DNA from: an uncultured Spirochaetota bacterium
GTDB taxonomy: Bacteria > Spirochaetota > Brevinematia > Brevinematales > JAOACQ01
Assembly: GCA_963783575.1 (NCBI GenBank)
Contig: CAWAOD010000015.1
Coordinates: 32,001-96,000, forward strand
Length of the DNA: 64,000 nucleotides
Direction of reading: 5' to 3'
A program made the position numbers and the translations under genes. Positions within the stretch are counted from its first letter, which is position 1. The number at the start of each line of letters is the position of its first letter. The notes below the pieces were generated by a model. The model worked only from the letters and a program-made list of their open reading frames with translations, was not told the origin of the DNA and did no database searches. Shown here one piece after another: positions 1 through 64,000 of the stretch.

Positions 1-180
1 AGCTTCATATAGGCCAAAGCCAGGAATATCGACAAGGGATTTTGAAAGGTTGCCCTGCGGATCGGCGTCAATAACCAGCGTTTTGTGCCCCATTGCCGCC
101 AGCCAGATCGAAAGGTTGAAGGTTAAAGTTGTTTTACCAACGCCGCCCTTTTGGTTGGATAATACGATTGTTTTTGACAT
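1..180 (-). CDS. parA: ParA/Soj-family ATPase, 5' part only (runs off window)
   Basis: Manual translation from ATG at 180: [46 protein letters not shown], with deviant Walker A (KGGVGKTT) and DADPQGN motif. Confidence 0.9.
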
Positions 181-190
181 AGCCAGCCCC

Positions 191-466
191 CTAATTGGAT
201 TCGGGGGCTTTGAGACGCATTTCTTTCTTCACATTTCCCAACAATGCGTTTAAATGAACGTAAGCCCGGCGGAAATCCAGAAGATTAACCGTAGCCTGGC
301 CGTTGAAGTATTCAATCTGCGCCTGAGTTAGACCTTCGCCTGTGAAGGTAAATTTTCCGGCTGGCTTTTTGGCTTCTCTGGCAAGTTCGACTTTTTCAAC
401 CGAATAGCCGAGGCAGATATAATACCCGGCCTCGTAATAATCCGAAGTGATTAAGGTTTGCAACAT
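191..466 (-). CDS. Small phage/mobile-element-type hypothetical protein (DUF5659-like)
   Basis: 91 aa ORF, strong RBS AGGAGG, directly upstream of par[14 protein letters not shown]-terminus resembles small phage proteins (family assignment tentative). Confidence 0.6.
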
Positions 467-508
467 GTTCTCCTCCTTAATATTTCGGAGGAAAACGCCT
501 CGAATGGA

Positions 509-537
509 TTGATTAAAGCTTCAGCTTATGCTATAAT
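509..537 (+). promoter_or_regulatory. sigma70-type promoter
   Basis: TTGATT-17 bp-TATAAT with extended TG. Confidence 0.65.
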
Positions 538-543
538 AACTTA

Positions 544-619
544 GGTAAGTTTCGAGGAGTTTTCCTCACTTATGGCTCTGCTTTCAACTTGTCTAGGGCG
601 GAAAGCAGGGCTTTTCTTT
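544..619 (+). ncRNA. Putative ~75-nt antisense sRNA opposite the leader of the leftward operon
   Basis: Promoter 509-537 followed by terminator-like stem gctctgctttc(575-585)/gaaagcagggc(601-611) plus T-rich tract; no ORF. Confidence 0.45.
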
Positions 620-718
620 ATCTCTAAAGATTTTAAAAACAGGCTTTTTAAGCTTGTTTTTTTAAGCAAAATACATTCATATATACACTTATTATGTTTG
701 TTACATTAATTATATATT

Positions 719-1447
719 ATGGGTAAATTTTTGTCAAGCACAATTTTAAAAAGAAGAAAAAGAAATACTTACTTGATTGGTAAAAACTTTAAAGAACTTA
801 GAAAAAATGAAGGATTTACACTTGAAGTCTTGTCCAATAAGACCAAAATTCATATTGAACCATTAAAGCAATATGAAAGTAATCTATACTCACCAAACCT
901 AAATAATCTTAATAAGCTCTCTAATTTCTATGGTGTTTCTATCGATTTTCTTATCCTATGGGACAAAACTAATTACATCAGAAGTACCAGGTTAATTGAA
1001 CTGTCGAAAATTATTGACAAACTCGACCAGGTGAAACGGTTTCAAGTTGAATCCACAGCCATGACCCTTATAGGAGATAAGATTTCCAACGTTTTCGTTA
1101 AAGAAGATTCTTTTGATTTGACCAATGATATACATTTAAACCTGAAACAGCTTCGGGAGAGCAGTAAAGTTTCACAAAATAATATTGCTGATTATCTAAA
1201 CATTTCTCAAGGCTTGGTAGCAAACTATGAACGAATAACTATCCCTCCACTGGATAATTTAATCAAGCTTGCAGAGTTCTTCAGTGTGTCCATTCATTCT
1301 TTGGTTACAGGAGAAAATCTGACTTTTCAGTTAGCTAACAATGGATTGAAAGATTCCGTCTTGAAAGCAGACCAGTTGCTTAGTATCAAAGATAAAAGTT
1401 TTCTCATTCTTTTGATGGATAAAATTATCATGGAAACAAAAACCTGA
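719..1447 (+). CDS. XRE-family regulator with two tandem HTH_3 domains
   Basis: Two repeats of the pattern LK.LR....SQ..IA..L.IS......YE....P....L.KLA.FF.VS. Confidence 0.85.
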   Translation: MGKFLSSTILKRRKRNTYLIGKNFKELRKNEGFTLEVLSNKTKIHIEPLKQYESNLYSPNLNNLNKLSNFYGVSIDFLILWDKTNYIRSTRLIELSKIIDKLDQVKRFQVESTAMTLIGDKISNVFVKEDSFDLTNDIHLNLKQLRESSKVSQNNIADYLNISQGLVANYERITIPPLDNLIKLAEFFSVSIHSLVTGENLTFQLANNGLKDSVLKADQLLSIKDKSFLILLMDKIIMETKT

Positions 1448-1629
1448 TAACTTTATCGTCCCCAAATAAACAAAAGCATTGAAATTAAAGAATAGCTTCT
1501 TGTCCCGACATTCGGCTCTCGTCGGGCACCCTTGAAATCTCCGGCGCGTTCACCGTCCTCACACTGCCTGCGCTTTCAACGGTGCCACTCCTCAAGCCGC
1601 CGGTTTTTCCGGTGCGCCACTCGCCTCTC

Positions 1630-1657
1630 TCTTAACATAATTTGCCTTATCGTCAAG
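1630..1657 (-). promoter_or_regulatory. Xer dif-like site, 6-bp central region
   Basis: Minus strand CTTGACGATAA-GGCAAA-TTATGTTAAGA; right arm matches the XerD arm TTATGTTAAAT. Confidence 0.65.
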
Positions 1658-1761
1658 CAAGCGACACAATCGCACTGAATATACCGATTTTGATTTTTTA
1701 AACAATAAGCTTCTGAATTTCCTGTCTTTCCTTCATCCCGAAGGCTCAATGGCTGCAAACG

Positions 1762-1790
1762 CCTGCCGCTAAGGCTAAATTATGTTAAGT
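1762..1790 (+). promoter_or_regulatory. Xer dif-like site, 7-bp central region
   Basis: CCTGCCGCTAA-GGCTAAA-TTATGTTAAGT. Confidence 0.6.
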
Positions 1791-2229
1791 TGTCTCAGTT
1801 CTACTTTTTTAAAGCTTTATCCTTTCCGGTTCTTTCATCATTAGGTTCTGAGCCAAACGTTCGGCGGCGCCACACCGGAAAAACCGGGCTGGCGCTTCGG
1901 CGACAGACTGCGCCATGTCCCACCCGCCCATACGTCCGCCTTTAGCCTGTGCCATCATCAAGCCCCTTTCGGACTCCCATCTTCGGTTATCAAAAAACTG
2001 GAATTTAAAGATCTTTCTTTTTCAGATCCACCCAGCCATGAATATTATACCATTCAATCAAGAATTATCAAGGGTAAAGTCGCTGGCCCGCTCCCGGATT
2101 CTGCGGAATCCGCCCTTGACAATTCTTGCTTTCGCTGGTTTTGCGGTTAGGCTGGGCGGATATTAATTAATAAAACTAAAGTAATTTTTATATTATTCGA
2201 CATATATTATAAAAAAAGAGGTTAACTCT

Positions 2230-3048
2230 ATGAATCACAAGAGAATTCAAATTCTGAATATCTACTCCAGACAAAAAAAATCTTCAAATAATATTTTATC
2301 TGATGTAATAACTATAACATTAATTACTTTGATATTCTCTATCGTATTTTATTCATATGAAATAGGTTATGCCGACTATTTTGGTTACAATTATTCATTA
2401 ATAAAAGTAACACTTTTTGGAAGAATACTTTCAATTTTTTCTTTGTCATTGTATTCTAATTTTACCGTTATTATTGTTCTCATTTTTACCATTATTATAT
2501 TATTATATGCACGTATGCTATCACCAAAAAAGGTTATTCCGTATAAGACAAAAGTTAAAATATTAATTCCAATTTTACTATTGTCAATTAAATACTTAAT
2601 TATACCCCCCGTTATGTTTCTGCTCATTAAATATCTCGTATCTGATAAACATCTTGTCTCTTTTAATTACATAATTGTTCCAATATATGTGATTCTTCTC
2701 TTAATTAATATCCAAAAATATTTTAAAGTATTAGACAGATTTAAAAATATAAGTTCTTTTTTTATAGATACATTAAATGATTATGGAAGTATATTCACCA
2801 ATTATATTTATATCTCAATATTTTTGATTTGTATGTCCTATTCTGCAGGTTATAATTACGCTAAAAACAAGAAAATTTTTGAATCTTACGATAATGGAAC
2901 GAACCTAATAATTAATCATTACAATGATTATTCTATTGTTAATTCCAGAATAAATGTATTAAATACTAATAAGGTATATTTTTTCCTTAAAAATGAAGAT
3001 TTAACGAATAAGTATATAACAAATGTTTCTATTACGAATACCAATTAA
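2230..3048 (+). CDS. Hypothetical multi-pass membrane protein (very AT-rich cargo gene)
   Basis: 272 aa ORF with about 5 hydrophobic segments; far lower GC than its flanks. Confidence 0.7.
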   Translation: MNHKRIQILNIYSRQKKSSNNILSDVITITLITLIFSIVFYSYEIGYADYFGYNYSLIKVTLFGRILSIFSLSLYSNFTVIIVLIFTIIILLYARMLSPKKVIPYKTKVKILIPILLLSIKYLIIPPVMFLLIKYLVSDKHLVSFNYIIVPIYVILLLINIQKYFKVLDRFKNISSFFIDTLNDYGSIFTNYIYISIFLICMSYSAGYNYAKNKKIFESYDNGTNLIINHYNDYSIVNSRINVLNTNKVYFFLKNEDLTNKYITNVSITNTN

Positions 3049-3359
3049 CAAACCCCCAGTAATCAACAACACCAGCGACAGGCAGAAAAATCAAGGATGA
3101 GCGCATCAGCGCGAACGACGACAGGAGCTTGTCCTTGATTTTTCTGAATGGAGCGGTATAATTCTTTTTACTGGGGGTTTTTAAATGATCGGTGCTTTAT
3201 CTTGATTTGATTTCCCGGGAGCCGAACGGCACTTGATAGAATAAAAAAAACCTCGCCGGCGCACGGGCGGGTCGGGGCCAGCGACAAAACTTGATGACGG
3301 CGCCAGCCCTGTTTTTAGCGCCGCGCCTTTGCCTCTACCCCGCTTTTACACCCCGGCAA

Positions 3360-3388
3360 AGTTAACATAAGTTCCGCTTATGGGCTGT
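3360..3388 (-). promoter_or_regulatory. Xer dif-like site, 7-bp central region
   Basis: Minus strand ACAGCCCATAA-GCGGAAC-TTATGTTAACT. Confidence 0.6.
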
Positions 3389-3490
3389 AATTCCTTCCAC
3401 TGAGCCGTTTTAATAACCGTAAAAGCTGATTTAAGTTTAATAAGAATTGAAAATATATGGCTTCAGAATCGACGCGATTTACTCCCCTGC

Positions 3491-3518
3491 ACAGACCATA
3501 AGCGGACTTATGTTAAAG
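3491..3518 (+). promoter_or_regulatory. Xer dif-like site, 6-bp central region
   Basis: ACAGACCATAA-GCGGAC-TTATGTTAAAG, canonical 11-6-11 layout. Confidence 0.7.
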
Positions 3519-3974
3519 CAAGCGGCGGGGATCAGGCTTTGCCTGTCCACGCAAAAACAGGCGGTTTGACGAACCCGCTGTAGCGAACGTAGGCGGTGCT
3601 GACAGCCGGAAGCGCGCCGCAGTGAACGGAAGCGGGTGAGGAAAGCCGAGCTGGCTTTCTACAGCCTCCATGCCCCCGACTCCGCGACAATACTGCATAT
3701 AGCGGCTCTTATTCCGCTTTGCATATATACCCAAACCCGCTCAAAAAACACATGAGATGTTTTGGATATATACTCAAAGCATTCATTTCCTTTTCAGGTT
3801 AGAAAATATTAAATATATACTTAATGTTTTAAACTCTTTACATATATAGCTAAAACTGTTATCTGCCGAGGGGAAAATAACTTCTCTCGGATATATCTAA
3901 AGAAGACACACCTTCTACAGCTCCACCCAACAAAAAAAGCCTCAAGCTTCTTCTGCCTACAGGGCTTGTTAAAA

Positions 3975-4844
3975 TCATTTCTCTATGCTATATCTGTATA
4001 CATCCTTCCTTGTCATTCCAAATACCACATAGGAACTGTCCGACTTCCAGTTAAAAAAATACGATGCCAGAGAAGCATTGTTTGTCAATGTCCTTAAAAC
4101 CTTCTGCTTTTGAAGGTCTATGAAATATAAGAGATTTTGTTTATCTTGGCAGATCACTGTCCTTTCATCAGGCGAAATCGTGAAATAGTCCATAAACACG
4201 GTCACATCTACAGGCAATTTCACTTTCTCAAACTTTTTCTGACTGATGGAATAGCGGTAAATTTTCGATTCTTCCGGACCGTCCAGAAAATTCTGATTAT
4301 TCAACAAGTAAATTAAGTCCGGATTCTTTACTGCTATAGGTAGAAAATACCATTCTTTTGAACTATATAGCTGTTCATTGCTTCCCGTGGTAATATCAAA
4401 TTGATATAGCTTATGGACTTCTTTATCCCCTTTACCTTCCATTGCATCATAATATATTCTTTTTGAATCATAAGACCAGCAATAATAATTATGTTTTGTG
4501 GCTATAACGGAAATTATTTGATAATTGCTACTATTAATAATTTCAAGGCGTTTATTGCTATATTTTGTAAGATATAAACCATCTGGACTCATTTCATTAT
4601 ACCTATTGCTATCATTTTCAAATACAACTACATTTGTTATATAATAACCAGCATTATGATAAATCACATCATCTTTTGTTAATAATTGTTTAATAAGTAA
4701 GCTATCATTTTTACTGTCAATAATTAGCCCCCATAATTCACCTTCATCAAATTTGTAGATTCTTTCAAGTTTGTCTAATCCAAATAAATATGAAAAATTA
4801 AAAATGCTCATAACCAAAATGATGATATAAATTTTTCTTTTCAT
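3975..4844 (-). CDS. Secreted TolB-like beta-propeller protein, putative Rhs immunity protein
   Basis: Signal peptide; SPDG, WSYDS, ISPDE, WKSDS blade motifs; 10 bp downstream of the Rhs stop. Confidence 0.6.
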   Translation of the reverse strand: MKRKIYIIILVMSIFNFSYLFGLDKLERIYKFDEGELWGLIIDSKNDSLLIKQLLTKDDVIYHNAGYYITNVVVFENDSNRYNEMSPDGLYLTKYSNKRLEIINSSNYQIISVIATKHNYYCWSYDSKRIYYDAMEGKGDKEVHKLYQFDITTGSNEQLYSSKEWYFLPIAVKNPDLIYLLNNQNFLDGPEESKIYRYSISQKKFEKVKLPVDVTVFMDYFTISPDERTVICQDKQNLLYFIDLQKQKVLRTLTNNASLASYFFNWKSDSSYVVFGMTRKDVYRYSIEK

Positions 4845-4854
4845 AAATTCTCCA

Positions 4855-7800
4855 TTATTTAGAAAAATAATAAGTTAAGTCCGGTATTACCGAAGTTCTA
4901 AATCCGTAGTTTAATGTACCGTTAGGAGTTAAATTATTTAGTATATTGTCTCTCCCTTGCTGAGCTATTGCCGGTGCATAATAATCTTCTTCTTGGTAAG
5001 TAACATAAACACCTTTTCCTGGAGCTAATAAAGCCATATGATTATCATTTGCTACATAGACCAGTTGTCCATGATTTGCCATTTCCTGAACATCATATCC
5101 TTGGTTTGCATCCATAGTTCCATATGAATTATCTGTAAAATACTTTGTCGCATACGGTACACCCCAATGACCTACGGTTTCCAAATCTGAATTTCCGGTA
5201 TATAGCTTGGTTACATAAGATGCGTAACGATCGCAATAAGTCTGGGTTTTTGTTTCAATTGATGGAAAGATTCCAACCCAGACTAATTTTGAAGTAGTGG
5301 TAGGATTGAAAGCCGGGTTATCATACGCAATTCTTTCTGTGAAGTAAAGTCTTTCCGCATCAGTCATGTTATGATCGTCAGCAAAATCTTTAATACTATC
5401 ATAAGTCAAGCTATTAAAAGGTATTTTGCCATTTTTGTATTGATTCTTAAACTCTTGAAATGCATCATTTACTTTATTAAGACTTTCCTGACCATGCCAA
5501 GAAGTATCCCTATAATTTGTTGGATTATCTGTATAATTCGGGTTTATCGGAGCATTATAATCATTTGCGTAATTTACTGAACCTGTAATTGGATTTATAT
5601 TAGCTCCATAATCATTCGCATAATTGCCGGTATGCAAAGATGTTGCTTCTATACTTGGAGTATTCCCCGCTACTGAACTGGGGGGAGAAATGGGGGTTTG
5701 ATTATTAAATTCCGCTGCTACTTCCGGTGTTGCCGGTACAGGATTGGATAAATTATATTCCATAGCATCCATAAGGTTCTTATAATACTCCAACTCTCGT
5801 TCCAGATTAACATCATCTCCTAGTTTGTTCATAATAATTTTAGCCGGGTCAAAATAAAAATTGCTGTTCAATGAACCGACCCGCTGTCCGTCAAGATACC
5901 CAGAGGTTGCACTGGCCTGCAATCCCGCGTAATCGGTAAATCCATACCCTATATTAGCGTTTTCGGTTCTGCCGCGGTAGTTTCCATTTTTGTCGTAATA
6001 CCAGTCCATGCCGGCACCGATATCAAACCCCTGGTTATACCCGGTCTGCTGGTTATAGCCGTAGCTTAATCCAAAACCGTAATTCATTCCCTCGTATTCT
6101 CCATACTCTCCATAATTCCACTGAGCGTGCAATCCGATATTGGCTCCGTTTGACGTTATCCCTGCGTTTGTCCCGATATATTCACTCTGAGATTTCCACA
6201 TTCTGTCATATTCATCGCCGTTCAGGCTGCGTTCCATTGTTCCGCCGAAACTTAAACCTGCTCCTACCTGTAGATATTTAGGGTCTCCTATTCCTATCCC
6301 GGCATTGACATTCCAGTTGAAAGTTTCCGTACGGTATGTATAAGAATGCTTAAAATCAACTCCGCCGCCGAAATAAACAGGAGCTCCGATAGGAGCAAGG
6401 TTCACTTCTAAAGACGAGCCTTCTTCTATATAATATCCTTCATTCTTAGACTTCCCGTATCCATATTTTACAAACCCTAAGTCTATACCGATGAATTCTT
6501 CATAATTAGGATTAACCTGTTCATTTACATAGTTATAACAATCTAGAGAAACTCCTTGATAGCTTGAATCCTTTGCTTCGAACATCGCTCCCACAGCATT
6601 TGACATCACATCATCGCCGAGAGCTGTGGATGATACCTGTCCCATTGATGCGCCCATGAAAAGGCTGCTTATTATATCTTCGCCGTAAGGGTCCCAGAAA
6701 GTCATTGGATTGTTAAGCCCATAAACATACCAGTTCAACCCCGCCGGCCCATATCGTTTATCCGGGTCTTGAATGGGGTCCTGGGTGATAAACCGGCCTG
6801 TGGAAGGGTCAAGGAATCTTGCCCTTGCATAATACAATTTGGATTCACTGTCAAAATAATGCCCGGTGTAACTTATCCCTTCTTTCACTGAGGAGGAGGA
6901 GGAGTTCGTCTCCCCCTCTCCAGACTTGGATAGGGGGCCGGGGTTTGAGGCTATTTGTTCCCCGAAAGCTGTATAGTCGTATGTCTGATAAGAAAATGAA
7001 TGCGTGTTAATAGTGATAGGCGAGTCATAGAGTTCGCCTCTGACTGATCCCTGGGCATCTTTCAGGTAGACAGACGTCTTAACCGAAATCTCCGCCTCAT
7101 AGCTGTTGATCATTATGTTATTCAAATAGAATGTCGAATCATCAAAGAGAATATTCTGCCCGTCATATACAAACCTTATTGCGGGTTGATCAATGCTTCC
7201 TGCCGCGTCCGATGTTTCGTTCTTGGATATCCGCAGGTTATTGACATCGTAAACATTCTTTGTTATTGTAGTATTCCCGTTTTCTAAAAGGTTATACTCC
7301 GTCATCAAATCCCTGGAGTCATACTTGAACCTCTCCGTCTTCCCGGAGCCGTCCTTCTTAACCAGCCTCCCCGCCCGGTCGTATGTATACGAAACACTCC
7401 CCTTAGTGGATTGTTCGAGCATAAGCCTGTTATCGTTGTCATAGGTATAATGGGTAATGTTATTGCAAGCCGAAGGCGTAGCAATCTGATTGGTCGGTGT
7501 GGAATAAAAGCTGGTTGTCTTAACCAATCTGTTCCCGCATGCATCGTAAGAAAAAACCTCGCTGTTGCTCAGACCGTAATTCGCAGAAACCAGCCTGTAT
7601 GTCTTATCATATTGGAATGTGGAGACACACAATTGTGCGCCTGCCTCACTTACCGTCTCCTTAGTCCTATTGCCTACCTTATCGTAGGTGTAGCCATAGC
7701 TCGATAAAAACTGAACCTGTGCTGAGCTGGTATACTGAGCCTGTCGAAGTGCTGACGAAGCATTTGTGGTATTTGATATTGAAGTAAGCCTATATATATT

Positions 7801-10800
7801 ATCATATCCATAATTGACTGTCAAGCCTGTTGAATACTGTTTGTTTGTTATCCTCCCCATAGAACTGTAGGAATAGCTAATTTGAAGGTTGGTTGTGTTT
7901 GTGGATACGGCTGTTTCAAGACTTATCTGGTTCAATCCATCATACTTATAAACTACCGTTTTCCCTCCGGTCCCCGAGTGATTTTCCGCGCCAGCGGAAA
8001 ATTGTATCGAGGGGATCGTCACCATCCTGGTTCTATTCCCGTTCCCGTCATATTCATACGCCAGCGTCTCCCCGTTCTTCTCGTCATACCTGTTTGTCAG
8101 ATTCCCCGCGCTGTCATATTTATACCTGTACGCGCTGAAATTGTCGCCGGCCCATGTCAGTCTCCCCAGCCCGTCATACTGAAAGTGCTTTACATTATTA
8201 TCCGAATATGTCTTTGAAACCGGCTGGTTATTTCTGTTATAACTAGTGCTGATCGATCCCTCGCCGTTCTTTTCCAGAATAATGTTTCCGTTATTGTCAT
8301 ACTGGTATTCCGTGGTAAACCCTAAAGCCGTGGTCTCCTTAACCTTGTTTCCGCGTATATCATATTCCAGCGTTGTCCTGTTCCCCTTCGCATCAATCGC
8401 CGCAGTCATGTTCCCGAAGGTGTCATAATTATACGATGTCGTATTGTTAAGGGCGTCTTTCACCGCGATTGTCTGCTTCCCGTACCGATAGGTCGTTGTT
8501 TGGTTCGATTCCGCATCGGTAAAAACTTCAACCTCGCACTTTAAACCGCTCCCCGAGTGATTTTGCGTCAGCAAAATTGTATCGAGGGGAGCAATGCTGT
8601 ATTGGAACGATGCCCTGTTAGTCATCGCGTCCGTCGACCTTACCATTCTTCCTGCCCAGTCGAATTCCCTTGCAAGTTGATTGTTCTCCTTATCAACGGT
8701 CGTAACCGCGTTGCCGAATGAGTCGTAGATATTAGAATTGGTCCCACCGTAGGGATCAATAGATGCGGTTAGCCTGCCCAGTGAATCATATCTGAAATAG
8801 TTTGTAAAACCGTTTTTATCGGTTGCGGTCAGAACCTTCCCCATTAAATTATAAATATAATTTTCTGTATTATGATTTGCATCGGTAATTTGTATTTTAT
8901 TCCCGAATCCGTCATAGGTAATTGAGGAAGATATTGCCGCCTGATAATTCATATCGTTTTGAGAGGTTGTCACTATGTATGATCCATCCGCCGCATAAGT
9001 ATATGAGATATTAACTAAATTACCCTCCCTGTCGATCTGGCGGACGGGCCTGTTCAGATCATCGTAATAAGTATAAGCCGTATTTCCGTTATAATCTATT
9101 TCTGATGTTTTATTCCCGTAAACATCGTATCCGAAATATTTTTCGATATTATTCACATTTCTGTTGAAAAGAATCTGCCTGATAATATTACCACTGTTAT
9201 CGTATATATTGGTAGAATTAATATACTTTGTTGATCCGTCATTTCTTGATTCAAAAGTGATCCTTCCCGCAAAATCATAAGTATTGCTTATATTCAGTGC
9301 CCCGAAAGGCGTTTCCTCCGTCCTTCCGGTTTCTCTTCCGTAATAATCGTATAAATAAGATGTTGTATACCCGAATCTGTCAGTTTCCGAAATTTTCCTG
9401 CCCCAGGTATCATAAGCCGAAGACTCTCTCGAACTGTCCGGATAAATCGTATTTGTAATATTTCCCCAACAATCATACATATTGGATGTAGCGTACTGAA
9501 CCGCTGCCAATTGCCCATTGCTGAGCGTGCTCCCGCTCTCGCTTTTCCCGGTAAGGTTCCCCATCGCGTCATAAACATAGTTGTTAGTCAATGCCAACCC
9601 CGCCCCGCCATTGAGAGCCGAAGGCGCGGCAATCTCATTCGTTTTTTCTCCCAGCATGTCATACCGGTAAACAACCGTTCCCCCAAGTTCATTAGTCGCC
9701 GACACCACCCTTCCCATTTGATCGTAAACCCAATTCCTGCCGCTGACGGTGCCATTATAAATTATGCACTCGGCTGTTTTATTCCCATAGATATCAAAAT
9801 ATGTCAGGTTGGATGTATGCGATAAATTATTGATTTTATTGGTAACATTCCCCCTGAAATCATACTCGTATTTTTCGTCCCGTAAAGAATTGCCGGTAAT
9901 GATCCTCATGAGGTTCCCGTTATTATAGTATTGATATCCTGTAATCCTACCACCCTCGTTCTTCTGCAAAACCCTGCCTGCGTTATCGTAGGAAAATGTT
10001 GTCGTAAGCCCCGAAGGATCTATCTTTTGCTGCAGCATTCCGCCGCTATTGTATGAATTTGTTGTCTCACCGGAAATATCCGGGTCCGGGGTAAAATACC
10101 TCTTTTCATCGGTGATTTTTCCCGATTTGTTATAAGAATTATTGATGACCTTTACAGGATTTCCAGCGTTGAGGTTTTTCCATACCTCAACAGTATTCCC
10201 CCGAAAGTCCCTGACTTCCTGCGTCCACTCGGCCTGTCCGGCCCCATTCCCATTCACAGTTTTCCATGTCGTAATTTGTGTAAAATTTTCACTACTATAG
10301 GTTATTATTGAATAATTATAATTTACTGCCCTGCTGCTTCCAATCCCAGCCGACTCCGAAGCGTTCGTTACCCTTCCCAGCGCGTCATATTTAAATGAAT
10401 TCGTTATTCCCTTGAAATTCCAGGTAACCGCGGGCTTCCCGTTATAATAAGCCCCGCTGTCATCCGTATACTTATAAAACGTTTCCCTGCACTTTGTTGT
10501 GTTTGTAATGAAATATTTATTGGTCAGAAGCCCGCCCTGCGAATATAAATTTGTTTCAACCATGCCATTCGGATATATAACCGAGGACAGGTAACCCTCC
10601 GCAGTGTAAGAATAATTATAAACCGTTAACCCGTTCGTCACCAAAGGAGCCTGCGCTGAGCCTGCCGAAGTGACGAAGGGCCCCGCTGCTTTCCAGATCA
10701 TCCTTCCAAGATTATCATACCCGAATATGGTAGCCCCATTGTCCGGGTTGTTTACCAGGTTTGTTTCCCCAAAAGCATCAACATTGAATGTCGTAATAAA

Positions 10801-13800
10801 GTCATGCCCGCTGTCATTCCCGCTCCTGTGTATTTCCTGCAAAACACCATTATTATAGTAAAAAGCAGTCAGGTTCCCGCCGGGCGCATTTATATTTGTG
10901 ACCTGTCCAAGAGCGTTATAACCGTACGCGGTAACTCCGCTTAAAGGATTTGTCTCCCTGGCAACCCGGTTTTTTAAACTGTATTCATAACTGTATGTTT
11001 CATTCTCAGGTAAAACCTTGCGAGCGATATTACCAAACGCGTCATAATTATATGCCGTCGTACCGTTGTCGGGATTAATTTCCTGTATGATTTTTCCCGA
11101 GCCGTCATAAACATAATTATATTTATTCCCGTCAAAATCTGTCATATTTGTCATCAAACCGTTTTTATCGTAAGCAGTAGTTTTTACCTGCATAAGCGGA
11201 TTCGTTTCCGAAGTTACTTTCCCTTCAGCCGAATACGCGTATAAATTTGTGCCGCCGTCCGGCTGTATTTCCTCTTCCGGAAGACCGGCCGTATTGAATA
11301 TTGTCCCGGATATTATACCTCTGCTATGATAATAATTATATCCTGTATTATTTAATATTGTCGGGTCTGTAATTACGGTCTTAATGACCCTGTCCATCTG
11401 GTCGTAATAATACATTTCAACTCTTGATCCCCATGATTTTGTCTTCACCGGAACATTATTATAAGTCAAAGTATAGCCGTAGCTTATCGATGTATTGTCC
11501 GGCTGCTCCTCGTTTGTGATTCTTCCGCATTCATCATATTGATATGTCCAGCTTCTGGATATACCGGTATTTGTATCGATTATTGTTTTTGTTTCAAGCC
11601 CGCCCATTGCGTTGTATGTCAACACTGTTTTCAACCCATTAGGGTCTATCTCTAAAATCTGCCTGCCTTCCGCGTCAAAAGCCTTTAAAGTAATAAAGCT
11701 TCCATTACCGCCCGGTGCTATTAAACCCGGGTTGCCAAGTGCGTCATAATATACAAGGTTTGTTGTTTGATTTGCCCCGTCATCGTTAATCTCAGAAATT
11801 GGTTTATTCAAAAGGTTGTATTCGACATTTTTTGTCCTGGACCCCTGCCTGACAACCATAGGGTTGCCGAAAATATCGTATTCATAACTGGCGCTTCTCC
11901 CCGCCGGATCAGTTTCGCCGGAAACAAAACCCATTGAATTGTATGTTTTTATCCAGTTGTTAGTTTCAAAATCCTTCATATTTGTGATGTGTCCCGCAAG
12001 GTCATAGCTGTATGTTTTATAAGCAGGACTTCCGCCGGGTATTCTGTACCTCGCGCTTTCCCTGTAAAGCCTGTTTCCATATTTATATTCCCAATCCTGT
12101 TTGGTCCCATCCGGGTAAATTTCATTTATCTTATTTCCAAGGTTATCGTAATTATAGCTATGGCTATAAATAACCATGCCGTTCGAAGCCGGGTTGAATA
12201 CCGAATATATAAGGTTTGTCACATTATTTCTGAAATCGCTGTAATTGGTCGAACGATTGGTATACCGGTCTATTTTTTCCATACCGTGATTTGTGAAATA
12301 AGTGTTTGAAGAAAATAATGTCGATGCTGTAATATTTCCGCTTCCATACCCGACCGACAATGAAGTGTTCCGGCCGAGTCCGTCATATGTATAGACTTTT
12401 ACATACGATTCATTGCTTAGAATTGCCGTTTCACTTGTCATCCTGCCCATAAGATCATATACATAACTTACGGATTTACCGCTGTTCGTGTCGGTTTGAT
12501 TTGTTAACAGTCCGATACCGTTGTAAGCATAGCTTATATCCGCAACATTGCTGGAAATGATAACAGCCGGACTGTTAAACCCCCTGCCTGTCATCTTCTG
12601 GTTTGTCAGGTTGCCTGCCACATCATAAGAATAACTGTAAGCATAACTGTGATTTTCCTGATCCAGGTCTTTTTCTGTCTGCCTATCATTAACGTCATAC
12701 TTATAAACTATCTTCTTTTTCCCGTCCTTGTCATAGCTTTCCTGTGTTTTATTCCCGTTAGTATCATACCAGTAATTGACTTCATTATTGTTCGGGAAAC
12801 TCACTTTTGAAAGCCTTCCGCAATAATCGTAATAAAACCTTGTCGTATTGCCGTTAGGATCAGTTACAGCGGTCTTTTCCCCCCAGGCGTCGTACGCCGC
12901 TCTGTTTGTCGAGCATCCCTGGATGCCCTGGCTTATTACATTACCCCTAGCGTCGTATTGATAAAAATTTGTAACCAGATCCGCTCGGTTCTCTGTCAGG
13001 ACTTTTCCGTAAATATCGTTTTGGTATAAATAAACCCCGTTATCCGGATTGATGATCTTAGCTAAGTTATGATCTTTATCACAAACATAAGTGGTTTGAC
13101 AACCGTACATATCGGTACTTGTTTTTGTATAACCTCCGCCTTCTTGGTAGTTAAATATAATAGTCGCCAGGTTATAAAGGAGCTTACCGCCCGATCTGTA
13201 GAAACCCTGGCTTGTCAATTCCCCGTTTGTATCGTAGCTCATATGGAATTCGGTTTTATCGGGCTGGACGATTTTTGTCGGCCTGCCGAGATATTTGGCT
13301 GTTGTATCGGAGTATTCATATTTCCATCGCAAACCGGGCACAGTTTTATTTGTTACGTTTCCGAACTCGTCATAAATATAACTGTATGCGTTTGTAAGTT
13401 CATTCGTAAAATATGTCATGTTCCCTTTTTCATCATAAGAAATACTTACTTCGGATAAATTTGGATATCGAATATATGTAACCCTCCTGTCATCATAATT
13501 TGTGAGGGTATTATCATATCTAAATTTAAAGCCATTACCGTTCAGATTTGTGAAAAATGTATTGCCGGGGGTATAGTCGAATGTTCCTACCCAATAAGGC
13601 GTATGAACCGACACAGCCCTATACCGGCTCTCAATGTTAGTGACATTGAATTCATTCGTGTTTGTATTTGTATAATCAAAGTAAGTATAAGATGAATTTC
13701 TGTATACATTACCATCGAATTCGCTGCTGGAATTTAAAAGAGCAATCCAGCTGAACATCCTCCCCGCGTTGTAATCCATTATTTGTAAGTCTATTTCCTT

Positions 13801-16092
13801 TAAGCTGTTCTGCATATCCTGGATCTGCTGATTCAGGTATTCCACCTGAAGGTTGTAATAATCTTCAGAATAATTATACGTCTTTGAATATTGATAATTT
13901 GCTGACTGTAAAATAGTTAGCCAGTTTATTATACTATTTGTCATTTGCTGGTATTCGGCAAGAGTGTTTATTTGATTTGTTTGATTATTAATAAGATTGG
14001 AATTATATTGATCCCAGGATAGTATACCTTTATCATATTCGAATTTTAAATAATACTGCCTTACTTGATTGTATATGGAAAGAGCATAGGGGTAGCCTGC
14101 AGGAGTATTATTTGTCGCCAAAAAACCATAAACCGCGTTTGAGATATCGCTTAAATTTAATTTTAAATTCGTTGATTGCCCTGAGAGTTCGCTTTTGTAT
14201 TTATTAATATTTGAAATATTTATATTTATATTAGATATACCTTTTAACAGTTCATTTTTATTGCTTATCATCGTATTAGTCATAGCGACCAGGTTTGATG
14301 AATTTGGGTCGCAGGCAAGAACATTGCTGTAATTAAATGTGTATTTAAGAGAGCTGCCGTCAATTGTAAGGTTCAGGCGTTCCAGATTCCGGTTTTCACC
14401 GGTAAATGTAAGGTCAGCCCTATTCGATTTATCTATTGCAATGCTATTGATCAGGTTTCTCTCCGAATCACTTTCATTCTGCTCTTCATTCCTCTGAAAA
14501 TCCACTTCATCCACCTGGGTGCCGCCGGGGGAAAATGTTTTGACGGTTATAAGTTTCTGGAATGAGTTATAATCATAGGTTTTGTAAGCCCCGAAACGGT
14601 TGTAATTTGTCTGAAGCGCATATCCCGCATAAATATCAGGCGTACCCGGGGTGCTTCTTCTGAAAGAATGTATCTTTCCGTCCGCTGTATAGTAGCTGAC
14701 GCTCCACCCAAAGGTAGTATTGTCCGAAAGCCATTTACGGATATCCGAAATAAAATCGTTTGTATTGATAAGCAATGTATTCCTGTTTATTGAATTTGTC
14801 AGGAAAGCTGTATTTACCAATGATGCGGCGGCGTCCCCGAACAGCCCTTTGGTTATATTGGTTCCATTGTTTGTTTCAAAAATGTTTGTTATATAACCTT
14901 CCTGTTTAAAACCATATGTAACATTTGTATAAGGTCCGCCTTGATTTGTAAGAATACTGGTTGTTGATTCCCATACTTCATTTGGACTATAATTTGTAAC
15001 AGTATGCTTTGCTAAATCCGGGCAGATGGTATATCCGTAAATATTGTTAGTAGAACTTGCAATATTGGTAATCACTTCATTTACAGAATTTTCCCCGCTG
15101 TTCAGAAATCCTCCGAATTTCAGAATATCCCCCGCGGAGGTTACAACTACTATCACGCTGTCCTGTGTTCCGAACGCCCCGAAAATCCTGATATCACTGA
15201 AATATCCGCCGTCCGTCGTATCGCCCTTCCTGATAAACTGGTTGCTTGAATTCGCGATCATTTTGTAATAATCATACATTCTGGGAGGACCCCCGAATAA
15301 ATGCATAAATGCCGCCATAGTGGCCGCTGAATCAGCTTCGCTTTGCCCGATATACTGGAACTTCTGCGAAACCCCGCTTCCGTCCTGAATGATCACCTCG
15401 TTCTTCTCAAAACTGTACCAGAAGGAATAGTTTTCAGTTAAAAACCATCCAGGCCCCATACCAACATTGCCTGAATATTGTGAACCGTACCTCGCGGAAA
15501 GCTGTATCGGTATCAGGTGGTCATTCCCCACAGGAGTCCGGTAGATCAGAATATTTTTAGACAATTCGCCTGTTACCGGATCGACAAAATCCCCATAAAA
15601 CCCTTTTTCTATCCTGTGCAGTTCGTCCTGGCAGGAATTCCCATAATACTTCGCCGGGTCGCCGAGCTTAAGTTTTATTCCTTCCTGCGATTCCTTCTGA
15701 AAATTCGCAGGATTGGGTACTTCATTGTCCAGAATCCCTTCAATAGCCGTAGGATCTGCATCCTGGCCGGCGCTGAATGCGTAATACCTCTGCAGATGGT
15801 ATTTTTTATAATACATATCCTGGAATGTATTAAGCGCCTTTTCCGTCTCATTATTCCAGAAACCGCTTTCATCTATAGGATTATAATTTGTCAGATTAAA
15901 TGAAAGGACCTTATTCAGTTTTTTCTGAATCCCTTTCAAGCTCTCACTGTATAAATAAGGATTTTTATCATCGTTTTTCTGAACAATATCAATTTTATTC
16001 CGCGTTACGACAAGGCAGAGATTGCTTCCCGCCCATATAAGCGCCAATAATGTAAAAAATAAAAACAAGGTTATTACAACTTTCCTCATCAT
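4855..16092 (-). CDS. Giant RHS/YD-repeat polymorphic toxin with Sec signal peptide, PG-binding-like N-terminal domain and ~600 aa C-terminal extension
   Basis: Dozens of YD..G repeats; Rhs core YTGHYFDSESKLYYARARFLDPSTGRFITQDP...NWYVYGLNNPMTFWDPYGE; GGAGG RBS favours ATG at 16092 (MMRKVVITLFLFF) over 16116. Confidence 0.92.
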   Translation of the reverse strand: MMRKVVITLFLFFTLLALIWAGSNLCLVVTRNKIDIVQKNDDKNPYLYSESLKGIQKKLNKVLSFNLTNYNPIDESGFWNNETEKALNTFQDMYYKKYHLQRYYAFSAGQDADPTAIEGILDNEVPNPANFQKESQEGIKLKLGDPAKYYGNSCQDELHRIEKGFYGDFVDPVTGELSKNILIYRTPVGNDHLIPIQLSARYGSQYSGNVGMGPGWFLTENYSFWYSFEKNEVIIQDGSGVSQKFQYIGQSEADSAATMAAFMHLFGGPPRMYDYYKMIANSSNQFIRKGDTTDGGYFSDIRIFGAFGTQDSVIVVVTSAGDILKFGGFLNSGENSVNEVITNIASSTNNIYGYTICPDLAKHTVTNYSPNEVWESTTSILTNQGGPYTNVTYGFKQEGYITNIFETNNGTNITKGLFGDAAASLVNTAFLTNSINRNTLLINTNDFISDIRKWLSDNTTFGWSVSYYTADGKIHSFRRSTPGTPDIYAGYALQTNYNRFGAYKTYDYNSFQKLITVKTFSPGGTQVDEVDFQRNEEQNESDSERNLINSIAIDKSNRADLTFTGENRNLERLNLTIDGSSLKYTFNYSNVLACDPNSSNLVAMTNTMISNKNELLKGISNININISNINKYKSELSGQSTNLKLNLSDISNAVYGFLATNNTPAGYPYALSIYNQVRQYYLKFEYDKGILSWDQYNSNLINNQTNQINTLAEYQQMTNSIINWLTILQSANYQYSKTYNYSEDYYNLQVEYLNQQIQDMQNSLKEIDLQIMDYNAGRMFSWIALLNSSSEFDGNVYRNSSYTYFDYTNTNTNEFNVTNIESRYRAVSVHTPYWVGTFDYTPGNTFFTNLNGNGFKFRYDNTLTNYDDRRVTYIRYPNLSEVSISYDEKGNMTYFTNELTNAYSYIYDEFGNVTNKTVPGLRWKYEYSDTTAKYLGRPTKIVQPDKTEFHMSYDTNGELTSQGFYRSGGKLLYNLATIIFNYQEGGGYTKTSTDMYGCQTTYVCDKDHNLAKIINPDNGVYLYQNDIYGKVLTENRADLVTNFYQYDARGNVISQGIQGCSTNRAAYDAWGEKTAVTDPNGNTTRFYYDYCGRLSKVSFPNNNEVNYWYDTNGNKTQESYDKDGKKKIVYKYDVNDRQTEKDLDQENHSYAYSYSYDVAGNLTNQKMTGRGFNSPAVIISSNVADISYAYNGIGLLTNQTDTNSGKSVSYVYDLMGRMTSETAILSNESYVKVYTYDGLGRNTSLSVGYGSGNITASTLFSSNTYFTNHGMEKIDRYTNRSTNYSDFRNNVTNLIYSVFNPASNGMVIYSHSYNYDNLGNKINEIYPDGTKQDWEYKYGNRLYRESARYRIPGGSPAYKTYSYDLAGHITNMKDFETNNWIKTYNSMGFVSGETDPAGRSASYEYDIFGNPMVVRQGSRTKNVEYNLLNKPISEINDDGANQTTNLVYYDALGNPGLIAPGGNGSFITLKAFDAEGRQILEIDPNGLKTVLTYNAMGGLETKTIIDTNTGISRSWTYQYDECGRITNEEQPDNTSISYGYTLTYNNVPVKTKSWGSRVEMYYYDQMDRVIKTVITDPTILNNTGYNYYHSRGIISGTIFNTAGLPEEEIQPDGGTNLYAYSAEGKVTSETNPLMQVKTTAYDKNGLMTNMTDFDGNKYNYVYDGSGKIIQEINPDNGTTAYNYDAFGNIARKVLPENETYSYEYSLKNRVARETNPLSGVTAYGYNALGQVTNINAPGGNLTAFYYNNGVLQEIHRSGNDSGHDFITTFNVDAFGETNLVNNPDNGATIFGYDNLGRMIWKAAGPFVTSAGSAQAPLVTNGLTVYNYSYTAEGYLSSVIYPNGMVETNLYSQGGLLTNKYFITNTTKCRETFYKYTDDSGAYYNGKPAVTWNFKGITNSFKYDALGRVTNASESAGIGSSRAVNYNYSIITYSSENFTQITTWKTVNGNGAGQAEWTQEVRDFRGNTVEVWKNLNAGNPVKVINNSYNKSGKITDEKRYFTPDPDISGETTNSYNSGGMLQQKIDPSGLTTTFSYDNAGRVLQKNEGGRITGYQYYNNGNLMRIITGNSLRDEKYEYDFRGNVTNKINNLSHTSNLTYFDIYGNKTAECIIYNGTVSGRNWVYDQMGRVVSATNELGGTVVYRYDMLGEKTNEIAAPSALNGGAGLALTNNYVYDAMGNLTGKSESGSTLSNGQLAAVQYATSNMYDCWGNITNTIYPDSSRESSAYDTWGRKISETDRFGYTTSYLYDYYGRETGRTEETPFGALNISNTYDFAGRITFESRNDGSTKYINSTNIYDNSGNIIRQILFNRNVNNIEKYFGYDVYGNKTSEIDYNGNTAYTYYDDLNRPVRQIDREGNLVNISYTYAADGSYIVTTSQNDMNYQAAISSSITYDGFGNKIQITDANHNTENYIYNLMGKVLTATDKNGFTNYFRYDSLGRLTASIDPYGGTNSNIYDSFGNAVTTVDKENNQLAREFDWAGRMVRSTDAMTNRASFQYSIAPLDTILLTQNHSGSGLKCEVEVFTDAESNQTTTYRYGKQTIAVKDALNNTTSYNYDTFGNMTAAIDAKGNRTTLEYDIRGNKVKETTALGFTTEYQYDNNGNIILEKNGEGSISTSYNRNNQPVSKTYSDNNVKHFQYDGLGRLTWAGDNFSAYRYKYDSAGNLTNRYDEKNGETLAYEYDGNGNRTRMVTIPSIQFSAGAENHSGTGGKTVVYKYDGLNQISLETAVSTNTTNLQISYSYSSMGRITNKQYSTGLTVNYGYDNIYRLTSISNTTNASSALRQAQYTSSAQVQFLSSYGYTYDKVGNRTKETVSEAGAQLCVSTFQYDKTYRLVSANYGLSNSEVFSYDACGNRLVKTTSFYSTPTNQIATPSACNNITHYTYDNDNRLMLEQSTKGSVSYTYDRAGRLVKKDGSGKTERFKYDSRDLMTEYNLLENGNTTITKNVYDVNNLRISKNETSDAAGSIDQPAIRFVYDGQNILFDDSTFYLNNIMINSYEAEISVKTSVYLKDAQGSVRGELYDSPITINTHSFSYQTYDYTAFGEQIASNPGPLSKSGEGETNSSSSSVKEGISYTGHYFDSESKLYYARARFLDPSTGRFITQDPIQDPDKRYGPAGLNWYVYGLNNPMTFWDPYGEDIISSLFMGASMGQVSSTALGDDVMSNAVGAMFEAKDSSYQGVSLDCYNYVNEQVNPNYEEFIGIDLGFVKYGYGKSKNEGYYIEEGSSLEVNLAPIGAPVYFGGGVDFKHSYTYRTETFNWNVNAGIGIGDPKYLQVGAGLSFGGTMERSLNGDEYDRMWKSQSEYIGTNAGITSNGANIGLHAQWNYGEYGEYEGMNYGFGLSYGYNQQTGYNQGFDIGAGMDWYYDKNGNYRGRTENANIGYGFTDYAGLQASATSGYLDGQRVGSLNSNFYFDPAKIIMNKLGDDVNLERELEYYKNLMDAMEYNLSNPVPATPEVAAEFNNQTPISPPSSVAGNTPSIEATSLHTGNYANDYGANINPITGSVNYANDYNAPINPNYTDNPTNYRDTSWHGQESLNKVNDAFQEFKNQYKNGKIPFNSLTYDSIKDFADDHNMTDAERLYFTERIAYDNPAFNPTTTSKLVWVGIFPSIETKTQTYCDRYASYVTKLYTGNSDLETVGHWGVPYATKYFTDNSYGTMDANQGYDVQEMANHGQLVYVANDNHMALLAPGKGVYVTYQEEDYYAPAIAQQGRDNILNNLTPNGTLNYGFRTSVIPDLTYYFSK

Positions 16093-16109
16093 CTCTGATT
16101 CCTCCGGCA

Positions 16110-16151
16110 GCCTCATCCTCCTGCCCCCTTCTCCACTCGCGAAGAAGGAGG
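16110..16151. repeat. Degenerate REP-like palindrome
   Basis: gcctcatcctcctgcccccttctccactcgcgaagaaggagg, decayed copy of 17605-17647. Confidence 0.7.
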
Positions 16152-16158
16152 TTGAAGA

Positions 16159-16453
16159 TTAAATATTTTTGATTTTATTAATAACAGCTTTAATATTATC
16201 CATAATCTCTTCATTTTTTATGCGAACAACTTTTACACCCATGTTTTTCATAATATAATCCCTGAATTCATCATATAGTCTAATATTTTCTATCATATAA
16301 TTTGATAACTTAATACTAGTTATCCAAGTAGAATCTGCTCTATAACCTCCCCTCCTGCGGAGGGGAAAATACTACCCATAACTTCTTCCCACAATTTTGA
16401 TTCCGCTTTTGTTTGGTTTATTCTCAATCTCTCGCTTATTCTGTATAATTCAT
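16159..16453 (-). pseudogene. Decayed DUF559 endonuclease paralog
   Basis: Starts ATGAATTATACAGAA and then hits a stop; retains KAESKLWEEV and GVKVVRIKNEEIMDNIKAVINKIKNI*, matching 17653-17997; middle altered, with a palindrome at ~16346-16366. Confidence 0.8.
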
Positions 16454-16472
16454 ATACTTTCCTTCCCTCCCG

Positions 16473-16555
16473 CTCCCCTCTCCGCACTTTGGAGAGAGAG
16501 CCTGTCCTGAGTACCCCAGCTCGGCTGGGGATGTCGAAGGAGGCCGGGGGTGAGG
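16473..16555. repeat. REP-like palindrome carrying a nested second palindromic insert
   Basis: ctcccctctcc...ggagagagag[cctgtcctgagtaccccagctcggctggggatgtcgaagg]aggccgggggtgagg. Confidence 0.7.
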
Positions 16556-17581
16556 TTAAAAATCCACGCTCATAACACTGCTTATCCCTTCGAGGTCAGT
16601 TCCGTTAAAAGACATAAAACCGTCTTCTTTTTTCCAAACTCCATTGCCTGCTTTAATCCAGAGACAACCGTTTTCATCCAGCTTCCATTCCCCGAGTTTA
16701 ACATAGTCCTCAAAATGGTAATACTTATGCCTGTTATATTTATTCATTTTCCACACAATCCGACCTTTCTGTTTGCCGGCTAATATATTTCCGTCATATT
16801 TGCCGTTGGTTGTAAATTCCAGGTTAACCGTAAGATTGGATTCCTTTACTATCATCTCAATATTCTTGACATCCACACCAAGCAAGTCCCAGCGTCTTGC
16901 GTATATTTCCGCCCCCCCTCTATAAGTAACTTCACGAACAAAGTAATACATATTGGCAATCCATCCAAGCTGTTCATCCCGGTATCCCTGTATAAACTTC
17001 TTTTTTACATCATCAATATTCGTTATTGAGTATTTCTTTCCCCCGTTCCAGAACTCAATCCCGCTTAAAGCCGCCAGGCCATCATTATACCCCGAATAAA
17101 CTGAAAGCACTTCAAATCTCCATTTTAAAGCCTCGACAGGCCTGTCCGTATTAAAAACCTGATTTTCAGCCGTATCGTTCAAAATTATGCTGCCGTTGGT
17201 AATTTCGTTTGTGACATCTATTCCATTCGAAATTTTCTTTTCGGATGTAATAACCCTGATTTCCTTAATATAAAGATAATTTGTATTGGAAATATTCCCA
17301 TTTTTAATAACTATCTCATCCACCGGGTATGTATCTTTAAAATAAACATCAAAAGCCGGATATTCATTTGTGTTTTTTGCCGAAAAATAAATTAAAGACG
17401 GTGTATCATCATTTTCATCCAGTAAATTTAATGCCGTGCTTTTAAACAGGTCATTTGTATCATAAATGGACCAAATTTTACCTCTCCACAGCCCATAATT
17501 ATCCTCAATATTCAGCTCGAGGCTATGAGAAAGGCCCGATGTAATTATCATAATCACAAAAACAATAACTTTTTTCTTCAT
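16556..17581 (-). CDS. Secreted protein with discoidin-like (NADase-type glycan-binding) domain
   Basis: Signal peptide MKKKVIVFVIMIITSGLSHS; motifs NLLDENDDT, EIVIKNG, LNDTAENQ, FEVLSVYSG...LSGIEF; start moved from 17611 (inside a REP) to 17581. Confidence 0.65.
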   Translation of the reverse strand: MKKKVIVFVIMIITSGLSHSLELNIEDNYGLWRGKIWSIYDTNDLFKSTALNLLDENDDTPSLIYFSAKNTNEYPAFDVYFKDTYPVDEIVIKNGNISNTNYLYIKEIRVITSEKKISNGIDVTNEITNGSIILNDTAENQVFNTDRPVEALKWRFEVLSVYSGYNDGLAALSGIEFWNGGKKYSITNIDDVKKKFIQGYRDEQLGWIANMYYFVREVTYRGGAEIYARRWDLLGVDVKNIEMIVKESNLTVNLEFTTNGKYDGNILAGKQKGRIVWKMNKYNRHKYYHFEDYVKLGEWKLDENGCLWIKAGNGVWKKEDGFMSFNGTDLEGISSVMSVDF

Positions 17582-17604
17582 AGTAATCTTCCTTTTGTTC
17601 TTCA

Positions 17605-17647
17605 GCCTCATCCCCCGGCCCCCTTCTCCGCTTGCGGAGAAGGGGGT
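17605..17647. repeat. REP-like palindrome
   Basis: gcctcatcccccggcccccttctccgcttgcggagaagggggt; inverted partner of 18030-18068. Confidence 0.8.
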
Positions 17648-17652
17648 ATAGA

Positions 17653-17997
17653 TTAGATGTTTTTAATTTTATTTACAACTGCATCAATATTCTTCATAAT
17701 TTCTTCATTTTTTATGCGGATAACTTTCAAACCGAGGTTGTTCATCATATAATTCCTGAATGTATCATATTCTTTTTGATCCTCATGAATCTTTCCATCT
17801 ATTTCTATAACCAGATTTTTTTCATGACAATAAAAATCAGCATAAAATGCATGTGTATTCCCTGAATAATTAAATATTATAGGTTTTTGTCTTACAATTT
17901 TTAAGCCAGTCTTCCGGTTTCTGACTTCTTCCCACAATTTAGCTTCAGCTTTTGTAAGATTTCTTCTTAATTCCCTTGCTTTCGCAGTATAATTCAT
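17653..17997 (-). CDS. DUF559 / Vsr-like PD-(D/E)XK endonuclease domain protein
   Basis: ARELRRNLTKAEAKLW...RQKPI...YADFYCHEKNLVIEIDGKIH...GLKVIRIKNEEI. Confidence 0.9.
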   Translation of the reverse strand: MNYTAKARELRRNLTKAEAKLWEEVRNRKTGLKIVRQKPIIFNYSGNTHAFYADFYCHEKNLVIEIDGKIHEDQKEYDTFRNYMMNNLGLKVIRIKNEEIMKNIDAVVNKIKNI

Positions 17998-18029
17998 ATA
18001 TTATCTTCTCCGTCTCCCAATTCCAATCT

Positions 18030-18068
18030 CCCCCCTCTCCGCAAGCGGAGAGGGGTCGGGGGTGAGGC
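18030..18068. repeat. REP-like palindrome
   Basis: cccccctctccgcaagcggagaggggtcgggggtgaggc. Confidence 0.8.
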
Positions 18069-18145
18069 TATGGATAAACAATCCGCTCGCTTTTTCTAAC
18101 CCCACTCTCACAAGCATTTTCCTCATCATCAGTCGGTTCCTGTTA

Positions 18146-18385
18146 TCAGTTTGTATCGCCTAATATACCGGAACCACCAGGTAAAGAATTATAACTACTT
18201 AAGTTACCAAATCCATCAGATAACTCTATTTTAAAGGAATAACTTTTAGTAATTGTGCCAGGACATTCAGCAATAATATGATAATAACTATTTGTACTCA
18301 TATCATAATTTCTACTAATTGCATCACAATTGTTAATAGGAATTGTATCATATAATGAAGTACCATAACCATCACTATAAATTAC
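18146..18385 (-). other. Out-of-frame 79-codon C-terminal tail of the giant Ig-repeat gene, after a G10 tract
   Basis: Frame after the tract reads VIYSDGYGTSLYD...SYSFKIELSDGFGNLSSYNSLPGGSGILGDTN*, including the Ig D-x-x-GN motif. Confidence 0.7.
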
Positions 18386-21300
18386 CCCCCCCCCTCAGGA
18401 GACACATAATTAGAAGTAAGAGTTTGGAAAACATGTAAAGTGCCGGTAACATTATTGAGAGGTGTATCTCCTGGAGTAATGCTTATAGAGCCACCGCTGC
18501 ATGAATACAAGCACCACGGTGCCTTCCTATCCACAATATACATCTGGCTGTTTGTAGCCGCGACTCCGAAATTATTTGTAGCAACAACTATGACATTATT
18601 GCTCATCCAGCTTCCGGCAGCACAGCTCAAATTAATGATATATCTGCCGACTGCTGGAGTTGTTCCCCAATCAGGACTGGCATTAATTCCATACAAATAA
18701 CTAATATTTGTTCCATAACCACGAATACTTTTAATCCCGGCCGGATCACTAACATTTACAAAGATTTGATAATTGTTACTGCTCCCAAGCCATCCATCAC
18801 CACAGGGTACAAGCGAAGATAGATTATTGAAAGTGATATTTGGCTGTTGTGAGTCGTAATAACAATAACCAAGTTTATAAGGAATGCTGTTGATATTTTC
18901 TAAAGAATCTTCTGCTATTACTTCTAAATATCTGGTATTCGTGTCATTAAAAGTTGAAAGTGGGAATTCAAAGTCATTACTTGTAGGATTTGAATCTATA
19001 TAAAGTTGAGCTTGATTATTTGTAATACAAATGTACTTAATTCCAGCATCATCGCTGATATGAATTTTAACTTTTCTATTATCATTATTAGGCGATAAAT
19101 ATTTATTACCCCCATATAACCAATAAGAACTTGCAAAATCCAGTTGAACAGGATTATTAATGTTTGATGCTCCCGAAACATCAACGCTATCTTTATTAAA
19201 CGTCACCACCGGCCCTGTATTATCAAAATAGAACTGGAAATTATTATTACTAGTATTTCCGGCAACATCAACGGCCGTAACGTATGCAGTATATTGCCCG
19301 TCGCCATTAGTGCATTCTGATTTAATAGCCAGTTGAATAGAATTCCCGGAATCTGCATACGTGTTGCTTGTATTATTGGATAGAACCCAGAAGACGCTGC
19401 GCATACCGCTTAAAGCATCATTCGCTATTATGTTGAGATTACCCGAATTGACGCGTTCACCGTATGTCATATTGCTGAAAGTTATTGATGGAGGGGTTTT
19501 ATCGATCACAAAACTATTTGTAACATTGCTGATGTTTCCGGCCATATCTATAGCATTGACTATAAGCATATTTGTCGCTTCATTAGTAAGATAAAATGAG
19601 GCTGTGCCCGAACCATTTATGCTCTGGATACGGATTCCATTTGTATAAATTTCATTCGAGCATCCTGAAATGTAAAGGTATGGATCGGTTATCGAGATGC
19701 TAACCGTAATATTTGTATTAACCGGGACACTCGGTACGCCGCTGATGCTTATATCAGGTGTGTTTGTATCAATGATAATAATAAAATTGGTACTGTTCGT
19801 ATTACAAGCCTTATTCCAGGCGGTTATCGTGACAGCATTTGTCCCTAAATTTGAAATATGAATTGGATTCAAAGTCACAGTACCCGATGCTAAATTTCCG
19901 TTACTCAATAAAATGTTATTATTTGATAATATAAAATGTATTTCATTGTTATTATTTTGAATAGAATTTGTTATTTTTATACCTATATCAACAGGACAGA
20001 AATTATAATAATTTAAAATGCTTTGTAATGTTGTTATGAATGGCGCGGTTTTATCGATATAATTTGTAATAATCATAAAGTTTGTATTACCGGCTTTATC
20101 CTGAGCGTAAATGGACAGAACATGCATTCCACTATTTGTATATGAGATTGTTATCAAGTTCGACGCGCTTGTATTCGACGAAATTGCTATATTTTCATTA
20201 GTATTTGTAATAGCATAATATAACATATTAACATCGGTTAAAGCTATAGTGACGGTTATATTTGTATTAATCCACTGATCATTCATGATTCCGCTAACAT
20301 TTATAACCGGCGGTATCGTATCAATCGTAAAACTTGAGTTGGTATTAGTACTATTTCCGGCCCTGTCCATCGATCTGACATTAATATGATATATTCCGTC
20401 CGCTAAAGCAGTCATCGATATATTTGTAAAGTTAGTTCCATAATTGGTAATTCCAGATAAAAGAGCGGATTGATTGCTTAAGAGAATTATTTGATTGCTT
20501 GGATGCAGATCATAATTAGAAACTGTTATGTTACCGATTGATTTTGCCGTAGCATTGTAATAACCACCCGTACTTATATACAAAGGATTATAAACTATAA
20601 AATTTGTCGGCGCCGTGCGGTCGATGGAGAAATAAATATATACATTCGTGTTAGTATTGGTGTTCATAGCATAATCGATTGCCACGGTCTTTATTGAATA
20701 GTCCCCTTCATTTGATAAAAAACTAAAGGAATTAGTTGATGAAACTGTTTGTCCGACATTGCCGTTCGAATATTGTATATTAGTATTTGTTATATTATTG
20801 CTGAGAATGGTAATTTGATAGAATTTCAAATTATCGTCGGTAATAATAATGGAGGAAGTAATGTTTGTTACACACATATTATTTGTAAAATTCAGCATAT
20901 TGACAACCGGAGGTGTTCCGTCAATAATGATCATATTGCTCATGTTAGTATTAGTTGAGATGTCAGCCTGGTTTCCAGCGAGGTCTTTCGCCGAAATAAA
21001 GATCGGGTACTTGCCGTCGCCGGCCGCGGTCCCCGCGAAGTAAATATTGGTCTGGTTGGTCGAACTGTTTGTTATCTTCAGGGTGTTAGAAATCGACACC
21101 TTGCTGATGTCCAGGTTCAAGTCTTCTATATAGCCGAAAAAGTCCACCCTATTATTACCGAAAAAATATGAAATCCCATTATTTTTAAAATAGTAACTCC
21201 GGTTTGTGGCGTTAAATTGAATATCCGGCTGTGTGTAGTCCATGGTAAATTGAATGTTGCTATTAACTTTCCTGTTCAGTACATCGACAGCGCTGACGGA

Positions 21301-24300
21301 TAGATAATAAATGCCGTCATCGCGAGTGTTCGAAATAAGAAAATTGGTCGATTCGAAGAAGTTATATCCTGACATCACGGAATTCGTAAAAATAATACTG
21401 CCGTTATCCCTGGAAAGATTGACACTGTAATTGCTTAGATGATCGGAAATATTCACATAAACATCTTTACGGGTATTGTAGTATTGGCCGTTCGTAACTT
21501 TACTGACAGCGATGGCAGGAGGTACGCTGTCAATTGTAAAATCAAAGGCGTTAGTTAATAAATACATCTCGCTTTGTGCCCTCGCCTGGGCGTTTATATC
21601 CACATGATAATCCCCGTCATTGGCAATGCTGCAAGCCAGCCCGTTCGTAATATTGAAGGTTTCTCCCGTTCCGCCGTTACTGATAGTTATGATAAGGAAT
21701 TCTTGCGTTCCGTTCGTAACAAAAGCATTGAAATGCATGGTTTCGTTTGTGTAATACACACCCTTCGACAATACGCAACCGTCCATCCCGAAGTAAGCCA
21801 GGCCGGGAAGAGTATCGGAAATCCAGAAGATTATATTGGTAGACGCCGTATTTCCCGCCATATCCGTGGCAAACGCTTGAAAATTATGCTTCCCGGTATT
21901 GGTGATGGGCGTATTGTAATAGTTAACACCGTCCAGTTTCATTTCAAAGTTGCTTGTATGACTGTCGGACATTGCCGCTATATTCTCAATATTTGTAAAA
22001 TAGGTTTCGTTGTTTTCCACATTCAATGTAATCACCGGGGGAGTCCTGTCGATACTGAAAAGGTTGGTAGCCGCCGAGGTATTCCCGGCCATATCGGCGG
22101 CAGAAACGGCAAGCTGGTAATCCCCTTCGTTTGTTATGAGAGTATTTGTGTCGAAAGCCGCGCCGTTAAGGTAAAACGTATAGTTTGACAGCGCCATATC
22201 GCTGACGGTGATTGCCGGTTTAACCTGGTAATACACCCCGCCGGACGCATTAAAGCCGATCTGCGGAGGAGTCCGGTCATAATAAAAGTTCGCGCTGTAA
22301 AGATTGGTATTCCCGGCTTTGTCCGCGGCCATTATGCTGAGAGTGTGGCTTCCGTCGGACAGGGCCTGGTTATTCCATGGAATTCCATCTATAGTGATAA
22401 TGTTTGTATCGGGATAAATCTCGCTCACGCTGATATCCGGAATATTCGAATAATAACCGCCGTTGGTTATTCCGCAAGAAATCCGGGGCGGCGTGAAATC
22501 GAACACAAAAAGTATATTTGTGGAATTTGTATTCCCGGCCTTATCAGCCGCGATTACGCCGATGACGTTGCTTCCGGAACCGGTAACCGTTCCCGTAAGC
22601 GATACAGGATTACCGTTGAGGATTGCCGATGCACTCAAGATATTATCATCAGCGGCCTGGATCGTATACTGAATAGCCTGGTTATAAAAGGCGCCGTTCC
22701 GCAATCCGCTGACCGTGATTACAGGCTTTACAGTATCAATGGTAAATTGCAGAGCCCGGTTTGCTGTCCTCCCAAGTATATCGGTACAGCTTACTGTCAG
22801 GGTATAATGCCCGTCCGGGGCCAGTGGGAACGAATCCTGCATGGCGTTTCCGTTTAATACGGCCGATTTATTTTTTATCATTCCCTGGTAAATAATGGAA
22901 ATGTTCCTGGGTGTGTTATAGAAAGAGCCGTCGGAAACATCATTAATAGTAAATGACGGCTGGGTCCTGTCTATTTTTAATGTAACGCTTTTTGAAATGT
23001 TATATGCCATACTGTTAAGCTGTGCCGTCGCGTACACATCAATCCTGTAATTCCCGTCATCGGTAATGTTGACGGAGTTGCCGGAATCTTTCCCATTGAC
23101 ATAAATGCTCATGGACTCTAATGTCCCGTTCGAGACGGCAGGGCTTACCTGTAAGGAGTTTGATGTGTAGTAAGTGTTGTCATCAGGATTGTAAACACAG
23201 TTCTTTAGGTTATCCATAGATATTAACGGCGTATTGTCCGCGATCTGGAAGGTTATATCCGTCGACGATGTATTGTTTGCCCGGTCGGCTGCAGTAACGC
23301 TTAAAACATGCTGGCCGTCTGTCATTATTCCCCTTCCGTTATAAGGCGAATGGTCCAGGTAAACCGATAAAGTGTTTGTATGCGCGTCTTCCGCGGATAC
23401 ATAAATCACCATATTGGTAAGATAGGTATTCCCTGTACCGACATTCGCCAGTATCTGCGGCGGAGTCCGGTCGATCGAAAACATATCCGTAACCGCGGTT
23501 TGATTTCCGGCTCTATCCATTGCCTCAACCGAAAGGCTGTAATCGCCTTCTTTAATCATAGCCGTATTGGTATCATATGAATATCCGTTCAGATAAAACG
23601 CGCAGTTGGACAGAGACATGTCTGTCACTGTGATCCCTGGTTTTAACTCGTAATAAACTCCGCTACCGGGTGTAATCGTAACAACAGGGGGATTTTTGTC
23701 AAAATAAAAGTCCGAGGAATAATAATTGGTATTTCCCGCTTTATCCCTTGCCGTTATGGTAATGTTATGCGGCCCGTCGGATAATTCCTGATAAGACCAG
23801 TCGGTATTGTCGATCTTCACGGAGCTTGAATCAAGGTATGTATCATTGACCTGGATTCCCGGTATGGAAGAATAATACTGCCCCTGTAAAAGATTACAGG
23901 TAATTGACGGCGGGGTAAAATCAAAGATGAAGGAAATATTGGTATCGGTTCTATTCCCCGCCTTATCCACCGCGGTTACTGAAATTGTATTGCTCCCGGG
24001 GTTTGAAAGATTACCGCTTAAAGAAACCGCCTGCCCGTTCAGATAAGCCTGTATGCTCTGAAGCGCCGGGTCATCTGCCGTAATGGAATATGAGATAGCT
24101 TTATTATAAAAGGCGCCGTCTGATAATCCGCCGAATGTCACAACCGGCCTCGCGGTATCGATTGTAAAATGAACGGTGTTACTCGCCTGCCTGCCTAAAA
24201 TATCCATGCAGTCAGCCTGAATGGTATAATCTCCTGAATTCACAAGGGTAAGAACATCGGGCGCATTCGTTCCGTTCAGAAGAATTTCTTTACTTTTAAT

Positions 24301-27300
24301 CAGGCCCTGCATTCGGATCATAACAACCCTGCCGGTATTATAATAAACCCCATCCTGGACATTGCTTATCAAAATTACCGGCGGAGTCCTGTCAATCGCG
24401 ACAGTAAAATTACTTGACAGGTTATAAATTTTTCCCTGAAGTTTCGCCAGCGAGTAGATTTCAAACTTATAATTCCCGGCGTTGGTCAGGCATGCTTTTC
24501 CCGGGCATTCGGCGCCGTTTAAATAAATCAGGAGTGATTCCTGAGTCCCGTTCGCCACAAATGCGCTTATTTCCAGAACGGCGTTGGTGTAATATTTGTT
24601 GTCGGACGGGTTGTATACGCAGCCTTCCATTCCCTTTACCATAAGGCTCGGATCAGAACCGCTGATGTAAAAGGAAATATTCGTGGAATTGATATTGCCC
24701 GCCAAATCCGCGGCGTTAACGGCCAGCGAATGTATTCCGGTTGCCGTTATACCGCCGCCGTAATAAGGGCTGTTGTCAAGCAACGCGGTCAGGGTATTGG
24801 TATGCGGGTCAACCGCGGTTATCTGGATCGCCATATTGGCTCTGTAAGTCTCCCCGTTATTCGCGTTTAAAACAATCTGCGGTGGAGTACGGTCGATATT
24901 GAATTTCACGCTTTTGTACGACCAGTTACCCGCAAGATCGCTCGCTTCTACAGTAAGGGTATGATCCCCTTCGTTTGTAATGAAAGTATTGATATCATAC
25001 GGCACCCCATCCAGGTAATACGCGGCCCCTGAAAGCGCGTCATCCGCGACTGTAACCACAGGTTTAAGCGAATAATAGACTCCGTTATCCGGCTTTATAT
25101 CTATACTCGGTGCAGTAGTGTCATAATGAAAGTTCGCGGAATAATCATTCGTATTACCTGCTTTACCGTAAGCCTTTATTTCAATATGATGCGGTCCTTC
25201 GGCCAGCATCTGGTTCATCGCATCCTGTTTCTTCCATTCTACACCGTCCATCAGGACGGCCAGTGTATTATCACCGGCGCTGTCAAAGATACTGAGTGGA
25301 ATATAATTGTAATACCCACCTTCCTCTATACCGCAGTCAATGGCAGGGGTAGTATAGTCGAAAACAAAGAATATGTTAGTCTGTGTAAAGTTTCCTGCCC
25401 TGTCCGCCGCTTCGACTCTCAGGATATTTGTCCCGTCGCCGCTGAAAGAATTCGAAAGGGGAATTTTATTTCCGTTTAAATAAGCCGTAACGCTTTGTAG
25501 ATTATCATCATTCGCGGTAATCGAATATCCTGTCTTCTTATTGTAAAAGGCCCCATTCTGAAGGCCGTTGATTACTATCTCCGGACTTTTCCTGTCAATG
25601 GAAAACGCGATCGTTTGACTGTTTGTCCTTCCTAAGATATCGCGGCAGCTTAATTCCAGTGTATAATTTCCTTCTTCTTCCACGTTAAACGTATCCATCT
25701 GGCGAACACCGTTGAGTTTGATTATTTTCGAATTAATTCCTTTCGATGGGATATGGTCCCCCATTGATATTGAAATCTGGTGCGAATTATTATAACATCC
25801 GCCGTTGGTTACGTTATCCGCCTGGATTACAGGCCCGGTGCTGTCAATTGCTAGGTTCAACTGCCTGGATACGGTGCAAAGCTGCCCGCCCGTTTCCGCT
25901 TCCGCATTAATCTCAACCCGGTGGGCCCCTTCTTCGGTAACATTAGCGCTGTCCGCGTATTCTCTTCCGTCAACGTATATTTTCAGCTTTTTCACTGTTC
26001 CGTTTGTTACAAAAGCCTGAAGCGATAAAGGAGCACTGGAATAATAATAACTGTCGTCATTATTCAAAATGCAGCCCTCCATCCCGTTAACCAGGATAAC
26101 CGGACAGGAATCGCTGATATAAAAAGAAAGGTTTTTCATATTCATATTTCCGGCCGCGTCAATAGCTTTAACGGATAAATCATGCGCGCCTAAAGCAGTG
26201 ACTCCTTTATTATCATATTCTTCTCCGTCAAGCAGTATTTCAAGCAAATTGGTATTCAAATCGAATACGGAAGCCGTTATCCCTGTATTTACGGGATATG
26301 TTTCCCCATCCTTTAAATTAACCGAAATTACCGGAGGTGTACGGTCAATGATATATCTTCCGGATTTTATCTGGAAATTCCCTGCCTGATCACTCGCCTC
26401 AATTTTAATATTATACTCCCCCTCCTGATTCAATAACAGGCTTGTATTTGTTACCTGATCATTCAAAAATACCAGGAAATTCGTAATCCCTGGCTTTGAG
26501 AAAGAAAATGCGGGGCTTGCCTCATAATATACCCCTTCGCCCGGCGTAAAAGTTATCACCGGCGGGATTGTATCGATGTTAAAATTCGCGGAAAAACCGC
26601 TGGAGTTTTTCGCTTTATCGACAGCCGTTATACTGATATTATGCTTACCATCGCTTAATTTTTGACCGGCCCACCCTGCCCCGTCAATTTGAATATTTGT
26701 CGTATCCAGGTTCGCATCATCAATATAGATATTCGGAAGCGCCGAGTATACCCCGCCTTCATGAATACCGGAATATATGCCCGGAGGTGTAAAATCAAGT
26801 GTTAGATGTACAGAACCGGTGTAGATTGTGTTTGTAATATCAACGCTTTCCCCCCTGGCCGAAACATCAAAACTGCCTTCATTGGATAAAACATCACCGG
26901 TTTCTACCCCGTTGACATAATACCGGATAAAAGGAATATTTTCAATTGTTTTTAACGAAAGAGGCTTATTGTAATATCCGCCGTTCGAAATCATAATATT
27001 TGTGAAATGCAGAGCCATATAATTGGTATAGCAAGAAAGGATTTTGACATTATTTGAAGCCGCCGAACTATTACCAGCCATATCAGAGCTTTCAACAGTT
27101 ATGGAATGACTGCCGCTTGCCAGAATAAAATTACTGTCCGCCGATACTCCATCAACCCATATCCTGGTAACGGCCGGGTTTTGTTCGTTAACTTTCACGG
27201 CATTATTAACCGGACTCGCTCCGGTAAGGCTTGATGCCACTTCAATTTCGGGAGGCGTTGTATCAACGGTAAAGATTTTATCTTTCGATAGTCCCCCTCC

Positions 27301-28620
27301 GCTTATTCTGACCGTATAATTCCCGTCATCCAGACCGCTGAAAAGATAATTACCGCAGTCTATCTCCCCGGATGAAATAAGCGGTGAGCTTTCGGTATCG
27401 GTAAATACAGAAACCTGGATCGGCCCCTGTATTTGGCCGGTATAGGAAATATCCAGTAAGGAAGTATTAAAATAACGGTTGGTAGAGCTGTTGATCGTTA
27501 TTGAATCTAAACTGCTCTGCAAATTTGTCAGGGTATTTACGTTAGTTATAAATGTCTTAATGTGGCCGGCCTGGTCATATGCCTCAATTTTCAGGCTTCC
27601 ATTCATCGGGGGCAGAGAACAGATAATCCCGTCAGCCTCAAATTCGGAATTATAATAATTTCCGCTGTTTGTCCAGATTGTGAAATTTTTAAAATTCTCA
27701 TCTTTTATTCTTCCAAATATGTAATTGCTGATCGCGTAAACAGTTATTTCAGGATCTTCCGGGTCATAAACGATTGTTACATTTTTCGTAAAATCATTAC
27801 CCGCTTTATCCAGGGCATAAATTTCAATAAATTGATTCCCTGATAAAGGAAGAATCACAAAATTCGTATTCCAGGTAAAATTTTGATAACTGTTAAGTTG
27901 AATCGTCATTTTCTCAAAATTATCTTCCCGGGTTAAAATTCCGATATTTGTGTTTGAAGTGATGTAATACGTCCCCTTATTTGTAATATTCCCATCCAGT
28001 AATACGATCTCGGGTTTTGTTTTATCAACAATAATATTGGTCTTATATGCCATTTCCCAGAGTACAGGCACATTATTATAAACCGGAATAACCTGGAGCG
28101 TATAAAGGCCGTCGGTTATATTACTCTGGGTAAAATCACTTGTGAACGCCTGGCTTCTGCCGGTTACCCATTTAAAATTTTTGTTGCCGTTGCTTAAAAT
28201 AAACCACAGGCCGTCGTAATTATTTGTGGATATTTTCACGTCCCCTGTTAATATCAGATTGCTGCCGAAGTATATATTGCTCAGGTTAAGATTGACGCCG
28301 GTTTCCGTATTGACCGGTTTGTAAGGTCTGGCGCTTTCATTGCCGAGATCGTCAAACGCGCTGACGGCAACCTGGTAATTTCCGTAATCTCCGGTTGTTA
28401 TTCTGTAATTAGTACCGGTAGTGGAAAAATTGGTTCCCCAATTATCATTTGTAACAAATATATTGTATCCGCATTCCATGGAGCCTTTCATTACTTTATC
28501 CCAGTGGAGAAGTATATCCATATTGTCCGGGGTCCAGGCAACATTGCCCGGGGAAGCCGGGGCATCCCTGTCGATGACAAATGAGACTGAATTTGTCACC
28601 ATATTACTGTCATCATCCAT
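18382..28620 (-). CDS. Very large bacterial Ig-like repeat protein; probably the C-terminal part of the 28613-32005 gene
   Basis: About 40 repeats with D.TPP.I ... A.D.AGN motifs; no signal peptide; same frame stays open upstream of the ATG (YLWDSNGGVFLISNTGCYILEASV). Confidence 0.85.
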   Translation of the reverse strand: MDDDSNMVTNSVSFVIDRDAPASPGNVAWTPDNMDILLHWDKVMKGSMECGYNIFVTNDNWGTNFSTTGTNYRITTGDYGNYQVAVSAFDDLGNESARPYKPVNTETGVNLNLSNIYFGSNLILTGDVKISTNNYDGLWFILSNGNKNFKWVTGRSQAFTSDFTQSNITDGLYTLQVIPVYNNVPVLWEMAYKTNIIVDKTKPEIVLLDGNITNKGTYYITSNTNIGILTREDNFEKMTIQLNSYQNFTWNTNFVILPLSGNQFIEIYALDKAGNDFTKNVTIVYDPEDPEITVYAISNYIFGRIKDENFKNFTIWTNSGNYYNSEFEADGIICSLPPMNGSLKIEAYDQAGHIKTFITNVNTLTNLQSSLDSITINSSTNRYFNTSLLDISYTGQIQGPIQVSVFTDTESSPLISSGEIDCGNYLFSGLDDGNYTVRISGGGLSKDKIFTVDTTPPEIEVASSLTGASPVNNAVKVNEQNPAVTRIWVDGVSADSNFILASGSHSITVESSDMAGNSSAASNNVKILSCYTNYMALHFTNIMISNGGYYNKPLSLKTIENIPFIRYYVNGVETGDVLSNEGSFDVSARGESVDITNTIYTGSVHLTLDFTPPGIYSGIHEGGVYSALPNIYIDDANLDTTNIQIDGAGWAGQKLSDGKHNISITAVDKAKNSSGFSANFNIDTIPPVITFTPGEGVYYEASPAFSFSKPGITNFLVFLNDQVTNTSLLLNQEGEYNIKIEASDQAGNFQIKSGRYIIDRTPPVISVNLKDGETYPVNTGITASVFDLNTNLLEILLDGEEYDNKGVTALGAHDLSVKAIDAAGNMNMKNLSFYISDSCPVILVNGMEGCILNNDDSYYYSSAPLSLQAFVTNGTVKKLKIYVDGREYADSANVTEEGAHRVEINAEAETGGQLCTVSRQLNLAIDSTGPVIQADNVTNGGCYNNSHQISISMGDHIPSKGINSKIIKLNGVRQMDTFNVEEEGNYTLELSCRDILGRTNSQTIAFSIDRKSPEIVINGLQNGAFYNKKTGYSITANDDNLQSVTAYLNGNKIPLSNSFSGDGTNILRVEAADRAGNFTQTNIFFVFDYTTPAIDCGIEEGGYYNYIPLSIFDSAGDNTLAVLMDGVEWKKQDAMNQMLAEGPHHIEIKAYGKAGNTNDYSANFHYDTTAPSIDIKPDNGVYYSLKPVVTVADDALSGAAYYLDGVPYDINTFITNEGDHTLTVEASDLAGNWSYKSVKFNIDRTPPQIVLNANNGETYRANMAIQITAVDPHTNTLTALLDNSPYYGGGITATGIHSLAVNAADLAGNINSTNISFYISGSDPSLMVKGMEGCVYNPSDNKYYTNAVLEISAFVANGTQESLLIYLNGAECPGKACLTNAGNYKFEIYSLAKLQGKIYNLSSNFTVAIDRTPPVILISNVQDGVYYNTGRVVMIRMQGLIKSKEILLNGTNAPDVLTLVNSGDYTIQADCMDILGRQASNTVHFTIDTARPVVTFGGLSDGAFYNKAISYSITADDPALQSIQAYLNGQAVSLSGNLSNPGSNTISVTAVDKAGNRTDTNISFIFDFTPPSITCNLLQGQYYSSIPGIQVNDTYLDSSSVKIDNTDWSYQELSDGPHNITITARDKAGNTNYYSSDFYFDKNPPVVTITPGSGVYYELKPGITVTDMSLSNCAFYLNGYSYDTNTAMIKEGDYSLSVEAMDRAGNQTAVTDMFSIDRTPPQILANVGTGNTYLTNMVIYVSAEDAHTNTLSVYLDHSPYNGRGIMTDGQHVLSVTAADRANNTSSTDITFQIADNTPLISMDNLKNCVYNPDDNTYYTSNSLQVSPAVSNGTLESMSIYVNGKDSGNSVNITDDGNYRIDVYATAQLNSMAYNISKSVTLKIDRTQPSFTINDVSDGSFYNTPRNISIIYQGMIKNKSAVLNGNAMQDSFPLAPDGHYTLTVSCTDILGRTANRALQFTIDTVKPVITVSGLRNGAFYNQAIQYTIQAADDNILSASAILNGNPVSLTGTVTGSGSNVIGVIAADKAGNTNSTNILFVFDFTPPRISCGITNGGYYSNIPDISVSEIYPDTNIITIDGIPWNNQALSDGSHTLSIMAADKAGNTNLYSANFYYDRTPPQIGFNASGGVYYQVKPAITVSDMALSNYTFYLNGAAFDTNTLITNEGDYQLAVSAADMAGNTSAATNLFSIDRTPPVITLNVENNETYFTNIENIAAMSDSHTSNFEMKLDGVNYYNTPITNTGKHNFQAFATDMAGNTASTNIIFWISDTLPGLAYFGMDGCVLSKGVYYTNETMHFNAFVTNGTQEFLIITISNGGTGETFNITNGLACSIANDGDYHVDINAQARAQSEMYLLTNAFDFTIDSVPPAIAVSKVTNGQYYNTRKDVYVNISDHLSNYSVNLSRDNGSIIFTNSVMSGYNFFESTNFLISNTRDDGIYYLSVSAVDVLNRKVNSNIQFTMDYTQPDIQFNATNRSYYFKNNGISYFFGNNRVDFFGYIEDLNLDISKVSISNTLKITNSSTNQTNIYFAGTAAGDGKYPIFISAKDLAGNQADISTNTNMSNMIIIDGTPPVVNMLNFTNNMCVTNITSSIIITDDNLKFYQITILSNNITNTNIQYSNGNVGQTVSSTNSFSFLSNEGDYSIKTVAIDYAMNTNTNTNVYIYFSIDRTAPTNFIVYNPLYISTGGYYNATAKSIGNITVSNYDLHPSNQIILLSNQSALLSGITNYGTNFTNISMTALADGIYHINVRSMDRAGNSTNTNSSFTIDTIPPVINVSGIMNDQWINTNITVTIALTDVNMLYYAITNTNENIAISSNTSASNLITISYTNSGMHVLSIYAQDKAGNTNFMIITNYIDKTAPFITTLQSILNYYNFCPVDIGIKITNSIQNNNNEIHFILSNNNILLSNGNLASGTVTLNPIHISNLGTNAVTITAWNKACNTNSTNFIIIIDTNTPDISISGVPSVPVNTNITVSISITDPYLYISGCSNEIYTNGIRIQSINGSGTASFYLTNEATNMLIVNAIDMAGNISNVTNSFVIDKTPPSITFSNMTYGERVNSGNLNIIANDALSGMRSVFWVLSNNTSNTYADSGNSIQLAIKSECTNGDGQYTAYVTAVDVAGNTSNNNFQFYFDNTGPVVTFNKDSVDVSGASNINNPVQLDFASSYWLYGGNKYLSPNNDNRKVKIHISDDAGIKYICITNNQAQLYIDSNPTSNDFEFPLSTFNDTNTRYLEVIAEDSLENINSIPYKLGYCYYDSQQPNITFNNLSSLVPCGDGWLGSSNNYQIFVNVSDPAGIKSIRGYGTNISYLYGINASPDWGTTPAVGRYIINLSCAAGSWMSNNVIVVATNNFGVAATNSQMYIVDRKAPWCLYSCSGGSISITPGDTPLNNVTGTLHVFQTLTSNYVSPEGGG

Positions 28621-31600
28621 AACGCTGGCTTCCAGAATATAGCAGCCTGTGTTTGAAATTAAAAATACCCCGCCGTTGCTGTCCCATAAATATTTCCAAA
28701 GGTAATTTTGTAAAATTGGTATTCATACTATTGCTCAGAAATGTATTCGTTGAAATACTTACAGCCGACAATGATGTATTTGTTGATACCAGCCATCCGT
28801 CGTCTTTTAAGAAAATAATTCCCGTCACCGTTCCGTTTGTTCTTTCCGGAATGCCCTGGATTGTGATCTCGGGAGGATAGTTCTGAGCCTGGTAGTTGAC
28901 ATTCAGAATAGCCGGGACGCTCTCGTTTGAAGATGTGTCCACAGCGGTCAGGCCTATCTTAGACAGGTTCTTTGAAGTAAATGTATAAACATTTGTTAAA
29001 ATAAGACCGTTTGTCAGAAGAACTTTCGCGCTGAAATCCTGGCTGATCTGGTAAAGATAATAACCGGCAAGGTCTTTATCCGTATTTGTATCCCAGCTTA
29101 CCCGGATGATTTTATTTGTTATATCAACAGCCAATCCACTGGGCTTGTCGGGCGGGGTTGTATCATTGCTGTTATCATATTTGAAGACCCAGTTAGTCTG
29201 ATCAGCTATGTTACCGACCATATCGGCCACTTTCAGGAATTTAACCAGGACATCACGCTTTATTTTTGGAGGGTAAATCCTGCTGAAATCAATCGACAGG
29301 CGGTTATTTCCAAAATTATATTCAGCTTCGCCGTTGGTAATGATTACTCCGTTCACGCTGATAACAAAATTTGTATCCACGCCGCTTTTATCATCCTGAA
29401 TATCAATCCAGGCTGTTGAATCTGTGAGAGTCCCATTATTAGTAGGATAACAATCGCCGAAAGCCGGAGCCGTTTTGTCCAGCATTATCTCAACCGGGAC
29501 ATGATTTGTTTCATCGCCGTTCATGCTCTTAACAGATAGATCGCCATTTATAATGTCCTGTGAATCTTCCAGATTCATTTGAAACTGCCGGTAATTATCG
29601 CTCATAATATTAGTGCTGTCTTCAACCGGGATCAATGTTTCCCCGGCATTGATACCTGTACCGCTTAAATTGACGCCGACGTACCTGCTTCCGTCTATTC
29701 CGAGTGCGCGTATGGAATAAATGTTGCTTCCCGGCCTGCCGTAAATAACAGGCGTGGTGACAGTATTGGTATTATTGCTGCTGAGCTGGCTTAAAAGATT
29801 ATCCGCCGGTTCTTCAGCAGTTTGTGAGGCAACGCTTGCCGGAACTGAATTATTAACGGCAGGTACCGCGGGGACGGACGGTGAATTGATCGTACTGCCT
29901 GCGGTGACATTCACTGTCTGCTGCTGCTGTCCGGCTGAAATACCTTGATTAACGCCGCTTCCGGAAGCGCTGAATTGAGACTGGCCTGATTGTGAAGAAT
30001 CGACAGGCTTTTCATCGGTATTCGATAAATTAAAATTTTGAGAAACACTTTGCGCGGTTTGAAATCCCAGCTGGCTCTTGATAATTAAAGAAATGTCATT
30101 AACTTTAAGAGGAACAAATTTAGAAATAATCCGAACCCTGTAATTTCCTTCCTCCGTAGCCGGGAGCACAACTTTTTCCACATTATTGATATAATCGCCG
30201 GAGCTGATTATTTTCCCCGATGGAGCCGCCACTTCCAGATCAAAGTCATCAATAAGGTTCATAAGCGAGGATTCGAACGCCGGCGGATCAGTCCAGCTCA
30301 GGACTATTGTTATTTTATCATTCTGTTTGACCGTAAAATCAATATTTCTAAATTCATCGCTATCCGTAAAATGCTTGATTGTTATATGATTCGTATCAAT
30401 CGGAGAATTCAGCATAAGCCTTCCGTATCCCGACTGCAGTGAAGGATTGTCTTCCATTGTATTGGCTATCAGTAAAGATTTAACTATGCTGTGAGTCGGC
30501 GTTAAGTTAAAAATGTTTTTTATTACCCCGGTTAATCTGGATACAAGCCCGCTCACAACAGCCGCAGCCTGGCTTGTGCCGCTTAAAACAGCATATGAAT
30601 TATTCAAACCCAGTGAGTTTACACCGCTCCCCTGAACGGATATCTCCGGTTTAAACCTGCCGTCGTAGCATGGCCCTCTTCCCGAATAAAGCGCCGTATC
30701 ATTACCGTCCAGGGCACCGACCGATATTACGTTCTTTGCGGTTGCCGGCGAAGCGATGCTGTTCCCGTTATTCCCAACAGCGGCTATAATAATCATTTCA
30801 GGGTGGTCATAAACAAACTGGTCAATATCCCTGCTGATCGACAAATAAGTACCGGCCAGGTTATCGTCATAAGTGCCCCAGCTTAAATTCGCTATATAAG
30901 AATTATTCAGGATCGACAGGTTAAAAAGATTCCTCATTGACGGCGGGATTGTCAGGCCGGTAAGGCTGTCTCCCATTGCAAAAAACTGGATTTTCGCTTC
31001 CGGATTAATGCCGCTGATCTGGCCGCCCGAATTATTGCCCCGGCCGGCTATAATTCCGGCGACATGCGTTCCATGCGGTACAAATTCACCTGTGTCGTTA
31101 TCGCCGGCTGTTTCATATATATTAGCAAGAACACCGGATAAATCGGCATGTTTATCGTCAATACCCACATCATAAACGGAAACATTGGCAGGACAGGATT
31201 GGAGAATATTTGCGTTGACTCCGCCAAATGCGACAACTTTTCCAATAGTTCCCGGATCAACTGAAAAAACAGAAAGATCCCTGTATTTTTCAACTCTTAA
31301 TACTTTTTCTTCAAACAGGATGGCTTTAACATTTGCGGAATCGACAATAAACTCCTTTCCAGTATTTCCAGTTATTTTAATATGATTCCCGGCGCAGAAT
31401 GAATAAAACCAATTTGTGTCATTTATATCCCATAGGCTGACTTTTGCCTTTTTTATATTCTCAATATCCCCGTCGCTTTTTGATATTTTCATGAAAGGCT
31501 GGTAAGGAACGTCGGATACAAAACCTTCAAGGTTCTTTATAATCTGGCCGGTATTGCTTAAACGGACAATAACCGTATTATCGGGAATATAATAACCGAA

Positions 31601-32005
31601 AATAACGCCTTTTTTTACCAGGTAATTCTGGTAATCGGCATCGAATCTTTTTACTTTTAAAAGATAGCTTTCAATTTTTCTTTCGTCTTTAATCAATTTT
31701 TGATCGGGATTTATATTAACAAGTTTTGTTCCATCGAATGAAATAACTTCTTTACCATTTTCATTACCGGCTGATATTTTATATTTTTTATTGAAATCGG
31801 TTATTTCCAATTCTTTAGCGGGTTTAACTTTCATTTCTTTCTGCTTCGGCTGATTATCTTTTAAATAAACCGGCGATTCATTGCTTATTATTAATGATTC
31901 AACCCTATTGATTTCATTCTGTTTTATATTTTTCTGGCAGGAAACTGCTAAACCTAATAAGAACAGAAAACTGAATAAAAAAATGTATAATTTATTCATC
32001 CGCAT
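28613..32005 (-). CDS. S8 subtilisin-like serine protease lipoprotein with FN3/Ig domains (N-terminal part of giant frameshifted gene)
   Basis: Lipobox LAVSC; triad motifs VYDVGID, HGTHVAG, SGTSQAA; oxyanion AAVGN; LSWTDP...NNVEKV P-domain-like region. Confidence 0.88.
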   Translation of the reverse strand: MRMNKLYIFLFSFLFLLGLAVSCQKNIKQNEINRVESLIISNESPVYLKDNQPKQKEMKVKPAKELEITDFNKKYKISAGNENGKEVISFDGTKLVNINPDQKLIKDERKIESYLLKVKRFDADYQNYLVKKGVIFGYYIPDNTVIVRLSNTGQIIKNLEGFVSDVPYQPFMKISKSDGDIENIKKAKVSLWDINDTNWFYSFCAGNHIKITGNTGKEFIVDSANVKAILFEEKVLRVEKYRDLSVFSVDPGTIGKVVAFGGVNANILQSCPANVSVYDVGIDDKHADLSGVLANIYETAGDNDTGEFVPHGTHVAGIIAGRGNNSGGQISGINPEAKIQFFAMGDSLTGLTIPPSMRNLFNLSILNNSYIANLSWGTYDDNLAGTYLSISRDIDQFVYDHPEMIIIAAVGNNGNSIASPATAKNVISVGALDGNDTALYSGRGPCYDGRFKPEISVQGSGVNSLGLNNSYAVLSGTSQAAAVVSGLVSRLTGVIKNIFNLTPTHSIVKSLLIANTMEDNPSLQSGYGRLMLNSPIDTNHITIKHFTDSDEFRNIDFTVKQNDKITIVLSWTDPPAFESSLMNLIDDFDLEVAAPSGKIISSGDYINNVEKVVLPATEEGNYRVRIISKFVPLKVNDISLIIKSQLGFQTAQSVSQNFNLSNTDEKPVDSSQSGQSQFSASGSGVNQGISAGQQQQTVNVTAGSTINSPSVPAVPAVNNSVPASVASQTAEEPADNLLSQLSSNNTNTVTTPVIYGRPGSNIYSIRALGIDGSRYVGVNLSGTGINAGETLIPVEDSTNIMSDNYRQFQMNLEDSQDIINGDLSVKSMNGDETNHVPVEIMLDKTAPAFGDCYPTNNGTLTDSTAWIDIQDDKSGVDTNFVISVNGVIITNGEAEYNFGNNRLSIDFSRIYPPKIKRDVLVKFLKVADMVGNIADQTNWVFKYDNSNDTTPPDKPSGLAVDITNKIIRVSWDTNTDKDLAGYYLYQISQDFSAKVLLTNGLILTNVYTFTSKNLSKIGLTAVDTSSNESVPAILNVNYQAQNYPPEITIQGIPERTNGTVTGIIFLKDDGWLVSTNTSLSAVSISTNTFLSNSMNTNFTKLPLEIFMGQQRRGIFNFKHRLLYSGSQRYG

Positions 32006-32484
32006 CTCCAGTCAAAATTATAAATAAGTTGAATACTCCCGGGAATATTAATCTCAAATATTTAAATGGCTGCATTCATTATTTATGAACCGAACACCTA
32101 GCAATAATATTATACCGTTTAAAATCAATATTTTTGAAACATAAATATTAAATATTTTTTAAAGACCAAACAATATAAAATTTTACAATAAATAACAAAT
32201 TAAATTTTATAATTTATTATCAAATTATCTTGACTATAATTCGGTTAACTGTATCTCGATATAATAAATCAATTAATTTTAATCGGTCTGATAATTGCTT
32301 ATTAATCATATCATATTCACAATATAAAATTAATTAATATAAATTACGCGATTAATTGTTAAACATTACCGCTTCAAAAAATTAGTTCAAAATTTATTTG
32401 AACAATTTTAATAAAATTATACCCGATTTTTATGCGGTTTGTCAATATGACGTTTATCACTTTTTTTATATTTTTAAAAAAATA

Positions 32485-32513
32485 TTGAAAGAAAAAAATA
32501 TTTTATATATAAT
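32485..32513 (+). promoter_or_regulatory. sigma70-type promoter for the 32587 gene
   Basis: TTGAAA-17 bp-TATAAT in the AT-rich divergent intergenic region. Confidence 0.5.
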
Positions 32514-32586
32514 CTTCAATATTTTTATTTACGAATCTCCTGTTTTTTTGAAAATAAAATTTATTTTATGAAGTTGGAGGGCCAAA

Positions 32587-35500
32587 TTGAAGCTTAATTT
32601 AACATGTTATGTTTTATTTGCTTTTATTATAATAATATCTTACTTTGGATGCTCATCGGAGCCGAAATCCGAGAATTCAAATAGTTCCGGCAATTCGGAC
32701 ACAACTCCACCTGTTGTATTAATAATTACCCCGACAAATAATGAAACGGTCGGGACAAATTTTACAGCCGGAGGGAATGTATCGGATGATTCTTCCGGCA
32801 TTGACGGAGTGGAAATCTTTATTTCGCCTATAAATCTCAGTTATACCAATATTGTTCCCGCTATAAAGGGAATTACGACTTTTTCATCTGAAATTACCGT
32901 TACAAATTACGGATATTTTTACATTTGGGCAAAAGCTGTTGATAGATCGGGTAATTTCAAGGTCACATCAAACTTTTTAATCAATGCGGCAAATATACCG
33001 TTTTTGAATTTTAAATTACCGGTTGAAAATGGTTTGATAAAGATTACAAACTCCGGCACTTTAATAATTTCCGGTACCGCCTCGGTCTTGGGAGCAGGCA
33101 TATCAAATGTCAGATTAATTTTCCTGTCAACTTCAAATTCCAATGCATCAACAAATGATGCTTTCGGAACGACAAACTGGGCTTTTAACGCAAATCTTTC
33201 CAATAACTCAACAAATACCATCTTGGGTTACGCCGTCTCGGATAACGGCAAAACCAGCCAGGTCCAGACGATAACAATTATTATCGATACATCGGCTCCG
33301 AATATTTCATTGTCCTGCCCGACCGACAACCAGGAATGCCCTACAAATTTCACTGCGGCAGGCGCTTTATCGGATAATATATCAGGTGTAAGCAACGCTG
33401 TTTTACATATTTCCCCGGCAAATTTCAGTTATACCAATAATTACACATTACCGGCATCATTTTCGACAAATATCTTGGTTAATCAATTCGGCAGGTATTT
33501 TATCTGGATGGATACCTTGGATAATGCCGGAAACAGCACCAATATCAGCAAAATATCTATCAATATCCCTGATGCGCCGGTTCTGAATATAACATCCCCT
33601 ATCAGTTCCGGTTTTATTTTGACAAATACCGGCAATATAATTTTCAGTGGAACATCCGGCGTCCAGGGAGGAAGTATTACCGGGCTGAAAGTTCTGGTTA
33701 CCTCCGATATTTCACAGACAAATATCACGAATGATGCTTCAGGTTTCACTAACTGGTCTTACAGAGCAAATTTAGTCCCGAATTTAACCAACCTATTTTA
33801 CGCCTATGCTGTTTCCGACAATGGAAAAACAAGCCCGATCCAGTCGATAGGTATCATCGCGGATATGCAGCCTCCCGTAATTAACTTTATCTCGTTAACT
33901 AACAATCAATTGGTAGGCGGTATTTACAATTTTTCAGGAACGGTAAATGACAGCCTTTCCGGTGTTAATCAGGTTTTCGTAAAATTTGATAATGGATTTT
34001 TTCTCCCGGTCAGTACCGCTAACGGAATCTGGCAGATTAATTATACAAACACATCCATCGGCAAGCACACAAATTATGTCTTTGCCTCGGACAAAATCGG
34101 CAATATTTCAACAACCGATTCTGTCATAGTTGAATACACCGATGAGCTGCCTTCTATTATAATAACCAATCCGGCGGCCGGGCAGATCACAAACGCTACC
34201 TCAATAAATATCAGTGGTATGGCTGGGATCGGAGTATTTTTTACTATTAGCGGGGTGTACATAATAAAGGACGGATTCCTGCAGGATGCTTCACTTAGTG
34301 TTGATAAATCTTCATGGATAAAAGAAAATCTCATGCTGACTCCAAACAGGACAAATATTATAATCGCAATGGCTGTCGGAAGCAGCGGTAAAACCAATTA
34401 TTCGGGAACCAATATATTTGTTGTTGATACAATACCCCCGGTTAATTATAATATCCTCCCAGCCAGTAACAGCATTATTAACGGCAGTTCTTATACTTTC
34501 CAGGGCAGTGTGACGGATAATTTCACAGGCATTGATAAAGTATATGTCAAGCTGGATGACAATGTATTTACGCCGGCTTCTTTTTCAGGAAACGGCTGGA
34601 TCCAGAATTATTCAATTTCTTACGGATGTCATACAAATTATGTTTATGCGGCAGATAAGGCCGGAAACATTTCTCCAACAATAACAAATATTCTGCTGTA
34701 TCCCCCGGCACTGCCCGCAGTAAATATCATTGCTCCCGCAAACAATAGCATCACAAATAACTCGGTTATCAATATTAGTGGTTCGGCGAGCACCATATCT
34801 CCTTTCGTAATCTCAAAAGTGGAAGTTTCCATCAACAACGGGCCATTCTTTGACATTGGAGTTATTCCAGGGTCTTCCCTGGCCTGGACATTGAGTAATG
34901 TTCAATTGAACGGAAATCAGACTAACACAATCATTGCAATGTCAATAGACAGCTGCAATCAGACAAATTATTCAAGTACTGTCAATATTGTTCCGGATAC
35001 TGAACCGCCAATTGTTAATTTAACTCCATTACCGGCTTTTACCAACATAAATAATTTTAATGTTTTAGCCGAAGCGGCCGATAATTTTGCCGGCGTAAAA
35101 ACCCAGTATTATATTGTAGATCATAATACCGCAAACACGTTCACGGGAAATTATTTCAATATAAGCGGTATATCTGACGGCTCTCATACAATTTACGCCT
35201 GGGCTGCCGACAAACAGAATAATTCATCCGTCACTCAATCTACAACAGTTTTTGTCGATACCACACCTCCGGTTGTTAATTTTAACTCCCCCGCAAACGG
35301 CCAGACGCTCTTATCGGCTTATCTTAATATTATCGGCTACGCGTCAGATTCCGGCAGCGGGGTTAAAGAGGTATATTTTTCGGCAGACAATGGAGCTTTC
35401 AATAAAGTGAATGGAGATATCAGCTGGAATACAAATTTTTACCTGCTTAACGGCCCGAACCGCATCTTAAAAGCATACGCTGTGGACAATATGAATAACA

Positions 35501-36295
35501 CCGGCCTGACTCAGACAATTTCCATCACAGTAGAAGCCGTGCAAAATGAAAATATGGTTTTTGTTTCGGGGGGAACATTTACAATGGGAGATTCGGTTAT
35601 TGCCACGCCGACGCATAGCGTATCAATATCCAATTTCTTTATCAGTAAATATGAAACGGCATTTGATGAATGGGATGCTTATCATACTGCCGTCTTGAAC
35701 TCGCCGAACCCGTCAGATAATACCTGGGGAAGAACTTCCAGGCCTGTTATCAATATAAACTGGTGGGATGCGATTGCTTACTGCAACTGGAAAAGCACTG
35801 CAGGAAGGCCTGCCCGCTGCGTATAATACCAATAATGGAAATTTACTTGATACAAATGGTGTGTTAACCACGGATATTACAGCCGTTAAAGGATACAGGC
35901 TTCCGACCGAAGCCGAGTGGGAATACGCCGCACGGAATATGGGAATCGATCCGGGAAGCTCGCCGTCAGGCACAAATGCGGGTTATGAGACAAATGTTGC
36001 ATGGTTCTATGATAATTCGGGCGGTAAAACTCATCCTTTGGGTGAAAAAATCCCTAATGACCTGGGAATATACGATATGAGCGGAAACGCAACTGAATGG
36101 TGCTATGACTGGTATGATAATTATGGAAGCACTAACGCAATAAATCCGGTAGGGCCGTTGTCAGGAACGTTAAAAGTTTGCCGCGGCGGAGACTTGTTCA
36201 GCGATGCAATCAACCTGAAATCGGCATATAGAAATTCAAATAGTCCAACACTCAAGGCGAGCAATATCGGTTTCAGGATTGTCAGATCGGAATAG
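32587..36295 (+). CDS. Ig-repeat lipoprotein with C-terminal FGE-sulfatase (SUMF1/C-type-lectin-fold) domain; frameshift near 35797
   Basis: Lipobox YFGC; D..PP/D..GN repeats; FGE motifs split across ORFs 32587-35826 (GGTFTMG, KYET, RPVININWWDAIAYCNWKS) and 35768-36295 (YRLPTEAEWEYAA, LGIYDMSGN..EWC, RGG, IGFR). Confidence 0.85.
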
Positions 36296-36411
36296 AAAAA
36301 TTATGGCAAACGTTTGTCACTTTTTTTTATACCGGGTATAAGCCAAGTTATTATATTTATATTCCGATAAGAATGTGGTTCTTTAATTAAAAAAACTTTT
36401 GAGAAATTATT

Positions 36412-36949
36412 ATGAAAAAGTACGCTGGCCTGATTATATTTATAATTTTTATAAGCTTAATTATTATGACTAAATACTTCTTTATTAAATTAATAAATCC
36501 TGAAAATAAAGCGTCCTCAATGCATAGCCTCAAAGCAGAACAAATCGATAAACCCGGTACGTCGCAACCGGGAGCCACACCTGTGTCAAGCAGCTTACCT
36601 GGCCTGCCTACGCCGGATCTCCGGCAGATAGACGGCAGACAGGGCACACATGTCTAAAAAGGAAATAAGCCCTTCAAAAAGTTCTGCAAAAGCTGAAAAT
36701 ACATTTCTGCCGAAGGAAACTGAAACAATCAATAATACAGATCAGGGGACGCAGGCAAGCCGGTCAATTTCAAATAATGATGAAGGCAATGTGATTATAG
36801 AGTTCTATGGCCGGAAAACAAACACAATCTGGATCAAAAAAAATCTGACTGACGATAATGAAGAAATTTCTACCGACAGCAATGCAATAATAGGCGAAGA
36901 TGAAAGTACCGTTTACAAGCCGATTAAAAAAGAAGGAACAAACAATTAA
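36412..36949 (+). CDS. Hypothetical membrane-anchored protein(s): two overlapping ORFs (36412-36657, 36650-36949), possibly one frameshifted gene
   Basis: N-terminal TM followed by low-complexity linker; second ORF has no clear RBS. Confidence 0.45.
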
Positions 36950-36959
36950 GGAGGATTTT

Positions 36960-38387
36960 GTGTTTTATAAAAATACCATAATAATTCTAACCTTTATATT
37001 TATATTAAATTCATTTTGTTCAGCCCAGGAAGCCTTCCATGAAAGCGAGGGCGGTCTTATCATACAGATAAAAGACAACCTGATAGAAAATCTTTCCGGT
37101 GATTTCTCCGCGACTTTCCAGGCAACGCCGGTAAAAGACGTGTTCCGTATCTTTGCGATGCAGAGCGGGCTTAACATTATGGTCAGCCCGAATATCAACG
37201 CCTCCGTAACCGCGAATTTCAACAAGGTCGGAATAAAGGACGCCTTTTTAGCCATACTCACTGCAAATAATCTTTATTATCTTGTCCAGGGAAGCATAGT
37301 AAAGATCCTCACATCCCGTGAATATAAATACGAGCTTCTCAGGCAATATGTTATCACAAAAACTTACGACGCGTCGATCATAGACATCAAAAACCTGGCT
37401 GCCGTATTAAAACCAATGCTATCGCCTGATATTGGAACCTTCACCATTGATGCCCAGTCTTCAAAGATAATTGTGATGGATATCAAGGACAATTTTGAAA
37501 GGCTGGATAATTTATTTAAGGAGATATCATCATTACCGAAATCAGTAGAGATTGAAGCGAAAGTTATTGAAATTGCCTTGGGTAAAGGCACAGAAATGGG
37601 TATCAACTGGTCTGCTGTGAATATAGGAAATGCGATCAATGTGAACGTCAATCTGCCGCCTCAAAATGCAAGCAACCTTATCGTTGCTCTGGGTGGCGGA
37701 GAAATGGTTACAATTGGGGGCGGCCAGATCTTCAATAATATAAGCGCAAATGCAATTATTGCAGCCATATCTACAAAAAATAAAACAACTTTGCTTTCCC
37801 AGCCAAAAATCCTGGCAATAAACAGGCAGGAGGCTACAATCCATATCGGTGAGAACGTTCCTTATATAAAAAGCGTAATAAACAGTACAACAGCACAGCA
37901 AACAACATCACAGGTAGATTTTATCCCTGTAGGCATAAGGATTATAGTTACACCGATGATAACAACTGAGGATGAAGTAAAGATGGATATTAAAGCAGAA
38001 TTCAGTTCACAAGAACTTCAGGATATAGGCAATGGTGAAAAAGCGCCCCTTATCACAACGACGGAGATAACCTGTGAGCCTATAGTAAGAGATGAACAGA
38101 CAGTAATAATCGGGGGACTGATTGAAAGCAGTAAAACAACATCAAGAAAGGGCATTCCCCTTTTAATGGACATTCCTTTTTTAGGGTATTTATTCTCGCA
38201 TAACAGTGATGTAATTAATCGTACCGAACGCGCCATTTTTCTGACCCCGCATATACTTAAAGACGGAAAAAGCAACATCGGTTTTAAAAATAATTCCATA
38301 GATATGCTGAAAGAAGCCGAAGTTTATAATACTAATACAAATATCACAGGTCTTGTTACAAACATCCGTATAACAAACGGAAAATAA
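36960..38387 (+). CDS. gspD: Secretin, GspD/PilQ family
   Basis: STN/N domains, SVEIEAKVIEI, LSQPKILAINRQEATIHIGENVPY, TVIIGGL, GIPLLMDIPFLGYLF; AAGGAGG RBS before GTG at 36960. Confidence 0.9.
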   Translation: MFYKNTIIILTFIFILNSFCSAQEAFHESEGGLIIQIKDNLIENLSGDFSATFQATPVKDVFRIFAMQSGLNIMVSPNINASVTANFNKVGIKDAFLAILTANNLYYLVQGSIVKILTSREYKYELLRQYVITKTYDASIIDIKNLAAVLKPMLSPDIGTFTIDAQSSKIIVMDIKDNFERLDNLFKEISSLPKSVEIEAKVIEIALGKGTEMGINWSAVNIGNAINVNVNLPPQNASNLIVALGGGEMVTIGGGQIFNNISANAIIAAISTKNKTTLLSQPKILAINRQEATIHIGENVPYIKSVINSTTAQQTTSQVDFIPVGIRIIVTPMITTEDEVKMDIKAEFSSQELQDIGNGEKAPLITTTEITCEPIVRDEQTVIIGGLIESSKTTSRKGIPLLMDIPFLGYLFSHNSDVINRTERAIFLTPHILKDGKSNIGFKNNSIDMLKEAEVYNTNTNITGLVTNIRITNGK

Positions 38388-38389
38388 AG

Positions 38390-40336
38390 ATGCAAAGGCT
38401 CAAAGCTTCAATTATCATAACAGCCCTGGTCACCGTGATAATTCTTTTCATCCTGGCGATGATTCTTCTGAATATACTTTATTTTTCGATGAACAATTCG
38501 GAAAGGGATGCCGAGATCAACCGGGGAAGATGGTTTCTTGAGGGTCGTATTCAGGAATATTTCGATGCCCTGATGACCGGGGGCGGGTTAAATTTAACCG
38601 GAAAAATCATACAAAAAGAGAATATTGCCGGTTTCGAGCAAAACTACCTGTTTGAAACAATCCGTAAAAATGAAAACTCTTATATACTGCATGCGTCAAT
38701 GAACTGGAATAACAGATACCCAATCGAGCAGCAAATAGAATTCGGCAGGCTTAACCTGTTCGATTACGCGGTATTCTTTAACGGCGGCAATATGGCCGAT
38801 AGCATACGAAATATTGTAATCGCAGGCGATATAGGCTCTTCCGGAAACCTAACCATTTCACAGGAATCCGGAACAAGTTTTTATTGCTATTTTTCCGGAT
38901 TAAAGATGCCCAGGGCCGATTATTTTTCTTCGGAACCCAGGCTTGAACCGTTATTCTTTACAAACAATCCGCTGGAATTGACAGATAATTATGATTCAAT
39001 TACCCAATGGACAATTTTCAAGGGTAAAAGACTCCTTTACAGGAAAATTGAGGAAAAATTTGATCTGCCCATTTTTCAAAAAGTCTGGGATACTTATGCG
39101 CCTTTCCGGGATGAAAACTGGATCATTACAAAAGATTTTCCCATTAAAGAAACAAATATTATAAATATGCTGACAGGAGAGAAGGAACTGGTCGCAGTCG
39201 GCGACGGCCATTCCACCGTATTCCGGGTTAAAGCGGGCACCATTAATAACGTATACATAAAAAAAACAGATTCCTATAGCAGGTATCAATACCTGGACTC
39301 ACGAAAATATTCTTACTTTACGGGCGAAAATGAAAGGGAAAGTTATTTTACTTACAATAACGAAAAGCTGGAGTTGAAAGCTTCCTCCGAAGCGGTACCG
39401 CTTTTTCTCCCGGAAGATTCCTTCCGCAGTCCCGGTTATTTCACGCTATGCGGAAGCAACTTTTCTTTTATTTCATCGGATGAAAATATCGGAAACTTTT
39501 ATTTCGGCAGGATTTCCCTGACCGGCATGCTTGTTGAAGGAATCGATTACAGCTACAGTAAGGCCGATAAATCGGTGACGATGCTGTCCGATAAATTTTA
39601 CAGGTCAAGAATTTTTTTGGTAGGTACCGGCGATGGTAAAACAACAATTTTTCCGGTAACTTTAATCCCTGGTAATTATCTTTACTATTCCGGAAATAAC
39701 AGAATTACTTCATACAATCAAAATGACAATAATCTGACAATCAGTCCGCCGCCTAAAAGAGATCAGAAGATTACCGCGTTTTCCCCTCCCGCAATTTTTT
39801 TTAAAAAAGAACCGCCCTCAAAAGGCGTTGGAATATTTATTGATAAAACCGATCATTGCGCATTGCTTGATTTAAATTCAATTATAAATCCGCCAAAAAA
39901 TGGGGTGATTTTTTCCTTTCTGCCGCTTCTTGTAAAAGGCAAAAGCAGTTTTCCCTTAATGATTCTGTCAAAAGAAAATATCTACCTGGAAAATATCAAT
40001 CCTGATAATACCGGCGAGACTTTAATGTTTGCAGCGCAAAAAGGTATCTGGATTTACAGCACCTTAAAAAAAACAGGGAATATTATCAATAAATGCTTTA
40101 TATATTCACCTAACAGCGCCTTATTCTCAGTCAATGAGAATGGCGAAAATGATAATTCATACGTCAGTATATACGGTACGGTTATTCTAACATCGGAAAA
40201 CACAAATTCGGTTTCCGGAAATCCGAAGTCCGGTATCAGTTATATTTATTTTCCGGGATTAACCGGTGAAATGGACCGTATCCCTTTTAAATTATTTCCG
40301 ATGCCTTTGAATATTGACCTGGTAAAAAGAAATTGA
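38390..40336 (+). CDS. PilX/GspK-like N-terminally anchored accessory protein
   Basis: MQRLKASIIITALVTVIILFILAM pilin-like hydrophobic N-terminus; located between secretin and ATPase. Confidence 0.55.
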   Translation: MQRLKASIIITALVTVIILFILAMILLNILYFSMNNSERDAEINRGRWFLEGRIQEYFDALMTGGGLNLTGKIIQKENIAGFEQNYLFETIRKNENSYILHASMNWNNRYPIEQQIEFGRLNLFDYAVFFNGGNMADSIRNIVIAGDIGSSGNLTISQESGTSFYCYFSGLKMPRADYFSSEPRLEPLFFTNNPLELTDNYDSITQWTIFKGKRLLYRKIEEKFDLPIFQKVWDTYAPFRDENWIITKDFPIKETNIINMLTGEKELVAVGDGHSTVFRVKAGTINNVYIKKTDSYSRYQYLDSRKYSYFTGENERESYFTYNNEKLELKASSEAVPLFLPEDSFRSPGYFTLCGSNFSFISSDENIGNFYFGRISLTGMLVEGIDYSYSKADKSVTMLSDKFYRSRIFLVGTGDGKTTIFPVTLIPGNYLYYSGNNRITSYNQNDNNLTISPPPKRDQKITAFSPPAIFFKKEPPSKGVGIFIDKTDHCALLDLNSIINPPKNGVIFSFLPLLVKGKSSFPLMILSKENIYLENINPDNTGETLMFAAQKGIWIYSTLKKTGNIINKCFIYSPNSALFSVNENGENDNSYVSIYGTVILTSENTNSVSGNPKSGISYIYFPGLTGEMDRIPFKLFPMPLNIDLVKRN

Positions 40337-40359
40337 TAAAATAAGACGGGAGTTTTATA

Positions 40360-41946
40360 ATGGCCGAACATTTCAATCCGCTGCTGGGAGCTTTGCTTCT
40401 GGAAGAAAACGTCATCGACGGCAAAATGCTTGATGAAGCTTTACTCAACCAGATTGATACAGGGAAAAAACTGGGCAGGATTCTTATTGATAAAGGTTAT
40501 ATTGATGAAGAAACATTATACAAATTCCTGGGAAAACAGATAGGGATTGAATTTAAAACAAAAATCGAGTCCGGTCCCATTCCCGGGTATTTTGAACTTA
40601 TTCCTTACGATTACTGCCTGAAAAACCGTATTGCACCATATATACTAACAACAAAAACAATCGGGATTTACATCAGCGATCCTTCAAACAGGACAATTAT
40701 AAATGAATTGTCCTTTATGACGGGCAGGACGATTGAAGCGGATTACGCGACCGAAAGCGCCGTTATGGATTACCTTAGAAAATATTCGCGGGCAAATGCC
40801 CGTAATGCCGGTAAAACGACTGAAAATGAACATCCCGAAGCGGATTATCTTTCTGAAAAGAATTCACCGGTGGTAAAATATATCGATAACACAATTACCG
40901 AAGCTATAGCTCAGAATGCTTCCGATATTCATTTCGAAATATTTGAAAATAAAGCTCTTTTAAAGTACAGGATTGACGGCAGGCTTCATAAGGCTGACGA
41001 GCCTGATAAAGATCTTTACACAGGTTTGATATCCAGGATTAAGATTATGTCCGATCTCGACATATCCGAAAGAAGGCTGCCTCAGGACGGCAAAGCGGTT
41101 TTCCGCTATGAAAACCGCCAGGTCGATATCCGGATATCCGTTATACCGACAATTTACGGTGAAAACGCTGTTTTAAGACTGCTCGATAAGGAAAAATCTA
41201 TATTATCAATCGATGACCTTGGATTATCGGAGATAATGAGCCGGGATTTGAAAAAGGAAGCCGAAAGGCCCAACGGTATGGTACTGATAACAGGGCCAAC
41301 AGGAAGCGGTAAAACCACAACGCTTTACGCGATTCTTCAATACATAAAACAATCCGGCCAGAAGATCATAACGATAGAAGATCCGGTCGAATACAGGATT
41401 GACGGTGTATCTCAGGTTCAGGCACATCCTGACATCGGGCTTACCTTTGCGGCGGGGCTCAGGGCATTTCTGCGGCATGACCCAGATATTATTATGGTCG
41501 GTGAAATCCGCGATAAAGAAACCGCTGAGATTGCAGTCCGTGCAGCTCTAACAGGCCATCTTGTTCTCTCGACGATCCATACGAACAGCACCGTAAGCAC
41601 TATAACACGCTTTATCGATATGGGCATACCGCCCTATTTAATATCATCAACAATAAATCTGATCATCGCCCAGAGGCTTGTTAGAAAAATCTGCCCCGAA
41701 TGCCGCGGCGCCGGATGCAATCATTGCAGGAACACAGGTTTTTCAGGAAGGGTAGCCCTGTTCGAGTTCCTTAAAATTTCAAAAAGCGTTAAAGAAGCGG
41801 TAAATAAGGGATCCACTCTTGCTGAGATTGAGGATACCGCGAAAAAAGAAGGATTCATCCGGCTCATAGAATACGGGCGGAAGCTGGCGGATTCGGGAAT
41901 TACAACTTTGGAAGAAATTGAAAAGACAGCCGGAACTGGAGATTAG
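40360..41946 (+). CDS. gspE: GspE/PilB assembly ATPase with MshEN-like N-terminus
   Basis: LGALLLE..LGRILID, ASDIHFE, RRLPQDG, GPTGSGKTTT, TIEDPVE, LRHDPDIIMVGEIRD, CPEC...CNHC. Confidence 0.95.
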   Translation: MAEHFNPLLGALLLEENVIDGKMLDEALLNQIDTGKKLGRILIDKGYIDEETLYKFLGKQIGIEFKTKIESGPIPGYFELIPYDYCLKNRIAPYILTTKTIGIYISDPSNRTIINELSFMTGRTIEADYATESAVMDYLRKYSRANARNAGKTTENEHPEADYLSEKNSPVVKYIDNTITEAIAQNASDIHFEIFENKALLKYRIDGRLHKADEPDKDLYTGLISRIKIMSDLDISERRLPQDGKAVFRYENRQVDIRISVIPTIYGENAVLRLLDKEKSILSIDDLGLSEIMSRDLKKEAERPNGMVLITGPTGSGKTTTLYAILQYIKQSGQKIITIEDPVEYRIDGVSQVQAHPDIGLTFAAGLRAFLRHDPDIIMVGEIRDKETAEIAVRAALTGHLVLSTIHTNSTVSTITRFIDMGIPPYLISSTINLIIAQRLVRKICPECRGAGCNHCRNTGFSGRVALFEFLKISKSVKEAVNKGSTLAEIEDTAKKEGFIRLIEYGRKLADSGITTLEEIEKTAGTGD

Positions 41947-41947
41947 T

Positions 41948-43138
41948 ATGATTTTAAATTACGAAGCTTTTACACGTAACGGTAGAAAGGTTTACGGAAC
42001 AATTCAGGCTGATAATAAAGAAGAAGCCGAAAAGAAATTGTATAAGGAAGATTTGATCCTAAACAGGATTATCCGTTCCGGGAATTTTTTCAGCGGAGCC
42101 AGGGTAAAAAACCAGGAAATTATTCATTTTACAAGGCTCCTTGCCACTGCTGTAAAAGCCCGGATTCCGCTTGTTAAATCGCTTGAGATTATTTTAGAAG
42201 AACTTTCAGCCGGAAGTACTCTTAAATATAACATTTTATCGATTATCGGCGAGCTGAAATCCGGCCGGAACTTTTCGGATGCACTTTCTATAAATAAAAA
42301 AATATTTTCCCATTTTTACATAAGTATGGTTAGAGCAGGTGAAAAATCCGGAACTCTTGATTCTTCGCTTGATTATATTTTGAAATATCTTCAAAAAAGG
42401 GAGGAAACCGGTAAAAAGGTCTCGATGGCAATGCTCTACCCGGCTTTGATATTGTCTTTTGCGTTTGTTGTCCTTGTTTTTTTTATTGCGGTTCTTATTC
42501 CGAGGTTTCAGGAAAGCTACTCGCACTTTGGAAATACGCTTCCGGATTTAACGTTAAAACTTATACAGGCTTCCGGCTGGATCAAGGATAATTTCTTTTT
42601 AATCATAATCGTTATTTCTATCATCTATTTATTATTCAGACTGGCAATTAGAACAGCCGCGGGCAAATCAATATACGACCGAATGATACTGTCAATTCCC
42701 CTGTTCGGCGGCCTGATCAGGAAAGACATCCTTTCCCGTCTTGTAAGAACGCTTTCTACCCTTCTGTCAAACGGAATAACACTCAAAGACTCCCTTGAAT
42801 TATGCGGCGGAGTTGTAAAAAATGAAGCTTTTGAAAGTTCGATAAAGAACGCCCTGTCAGACCTGACGCAGGGTAAGAGCTTCACAAAGGCTTTGAAGGA
42901 AAATAAATTATTCCCGATTATGCTTGTCCAGCTTTCGGCGATCGGCGAGGAATCGGGAAGACTCCCCGAGCTTCTCAACAACCTCTCCGATTTTTATGAA
43001 AATGAAGTAAGCATATCCGTTGAAAAACTAACATCCCTACTGACGCCAATAATGATAATAGGCATCGGCATTGTAATAGGTTTCATCGTAATTGCGCTTT
43101 TCCTGCCCATTTTCAATATTTCCGAAATGGTGAAATGA
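41948..43138 (+). CDS. gspF: GspF/PilC inner-membrane platform protein
   Basis: FTRLLAT, MVRAGEKSGTL, AMLYP, IGEESGRL, LFLPIF. Confidence 0.93.
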   Translation: MILNYEAFTRNGRKVYGTIQADNKEEAEKKLYKEDLILNRIIRSGNFFSGARVKNQEIIHFTRLLATAVKARIPLVKSLEIILEELSAGSTLKYNILSIIGELKSGRNFSDALSINKKIFSHFYISMVRAGEKSGTLDSSLDYILKYLQKREETGKKVSMAMLYPALILSFAFVVLVFFIAVLIPRFQESYSHFGNTLPDLTLKLIQASGWIKDNFFLIIIVISIIYLLFRLAIRTAAGKSIYDRMILSIPLFGGLIRKDILSRLVRTLSTLLSNGITLKDSLELCGGVVKNEAFESSIKNALSDLTQGKSFTKALKENKLFPIMLVQLSAIGEESGRLPELLNNLSDFYENEVSISVEKLTSLLTPIMIIGIGIVIGFIVIALFLPIFNISEMVK

Positions 43139-43140
43139 AG

Positions 43141-43730
43141 AATGTCCGTCGGGATAGTAAGCAAATTGCTGAAATAAAATCACAAGCATTAAAGCTCTCT
43201 TGTGACTAAATTCCCTCACCAGTTAAAACGTCATCCAAAAAGCCATGTAAAATTTTATTTTCCTTTAATTTTCCCAGTAGAATGCAAATAGAATAAAGTG
43301 AAAAATCGGTAATATACACGCAGAAAAGACAGAGAAATATCATATTTTCCTTTTTTAGAATATGCAGAAATATATTGTATCAACGAGGTACATTCAAACC
43401 ACCCCATAAATCAGTAATTGCATACTGAAGCATAACAGGATCATTCAATTTATCCTTACCGATCTGAAATGGTTTCAATATTATAATAGCTTAATTCCCT
43501 CGGTTCGCCGAAAAAGTATCCCTGAAGAAAATCAACATCAAGATTTTTTAATTCCTCTGCAAGTTCCGATGTTTCAACATATTCTGCGACAACTTTCTTG
43601 TCCGATTTTTTACAGAACTGCACTATGCTGCCGATCATATTCCTTGCATTGATATTATAAGTTACCTGTTTTATAAGCGAGCCGTCTATCTTAACAATGT
43701 CCGTCGGGATAGTAAGCAAATTGCTGAAAT
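43141..43730 (+). repeat. Exact 35-bp direct repeat (43141-43175 and 43696-43730)
   Basis: aatgtccgtcgggatagtaagcaaattgctgaaat at both positions. Confidence 0.9.
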
Positions 43731-45300
43731 TGGAATAACCGGAGCCGAAATCATCAATTGCGACAAGGCACCCGGCTTCCCGAACGGTATTTATGAAGTT
43801 CCTGCATCCCTCGATCTCAATGAGCTCATCCCTTTCCAGAATCTCGAAGATGACCTTCCCGCTGCTGTTATAAGTCTGGCATTTTTTTAAAATAAAATCC
43901 ACAAGGTTTTTAGAGAGCATATCATGGAAAGAAATATTTACTGAAATACCGGTATTCGTTAATTGTGAAACATAAAATGCCTGCTCTACCATAAAATCCG
44001 TAAGTATGCTTACCATGCCTGTCGATTCGGCGATGGAAAGATATGGAAATGGGGACTCATAAATTCCGCTGCTGTTCTGGATACGGAGAAGACTCTCATA
44101 CCAAACCGTCTTGCCGCTTTTTGAATGGACAATCGGCTGGTAAAAAGCCTTGAAAAGCTTCTCCTCGTAATTCTTAAGAAGGATTGTAAATTGTGAAATC
44201 GACGTCAGAGCCGATTGTTTAACAAACTCCTCTCCCTTGAAAATAGTAACGGGATTATGCTGTTTGATCCCTGTCTTCAAGGCCATATCGGCCAGGGATA
44301 AAAACTTATCCGCATTTGCCCTGTTGACAATTACGGCCCCCATCCTCAGATTTAAACGAAGACCTGAATTTTGAAACGGAACCGGGTCCTTCTGAAGCAA
44401 TGTCCAGAGATCAAGCAGAATTATCTCGCCCTCCTCTTCATTCTTGCCGTCAAACGGCATTAGTATCCCAAATTCAGTGCCTCTCATCCGGTATATCCTG
44501 AATCCGAAAGTATTCTTCCATTTATTTAATTGTCCTGTTAGGAACAGAAGGAAATCATCCGACAGTTCATATCCGAAAATCAATCCCAGTTCATTATAGT
44601 TCGCGATATGCACAATCGCGAAGAGAGATGTTTTATTAAGATCAATGCTGTTTTCAAGGACAAGCCGGTTTGGAAGGCCTGTAGTATCGTCATAAACGAT
44701 TTTTTTAACAAGATCGTCCATATAGGTTTCATTTTGATGCTCACCGAAATAGACAAGGACCGATGATAGAAAAAAGGCGACAACAGACATAATAAACTGA
44801 ATTTTAGTAAAATGGCCTGTAAATGACGGAAGGATATTATTATATTGAAGAATAAAGAGCAGGGATGTCATCGCTAAAAACAATGCCGCAATAATAATAC
44901 CTTTCCTGCTTCCCAGCAGTTGAAAAGCAACCATCGGCATACAAAAAAACACAAGAATATTTACCTGCCTGCCCGCAGGGAAAAACATCCCGGCTATTAC
45001 CCCTATAAAGCATAAAAAAAGCGCTAAAAAGGTCATAAATTTAATATTTTTTGTCTTAATTATCCAGATTAAGGAAGCTACAACAATAATAAACGGTAAT
45101 ATATAATGACTCGTAAACCGGAAGTTCCCGTGCAGGACATCATCAATTGCGTAAGCCAGCGGAAATAATGATGCCGTAAATAATGAAGTTACAAGCAGCC
45201 TGTATCTGTATATGGTTTGCTTTATCCCGATTTTCTGATACCATTCGGATTTCATGAAATCATAATTCTCAGGTAAAAATCTACGGATACGATCAAGCAT
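43456..45300 (-). CDS. Membrane-bound EAL phosphodiesterase with degenerate GGDEF domain
   Basis: N-terminal TMs; DDTTGLPNR; RGTEF replaces GGDEF; YQPI..ESLLR, IDDFGSGYS, KIDGS, AEYVE, QGY. Confidence 0.9.
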   Translation of the reverse strand: MLDRIRRFLPENYDFMKSEWYQKIGIKQTIYRYRLLVTSLFTASLFPLAYAIDDVLHGNFRFTSHYILPFIIVVASLIWIIKTKNIKFMTFLALFLCFIGVIAGMFFPAGRQVNILVFFCMPMVAFQLLGSRKGIIIAALFLAMTSLLFILQYNNILPSFTGHFTKIQFIMSVVAFFLSSVLVYFGEHQNETYMDDLVKKIVYDDTTGLPNRLVLENSIDLNKTSLFAIVHIANYNELGLIFGYELSDDFLLFLTGQLNKWKNTFGFRIYRMRGTEFGILMPFDGKNEEEGEIILLDLWTLLQKDPVPFQNSGLRLNLRMGAVIVNRANADKFLSLADMALKTGIKQHNPVTIFKGEEFVKQSALTSISQFTILLKNYEEKLFKAFYQPIVHSKSGKTVWYESLLRIQNSSGIYESPFPYLSIAESTGMVSILTDFMVEQAFYVSQLTNTGISVNISFHDMLSKNLVDFILKKCQTYNSSGKVIFEILERDELIEIEGCRNFINTVREAGCLVAIDDFGSGYSNFSNLLTIPTDIVKIDGSLIKQVTYNINARNMIGSIVQFCKKSDKKVVAEYVETSELAEELKNLDVDFLQGYFFGEPRELSYYNIETISDR

Positions 45301-45591
45301 AAAAACTCCACAATTCTAGATTATTGATTATAATAAAGAAAGAACAAAAAGTGAAAATTTAAACAGAGAATAAATTACAATGGCGCTGTTTTATTCTTGA
45401 AGGGTTTATTTTGATTGGTATATGGGCAGTTCGAAAATCTCATTAAAATCATTTTTTTAATAAAACGGAACCGCACTTTAGTTTTTACAAATGTATTATG
45501 GAAGAAATACAAATAAAGAAATATCCAGAGGTTTACGGTTTTTTACCTGTTCTGTATGAATTCAAAAGCCTCCGGATATTTCAATGATCAT

Positions 45592-45996
45592 CTATTCTTT
45601 TTTTAGAAGGGTAAGTTTATTATCAACAGCTGAAACCTGGGTAAGATACTGTCCATTGCGCGTTAAATAGATCGCGCCTAAACTCCCCGGGATGGCTTTT
45701 TCCCGCCATGATTTGCCGCCGTCATCCGTATAAAATACCTTCCATCCTCTTTCAGGACCTGTAAAATAGGCGATTACCATTCCATGAATATTATCGGTAA
45801 AGCAGACTGACGCAGCCGGAAAATCAAAATCATTCTCTATAACATTGGCTTTTTTGAATTCAACCCCGAGAATTTTCCATGTTTTACCGCCATCCGCCGT
45901 TTTAGCCAGTTTGCCGTTTCTGTCCAGAAGATAGCCGTCTTCAGGCGTTCTTAAGAACATAGCGTAAATCTCTTTGATTTTATTGGGATAATCCAC
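45592..45996 (-). pseudogene. N-terminally truncated BNR/YCF48-like beta-propeller fragment
   Basis: TADGGKTW and TDDGGKSW Asp-boxes; no signal peptide; in-frame stop a few codons upstream. Confidence 0.6.
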
Positions 45997-46053
45997 CTTA
46001 ACCCAATTCTGCCGGCCGGCGATTTAGTTCAAACCCCGAATGACCTGGGTTTT

Positions 46054-46878
46054 CTAATTCCAGTTTTTATTCAAAAATAATAATATATCCCTTGCTAGTA
46101 TTTCATGTCCCTTTTCGCTTGGATGCCGGCCGTCGCCAGCCCAGTAATCACGCCCTATATTGTACATATTTTTAATAAAAAAATTCATAACAGGAATTCC
46201 ATTTTTCTTTGCCAGATCCGGATAAATCATATTAAATTTAGTGAGATATTTATTGACACTGTAACAGTTAGATGGAGCGCTGTTAATCATAGGATCAAGA
46301 GTTATCCCTGCTAGAGCGATGGGCACATTTTTTTCCCGGCAGCGGCTTATAATGGTTTGAATATTTTTCTCTATATCCTCTGCAGGGAGGTGTTTAAGAT
46401 CAACGTCATTCCATCCGATTTCGAGGAAGATCAGAGCGGTTTTATCATTCAAGTAAAAATCAAGAACAGACAATACCCCTTCTGTATCTCGTCCGCTAAA
46501 TCCGGCATTTAAAGCTTCATAATTTATTCCATGATCTTTCCAATATTTGCCTATGAGGGCAGGGAAGGCGTCCTTCTCATGGACTTGTGATCCGGCAGTC
46601 CATGAATCTCCAAGAAATACAACCATAGACCGGCAGTTATTGGCGCCTTTCTCATAAAGGATGTCTCCACCATAATTTGTTTCTTCACCCAATAGCTCAG
46701 CCTTGTATGAATTGAATTCCATTTCCGTCATAACTAACCGTGTTTTGTCAATGTAATCATAATTGAAATGATACTGGAATTCATCACCGAAGGCATTAAA
46801 TGTGATTGACTCTGAAATGATAAGTCCGGCAATTGCCGGAAGCATCATTTTGAAAATCCGGGAAAGATTTCTTTTCAT
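46054..46878 (-). CDS. SGNH/GDSL hydrolase (TesA/arylesterase-like)
   Basis: Blocks GDSWT, NAGFSG, IGWND, DGRHP. Confidence 0.88.
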   Translation of the reverse strand: MKRNLSRIFKMMLPAIAGLIISESITFNAFGDEFQYHFNYDYIDKTRLVMTEMEFNSYKAELLGEETNYGGDILYEKGANNCRSMVVFLGDSWTAGSQVHEKDAFPALIGKYWKDHGINYEALNAGFSGRDTEGVLSVLDFYLNDKTALIFLEIGWNDVDLKHLPAEDIEKNIQTIISRCREKNVPIALAGITLDPMINSAPSNCYSVNKYLTKFNMIYPDLAKKNGIPVMNFFIKNMYNIGRDYWAGDGRHPSEKGHEILARDILLFLNKNWN

Positions 46879-46953
46879 AGTTTTTCTCCTACCTTAATAT
46901 AGTTTTTTTGTCTATAAACGATCCCATAAATCCTCCCAACTTATTATTCCGAA

Positions 46954-47844
46954 TTATTTTATGATTACGTTCGAAATATCCTCCAGTACATCATAACCCA
47001 TAGGAGTTTCGAATTTCACCAAAAGCCTTCTGTCTGAATCTTCAATCAGGAAAGCCAAGTTTTTTAAGAATGGTTCCATTAATTTAGCAATGAAAGGATC
47101 CGCCATTATCACATTTAATTTATTAATCTGGAATTTGCCAGGTTTAATCGATAGGGTTTCCTTAGAAATAAATCTGTAAGTAAAAGGCATAGGTTCTTTA
47201 ATAGCTTGCGGGATAATAGTGTACATATATCCGGGGCTATTGATGTCCATGAAACGCATGGAAAGAAAACCTGTTGAACTTCCATCCCAGTAAGGAAAAT
47301 TGGAGTCCACTTTTAAACGGTATTTACTCTCATTTGTCTTATCACCATTTTCTGATTTTGTAATAAATTCCACATAACCTTTATCCTGGTAAAACTGATA
47401 ATGAGAGTAGATCATGCCCCTGAATTCTTTATCGGAGTTGTCTTTAAAATCATTGACATCATATTTCATCTCAGATTCAATTAAGCAGCCTTTGGCAGGA
47501 TCGATCAAATAAAATGAAGGCCAGTCTTTGTAATTTTTCGCAAGGGCTTTACCTTTCTTTACTCTTTCAAGGGTTACCATATCCGAATAAACACGGTACA
47601 TAATTCCGCCCTTTTCGTTAGTGATCTTTTCAGTGACATAATACCAGTCCTTTTGTTTTTCGCCTTTAGCATAAAAACCATAATGTAGAAATTCTCCATT
47701 AGATATATTTATCACAGAATAAGCCTTTTTTGGAACTTTAGCAGTTTTTCCCAATAGGCCAGAACAATTGGAAATAATCACGCATAAAAGCATTATCATT
47801 ACAGGAAACCATAAATATTTATTCATATTTAACTCCTCTCTCAT
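46954..47844 (-). CDS. Hypothetical exported protein or lipoprotein
   Basis: Hydrophobic N-terminus ending ISNC; no recognised catalytic motif. Confidence 0.65.
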   Translation of the reverse strand: MREELNMNKYLWFPVMIMLLCVIISNCSGLLGKTAKVPKKAYSVINISNGEFLHYGFYAKGEKQKDWYYVTEKITNEKGGIMYRVYSDMVTLERVKKGKALAKNYKDWPSFYLIDPAKGCLIESEMKYDVNDFKDNSDKEFRGMIYSHYQFYQDKGYVEFITKSENGDKTNESKYRLKVDSNFPYWDGSSTGFLSMRFMDINSPGYMYTIIPQAIKEPMPFTYRFISKETLSIKPGKFQINKLNVIMADPFIAKLMEPFLKNLAFLIEDSDRRLLVKFETPMGYDVLEDISNVIIK

Positions 47845-48085
47845 TTATTTAATCGTTTGATCATTGATTTTACTTTCCAAACAATGTCATAATTTTCTTT
47901 TTCCTCCGGCTGATGAAATGTTTGTTCATGCATTTCGAGTTCTTGTTCTATAACTAAAGGTAATTTTTTACGCATATGCTCCACTAGATGATTCTTCAAA
48001 GTAATTAATGAATGCCTCGGCTTTTCAGCTATTTCTCCGGCCAACTCAAGCGCCTTTGCAAATACTTCTTCCCTGGGAAAATCTG
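47841..48085 (-). pseudogene. C-terminal remnant of a PksI-like enoyl-CoA hydratase/decarboxylase
   Basis: FPREEVFAKALELAGEIAEKPRHSLITLKNHL...LPLVIEQELEMHEQTFHQPE resembles the PksI C-terminus; N-terminal part absent. Confidence 0.7.
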
Positions 48086-48317
48086 CTTGATACCCTGGAT
48101 AAGACGCGATACCCGGGATGATATTTAAAACCGATTGTAAATTCTTCTTTCATATTTTATTATGATATATTTCCGTATTTTTTCAATAGTCTATTCGGCT
48201 CATTTAATCAATTTTATAGGATTTCCCCCATCAATTATCAAATTATAAAATTATTTTGCCTAAAACATTTATAATGATTATAATTTATCAGAAAATCGAT
48301 TGAAGGAACAGTAGTAT

Positions 48318-49199
48318 ATGGAACAACCCATTCTTGAAGTAAAAAATCTTGTTAAATATTACGGTAAAATCAAGGCTGTTGATGGAGTAAGTTTTTCGGT
48401 CAAAGAAGGGAATTGTTTCGGACTTCTTGGCCCAAACGGCGCCGGTAAGACGACAACAATCGAAATTATAGAGTCCATCCAAAATCCTGATTCGGGTGAT
48501 GTGTTTTATAAGGGTGAAAAAATCAACCATTCATTTAAAGAAAAAATCGGCATTCAGTTCCAGAATACCTCCCTTCAGGAGTTTCTCACCGTCCGTGAAA
48601 CCCTTGTTCTATTCTCAAGGCTTTATCCGAAACACAAACCTCTTGAGGAAATCATACGGGTTTGTTCTCTTGACGATATAATAAACCGTGATAATCGAAA
48701 GCTTTCCGGGGGGCAGCGGCAGAGAATGCTTTTAGGAATTGCCCTGATAAACGACCCCGACCTTCTGTTCCTTGATGAACCGACTACTGGCCTTGATCCC
48801 CAAGCTCGCCGGAATTTCTGGAGCTTGATCGAAAATATAAAAAAAGAAAAAAAAACAATATTTCTGACAACGCATTATATGGATGAAGCCGAATTTCTTT
48901 GCGATGAAGTAGCCATTATGAATCATGGAAAGGTTATTGAAAAGGGCAACCCGAACGACCTGCTGAAGAAGCATTTCGGTGAAGCTATTATTAAAATTCC
49001 CGAGGGATCCCTTTTACAAAAATCAGAGCTTGCCTGTCCGTATGATTTCGATAAAGGCTTTGCAAGAATTCAATGTGATAATATGGATGCAACAATTAAG
49101 GAATTGATGGGCAAAGGAATATCTCTAAACGGCCTGAGCGTAGAGAGAAGGAACCTGGATGACCTTTTTTTGAAGCTCACCGGAACGCTTCTGGATTAA
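48318..49199 (+). CDS. ABC-2 type exporter ATP-binding protein
   Basis: GPNGAGKTT, LSGGQRQR, FLDEPTTGLD, TTHYM. Confidence 0.95.
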   Translation: MEQPILEVKNLVKYYGKIKAVDGVSFSVKEGNCFGLLGPNGAGKTTTIEIIESIQNPDSGDVFYKGEKINHSFKEKIGIQFQNTSLQEFLTVRETLVLFSRLYPKHKPLEEIIRVCSLDDIINRDNRKLSGGQRQRMLLGIALINDPDLLFLDEPTTGLDPQARRNFWSLIENIKKEKKTIFLTTHYMDEAEFLCDEVAIMNHGKVIEKGNPNDLLKKHFGEAIIKIPEGSLLQKSELACPYDFDKGFARIQCDNMDATIKELMGKGISLNGLSVERRNLDDLFLKLTGTLLD

Positions 49200-49261
49200 A
49201 AAAATATTTCCATTATAAAATGGACACACTTTATAAAGAGACCGGAGGGATTAAAATACAT

Positions 49262-50251
49262 ATGAAAAAGTTTTTAGCGGTTTTTATAGCAAGGAATCTT
49301 GAGTTTTTCCGGGACAGGGGCACTTTTTTCTGGAATTTATTCCTGCCTTTTTTCCTGATTTTCGGTTTTGCTTTCGCTTTCAACGGGACAACCGCAAGTT
49401 ATAAAATCGGAACAATCGGCAAAGCGGAGCCTAAAATTGATTTCCTCAGCTACAAATACCTCCAGTTTGTTCCTTATGACGATATAAATTCAGCTATCAA
49501 GAAATTGACCCATCACCAGATCGATATGATAATTGATTTCAAGACCGGCGATTATTATATTAATAAAGAATCCCCCGGCGGATATATCGTAGAAAAGATG
49601 CTTTTATCGGACCCCGCCCAGAAACTCCGCAAGCAAACCGTAACCGGAGAGATCATCCGATATGTCGACTGGTTCGTTCCTGGTATACTTGGAATGAATA
49701 TAATGTTCGGATGCCTTGTAGGTGTGGGATATGTGATTGTACGGTACAGAAATAACGGGGTTTTAAAACGTTTTAAAGCCACCCCTCTCCACGCCTTTGA
49801 GTTTATATTTGCGCAAATGTTGTCGCGCTTTTTCATTATAGCGTTTATGACTGTAGTGATTTATACCGGCACTGATCTTTTTTTCCATATAAAAATGAAC
49901 GGATCATACTTAGACCTCATCATTGTAACATCCATCGCTATTATCTGTATGATAGCCCTGGGGCTTCTGTTCTCCTCACGTATGAAAAGCGAGGAGCTTG
50001 CCGGGGGTTTAATGAACTTTATAATATGGCCTATGATGATTCTTTCCGGCATCTGGTTCTCCCTTGAAGGAACCCCGAAGGTCATGCAGGACATTTCAAG
50101 AATTTTCCCGCTTACTCATTTCATTGAAGCATCCAGAAAGATTATGCTTGACGGTGCCGGGCTTTTAGGGGTTATGGACAATATAATTCCGCTGGTTATC
50201 ATGACAATTGTTTTTCTTGGAATTTCAGCATTGATTTTCAAATGGGAATAA
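49262..50251 (+). CDS. ABC-2 type exporter permease
   Basis: RNLEFFRD, YVDWFVPGILGMNIMF, VLKRFKATPL, FPLTH; start MKKF preferred. Confidence 0.9.
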   Translation: MKKFLAVFIARNLEFFRDRGTFFWNLFLPFFLIFGFAFAFNGTTASYKIGTIGKAEPKIDFLSYKYLQFVPYDDINSAIKKLTHHQIDMIIDFKTGDYYINKESPGGYIVEKMLLSDPAQKLRKQTVTGEIIRYVDWFVPGILGMNIMFGCLVGVGYVIVRYRNNGVLKRFKATPLHAFEFIFAQMLSRFFIIAFMTVVIYTGTDLFFHIKMNGSYLDLIIVTSIAIICMIALGLLFSSRMKSEELAGGLMNFIIWPMMILSGIWFSLEGTPKVMQDISRIFPLTHFIEASRKIMLDGAGLLGVMDNIIPLVIMTIVFLGISALIFKWE

Positions 50252-50254
50252 ATT

Positions 50255-51472
50255 CTATCCGGCGGCTGGAAAGAAAACCGGATTTTTGGGTATGTACATA
50301 ATTTTACCGGATATACCATTTGGAATCAGCATAGCGGCAGTTGAACCGTCATTTAGTTTACAATTTACAATCTGCCTGCTACCGTCAAAAAAATGCGCCG
50401 ATTCAATTTCAGCCGGTATACCGTTCTGCACAATTTCAACTTCTTCAGCCCTGTAAGCCATTTTGTAGGTCCCATCAGCCGAATTGCACGGAAAACCATA
50501 CGGTAATACATTCCCGCTTTTTATTTCAACTTCCATTATATTTACTTCAAACCTGGAAGTGAGTTCCATAATCTTAAAATTTAACGGATGCCTGTATACA
50601 TTTTGAGTCTCACCGAACTGTACAATCCCGCCGTCAATTATAACAGCCATATAATCGCTGATAGCCAGGGCGTCATCAGGATCATTCATTGTGATGATAA
50701 CGGTGGAACCGATTTCTTTAAGCAGTTTCCTGATGAAGCTTCTCATTTCCACCTGAACCATTCTGTCAAGCTGGCTCATCGGTTCATCCATAAGAAGCAG
50801 ACTGAATTTTCTGCTCTTTTCCCTTCCTATTGCGACAAGCTGTTTGATGCCTTCCGACAGTTCCGACGGAAAATTATCTTTATACACACTATCGATTTTC
50901 AATTCAAGCATTGTTTTTGCAAATGCTTCATCAATGGTTTTTTTCTTATCGCCATGGATCACTAATGAAAAACTGATATTGTCTTTAACATTCATATGAG
51001 GAAATAACGCGTAATCCTGGAAAACAAAACCAATATTCCTATCCTTAACATCCAGACAATCGAATCTGACCTTCCCGAAATAGATGGATCCGGACAGGAT
51101 ATTTTCAAGGCCAGCTATGGCCCTGAGTAAAAGCGTTTTACCCGAACCTGAGGGTCCGAAAAGGGAAAGGATTTTTCCTTTTGGAAGAGAAAGTGAAATT
51201 TCTTTGAGCGCAAAACCGTCTTTTTTTAAATTAAGCCGGTTTACAGATAATACATTTTCATCTAAATTAACGGAGCCGTCCCTGCTATTTAAAAATTCGT
51301 TTTTCTTATCTTTAATATAATCATTCAAATCGGAAAAAAGTATCCTGGTCGCGCTCCCAATCTTAAATGCCTTAAGCCTTCCATCGCTGACAAGATTATA
51401 TACCATCTGATTTGAAATGCCGAGGAACTTTGCCACTTCCCTTATATTCATTGCTTTATCCTGAATTTCCAT
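50255..51472 (-). CDS. Fusion of excisionase-type HTH (HTH_17) and degenerate MalK-like ABC ATPase
   Basis: MNIREVAKFLGISNQMVYNLVSDGRLKAFKIG, then GPSGSGKT, VFQDYALFPHM, LSEGIKQ, LMDEP; AGGAGG RBS before ATG at 51472. Confidence 0.85.
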   Translation of the reverse strand: MEIQDKAMNIREVAKFLGISNQMVYNLVSDGRLKAFKIGSATRILFSDLNDYIKDKKNEFLNSRDGSVNLDENVLSVNRLNLKKDGFALKEISLSLPKGKILSLFGPSGSGKTLLLRAIAGLENILSGSIYFGKVRFDCLDVKDRNIGFVFQDYALFPHMNVKDNISFSLVIHGDKKKTIDEAFAKTMLELKIDSVYKDNFPSELSEGIKQLVAIGREKSRKFSLLLMDEPMSQLDRMVQVEMRSFIRKLLKEIGSTVIITMNDPDDALAISDYMAVIIDGGIVQFGETQNVYRHPLNFKIMELTSRFEVNIMEVEIKSGNVLPYGFPCNSADGTYKMAYRAEEVEIVQNGIPAEIESAHFFDGSRQIVNCKLNDGSTAAMLIPNGISGKIMYIPKNPVFFPAAG

Positions 51473-51838
51473 ATTGGCCTCCTTTATTGTGTAATATTTT
51501 ATCACAAATAATAATAATTGTCAATAGCTTATAATGGTTTATAATGAGTTGATTAAAGCCTAAACTGAGTGATTTATATTTGTTAAAAATATTCCACTCC
51601 TATTTTTAGGAGGGGAGTTATTATTGAATAAGAATCGCTCAGTTTGGGTAAAGATCATTTTGAGTAAAGCAATACCTTTAAATGCCATAAACCCAATATA
51701 GGGACATCGATATGTAAATTAAAAAACAAGCTCTAAAAACTGGCCGTTTATGGTCTAAAAAAGATTGGATAATAGGACTTTAACAGAATAGAAAGATAAT
51801 AGATTCAACCGCTGATATTTATCTGCCTTTTATTGATG

Positions 51839-53719
51839 TTATTCTTCGAGTTTGAACATTCGAATTATATTCAGCAATTCCCTTGCAATCTGTTTGTTAT
51901 GCTCAATAATGGAGTTTACTTTTTGAACCGTCTCTAGAACTAGTTTCGAGTTCAGCTCAATCGCTTCTCCTTCCTTAACCGAGCTGTTGTTCAGTTCGAT
52001 AAAAGTGCTTTTTATTTCATCGCTGTTAATCTTGATCTTACTTGAAAGTTCGCCGATTGTCCCTGTCGCAGTCACAAGGCTTGTTGTTGTAGCAAGGACT
52101 TCCTTTAAGGCCGCCGATTGCTGTTCCATTGCATTGGCAATTTCAGCGTTTACCAGCCTTGTTTTATCAACATTGCTATGGATTTTTAAAAAGCCTTCAT
52201 CCGATTTCTTTGAGTATTCAAGTGTGTTTTTTATTTTTTTCAGGATATCATTGACCAGGTTTGAAATAGTTGCCGCATTTTGTCTTGTGGTTTCAGCAAG
52301 ATTCCGCATTTCAGATGCAACAATGGCAAAGCCTTTACCTACATCACCTGCATGAGAAGCCTCAATTGCCGCATTCATTGCGAGCATTTCGGTCTGTTCC
52401 GAAACATTGTCGATCATTTGATTCATTTCAAATATCTGTTTGCTCGCACTTTCAATATCAAGAATACCCTGGGAGGTTTTTTCGATCAGGATTTTACCTT
52501 CTTCAACCACATCAAACAAATATGAAGAAATTTCACTCGCGTTTTTTGTCCTTTCGGTTATGGAATATATATTTGCGGTCATTTCTTCAATCGAAGAAGA
52601 GCTTTCCTCAACCATCCCGGCCTGGTTCTTGATATTATTAAATATTTCGGAAATGCTTCCGACCATCTCCTCCATTTTACCGCTTGCTTTTGATGTTGAT
52701 TCTGCCTTGAGAGTTGTATTCTGGCTTAAAGCCTCAAAAAAATAATCTATACTGTCACGAAGATTTTTAATGGAAGTATCGATATTTTCGCCGGATTGAC
52801 TTATTTCCTCCGATGAAATCCGTGCTGTCTTTATCACTTTTTGAAAATTTTCTCTAAGCAGAACTAATGAATTCTCCAATTCTCCGAATTCATCACGGCT
52901 GTCGATAGTTACTTCATGTGTAAAATCCTGATTGGCTGCAAACTTAAGAAACGTTACGGCATCTTCAACATTGGAAGAAAAAGAATGTGTTGTCTTGACA
53001 AGTATATACATCAATGGTATTAAATATAAAGCGGTGTAGAAAATTAATTTAAAAAGCAGTACAGACTGACGGTCAATGCCAAGGCATCCGAAGAGGATGG
53101 AAAAAAGAGAAATTATCAGGAGGGCGATTATACCCATAAAATTTAACATTAGCCTTCCCCTGATGGAAATATATATTTCTGTAATATTCAAATATTCCTG
53201 TATATCCTTCTCCATATAAATCATCAGTATAAGAATAATCATACCGATAGCCATAAACCCGCCGATCCATCTTAATATTTCATAATGATTAAAGCTGAAC
53301 TTGCCGATATAAAGGATCTCGAAATTGGTCAGCCAGGCGAGAATAATAAGCGAACTTTGAATTATGAGGATATTCATAAATCTGGAGCCCTGTTTTATCC
53401 TTTTGGCTCTTCGCAAAAGTAAATTCAGGGTTACTGCAAAAATCAGGAAAAACACGGTACCGCGCCAGAACCAGCTCACAAGGAAAGCCTGAAATATAAT
53501 ATTGCTGAAGTCAAGATTAATAAAACCGTTGAAATAAAGAGGATTTGTAAAAACATTGTGCAAAAATCCATATATTACACAGCATATCACGCCAATATTA
53601 ATATATTTAATTGTAATCCTGTTTACCGGATCTTTACGGTTCATAAGAAAATAAACAAAGCATGCTATAAATAAAAGACCTCCGATTAAACCCGTAAAGA
53701 GACAAATATAAAATAACAT
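51839..53719 (-). CDS. Methyl-accepting chemotaxis protein (multi-TM sensor, HAMP)
   Basis: SRDEFGEL HAMP; QTEMLAMNAAIEASHAGDVGKGFAIVASEMRNLAE. Confidence 0.93.
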   Translation of the reverse strand: MLFYICLFTGLIGGLLFIACFVYFLMNRKDPVNRITIKYINIGVICCVIYGFLHNVFTNPLYFNGFINLDFSNIIFQAFLVSWFWRGTVFFLIFAVTLNLLLRRAKRIKQGSRFMNILIIQSSLIILAWLTNFEILYIGKFSFNHYEILRWIGGFMAIGMIILILMIYMEKDIQEYLNITEIYISIRGRLMLNFMGIIALLIISLFSILFGCLGIDRQSVLLFKLIFYTALYLIPLMYILVKTTHSFSSNVEDAVTFLKFAANQDFTHEVTIDSRDEFGELENSLVLLRENFQKVIKTARISSEEISQSGENIDTSIKNLRDSIDYFFEALSQNTTLKAESTSKASGKMEEMVGSISEIFNNIKNQAGMVEESSSSIEEMTANIYSITERTKNASEISSYLFDVVEEGKILIEKTSQGILDIESASKQIFEMNQMIDNVSEQTEMLAMNAAIEASHAGDVGKGFAIVASEMRNLAETTRQNAATISNLVNDILKKIKNTLEYSKKSDEGFLKIHSNVDKTRLVNAEIANAMEQQSAALKEVLATTTSLVTATGTIGELSSKIKINSDEIKSTFIELNNSSVKEGEAIELNSKLVLETVQKVNSIIEHNKQIARELLNIIRMFKLEE

Positions 53720-53801
53720 ACTTCCACCTTTAAATATTTTTTTGCAGTTATAATATACATTATAGCAGAAAATTATTATAAATATCAAAATATCGCCAAT
53801 A

Positions 53802-55061
53802 TCAGAATCTAATCTCCAACCGGGCATCGCCTTTTTTCTCAAGGGAAAATAACCGGCTTATCCCATTCATTGTAATTTCATATTCTCCGAGATAACCGTT
53901 AAAATTAATCCTTCCGTTTTGATTTAACTTAGTAATTGAAGATTTCTTCCACCATTCACCTTTTATAAGTTTTAAAAGTTCCTCATATGCTGGTTTTATG
54001 GAATTGTCAGTCCTAATAAGTCCGGCGGGAGCATTAAGCCAGCCTGCATCGGCAATATCCCACCAGGTTACGGATTCAACCTGCGGATTAGCAAAAAGTG
54101 TTCTATAATGCAGTTTAATTTCTTCAGCCTGGCGTTCTTCGCCTTCCTGAGTTGACGGCCAATTATCCATTTTGTAATCATTGAGATCTACAATCTCTTG
54201 CGGCATTAAATGTCCGGAAACGATCGAATTTTCAGTAAAGTGTAAGGGCAATTTAAAACGTGCAAAATTTTCCATAACCTGCAATGTTTTTTCAACTCCC
54301 CAGTAACCCTGATGCATATGCGACTGAATTCCTATAACATCGATCTTTATCCCGGCTTCAAGACATCCTTCCACTAGAATATCATAAGCGGAAGAAACAT
54401 CAAAATCATTCAGCAGAAAAATCGCGCCGGGGTTTTCAGCTCGAGCCGCTTCGAATACTGTTTTGACAGTTTTAATCCTGCCCATTTCCCTGCATATCCG
54501 GGTAATACCATTATCATACTTGTCAAAAACCGGCATTATCACAACTTCATTTATAACATCCCACATATTTATCAAGCCCTTAAAATCGGTTACATCCCTT
54601 TTGATTCGTGCTAATAAAGTATCGATAATTTTTTTGTTATCCATAGCAAGAAGCCATTCCGGAGCTTGCGTATGCCAGCATAAAGGATGCCCCTTCAGGA
54701 TATAATTCCTGCTGCGGCAAAATTCCGCTGCCTTAATCAGTTTTTCCGTCTTTGGTTCTCCCATACGCGGTTCAAATCTCCCCCAGTAAAAAGGAAGGAT
54801 TGCTAGGTTGAAAAGATCTTCCCTTTTTTTACTTCTGTCCTCGATCTTATCCCTTTCTGCTCCTTCAAGCTCTCCGTTCGCTAGCGGAATGGAATCAAAG
54901 GCCCCGCATCCGAAAAGAAATTTATGTTTCTTCTGCGCAATAGTGATTTCCTGGTTTGCGGCTGGTTTATCATTCAAAAAAACAGTCAATTCCGCATCTG
55001 CTGTCCGGTATTTCCTTATGTCTCTGTCGGCATTGTAACTTGAATTACTGATGTTAATCAT
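53802..55061 (-). CDS. GH10 endo-1,4-beta-xylanase family protein
   Basis: KGHPLCWH, WDVINE, IGIQSH, LHFTE. Confidence 0.88.
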   Translation of the reverse strand: MINISNSSYNADRDIRKYRTADAELTVFLNDKPAANQEITIAQKKHKFLFGCGAFDSIPLANGELEGAERDKIEDRSKKREDLFNLAILPFYWGRFEPRMGEPKTEKLIKAAEFCRSRNYILKGHPLCWHTQAPEWLLAMDNKKIIDTLLARIKRDVTDFKGLINMWDVINEVVIMPVFDKYDNGITRICREMGRIKTVKTVFEAARAENPGAIFLLNDFDVSSAYDILVEGCLEAGIKIDVIGIQSHMHQGYWGVEKTLQVMENFARFKLPLHFTENSIVSGHLMPQEIVDLNDYKMDNWPSTQEGEERQAEEIKLHYRTLFANPQVESVTWWDIADAGWLNAPAGLIRTDNSIKPAYEELLKLIKGEWWKKSSITKLNQNGRINFNGYLGEYEITMNGISRLFSLEKKGDARLEIRF

Positions 55062-55073
55062 AAAACCCCCAAA

Positions 55074-56483
55074 TTAAAATTTAAGCGTACCCCATGATCT
55101 GCCCGGCATTTCAAGATTTATTATTTTATCTCCTGATTTTACGGTAACTGATTGTTCATAGGTACCGGTATTCTGAAGTACAAGGACGGTTCCGCCGTCA
55201 GGATTCAAGAATGCCAAAACATCTTCCTTACCTTTTGTTTGAAGAACGATTGCGCCGGGTTCCACAAAATAGGAAAAATGCTTAAAGGCATAAAACATAG
55301 GAGTATAAATTATATTTTTTGTACTCCGGTCTATCACCACAGCGGAATTCTGAGGCCAGGGTTTAATCGAATCAATATTTTTCCCTTCCTGATCCAGAAC
55401 CATATTCCACAAAGTATATATATTTACACCCGCCTTTATATATTCTTTGACCTTAGTCCAGGTATAACTTCCATAATCCCAGTCATTCTGAGGATTATCC
55501 GAATCATAACCGGGCCTCCATGGCCAGTTACCGCATTCTGTCTCAGTCTGTACAATTTTTAACTGCGGAAATTCATTTTTAGTTCTTGCTACATTTCCCA
55601 ACCCATTCCATTGGTAGCCTACAGCAGTGATATATTTCAAAGCTTGAGAATCGGTAAGCACTGTTGCCGGAAATGAATCATAGTCGCTGTCCTGAAGAGT
55701 TCCAAGCCATATCCCCGCTTTAATATGCCGGTTTTGAAAAAGCGGCCCCATGTGATCCCTTATAAAAGTTAAAAACTCGCCGGGTGTCCAGAAACAACTC
55801 GGATAATGCGTTTCAATAAACGGCTCGTTCTGGATGCAGGATGCATATATATTGATCCCTTCGGCCTGATACGATTCGATAAACCTCGCCAAATAAAGGG
55901 CAAAAGCTTCCATAATTTCCGGATCATTCAGCATAAACCCGCCATCAAATTCCCCCGAAGATTTCATCCAGGTCGGCGGAGTCCAGACAGATCCCCAAAT
56001 CTTTAGATCGGGCCGGTATTTCATTGCGGCTTTGATGTAGGGTATTAAATAACTCCTATCTATATCGATTGAAAAATTCTCCATTTTAAAATCGTCTTTT
56101 GTTTCATCCAGGGTGTACCGCTTCATTGCATAGTCGCTGGCGCCGATTGGTACACGGCAGATATTGAACTTGCAGCCATCATTGGTATCGAATAAAGCTT
56201 TTATTACTGAATCCCTTGCTCCAGCCGGCAGAATATTCAGTATATCCCATCCCTTCTCATTAAAAGCCCCTCCGAACCCGTCTATTGTTTGAAATCTGAC
56301 AGAATTATCAATCTCAACCTGATCCGTTGATTGAACAATAGCGGTACTGTCCGGAATTTTAGACTCAATCCATGGTGATTTTTCAGTACTTACAATCCAC
56401 CGCAATTCTTTTGAATATGATTCTGCTGCCTGTAATGAAAATCCTAAAAACAGGAAAATCAATAATAAATAATATTTAATCAC
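55074..56483 (-). CDS. GH30 glycoside hydrolase, secreted
   Basis: QTIDGFGGAFNE, RVPIGASD, WTPPTWMK, IQNEP, QTETE, LWNMVLD. Confidence 0.9.
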   Translation of the reverse strand: MIKYYLLLIFLFLGFSLQAAESYSKELRWIVSTEKSPWIESKIPDSTAIVQSTDQVEIDNSVRFQTIDGFGGAFNEKGWDILNILPAGARDSVIKALFDTNDGCKFNICRVPIGASDYAMKRYTLDETKDDFKMENFSIDIDRSYLIPYIKAAMKYRPDLKIWGSVWTPPTWMKSSGEFDGGFMLNDPEIMEAFALYLARFIESYQAEGINIYASCIQNEPFIETHYPSCFWTPGEFLTFIRDHMGPLFQNRHIKAGIWLGTLQDSDYDSFPATVLTDSQALKYITAVGYQWNGLGNVARTKNEFPQLKIVQTETECGNWPWRPGYDSDNPQNDWDYGSYTWTKVKEYIKAGVNIYTLWNMVLDQEGKNIDSIKPWPQNSAVVIDRSTKNIIYTPMFYAFKHFSYFVEPGAIVLQTKGKEDVLAFLNPDGGTVLVLQNTGTYEQSVTVKSGDKIINLEMPGRSWGTLKF

Positions 56484-56650
56484 TTACTTCTCCTTAAACA
56501 TTATTTTATCCGGCAATAGAATGATAGTCAAAAATTATTCCAATTTTTTGACAAAAAATTTAAGCTCTAATAAAATATCTTAATTGATTACCAATATTAA
56601 TATTGACACTATATTATTTTGACATATTAAAATTATTTAGGAGGCCATAT

Positions 56651-57190
56651 ATGTTTAGAAAAGTTACTTTAGTTCTCTTTATTCTAACCGGATGCTTGTG
56701 GTTTGTATCCTGCGGCGGAGCCGCATCAAACAGTGCAACAACAAAACCGGCCCAGGGTACTACCCCAAACCTGGCTCTCGGTAAAGAAGCGGTTGCCTCT
56801 TCTTTTGAACCAGCCAACCAGTACAACGGCGGCGTTGATTCAGTAGCAAAATTCGCCGTTGACGGCGATATGACGACACGCTGGTCGTCTGATTACAATC
56901 ATGATGCAAATCCCAATGATGCTTGGATTTATGTTAACCTTGGAGCTAAAACAGCATTCCAGACAATTAATATAACCTGGGAACCCGCAATGGCGTCGGT
57001 ATATAATATAGAAACATCGGATGACGCTAAAACCTGGACAATAGTTACCAATATTACGGGAAATGCATCCGCCAGAAACACACTTAAATTTGATCCGCCA
57101 ATTACCGCTCAGTATGTAAAAGTACATGGAATTGCACGTAAAACTGCTTACGGATATTCAATATGGGAACTTAAAATTTTCGCTCAGTAA
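56651..57190 (+). CDS. F5/8 type C (CBM32/discoidin) lipoprotein
   Basis: Lipobox FVSC; NLALGK..ASS, AVDGD..TRWSS, WIYVNLG, YGYSIWE; RBS AGGAGG. Confidence 0.88.
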   Translation: MFRKVTLVLFILTGCLWFVSCGGAASNSATTKPAQGTTPNLALGKEAVASSFEPANQYNGGVDSVAKFAVDGDMTTRWSSDYNHDANPNDAWIYVNLGAKTAFQTINITWEPAMASVYNIETSDDAKTWTIVTNITGNASARNTLKFDPPITAQYVKVHGIARKTAYGYSIWELKIFAQ

Positions 57191-57213
57191 TCTTGTAAAA
57201 TATTTTTAAATTT

Positions 57214-57242
57214 ACCGCCTCTGATCAAAGAGGCGGTTTTTT
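57214..57242 (+). terminator. Rho-independent terminator
   Basis: accgcctct-gatcaa-agaggcggt followed by T-run. Confidence 0.8.
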
Positions 57243-57260
57243 ATTGATAAATACCTTTCT

Positions 57261-57476
57261 GAAATTAAATGGAACAGCACCGAAATTAAAATCAGCGTTG
57301 ACAGAAATCACTATTTTGCTATGGATATTTCAAGTGAAGAAAAAAACGCATTCAGACAGCCATTTTATATTATTCTTGATCTTGCCGTTGGCGGAAACTT
57401 GCCGGGATATCCAGATTTCTCTGCTGTTTTCCCGCAATATATTCTATTAGATTGGTTAAGAGTGTATCAAAAATAA
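57261..57476 (+). pseudogene. C-terminal remnant of a GH16 beta-glucanase
   Basis: Unlisted frame EIKWNSTEIKISVD...AFRQPFYIILDLAVGGNLPGYPD...FPQYILLDWLRVYQK*; no start, no catalytic E.D.E motif. Confidence 0.75.
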
Positions 57477-57478
57477 AT

Positions 57479-57853
57479 TTACCTCAATGATTGTTGGGCG
57501 CTCAGATACTCCATTGCTTCTTCCCTTGTCTGGAAAGTATTGAAATTTCTCCCGGTTATTTTACTTACTGTCGCAATTACTATTTTCAGTAAACCGGTAA
57601 TGCCTACTACGGCTGTACTCTTTATAAACGGAGTATTGTGTTTAACAAACTCAGTAATAACATCAAGCATTTCGGAATTGAACCTTACATTCGTGGCATC
57701 AAGCAAAGCCAGAACGGATTTCAACGGCTGGCTGGCTATGATTCCCTTGGCGGTTTCAATAGTATTTAAATATTCATCACCGGGTCCCAAATTTGTTAAA
57801 TCCTCCAGTAAAATAGATTTGCCTTTGTACTCAATAAAAATTATCCTATCCAC
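57479..57853 (-). CDS. STAS/SEC14 (SpoIIAA-like) small protein
   Basis: IEYKGKSILLEDL...TAVVGITGL...FQTREEAMEYL; GGAGG RBS before GTG at 57853. Confidence 0.7.
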   Translation of the reverse strand: MDRIIFIEYKGKSILLEDLTNLGPGDEYLNTIETAKGIIASQPLKSVLALLDATNVRFNSEMLDVITEFVKHNTPFIKSTAVVGITGLLKIVIATVSKITGRNFNTFQTREEAMEYLSAQQSLR

Positions 57854-58229
57854 AAAGTACCTCCAACAGAATATGAGTATACTATTATCCACCCTCTTAA
57901 ATCATTTCAAATTTAATTTCAAATTGTTAAAGATTTTATTATATTGCCTCATATTTGTCAATACCAATTAAGTTTCTATAATGATTAAATATCCAACAGG
58001 ATGAATATCAACAATATTGCAAGGGTTGCAAGCGGGAATATAATTAGCGGCTATTCTTGTATAAAAAAGAGCGGCCATTTTTATCATAATCTTTTTTATT
58101 TCGGTTAAATTAATGAATAGTCTTAAAAGACCAATCTTATTTTAAAAAAATGAGCCATTCAGACTATTGAAATAAGCCGGAACTTTATATTAAAATAAAG
58201 TGAACTTATAATATTGCGAAGGAAATTTT

Positions 58230-60920
58230 ATGAACAAATCGATTTTTATTTTTTCTTTTTTACTAATTTTTACCGCGATACTTCTATCCGGTTGCGGAAT
58301 AGTTGAAAAAGTACCGGATTTGAATAAATCCTCCTGGCTTCTTCTAGGGACTTTTGAAAACCGTTTATCCTCGGATGGTTTTTCCGAATGCTCCGGATTT
58401 AACAGGGATTTTCTTGCCCGATCAGGCGGAGAAACAGGAATAATTCCGGTGGAAGGCCAGGTTTTGACCGATGAAACTCCATCGACAGCCAAAATACAGA
58501 CCATCGCCCAGACTATAAAAACTTGGAAAAAAGTTCTACCAGTGGATAATACAATAAATCTTGCACAGCAATTCGGCGGGGTTGATTTTGCCGTTGCATA
58601 CGCTTTCTGCGAGTTCACATCTTCTAAAGAGGAAACCGCTATTTTAAAGCTGGGTTCAGATGACGGGATTAAAGTCCGGCTGAACGGTGAATTAATCTTT
58701 AGCAGGCATATTCACCGCCAGTTGAACAGGGATGATGATATTCTGCCGGTGCGTATTTTAGCCGGTACAAACCGGCTTTTGTTGAAAATCGAACAGGTCA
58801 AAGGTGAGTGGGGATTTTTTGTGAAACTTTCCCCTTTAGAAACCGAGAGAAAAATATGGAACAATAATTCTCATCATAATCTTGATATTATTATCAATCA
58901 AAAAGCTTCTAACAGTATTGAAATACTCACAGAAGGAAAACCCGGATTCAGTCAGAACGAGCCATTATCAATCAATATAAATGATTTCCAGGGGAATATT
59001 GTTTCTTCAACAAACGGCTACATCGGTGAAAGAATATCGGTAAAACTTTCCGAAGAAATATCGGGAGTTTACCGGGTTACAGCGGTAAGCAAAAATCAAA
59101 AAGAATTATCGGCAAAAAGCCTTTTATTACTGGGAGATATCGATAAAATCAGAAAAGACGGCATCAATAAAGCCCTTTTGACTGCCGAAAAATTCAAAGG
59201 TATGAGCAAGAATCCGGACATCTATGCCACCTGCACATTTTTAGCGGATCAATTGAATAACAAACTTCATCCGGCACTGAGAACAATCGAACGCAATATG
59301 CAGGCCATCGATGATATTTATGAATTATATAACAGATTTTCAACAAATAACTCAAATTCCGGTATTATACCCGGGATTCACCAGTGGGCTTACCTATCCC
59401 CGGTTGATATGACATGCCAGCCCTATACCGTATATGTGCCTGAATCATACAACCGGTTAAAAAAATATAAATTACTGATAGCTTTGCACGGCTATTCCGG
59501 TGAAGATAACGGAATTGCTAAAAGTATTTCACAGGCAAAACCAGAAGATTTTATTATCGCAGCGCCTTTTGCCAGGGGGTCCCTCGCTTACGCGTCGATA
59601 GGCGAACAGGACGTTCTGGAAGTGATGGACAGGCTTACAAATGCTTATAATATAGACCCGGACAGGATTTATATAATGGGCATCTCAATGGGAGGATATG
59701 GAACCTGGCGTTTTGCGCAGTTATATGCCGACCGCTTTGCGGCTGCGGCAGCTTTCTGCGGCTGGACGGGTACCGATTATCTGTCTAATTTGAGGAACCT
59801 TTATACTTATGTGTTTCATGGCGATGTTGATCCTGTTGTATCCATTGAACCAGACCGCCGCGCGGTTTCTATTTTAAAAAAATTGAATTATCAGGTTCAT
59901 TACGAGGAACTGCCCGGTGTTGACCACGATGCCTGGAACGGGTGGATCAGGATAACAAAAAACCCTTCTCTTATTTTTGAATACTTAAGAAAACATAAAA
60001 GAAATCAATGGCCTGATAATGTCGATATTTCAGCATCCAACCTCCGTTACGGAAAGTTGTACTGGGGCGGAATAGTTGAACTGGAAAATCCGTTTAAACC
60101 GGGAAAATTGTCTCTTAAGCTTGTTGATTCTAAAAAAATAAAAGCGATTACTGAAAATATTAATCTGTTCAGTATAAATTTAACACATCCGAAATTAATT
60201 AAAAAAGGAAGCATTGGGATTTATATTGATGGCGAAACATTTGATGCTCCAGCCGGCCTTTCAAACGCCTCTTTTTTAAAAGAAGAGGACGGATGGACCC
60301 GGATTGACAACGAAGAACACGTTAATAAAGCTTTTCACACCGGTGCCGGAATGGGCGATCTTTTTTACAGTCCTGTTACCATTGTTTATGGGACAAAAGA
60401 CCGCAGGAATACCGAGGTTTTATATAATACAGCGGAAAAATTATCAGATTGGTCGGTTCCCGTTGAACTTGGTTTTGCCTGCCAGATTGGGAAATTTCAG
60501 GTTAAATCCGACAGGGAAATACCGGAAAGCGAATTGAAAGACAGGAACATTTTATTGATCGGCAGCCCTGAAGAAAACAGCATTATTTCAAGAATTGCGG
60601 ATAAACTTCCAGTAAAATTTTATGGAAGAAATTTTGAAATCAATGGTAAATTATATGAGAATTCGATCCTTATATTAACTGTTCCCAATCCGTGGAATCC
60701 GCTTCATTTGATTACTTTGCTTTATATGCCGGTTGATATACGAACGGCTCTTGCTATGTCCCAGCAATTGCCTCTTTACCTGTATGATTCCAGCCGCAGC
60801 GGCTATTCTTTAAATACAAGCGCTATTCCCGATCTATTAATCATAAACGGTTTATCGGATGAAAAATCTGCCGCAGGATATTTTGACAGGAATTGGGAAA
60901 ATCTGGTTCTTTCAAAATGA
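58230..60920 (+). CDS. Lipoprotein alpha/beta-hydrolase (esterase/peptidase) with N-terminal PA14-like domain
   Basis: LSGC lipobox; GSDDGIKVRLNG; IALHG, GISMGG nucleophile, FHGDVD, HDAW. Confidence 0.85.
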   Translation: MNKSIFIFSFLLIFTAILLSGCGIVEKVPDLNKSSWLLLGTFENRLSSDGFSECSGFNRDFLARSGGETGIIPVEGQVLTDETPSTAKIQTIAQTIKTWKKVLPVDNTINLAQQFGGVDFAVAYAFCEFTSSKEETAILKLGSDDGIKVRLNGELIFSRHIHRQLNRDDDILPVRILAGTNRLLLKIEQVKGEWGFFVKLSPLETERKIWNNNSHHNLDIIINQKASNSIEILTEGKPGFSQNEPLSININDFQGNIVSSTNGYIGERISVKLSEEISGVYRVTAVSKNQKELSAKSLLLLGDIDKIRKDGINKALLTAEKFKGMSKNPDIYATCTFLADQLNNKLHPALRTIERNMQAIDDIYELYNRFSTNNSNSGIIPGIHQWAYLSPVDMTCQPYTVYVPESYNRLKKYKLLIALHGYSGEDNGIAKSISQAKPEDFIIAAPFARGSLAYASIGEQDVLEVMDRLTNAYNIDPDRIYIMGISMGGYGTWRFAQLYADRFAAAAAFCGWTGTDYLSNLRNLYTYVFHGDVDPVVSIEPDRRAVSILKKLNYQVHYEELPGVDHDAWNGWIRITKNPSLIFEYLRKHKRNQWPDNVDISASNLRYGKLYWGGIVELENPFKPGKLSLKLVDSKKIKAITENINLFSINLTHPKLIKKGSIGIYIDGETFDAPAGLSNASFLKEEDGWTRIDNEEHVNKAFHTGAGMGDLFYSPVTIVYGTKDRRNTEVLYNTAEKLSDWSVPVELGFACQIGKFQVKSDREIPESELKDRNILLIGSPEENSIISRIADKLPVKFYGRNFEINGKLYENSILILTVPNPWNPLHLITLLYMPVDIRTALAMSQQLPLYLYDSSRSGYSLNTSAIPDLLIINGLSDEKSAAGYFDRNWENLVLSK

Positions 60921-60934
60921 ACCGGGGAGTATGG

Positions 60935-62602
60935 ATGAAGATAAACATTATTATTTCATTTTTAATGTTTTTTATTTTAAGCGCTGCCTTTAACCAGCCA
61001 AAAAATCAGACCTCGATCAATTTGAATATTTATGCGGGATTTGAGGGCAGTATTGTACCGAATAGCTGGAACCCATTAAGAATTACCGCGGAAGGCAGAA
61101 CGGGACAGCTTTCAATTGCGGAACCCCTTTCCGTAGAGATAAGCCATTTTAATGAAGACGGACTGATCCGTTCTGAAGAGTTATTGTCCTTCAATAATGA
61201 AAACAGGCTTGAAAGTTCATTTTTTTCAGACGATTCGAGCTTTAGAATAAAAATCCGGGTTCTTGACGGCAGGAAAATACTTTCCGAACAGGATATAGAT
61301 ACAACGGCAAAGACTTTCCCCGGTAATATTGTTCTTACCTGTAATATTCCTGTTATTGAGCAGAATTCAATTAAGCAGGCATTATATCCTGAAGAACCTG
61401 TTCTGGCAGTTCCAATCGAAATTCACGATTTTCCGGATAATATGATCAATTACGACAGCGTCAGCGCTATTGTTGTCAGAAACCCCGGAGCGGGGTTTTC
61501 AAAGGCACAGATGGAGTCTATAAGGGCATGGCTTTCAGCGGGCGGACACATGGTCATAGAAACTGATGATCCCGGATCTGAAAGTATCATACCTTATGTT
61601 GCGACACTTAATAATATGGCTGTAATCAAAGGCAGGATGACATTTCAATCAGGAAATGGAAGCATTACTCTTATCCAGAATAGCCCAGGGGAAAGCTTGA
61701 CGAAGGAGAATCCCTTGTTCTGGAGGGAATCGCTTTATTTAAAGCCGTACAGGGAAACGGAAAGGATTACGGCCGGTATGTGTTTCCCGGTTGAGAAGGA
61801 TTATCGTTTAAAACAAAACCCGGGTTTCTTTTTGAGGAATGTTATGATATTATTCCTGGTTTGGTCATCAATACTTATTTTTATCATCTTTTTTTTCAGA
61901 AAAAATCTATGGATATTCCTGGCCGGATATACTGTAATTTCAGCGTTATTATCGCTTCCTGCCTCGGAATATATTGGTAGGGACTGGCAAAGGGGCGCGT
62001 CGGTAATGACCAGAGCCGTCATTCTTCCGGGTATGACAGGAATTCTTCTGAATACTGTAATCAGCGCAAAACCGACCGGAGCTTGGCTTTTTCAGGAAGC
62101 CGTGGTTTCTCCCTGGACTATTAAAGCCGGCATCGATGATCCGGGTATCGGTTCAGCATCAAGCTTGATTCATGGCTCTGGAAATGCCATATGGCGCCGT
62201 AATTCAGGAATCATGCTTTACACGATAAGGGCCGGGGATTCAAATTATCTGAACCTTGCCGGATATCTGCCTATCACAAATGATCTTAATGAAACCGGAG
62301 ATAATAACGGTGTTATCGATATAATTATACAAAAGGAATTTCCAACCGTATTATTAAAAAATCATACATTCTGGTCTGAATACACAAATTCCGGGGGTAA
62401 TACCGAATGGCGGGAAGATCCGGAACTACCGGATTGGTTAAAAGATCAGAAAACCTGGCTTTCAGCTATTCAGGATAGTTTTTCGGGGACAAGCTGGCTT
62501 GTAGGACGTGGAAAACTTGCATCCCTGAAATTAAAAATTATGGATAAATTGAATAATGAGATTTGCTGGATAATGCCTTTAAAGGAGGAAATAAAGAAAT
62601 GA
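60935..62602 (+). CDS. Hypothetical membrane protein with GATase-like (class I) fold segment
   Basis: Signal peptide, WNPLRI, YDSVSAIV...AWLSAGGHMVI, two TMs. Confidence 0.6.
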   Translation: MKINIIISFLMFFILSAAFNQPKNQTSINLNIYAGFEGSIVPNSWNPLRITAEGRTGQLSIAEPLSVEISHFNEDGLIRSEELLSFNNENRLESSFFSDDSSFRIKIRVLDGRKILSEQDIDTTAKTFPGNIVLTCNIPVIEQNSIKQALYPEEPVLAVPIEIHDFPDNMINYDSVSAIVVRNPGAGFSKAQMESIRAWLSAGGHMVIETDDPGSESIIPYVATLNNMAVIKGRMTFQSGNGSITLIQNSPGESLTKENPLFWRESLYLKPYRETERITAGMCFPVEKDYRLKQNPGFFLRNVMILFLVWSSILIFIIFFFRKNLWIFLAGYTVISALLSLPASEYIGRDWQRGASVMTRAVILPGMTGILLNTVISAKPTGAWLFQEAVVSPWTIKAGIDDPGIGSASSLIHGSGNAIWRRNSGIMLYTIRAGDSNYLNLAGYLPITNDLNETGDNNGVIDIIIQKEFPTVLLKNHTFWSEYTNSGGNTEWREDPELPDWLKDQKTWLSAIQDSFSGTSWLVGRGKLASLKLKIMDKLNNEICWIMPLKEEIKK

Positions 62603-63336
62603 CTCCCGTTTTTATTTCTGAACTTAAAGAATGGCTGGAAAATTACAGCCGGTATACCCTAACCGGGATTTCTGCCGTTATTGCTTTTTCTGCTGTTATC
62701 TACACGGGAAGGCCGGAATCCTGCCTTACTGTTTTATTCATATGTTTTGTAATTATGGGTTATCAGACCGGCAGGGAAAAATGGCATAAAGTTAAACTTG
62801 AGGAATGGCTTTCCGGAATTAAATTATCAATTTTACCTGTTATTACAGGAAAAATAGCCGGAATCATTGTTATCGGTTTAATCCATATAATTGTTTTACT
62901 GCCACTATGGTTGTTTATGCATGTAGTCTGGGGGATTAAATTAGTTTCTTTTATTATGATTTTTCCCGCTTTATTATCAGGATTGGCGGCCTCAGCATGC
63001 CTGACTTTATCAGGCGATATGCTTTCTCATATAAATGAAGACAGCCTGATATATGAAAAAGACTCATTCATGAGACGTTTCCTGATCGCACTATGGCTGA
63101 TACTTACAGTGATTGTACCGGTATTCAGGCCTGCCTGCCCATTATTTCAGATTATGAATTTTTCTTTGAGAAAAGATTATATAAATAACCTTATAAGTCT
63201 TACGGCTGGTTTCGGAGTCTCGATCCTCTTTTTCTTTATTACGGTACTTATTTTTCATATAAAGGATACATCTGTAAAACCTTCTGCAGCCATTGATCAG
63301 AAAACGATCGATGATTATTATAAAGACTTAACTTAG
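62599..63336 (+). CDS. Permease-like integral membrane protein
   Basis: About 6 TMs; MTPVFISELK start overlaps the previous stop. Confidence 0.6.
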   Translation: MTPVFISELKEWLENYSRYTLTGISAVIAFSAVIYTGRPESCLTVLFICFVIMGYQTGREKWHKVKLEEWLSGIKLSILPVITGKIAGIIVIGLIHIIVLLPLWLFMHVVWGIKLVSFIMIFPALLSGLAASACLTLSGDMLSHINEDSLIYEKDSFMRRFLIALWLILTVIVPVFRPACPLFQIMNFSLRKDYINNLISLTAGFGVSILFFFITVLIFHIKDTSVKPSAAIDQKTIDDYYKDLT

Positions 63337-63385
63337 TCGCTAGTCATTGGTCATTAGTTGCTAGCGACTATCCCCTGGAGGCGAA

Positions 63386-64000
63386 ATGGGAAAGGATATT
63401 ATTGACCGGTTTTTGAATGAAGGAAAATTCCGATTAAACCTCATCTTTTTTGCCGATTATATTTTAAGAGCGATATTTTTTACCGGGTTATCATCCGGTA
63501 TTATAATCATTATGCTTCGATTATTCGGTTTCCCGGATATTAATATCTCAGCCTGGTGGATAATTTTAACAGCGGGATGCCTGACGGGATTTATAACCGC
63601 TTTAAGAGGAAAAATAGGCATTGACTATACAGCCAGGTGGATTGACAGAAGCTTAAATACAAATGACGCCTTCTCATCATATTTGACCTGCCGCAACCGT
63701 AAATATTCTGGACTTCCCGATCCGGCGGTCTGGGAAAGAGCGGCTTCGATTCTGGCTCAAAACAAAAAAATAAAATGGCCTTATTATAATATGATTCGTT
63801 GGATTTGGATATCCGGAGGGTCGCTCATATTAACCGGGCTTCTTCTTGGCTTCTGGTATCCCGATATGAAGAGCGGTTTTACCAGGCAAACAATTGTTAA
63901 TGTAAGAATCAATCAGGAAAATAAGCCTCAAAATAATAAAAAGTCCGTTACTTTAAGCCCTCAGACACAAAAAAATATAGCCGGGATGATTTTCCCCAAA
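63386..64000 (+). CDS. Hypothetical membrane protein, 5' part (runs off window)
   Basis: GGAGG RBS; MGKDIIDRFLNEG..., TMs, TARWIDRSLNTNDAFSS; no stop seen in the part translated. Confidence 0.65.
   Translation, partial: MGKDIIDRFLNEGKFRLNLIFFADYILRAIFFTGLSSGIIIIMLRLFGFPDINISAWWIILTAGCLTGFITALRGKIGIDYTARWIDRSLNTNDAFSSYLTCRNRKYSGLPDPAVWERAASILAQNKKIKWPYYNMIRWIWISGGSLILTGLLLGFWYPDMKSGFTRQTIVNVRINQENKPQNNKKSVTLSPQTQKNIAGMIFPK

Follow-up and report, generated by a model that had tools for sequence, protein, structure and literature searches.

Inverted promoter-like and dif-like hairpins inside tandem units that resemble toxin-tip-swapping integrative elements in an uncultured spirochaete

Introduction

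In the window considered here, a stretch of 64,000 nucleotides from an uncultured Spirochaetota bacterium (contig CAWAOD010000015.1, positions 32,001 to 96,000), two structured stretches of about 650 bp lie in inverted orientation on either side of a very AT-rich gene, between a parA/XRE module and an Rhs toxin-immunity pair. The question raised by this locus is what such a pair does, and whether the copies are the ends of something that moves or internal parts of something larger. A first-pass annotation, made from the sequence of the window, read them as ends or attachment (att) units of a non-autonomous cassette that folds as single-stranded DNA, or as a long non-coding RNA, and is moved or inverted by XerCD or by a tyrosine recombinase of its own.

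The copies were compared within the genome of the window (G000, in which the window lies on contig C15), a genome of the same genus (G285), G216 and a genome of another family (G032). The stretches L005 and L006 are the same as those of G285 and were counted once. All these sequences are kin, and the counts of copies, sites and units given below are not independent.

Results

The two copies form an inverted pair

The reverse complement of positions 1500-2161 aligns co-linearly with positions 3050-3690, which bears out the proposed inverted pair. The global alignment score of the two copies is 308, compared to 118 +/- 15 (maximum 158) in 300 dinucleotide shuffles, whereas the stringent local score (29) is barely separated from the maximum of 500 shuffles (28), as the similarity of the copies is scattered across short motifs. 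The DNA folds of both copies have strongly negative z-scores (-6.8 for the right copy, R, and -7.7 for the left copy, L; 20 shuffles each). The stems quoted by the first-pass annotation at 1600/1879 and 3308/3553 and the four dif-like sites were all found where it had placed them (Table 1), and the spacer between the sites of a copy, given there as about 103 bp, measures 103 and 101 nt. The GC content of the two copies is 50% and 51%, and that of the enclosed open reading frame (ORF) is 23%.

Table 1. Features at the left end of the window (positions are those of the window).
Feature	Position	Strand	Details
5' part of parA	1..180	-	
91-aa gene conserved upstream of parA in units	191..466	-	no family
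Tandem XRE/HTH regulator of the unit	719..1447	+	
Left copy (L)	1500..2164	-	A hairpin, linker, B hairpin within long stem, 3' module; from alignment and fold
B site 2 of L	1630..1657	-	XerC-like arm, 6-nt core, XerD-like arm; pairs with site 1, one bulged base
B site 1 of L	1762..1790	-	XerD-like arm, 7-nt core, XerC-like arm; XerD arm 11/11 identical to host dif candidate
A hairpin of L	2018..2164	-	-35-like 2066-2071 (paired); 16-nt spacer; -10 TATAAT 2044-2049 (unpaired)
AT-rich (23% GC) membrane-protein-like ORF, 272 aa	2230..3048	+	at A|A junction; no homologue found
Right copy (R)	3047..3690	+	from alignment and fold
A hairpin of R	3047..3188	+	-35-like 3135-3140; -10 TATAAT 3157-3162
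B site 1 of R	3360..3388	+	7-nt core
B site 2 of R	3491..3518	+	6-nt core
Putative immunity gene	3975..4844	-	weak beta-propeller matches; 66% identical to next unit's copy
Full-length Rhs gene, 3753 aa	4855..16116	-	tip 84% identical to next unit's orphan tip
Putative attachment core inside rhs	5662..5684	-	homology with two related orphan tips begins here

A covariance-model search of window positions 1-5000 against Rfam gave no family near its cut-off, the three matches (E 1.5-4) being at chance level. Further homologs do exist: significant copies occur beyond the window in C15:1-36 kb and C5:1-36 kb, and across 4.9 Mb of this genome none was found outside the tandem arrays described below. 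Copies that are undispersed in this way, with cargo that lacks a clean target duplication, do not behave as an IS or a MITE. A blastn search of the structured copies against plasmid and phage collections produced zero matches. A pattern scan of viral sequences had 14 matches, of which not one held up in the paired-site test or reached significance in the profile search.

Module B mimics the dif site of the host

Each copy comprises two main modules, A and B. Module B holds two inverted dif-like sites. G000, G285 and G216 together contain 13 intact pairs of such sites, and the alignment includes 12 of these pairs (G17b_R was excluded). In this alignment 95.6% of cells are paired, and covariation is 0.266, compared to 0.079 after shuffling (reached in 0 of 500 cases) and at most 0.089 when the alignment is slid, although relatedness of the sequences can inflate such values. 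Four types of the 6-nt core are present, and in 12 of 12 rows each pairs only with its own type of 7-nt partner, leaving one bulged base.

As the candidate for the host dif we take a single-copy 28-mer, C14:285668-285691, situated close to a change of GC skew; of 35 genomes of the order, 22 conserve it. The XerD arms of module B agree with this candidate at 8-11 of 11 positions and the XerC arms at 5-7 of 11. The core base beside the XerC arm is that of dif in 28 of 28 sites and the base beside the XerD arm in 15 of 28, so that overlap homology of the CTX type is seen on one base per side only, and among sites that are kin. The host XerD gene scores above its family cut-off and the host XerC just below. 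The mimicry of this host's dif supports the XerCD-type sites of the first-pass annotation, and module B probably binds host XerCD.

Similar inverted dif-like pairs were also found in units from Shigella, E. coli, Lonsdalea and G100, the enterobacterial ones resembling the dif of E. coli. A detector of B-like pairs matched 4 of 28 module loci and 0 of 160 control loci (metagenome or viral loci with generic tyrosine recombinases of 24-40% identity, taken from the recombinase-alignment scans), having been loosened after a stricter version that matched 1 of 27 module loci and 1 of 160 controls. Within G000 the loosened detector gives 7 matches in the arrays, which span 74 kb, compared to 8 in the remaining 4.84 Mb. 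A match of G219 to the dif-pair pattern was left out of the counts. By eye, candidate dif-like pairs are also visible in G268, G175 and Enterobacter, where the scripted detectors missed them, and in G283, where the pair was recovered only by an earlier script.

Module A is a hairpin with promoter hexamers

Module A is a hairpin of about 145 nt, and 28 of its 41 consensus pairs show two-sided changes among 15 copies. Its 3' arm carries a -35-like hexamer within the stem and then a TATAAT-like -10 hexamer, with a spacer of 16 nt in 14 of the 15 copies; pairing is also less extensive in the -10 hexamer than in the -35 one in 14 of 15. A covariance model of module A recovered held-out copies at C5:8306, in G216 and in G032. 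The copy in G216 has E 3e-5 among selected loci and was missed in the whole-genome search, while that in G032 adjoins a related module with a primase and two recombinases. The compensated stems of both A and B and the folds that beat their shuffles support the first-pass claim of selection on structure.

With a near-consensus sigma70 promoter in 15 copies, the copies could be transcribed from the A promoter on double-stranded DNA, yielding structured regulatory RNAs. This reading agrees with the excess of G-T over A-C pairs in the structured copies (37 vs 16) and with the sense strand folding better as RNA in 12 of 15 copies. However, the G-T preference fits single-stranded DNA too (as DNA, the sense strand is better in 10 of 15), and the invariant letters of module B are those of a DNA recombinase site. 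Moreover, module A cannot be transcribed from its own promoter, as the latter sits in the 3' arm of A. Several units have further cargo, oriented antisense to the element, in the stretch from A to B, and in several copies introns and kilobases of such cargo interrupt this stretch, with up to several kb of antisense genes and introns between the two modules. This disfavours the long non-coding RNA that the first-pass annotation had offered as an option, and we regard a regulatory RNA as improbable. The other option, folded DNA, is likely to be the form in which the structured copies act.

Pairs of module A usually abut

The A copies form eight divergent pairs, five in G000 and three in G285. 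In seven of the eight the copies abut, with 4-13 bp between them, and a gene is enclosed only in the pair of the window. Thus, the arrangement from which a cassette had been proposed is the exception (one of eight pairs). A homologue search with the enclosed ORF returned only the ORF itself; nothing was found in Pfam, PADLOC or PHROGs, and the Atlas gave weak neighbours only, with low recognition. G216 has a solo full copy, whose island carries a different integrase and has no primase module close by; the gene adjoining the copy has no usable Atlas match.

If a non-autonomous cassette moved the enclosed gene, with the copies as its ends or att units, the foreign 23%-GC ORF between them would be its cargo, and the other cargo between A and B in several units, the mosaic modules and the solo copy in G216 would fit as well. 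What speaks against it is that seven of eight A|A pairs are empty, that no clean target duplication surrounds the ORF, and that the 4.9 Mb searched contain no significant copy outside the arrays. The copies are internal to tandem units whose boundary lies elsewhere, inside rhs. The cassette of the first-pass annotation is not supported by these data, and we hold it to be improbable.

The structured pair is internal to a tandem unit with a junction inside rhs

The structured pairs sit inside tandem arrays of one 11-20-kb unit. Its genes follow in the order: a divergent XRE gene, the 91-aa gene, ParA, a primase, two tyrosine recombinases, toxin-antitoxin genes, an orphan Rhs tip, an immunity gene and the structured pair. 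The tyrosine recombinase and primase genes that the first-pass annotation had suggested looking for to the left of the window are indeed there: the parA operon continues with a primase-ATPase (926 aa) and tyrosine recombinases of 426 and 339 aa, as well as a PIN gene, an orphan Rhs tip and the immunity gene of that tip. The primase of the units is a CHC2-Toprim protein of 908-937 aa with a C-terminal P-loop domain, which has a Walker A-like motif and matches MCM5 at E 0.085; a helicase role of this domain is putative. Both tyrosine recombinases keep the catalytic motifs, and neither is an IntI (114 and 117 bits vs the cut-off of 265). No Rep/HUH protein or relaxase was recognised among the unit proteins scanned.

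The core pattern within rhs (Table 1) occurs six times in the genome, each time at a unit junction. All seven orphan tips examined (five in G000, two in L005/L006) start with an element-end motif and the core, and the full-length rhs of the window has the core and the downstream sequence without the element-end motif. We infer that the unit integrates inside rhs; in this case the tip and the immunity gene would travel with the unit, and the structured pair would be internal to it. G285 carries the same arrays. As the starts of C15 and C5 overlap at only 77%, the two contigs cannot be assigned to one array.

A set of public contigs contains a joint leading 12,401 bases back, compared to 12,395 between att cores. 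Its depth is low, and it lies away from the att core, in 41 letters that the immunity genes share; it may be an artefact of the assembly. Among the joints found in the same set there was no inversion joint.

Interiors of the units are rearranged

Inversion between the copies had been suggested by the first-pass annotation, and signs of it are seen when units are compared. Between unit 3 of C15 and C11 of G285, both with cargo-free pairs, the outer flanks are co-linear and the interior is inverted from site 1 to site 1. The copy C5a_L is chimeric, its 5' part being 91% like C15u3_L, and its loop and 3' part 83-96% like C5b_L. Unit 2 of C15 represents a third arrangement with breaks outside module B, hence homologous recombination between inverted repeats also acts. 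The rearrangements may be old and few in number. Even where a break separates the two cores of a copy, the 6-nt core remains matched to the 7-nt one; this is not accounted for by single-strand exchange alone, and selection or hairpin-templated repair are the options.

The inverted interiors, together with the two divergent promoters at the centre, could be taken for an invertible promoter switch working on double-stranded DNA, with cruciform-extruded sites, that flips the A promoters and the cargo between the immunity and XRE sides. But at least three arrangements with different breaks are present, which may be old single events, and the cores of L and R differ. By an established rule, differing cores would block ordinary duplex Xer exchange. 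Flipping would also change little, as the arrangement is near-symmetric, and such a switch seems quite unlikely to us.

Related units occur in other genomes

Matches to the primase with E <= 1e-40 were found in 20 of 301 genomes of the phylum, and matches covering at least 80% of it in 30 of 72,556 plasmid records. Homologues of its C-terminal part number at least 758. In several phyla, units of this kind are located after Rhs and CdiA-type genes. Seven plasmid records were inspected. In five, XRE-primase-recombinase units either come after large Rhs, haemagglutinin/CdiA-like or FG-GAP genes or form tandems with toxin tips and immunity genes. The remaining two, of 8.8 and 11.3 kb, are circular and have the content of a unit; their replicon is untyped and they are non-mobilizable, and they may represent excised circles or collapsed repeats. 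The 8.8-kb circular record, from Shigella, corresponds to the content of one unit and is 99% identical over 8.7 kb to a unit of an E. coli array. The hairpin region of the Shigella record occurs in 57 of 5,426 E. coli genomes, at a median of 4 places, all of them chromosomal; in the one E. coli carrier inspected, the tandem array is situated behind vgrG-rhs.

A sharp onset of homology between orphan and full-length genes was observed in two of the five loci tested, those of E. coli and Aureispira; at the Enterobacter, Pseudomonas and Janthinobacterium loci homology of the orphan to the main gene was not detected. Only one of 17 primase-positive genomes with related units has a detectable module A. 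Most related units being without a detectable A or B-like pair, the twin-hairpin pair is not a universal origin of these elements.

Discussion

Comparison with known systems

The attP(+) site of CTXphi consists of two inverted XerC/XerD site pairs folding into one stem, as described in the accessible parts of PMC3442271 and PMC6744903; in those of the former, dif likeness lies on the XerC side of the overlap and not on the XerD side. Module B has the same organisation, two inverted XerC/XerD site pairs that fold into a stem, and, as far as these sources go, the same asymmetry of the XerC and XerD sides. It differs in that there are two hairpins per unit, on opposite strands, with 7/6-nt cores and one bulged base. 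The unit as a whole is also unlike CTX-type IMEX in not being located at dif, in having two tyrosine recombinases of its own and in the absence of an HUH Rep among the scanned proteins.

These parallels allow for the pair being an IMEX-type intergenic region (a single-strand origin with attP(+)) captured by the unit and used when the unit or a helper becomes single-stranded during transfer in trans, for second-strand restart and fallback integration at dif, with no part in circle replication. Such a capture agrees with the mimicry of host dif, including the XerC-side identity in 28 of 28 sites, with the solo copy of G216, and with the enterobacterial units, which have a dif-like pair of their own at another position. 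On the other hand, the host dif candidate has ordinary chromosomal genes on both sides and no element next to it; with the host dif unoccupied, the element is not an IMEX. The plasmid and phage collections hold no copy, none of the 14 viral matches held up, and one attP would suffice, yet the copies are inverted pairs. We consider the capture unlikely, somewhat less so than the cassette, the regulatory RNA or the promoter switch.

Single-strand origins primed by RNA polymerase exist, for example the minus origin of M13. Single-stranded promoters of the Frpo/ssi type are long hairpins with -35 and -10 hexamers, according to the accessible part of bioRxiv 10.1101/2023.02.15.528439. Module A shares with Frpo/ssi/sso elements a stem-loop carrying both hexamers. 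It differs from them and from M13-type origins by the -10 hexamer in an open bubble, the 16-nt spacer and the back-to-back position of the copies. A leading region with oriT and relaxase was not found, nor was there a relaxase or Rep indicating a leading-region or rolling-circle setting among the scanned unit proteins (18 vs 930 bits for the TraI model). The strand-displacement origin of IncQ plasmids, ssiA/ssiB, is built from a pair of inverted priming hairpins, one on each strand, which adjoin genes for a primase and a helicase. Here, too, inverted hairpins on opposite strands lie beside primase and helicase-like genes, but they contain sigma70 promoter hexamers, and Xer hairpins come after them.

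The attC site of integrons is a folded single-stranded site with an extrahelical base, located near captured genes and serving as a target of group II introns, and the structured copies, with their predicted single-stranded fold, resemble it in all these respects. Unlike in integrons, the recombinases are Xer-like and far below the IntI cut-off, and the sites are inverted pairs, one pair per unit, and not a direct array of genes with sites.

The origin and replacement of orphan Rhs/CdiA tips are usually ascribed to homologous recombination or left open. The accessible part of PMC11278526 describes arrays of orphan rhs-CT/cdiA-CT tips and immunity genes downstream of the full-length toxin, with a SymE gene among them; primase, xerC and toprim are unmentioned in that part. 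In contrast to such arrays, each orphan here follows a primase-recombinase unit with a common junction motif. The accessible text of PMC5131962 lacks the unit, that of PMC8138268 mentions neither primase nor Rhs, and the mentions in that of PMC4428218 are unrelated. No description of the unit or the pair was found in the literature covered, mostly main texts of openly accessible papers, and 'undescribed' is provisional.

Proposed mechanism

The structured pair is a real, selected composite DNA structure, consisting of two known kinds of part in an arrangement that we did not find described, and the widespread unit that hosts it looks like a toxin-tip-swapping integrative element. The gene order of the unit, the junction motif in rhs, the compensated stems of A and B, the likeness to dif and the rearranged interiors are seen directly, and the following scheme is built upon them. 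Excision and integration of the unit would take place at the core within rhs and be carried out by its two tyrosine recombinases, so that an incoming unit would provide Rhs with both a new tip and a new immunity gene, and the old tip would remain as an orphan. Module A is a predicted RNA-polymerase priming hairpin, and module B a predicted substrate of host XerC/XerD, of the CTXphi attP(+) type. The excised circle would open where the two A hairpins stand back to back, in the short gap that separates them, and each A, with its -35 in duplex and its -10 open, would prime on its own strand toward the 5' side of that strand. The result would be two-way strand-displacement copying assisted by the primase-ATPase, and with this geometry of priming each B would be exposed as a single strand, on whichever of the two strands folds better. 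XerC could then swap one strand pair with another dif-like site, by which the interior would be inverted or reshuffled and cargo genes trapped.

Taken as a whole, the chain from excision and integration at the rhs core through priming by A and exposure of B to exchange by XerC is, on sequence comparison, about evenly poised between right and wrong. A broader proposal can be put forward only tentatively, as possible rather than probable: that there is a previously undescribed class of integrative elements, spread across phyla, with XRE, a CHC2-Toprim primase-P-loop protein, one or two Xer-like recombinases and toxin-antitoxin genes, which integrate in polymorphic toxin genes through site-specific recombination and replace the tip and the immunity gene, and that in this spirochaete lineage the circle would replicate from the twin RNA-polymerase-primed hairpins and use host XerCD on folded strands for inverting the interior and capturing genes.

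Significance

An element with recombinases of its own keeps CTXphi-like substrates of host Xer and promoter-like bubbles, both under clear selection; this combination points to a single-stranded stage, though no Rep or relaxase was recognised. If the broader proposal is true, a dedicated machine would stand behind orphan rhs and cdiA tips. The rhs junction motif adjoining a primase-recombinase unit, the circular record of a single unit and the 57 complete E. coli genomes make a site-specific mechanism for such tips directly testable in E. coli.

Units and elements in the source genome

In the arrays of contigs C15 and C5 of the source genome, the elements are interrupted by group II introns, whose reverse transcriptases score above the TIGR04416 cut-off. 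One of the introns, found in two occurrences, is inserted directly after the A hairpin; another position is the boundary between the linker and the B hairpin, and in one case the XerD arm of a B site 1 is split by an intron. Among the cargo genes located between A and B in C15, one is HATPase/restriction-enzyme-like, with a PADLOC hit to REase_II at E 1e-18, and another encodes a radical SAM protein.

Homologues of the primase C-terminal domain carry Pfam PF27228; the domain contains a Walker A-like motif and gives a weak match to MCM5 (E 0.085).

The candidate dif site is likely the chromosomal dif of the lineage: it occurs as one copy per genome in 22 of the 35 genomes of the order, and was not found in the 12 genomes of family f3 that were searched.

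Location of the features discussed (G000, source genome; G216 and G032, other genomes, the latter of another family; C, contigs; L, fetched loci)
Feature	Location	Remark
Group II introns	G000:C15 ~19851, ~15839; C5 ~21846, ~19481-21500	
Cargo between A and B	G000:C15:16097-17872 and 20415-22339	
Two units with apparently identical proteins but different Rhs tips	G000:C5:2715-5966 and 14322-17573	
Primase C-terminal domain	L001:14629-16119	(-)
Candidate dif site	G000:C14:285668-285691	chromosomal
Solo full-length element copy	L032:12985-13790 (G216:C2)	
Divergent unit pair	L233-L234 (G216:C4)	
A-type hairpin	L241:11111-11250 (G032:C42)	
Tandem unit array	L287, E. coli NZ_CP051765.1, 2.39-2.42 Mb	

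Related loci and a possible unit duplication

The solo copy in G216 faces a 126-aa gene head-to-head, in an island that has a phage-like integrase together with restriction-like genes but lacks the primase unit. The same genome has two divergently oriented units, each with a primase, two recombinases and an Rhs tip; the two share an inverted repeat, several hundred bases long, that surrounds two small genes. The unit with the A-type hairpin in G032 is flanked by a repeated two-gene block in place of toxin tips. In the E. coli genome NZ_CP051765.1, SymE-XRE-primase-XerC units with orphan Rhs tips stand in tandem downstream of vgrG-rhs, one of them being matched at 99% by an 8.8-kb circular Shigella record.

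An IS-like repeat (80% to L005:1-1083) has approximately 30 occurrences across many contigs of the source genome, and several contig ends are broken by it.

In the two C5 units, the recombinase and toxin-antitoxin proteins are apparently identical despite different Rhs tips, suggesting that these units are the product of a recent duplication.

Follow-up and report, generated by a model that had tools for sequence, protein, structure and literature searches.

A mirrored pair of dif-like sites in a spirochaete toxin-tip array resembles a folded Xer site of the CTX type

The inverted dif-like pair designated copy R is a real, differing variant of the CTX-type folded Xer site, and it belongs to an element family without a description in the literature searched. 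The two cores of the pair are constrained to base-pair with each other, the arms flanking them are of Xer type, and the pairs are tied to one family of elements. The pair probably functions in recombination. We estimate a probability of about 0.5 that it is a folded single-strand substrate for host XerC/XerD, the presumed enzyme, and recombines with same-core sites in sister elements, the presumed partners. The literature searched, which included few subscription papers, described neither this element nor the hairpin.

The window, a stretch of 64,000 nucleotides from an uncultured Spirochaetota bacterium, contains copy R and its mirror image, copy L, on the two sides of a cargo gene (Table 1). 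The initial annotation described copy R as an inverted dif-like pair 102 bp apart with the cores GCGGAAC and GCGGAC, which is exactly what is present, and the mirroring of its 7/6 asymmetry relative to copy L is borne out by the cores of L. The pair folds well beyond chance. The plus strand of copy R folded as DNA forms one long stem (z -4.80), which none of 200 shuffles equaled, and the minus strand has a z of -3.02, with one of 200 shuffles as good. Copy L, which has a loop of 104 nt, has a z of -3.12 (2/200 shuffles as good). An outer stem, absent from the initial annotation, surrounds both copies, and with the stem included the z values are -5.76 for R and -5.66 for L (0/100 shuffles each). 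A hairpin telomere was ruled out because the flanks beyond the outer stem are not inverted.

Table 1. Positions of the features in and next to the window.
Feature	Coordinates	Strand	Details
Toxin-tip unit genes outside the window, after ParA	G000:C15:24457-32180		Primase-helicase, two tyrosine recombinases, PIN toxin-antitoxin, orphan toxin tip
Small ORF and start of ParA	1..466	-	
Double HTH repressor	719..1447	+	RstR family, above cut-off; 3' end towards copy L
Copy L, outer stem	1600..1887		Perfect 15-bp arms 1600-1614 and 1873-1887
Copy L, mirror-image pair	1630..1790		6-bp core GGCAAA, minus strand, 1630-1657; 7-bp core GGCTAAA, plus strand, 1762-1790
Separate repeated stem-loop	2030..2175		5' of cargo ORF; z -3.97; further copies within the array
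Cargo between L and R	2230..3048	+	272-aa hydrophobic ORF without Pfam or NCBIfam match
Separate long stem-loop	3042..3190		Begins at the cargo stop codon; z -7.47
Copy R, outer stem	3308..3561		3308-3320 pairs with 3550-3561; within a structured repeat of ~450 bp
Copy R, long-core dif-like site	3360..3388	-	C-type arm ACAGCCCATAA 3378-3388; 7-bp core GCGGAAC 3371-3377; D-type arm TTATGTTAACT 3360-3370, towards cargo
Copy R, loop	3389..3490		102 nt
Copy R, 6-bp-core dif-like site	3491..3518	+	ACAGACCATAA 3491-3501; core GCGGAC 3502-3507; TTATGTTAAAG 3508-3518, D-type arm outward
Probable immunity gene adjoining copy R	3975..4844	-	Beta-propeller-like; assigned from position
3753-aa Rhs/YD-repeat protein	4855..16116	-	3' end shares ~80% identity with an orphan tip of the array

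The separate stem-loops at 2030-2175 and 3042-3190 represent a second family of long stem-loops that flank cargo ORFs and recur in the array; the start of one at a stop codon is cassette-like. Judged from ORF sequences, the region of the window from 4855 to 42000 contains the giant Rhs gene and, upstream of it, a gene for a repeat protein of 3412 aa, one for an S8-like peptidase, and genes resembling those of type II secretion. The repressor of the window scores 91.7 bits against NF041951 (cut-off 80). The cut-off of this RstR family is also passed by nine of 14 other element repressors, including those of members in which no pair was found.

The genome containing the window (G000) has eight intact pairs, all in what is probably one tandem array, and a second genome of the same genus (G001) has four further ones. 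In all 12 pairs, a 6-bp core and a 7-bp core pair with each other with a one-base bulge, and the cores, arms and outer stem all change on both sides together. An alignment of the 12 pairs has 92.7% of cells paired compared to 38-48% in slid controls, and two-sided changes occur in 10 of 34 stem pairs, which none of 500 shuffles reaches, but these figures are overstated because the structure was drawn from the same sequences and the pairs are kin. The bulge is retained, as are two arm mismatches, one arm position being unpaired in 11 of the 12 pairs. Wobble counts, at 13:4 in this genus, largely from one position, and 22:32 elsewhere, with one mis-placed row in the latter set, do not agree on an active strand. 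Since the long and short sites retain their own C-type arms in all 12 pairs, the loop is never inverted.

The cores of the 12 pairs fall into the classes GGC(n)AAA (six pairs), GGT(C)AAG (four) and GCGG(n)AC (two). The first two classes are found at both L and R positions, which contradicts the proposal that each copy has its own recombination address. The L and R pairs around one cargo differ in core in five of five units, an outcome that class frequencies alone would give about once in five by hand arithmetic. The alternative suggestion of structure-dependent recognition with a one-base bulge is supported by the bulged core pairing and the two-sided changes, but the size of the bulge is not constant outside the genus.

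Exact matches to the D-type arm occur 138 times in the 4.91 Mb of G000, and the paired ones all cluster at the beginnings of contigs C15 and C5. The two clusters are probably one array broken by the assembly, with contig ends that do not overlap. A genome-wide scan for pairs gave 23 matches, of which seven are array pairs and the other 16 are repeats that are AT-rich or simple, and missed one array pair. From the 3753-aa Rhs gene, the order along the array is toxin tip, immunity gene, R pair, cargo, L pair, repressor, small ORF, ParA, CHC2/Toprim primase with a long P-loop C-terminus, two tyrosine recombinases, toxin-antitoxin genes and the next orphan tip. Cargo differs between units, and that at G000:C15:16097-22339 includes a HATPase/restriction-like gene and a radical SAM gene. 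In one further pair of G000 a group II intron interrupts the D arm of the long-core site (G000:C15:13877-15839, L001), and three more introns of the array are inserted in other structured repeats. The possibility that L and R are the ends of a transposon-like element was rejected, as there is no L past the Rhs gene on C15.

The orientation of the sites alternates along the array, which ends at its far side with a lone 6-bp site (G000:C5:35544). The loops of the copies are 28-106 nt long and variable in sequence, and the copies show reshuffled combinations of inner flank, loop and outer flank. The alternation, the shuffling and the lone distal site would all agree with independent duplex Xer sites, similar to pdif modules or plasmid multimer-resolution sites, in which the likeness within a pair resulted from copying between nearby inverted repeats. 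However, every second site has an over-long core, the cores match better than the outer arm bases, and the outer stem covaries too. Copying would also erase the bulge and the two arm mismatches, and independent duplex sites are therefore considered improbable.

Homologs of the hairpin are found in some members of this element family, in hosts ranging from spirochaetes to E. coli. The C-terminus of the primase has matches in 28 of 401 genomes of the phylum, in 37 plasmid records and in 75 loci of many phyla, and none among 50,697 phage records. The proteobacterial unit is composed of a repressor, primase, one PRK01287 recombinase and a toxin tip, and is positioned beside Rhs, CDI or other large genes. 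The NCBIfam PRK01287 'XerC' subfamily, together with a CHC2 primase and SymE near Rhs/CDI genes, corresponds to the element family bearing the hairpin, of which annotation knows the separate genes only. Pairs are present in ten of 77 regions downstream of the recombinase gene, compared to none of 77 control regions inside the primase gene. Among 13 enterobacterial genomes that were retrieved, eight contained pairs, and in two of the five without one a contig end cuts the locus. Pairs were also detected in 56 of 5426 E. coli genomes, at 108 places. Other pairs are located at the 3' end of the repressor gene. Most family members, many of them with the same recombinases, have no pair that could be found; the Leptospira-type members have none with this motif, which a limit of the detector may explain.

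A detector based on arms only identified 43 pairs as candidates in element loci totaling 1.69 Mb, versus three in 0.80 Mb around ordinary xerC/D genes. In 36 distinct candidate core pairs, false registers included, 4.28 of six end bases match compared to 1.88 for shuffled partners (0/10000 permutations); since the pairs are kin, the permutation figure is an overstatement. The number of extra core bases ranges from zero to six among these candidates (11 have one) and from zero to four in clear cases. A few homologs mismatch on one side, the C side (3/6 and 4/6 in two genomes, 2/6 in Lonsdalea), and several spirochaete pairs have the opposite polarity. The expected covariation of the cores with a constant one-base difference therefore holds for the 12 pairs of G000 and G001, but the constant difference is lost outside the genus.

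A loose pair pattern matched 69 stretches of viral contigs, none of them with a 6/7 pair, and blastn with the enterobacterial hairpin found no CTX-like phage and returned chance matches only. A pattern that was too loose gave matches at control level over the 401 genomes of the phylum, with a gap setting that left out the window's own pairs. A pattern applied to 251 genomes of the order gave no matches with a loop-length limit that was too strict, so this is no evidence of absence. Alignment of the recombinase to metagenome contigs recovered ordinary xerC/D genes only, which were used as a control.

Other arrangements of the element were observed. In ~1% of complete E. coli genomes the primase-recombinase element is in tandem behind VgrG-Rhs loci, with Rhs-core joints of ~80 bp (L207-L209, L338, L339). 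Two small circular 'plasmid' records, L125 (NZ_CP072857.1) and L126 (NZ_CP055112.1), are copies of approximately unit length and represent either excised circles or collapsed tandem repeats. Divergent, inverted element copies are found in L093 (G011:C4) and L323 (G496:C78). Near the same elements, L120, L212, L220 and L267 contain related inverted pairs that have a TTCTGTT arm and cores of the 6/6 or 7/7 type and may represent another class of site.

The enzyme that binds the folded site is, judging from the arms, most likely host XerC/XerD, for which the candidates in G000 are encoded at C6:150633-151514 and C9:589232-590119. The long site of Xenorhabdus matches a variant host dif at 10/11 and 11/11 positions and in the first three core bases. 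Host enzymes are favored because the arms track this dif variant and because the pair is optional in the family, whereas the element recombinase is not; that the pair is missing from many members with the same recombinases is what would be expected of an accessory used by host enzymes. It is also conceivable that the same folded site is used by the XerC-like recombinase or recombinases of the element, in the way an integron integrase uses attC, for excising or inserting units or cargo. The catalytic residues R-K-H-R-H-Y are all kept in the aligned element recombinases, the pair is located 200-450 nt behind the recombinase gene in many members, and all pairs of G000 are inside the array. However, only ten of the 77 regions behind a recombinase gene contain a pair, and the arms are asymmetric like those of host dif. 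Furthermore, the junctions of the units are in toxin-gene homology, and the element recombinases, the set to which this scoring was confined, reach 105-125 bits against the integron integrase model (TIGR02249, cut-off 265), the two from the window's array scoring 114 and 117. Use of the site by the element's own enzymes is thus regarded as unlikely, though somewhat less so than independent duplex sites.

The likely chromosomal dif of G000 is at G000:C14:285668, 16 kb from the GC-skew peak; it has the core GATATA and recurs in G001. The cores of the elements begin with GCG, GGC, GGT, GTT or GAA and do not match that of the host dif. No match to a tyrosine recombinase was found on C14, the contig with dif. 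The pair was rejected as the host dif itself, as it is not a single terminus site and the separate candidate exists on C14. No array was found at dif, even with a compatible core (in G925, the elements are at 0.25 and 2.85 Mb and dif is at 2.05 Mb). The arrays of E. coli are 60-80 kb from dif, and one is at another Rhs-type locus. Their unit is a repeat of 7119 bp bounded by ~80 bp of Rhs core; with this junction in place of a hairpin, the pair was rejected as the attP of the array.

A scan of 28 loci for single-site scars of the attL/attR type found none, apart from unpaired long sites in two loci. Assembled contigs from four runs, compared with a homolog, contained no joints in any of the four sets, and the RNA contigs end before the hairpin. 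That neither scars nor insertions at dif are seen would fit a pair with no present role in recombination, such as a structured signal for replication or priming, a site where proteins are loaded, a structured RNA, or a relic attP that was acquired together with the RstR-like repressor. Consistent with this, the ~450-bp repeat around R has several stems, R is positioned between convergent genes, and L adjoins the 3' end of the repressor gene, as attP is beside rstR in CTX (PMC4246890). On the other hand, different phyla share the arm-core-arm geometry, in which one core always has 6 bp, and the hairpin is 94-100% conserved in enterobacterial copies, with flanks down to 75-80%. The repeat has no match in Rfam, and a search for a terminator-like site found none. 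Little probability is assigned to a pair that is now without a role in recombination.

Among 12 distinct enterobacterial copies (of 14 found), the D arm of the short site travels with the outer flank in four of four divergent copies, and the loop variants do not, which places a crossover within ~36 nt around the short core. In E. coli the whole spacer is mosaic, and ordinary homologous recombination could be the cause of the ancestry switch near the short core. In one mosaic copy of G000 the switch is at the long rather than the short site.

According to the favored reading, recombination by host XerC/XerD at a folded site, each pair would be one Xer site that exists only once the single strand folds, with three paired bases, a bulge and three further paired bases as its core. 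The folding presumably takes place in single-stranded DNA in the cell. The pair would be the cis-acting part of a replicating element that includes an RstR-like repressor, a CHC2/Toprim/P-loop primase-helicase, one or more XerC-like recombinases, and a toxin tip with immunity. The element would enter toxin genes by short homology rather than via the folded site, as is shown for the E. coli arrays. A single-strand exchange as in CTX phage, where XerC carries it out and replication resolves it, is proposed here by analogy and would then join the folded site to a same-core site in a sister copy, and not to host dif. An exchange at the arm-core edge of the short site would leave all pairs intact, as is seen, and exchanges between same-core sites would let array units grow in number, shrink or circularize. 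The letters of the core would set which copies react; the variable cargo in this genus lies between two opposed copies that differ in core class. A broader and more speculative reading, to which we give less weight, is that toxin-cassette elements across phyla have made the CTX folded-site trick self-addressed, with host XerCD joining single-stranded DNA to same-core sister copies, and that opposed hairpins of different class exchange the bracketed cargo in this genus.

For the open question of how toxin-tip arrays are assembled and rearranged, the pair provides a defined site, candidate enzymes, and a version that is testable in laboratory E. coli. A folded Xer site recurs under pairing constraint, away from dif, in a non-phage element of orphan Rhs/CDI toxin-tip arrays from spirochaetes to E. 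coli. The mirror-image pair in a replicating element that stockpiles toxin tips suggests a second use of the CTX hairpin trick.

The initial annotation compared the pair to the attC sites of integrons. Integron attC sites carry attC core boxes and occur in direct repeat, each gene cassette having one, and group II introns that target attC exist. The likeness extends to a folded strand with an extrahelical base, present in all 12 pairs, and to the copy that carries a group II intron, but the analogy is loose. The arms of the pairs are dif-like, without attC boxes, and L and R are inverted rather than one per cassette in direct repeat. The pdif (XerC/D) modules of Acinetobacter consist of alternating inverted dif-like sites round exchangeable cargo, all with 6-bp cores and acting as duplexes. 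The alternating orientation of sites round exchangeable cargo is shared with these modules. In contrast to pdif, every second core here has 7 bp and base-pairs with its neighbor, the long and short sites form couples round a gene-less loop, and the arrays are chromosomal toxin arrays found across phyla.

The closest known structure is the attP(+) of CTX phage. The accounts consulted (PMC4246890, PMC3089051, PMC5357621) present folded single-strand Xer sites as the means by which filamentous phages enter dif. As described there, CTX attP(+) consists of two inverted dif-like sites ~90 bp apart with cores of 12 and 5-7 bp, folds in single-stranded DNA, undergoes one exchange by XerC, has its specificity set by the bases adjoining the XerC arm, and is located beside rstR. 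Like the CTX-type IMEX RS1, CUS-1 and Ypf, the pairs have two inverted dif-like sites ~90-100 nt apart with unequal cores that can fold into one Xer site. The enterobacterial long sites resemble CTX attP1 at the core end and in the D arm, by comparison with Table II of PMC3089051. However, C-type arms are at the loop in 12/12 pairs here, whereas D arms face the loop in each of the six distinct CTX-type forms with a partner that 20 viral loci provided. The bulge is of one base rather than five, and the core of the element does not match host dif, at which the element is not located. Unlike filamentous single-stranded DNA phages without an integrase of their own, each unit of the array encodes a primase-helicase and two recombinases, and unlike in CTX, two opposed copies of the folded site bracket the cargo.
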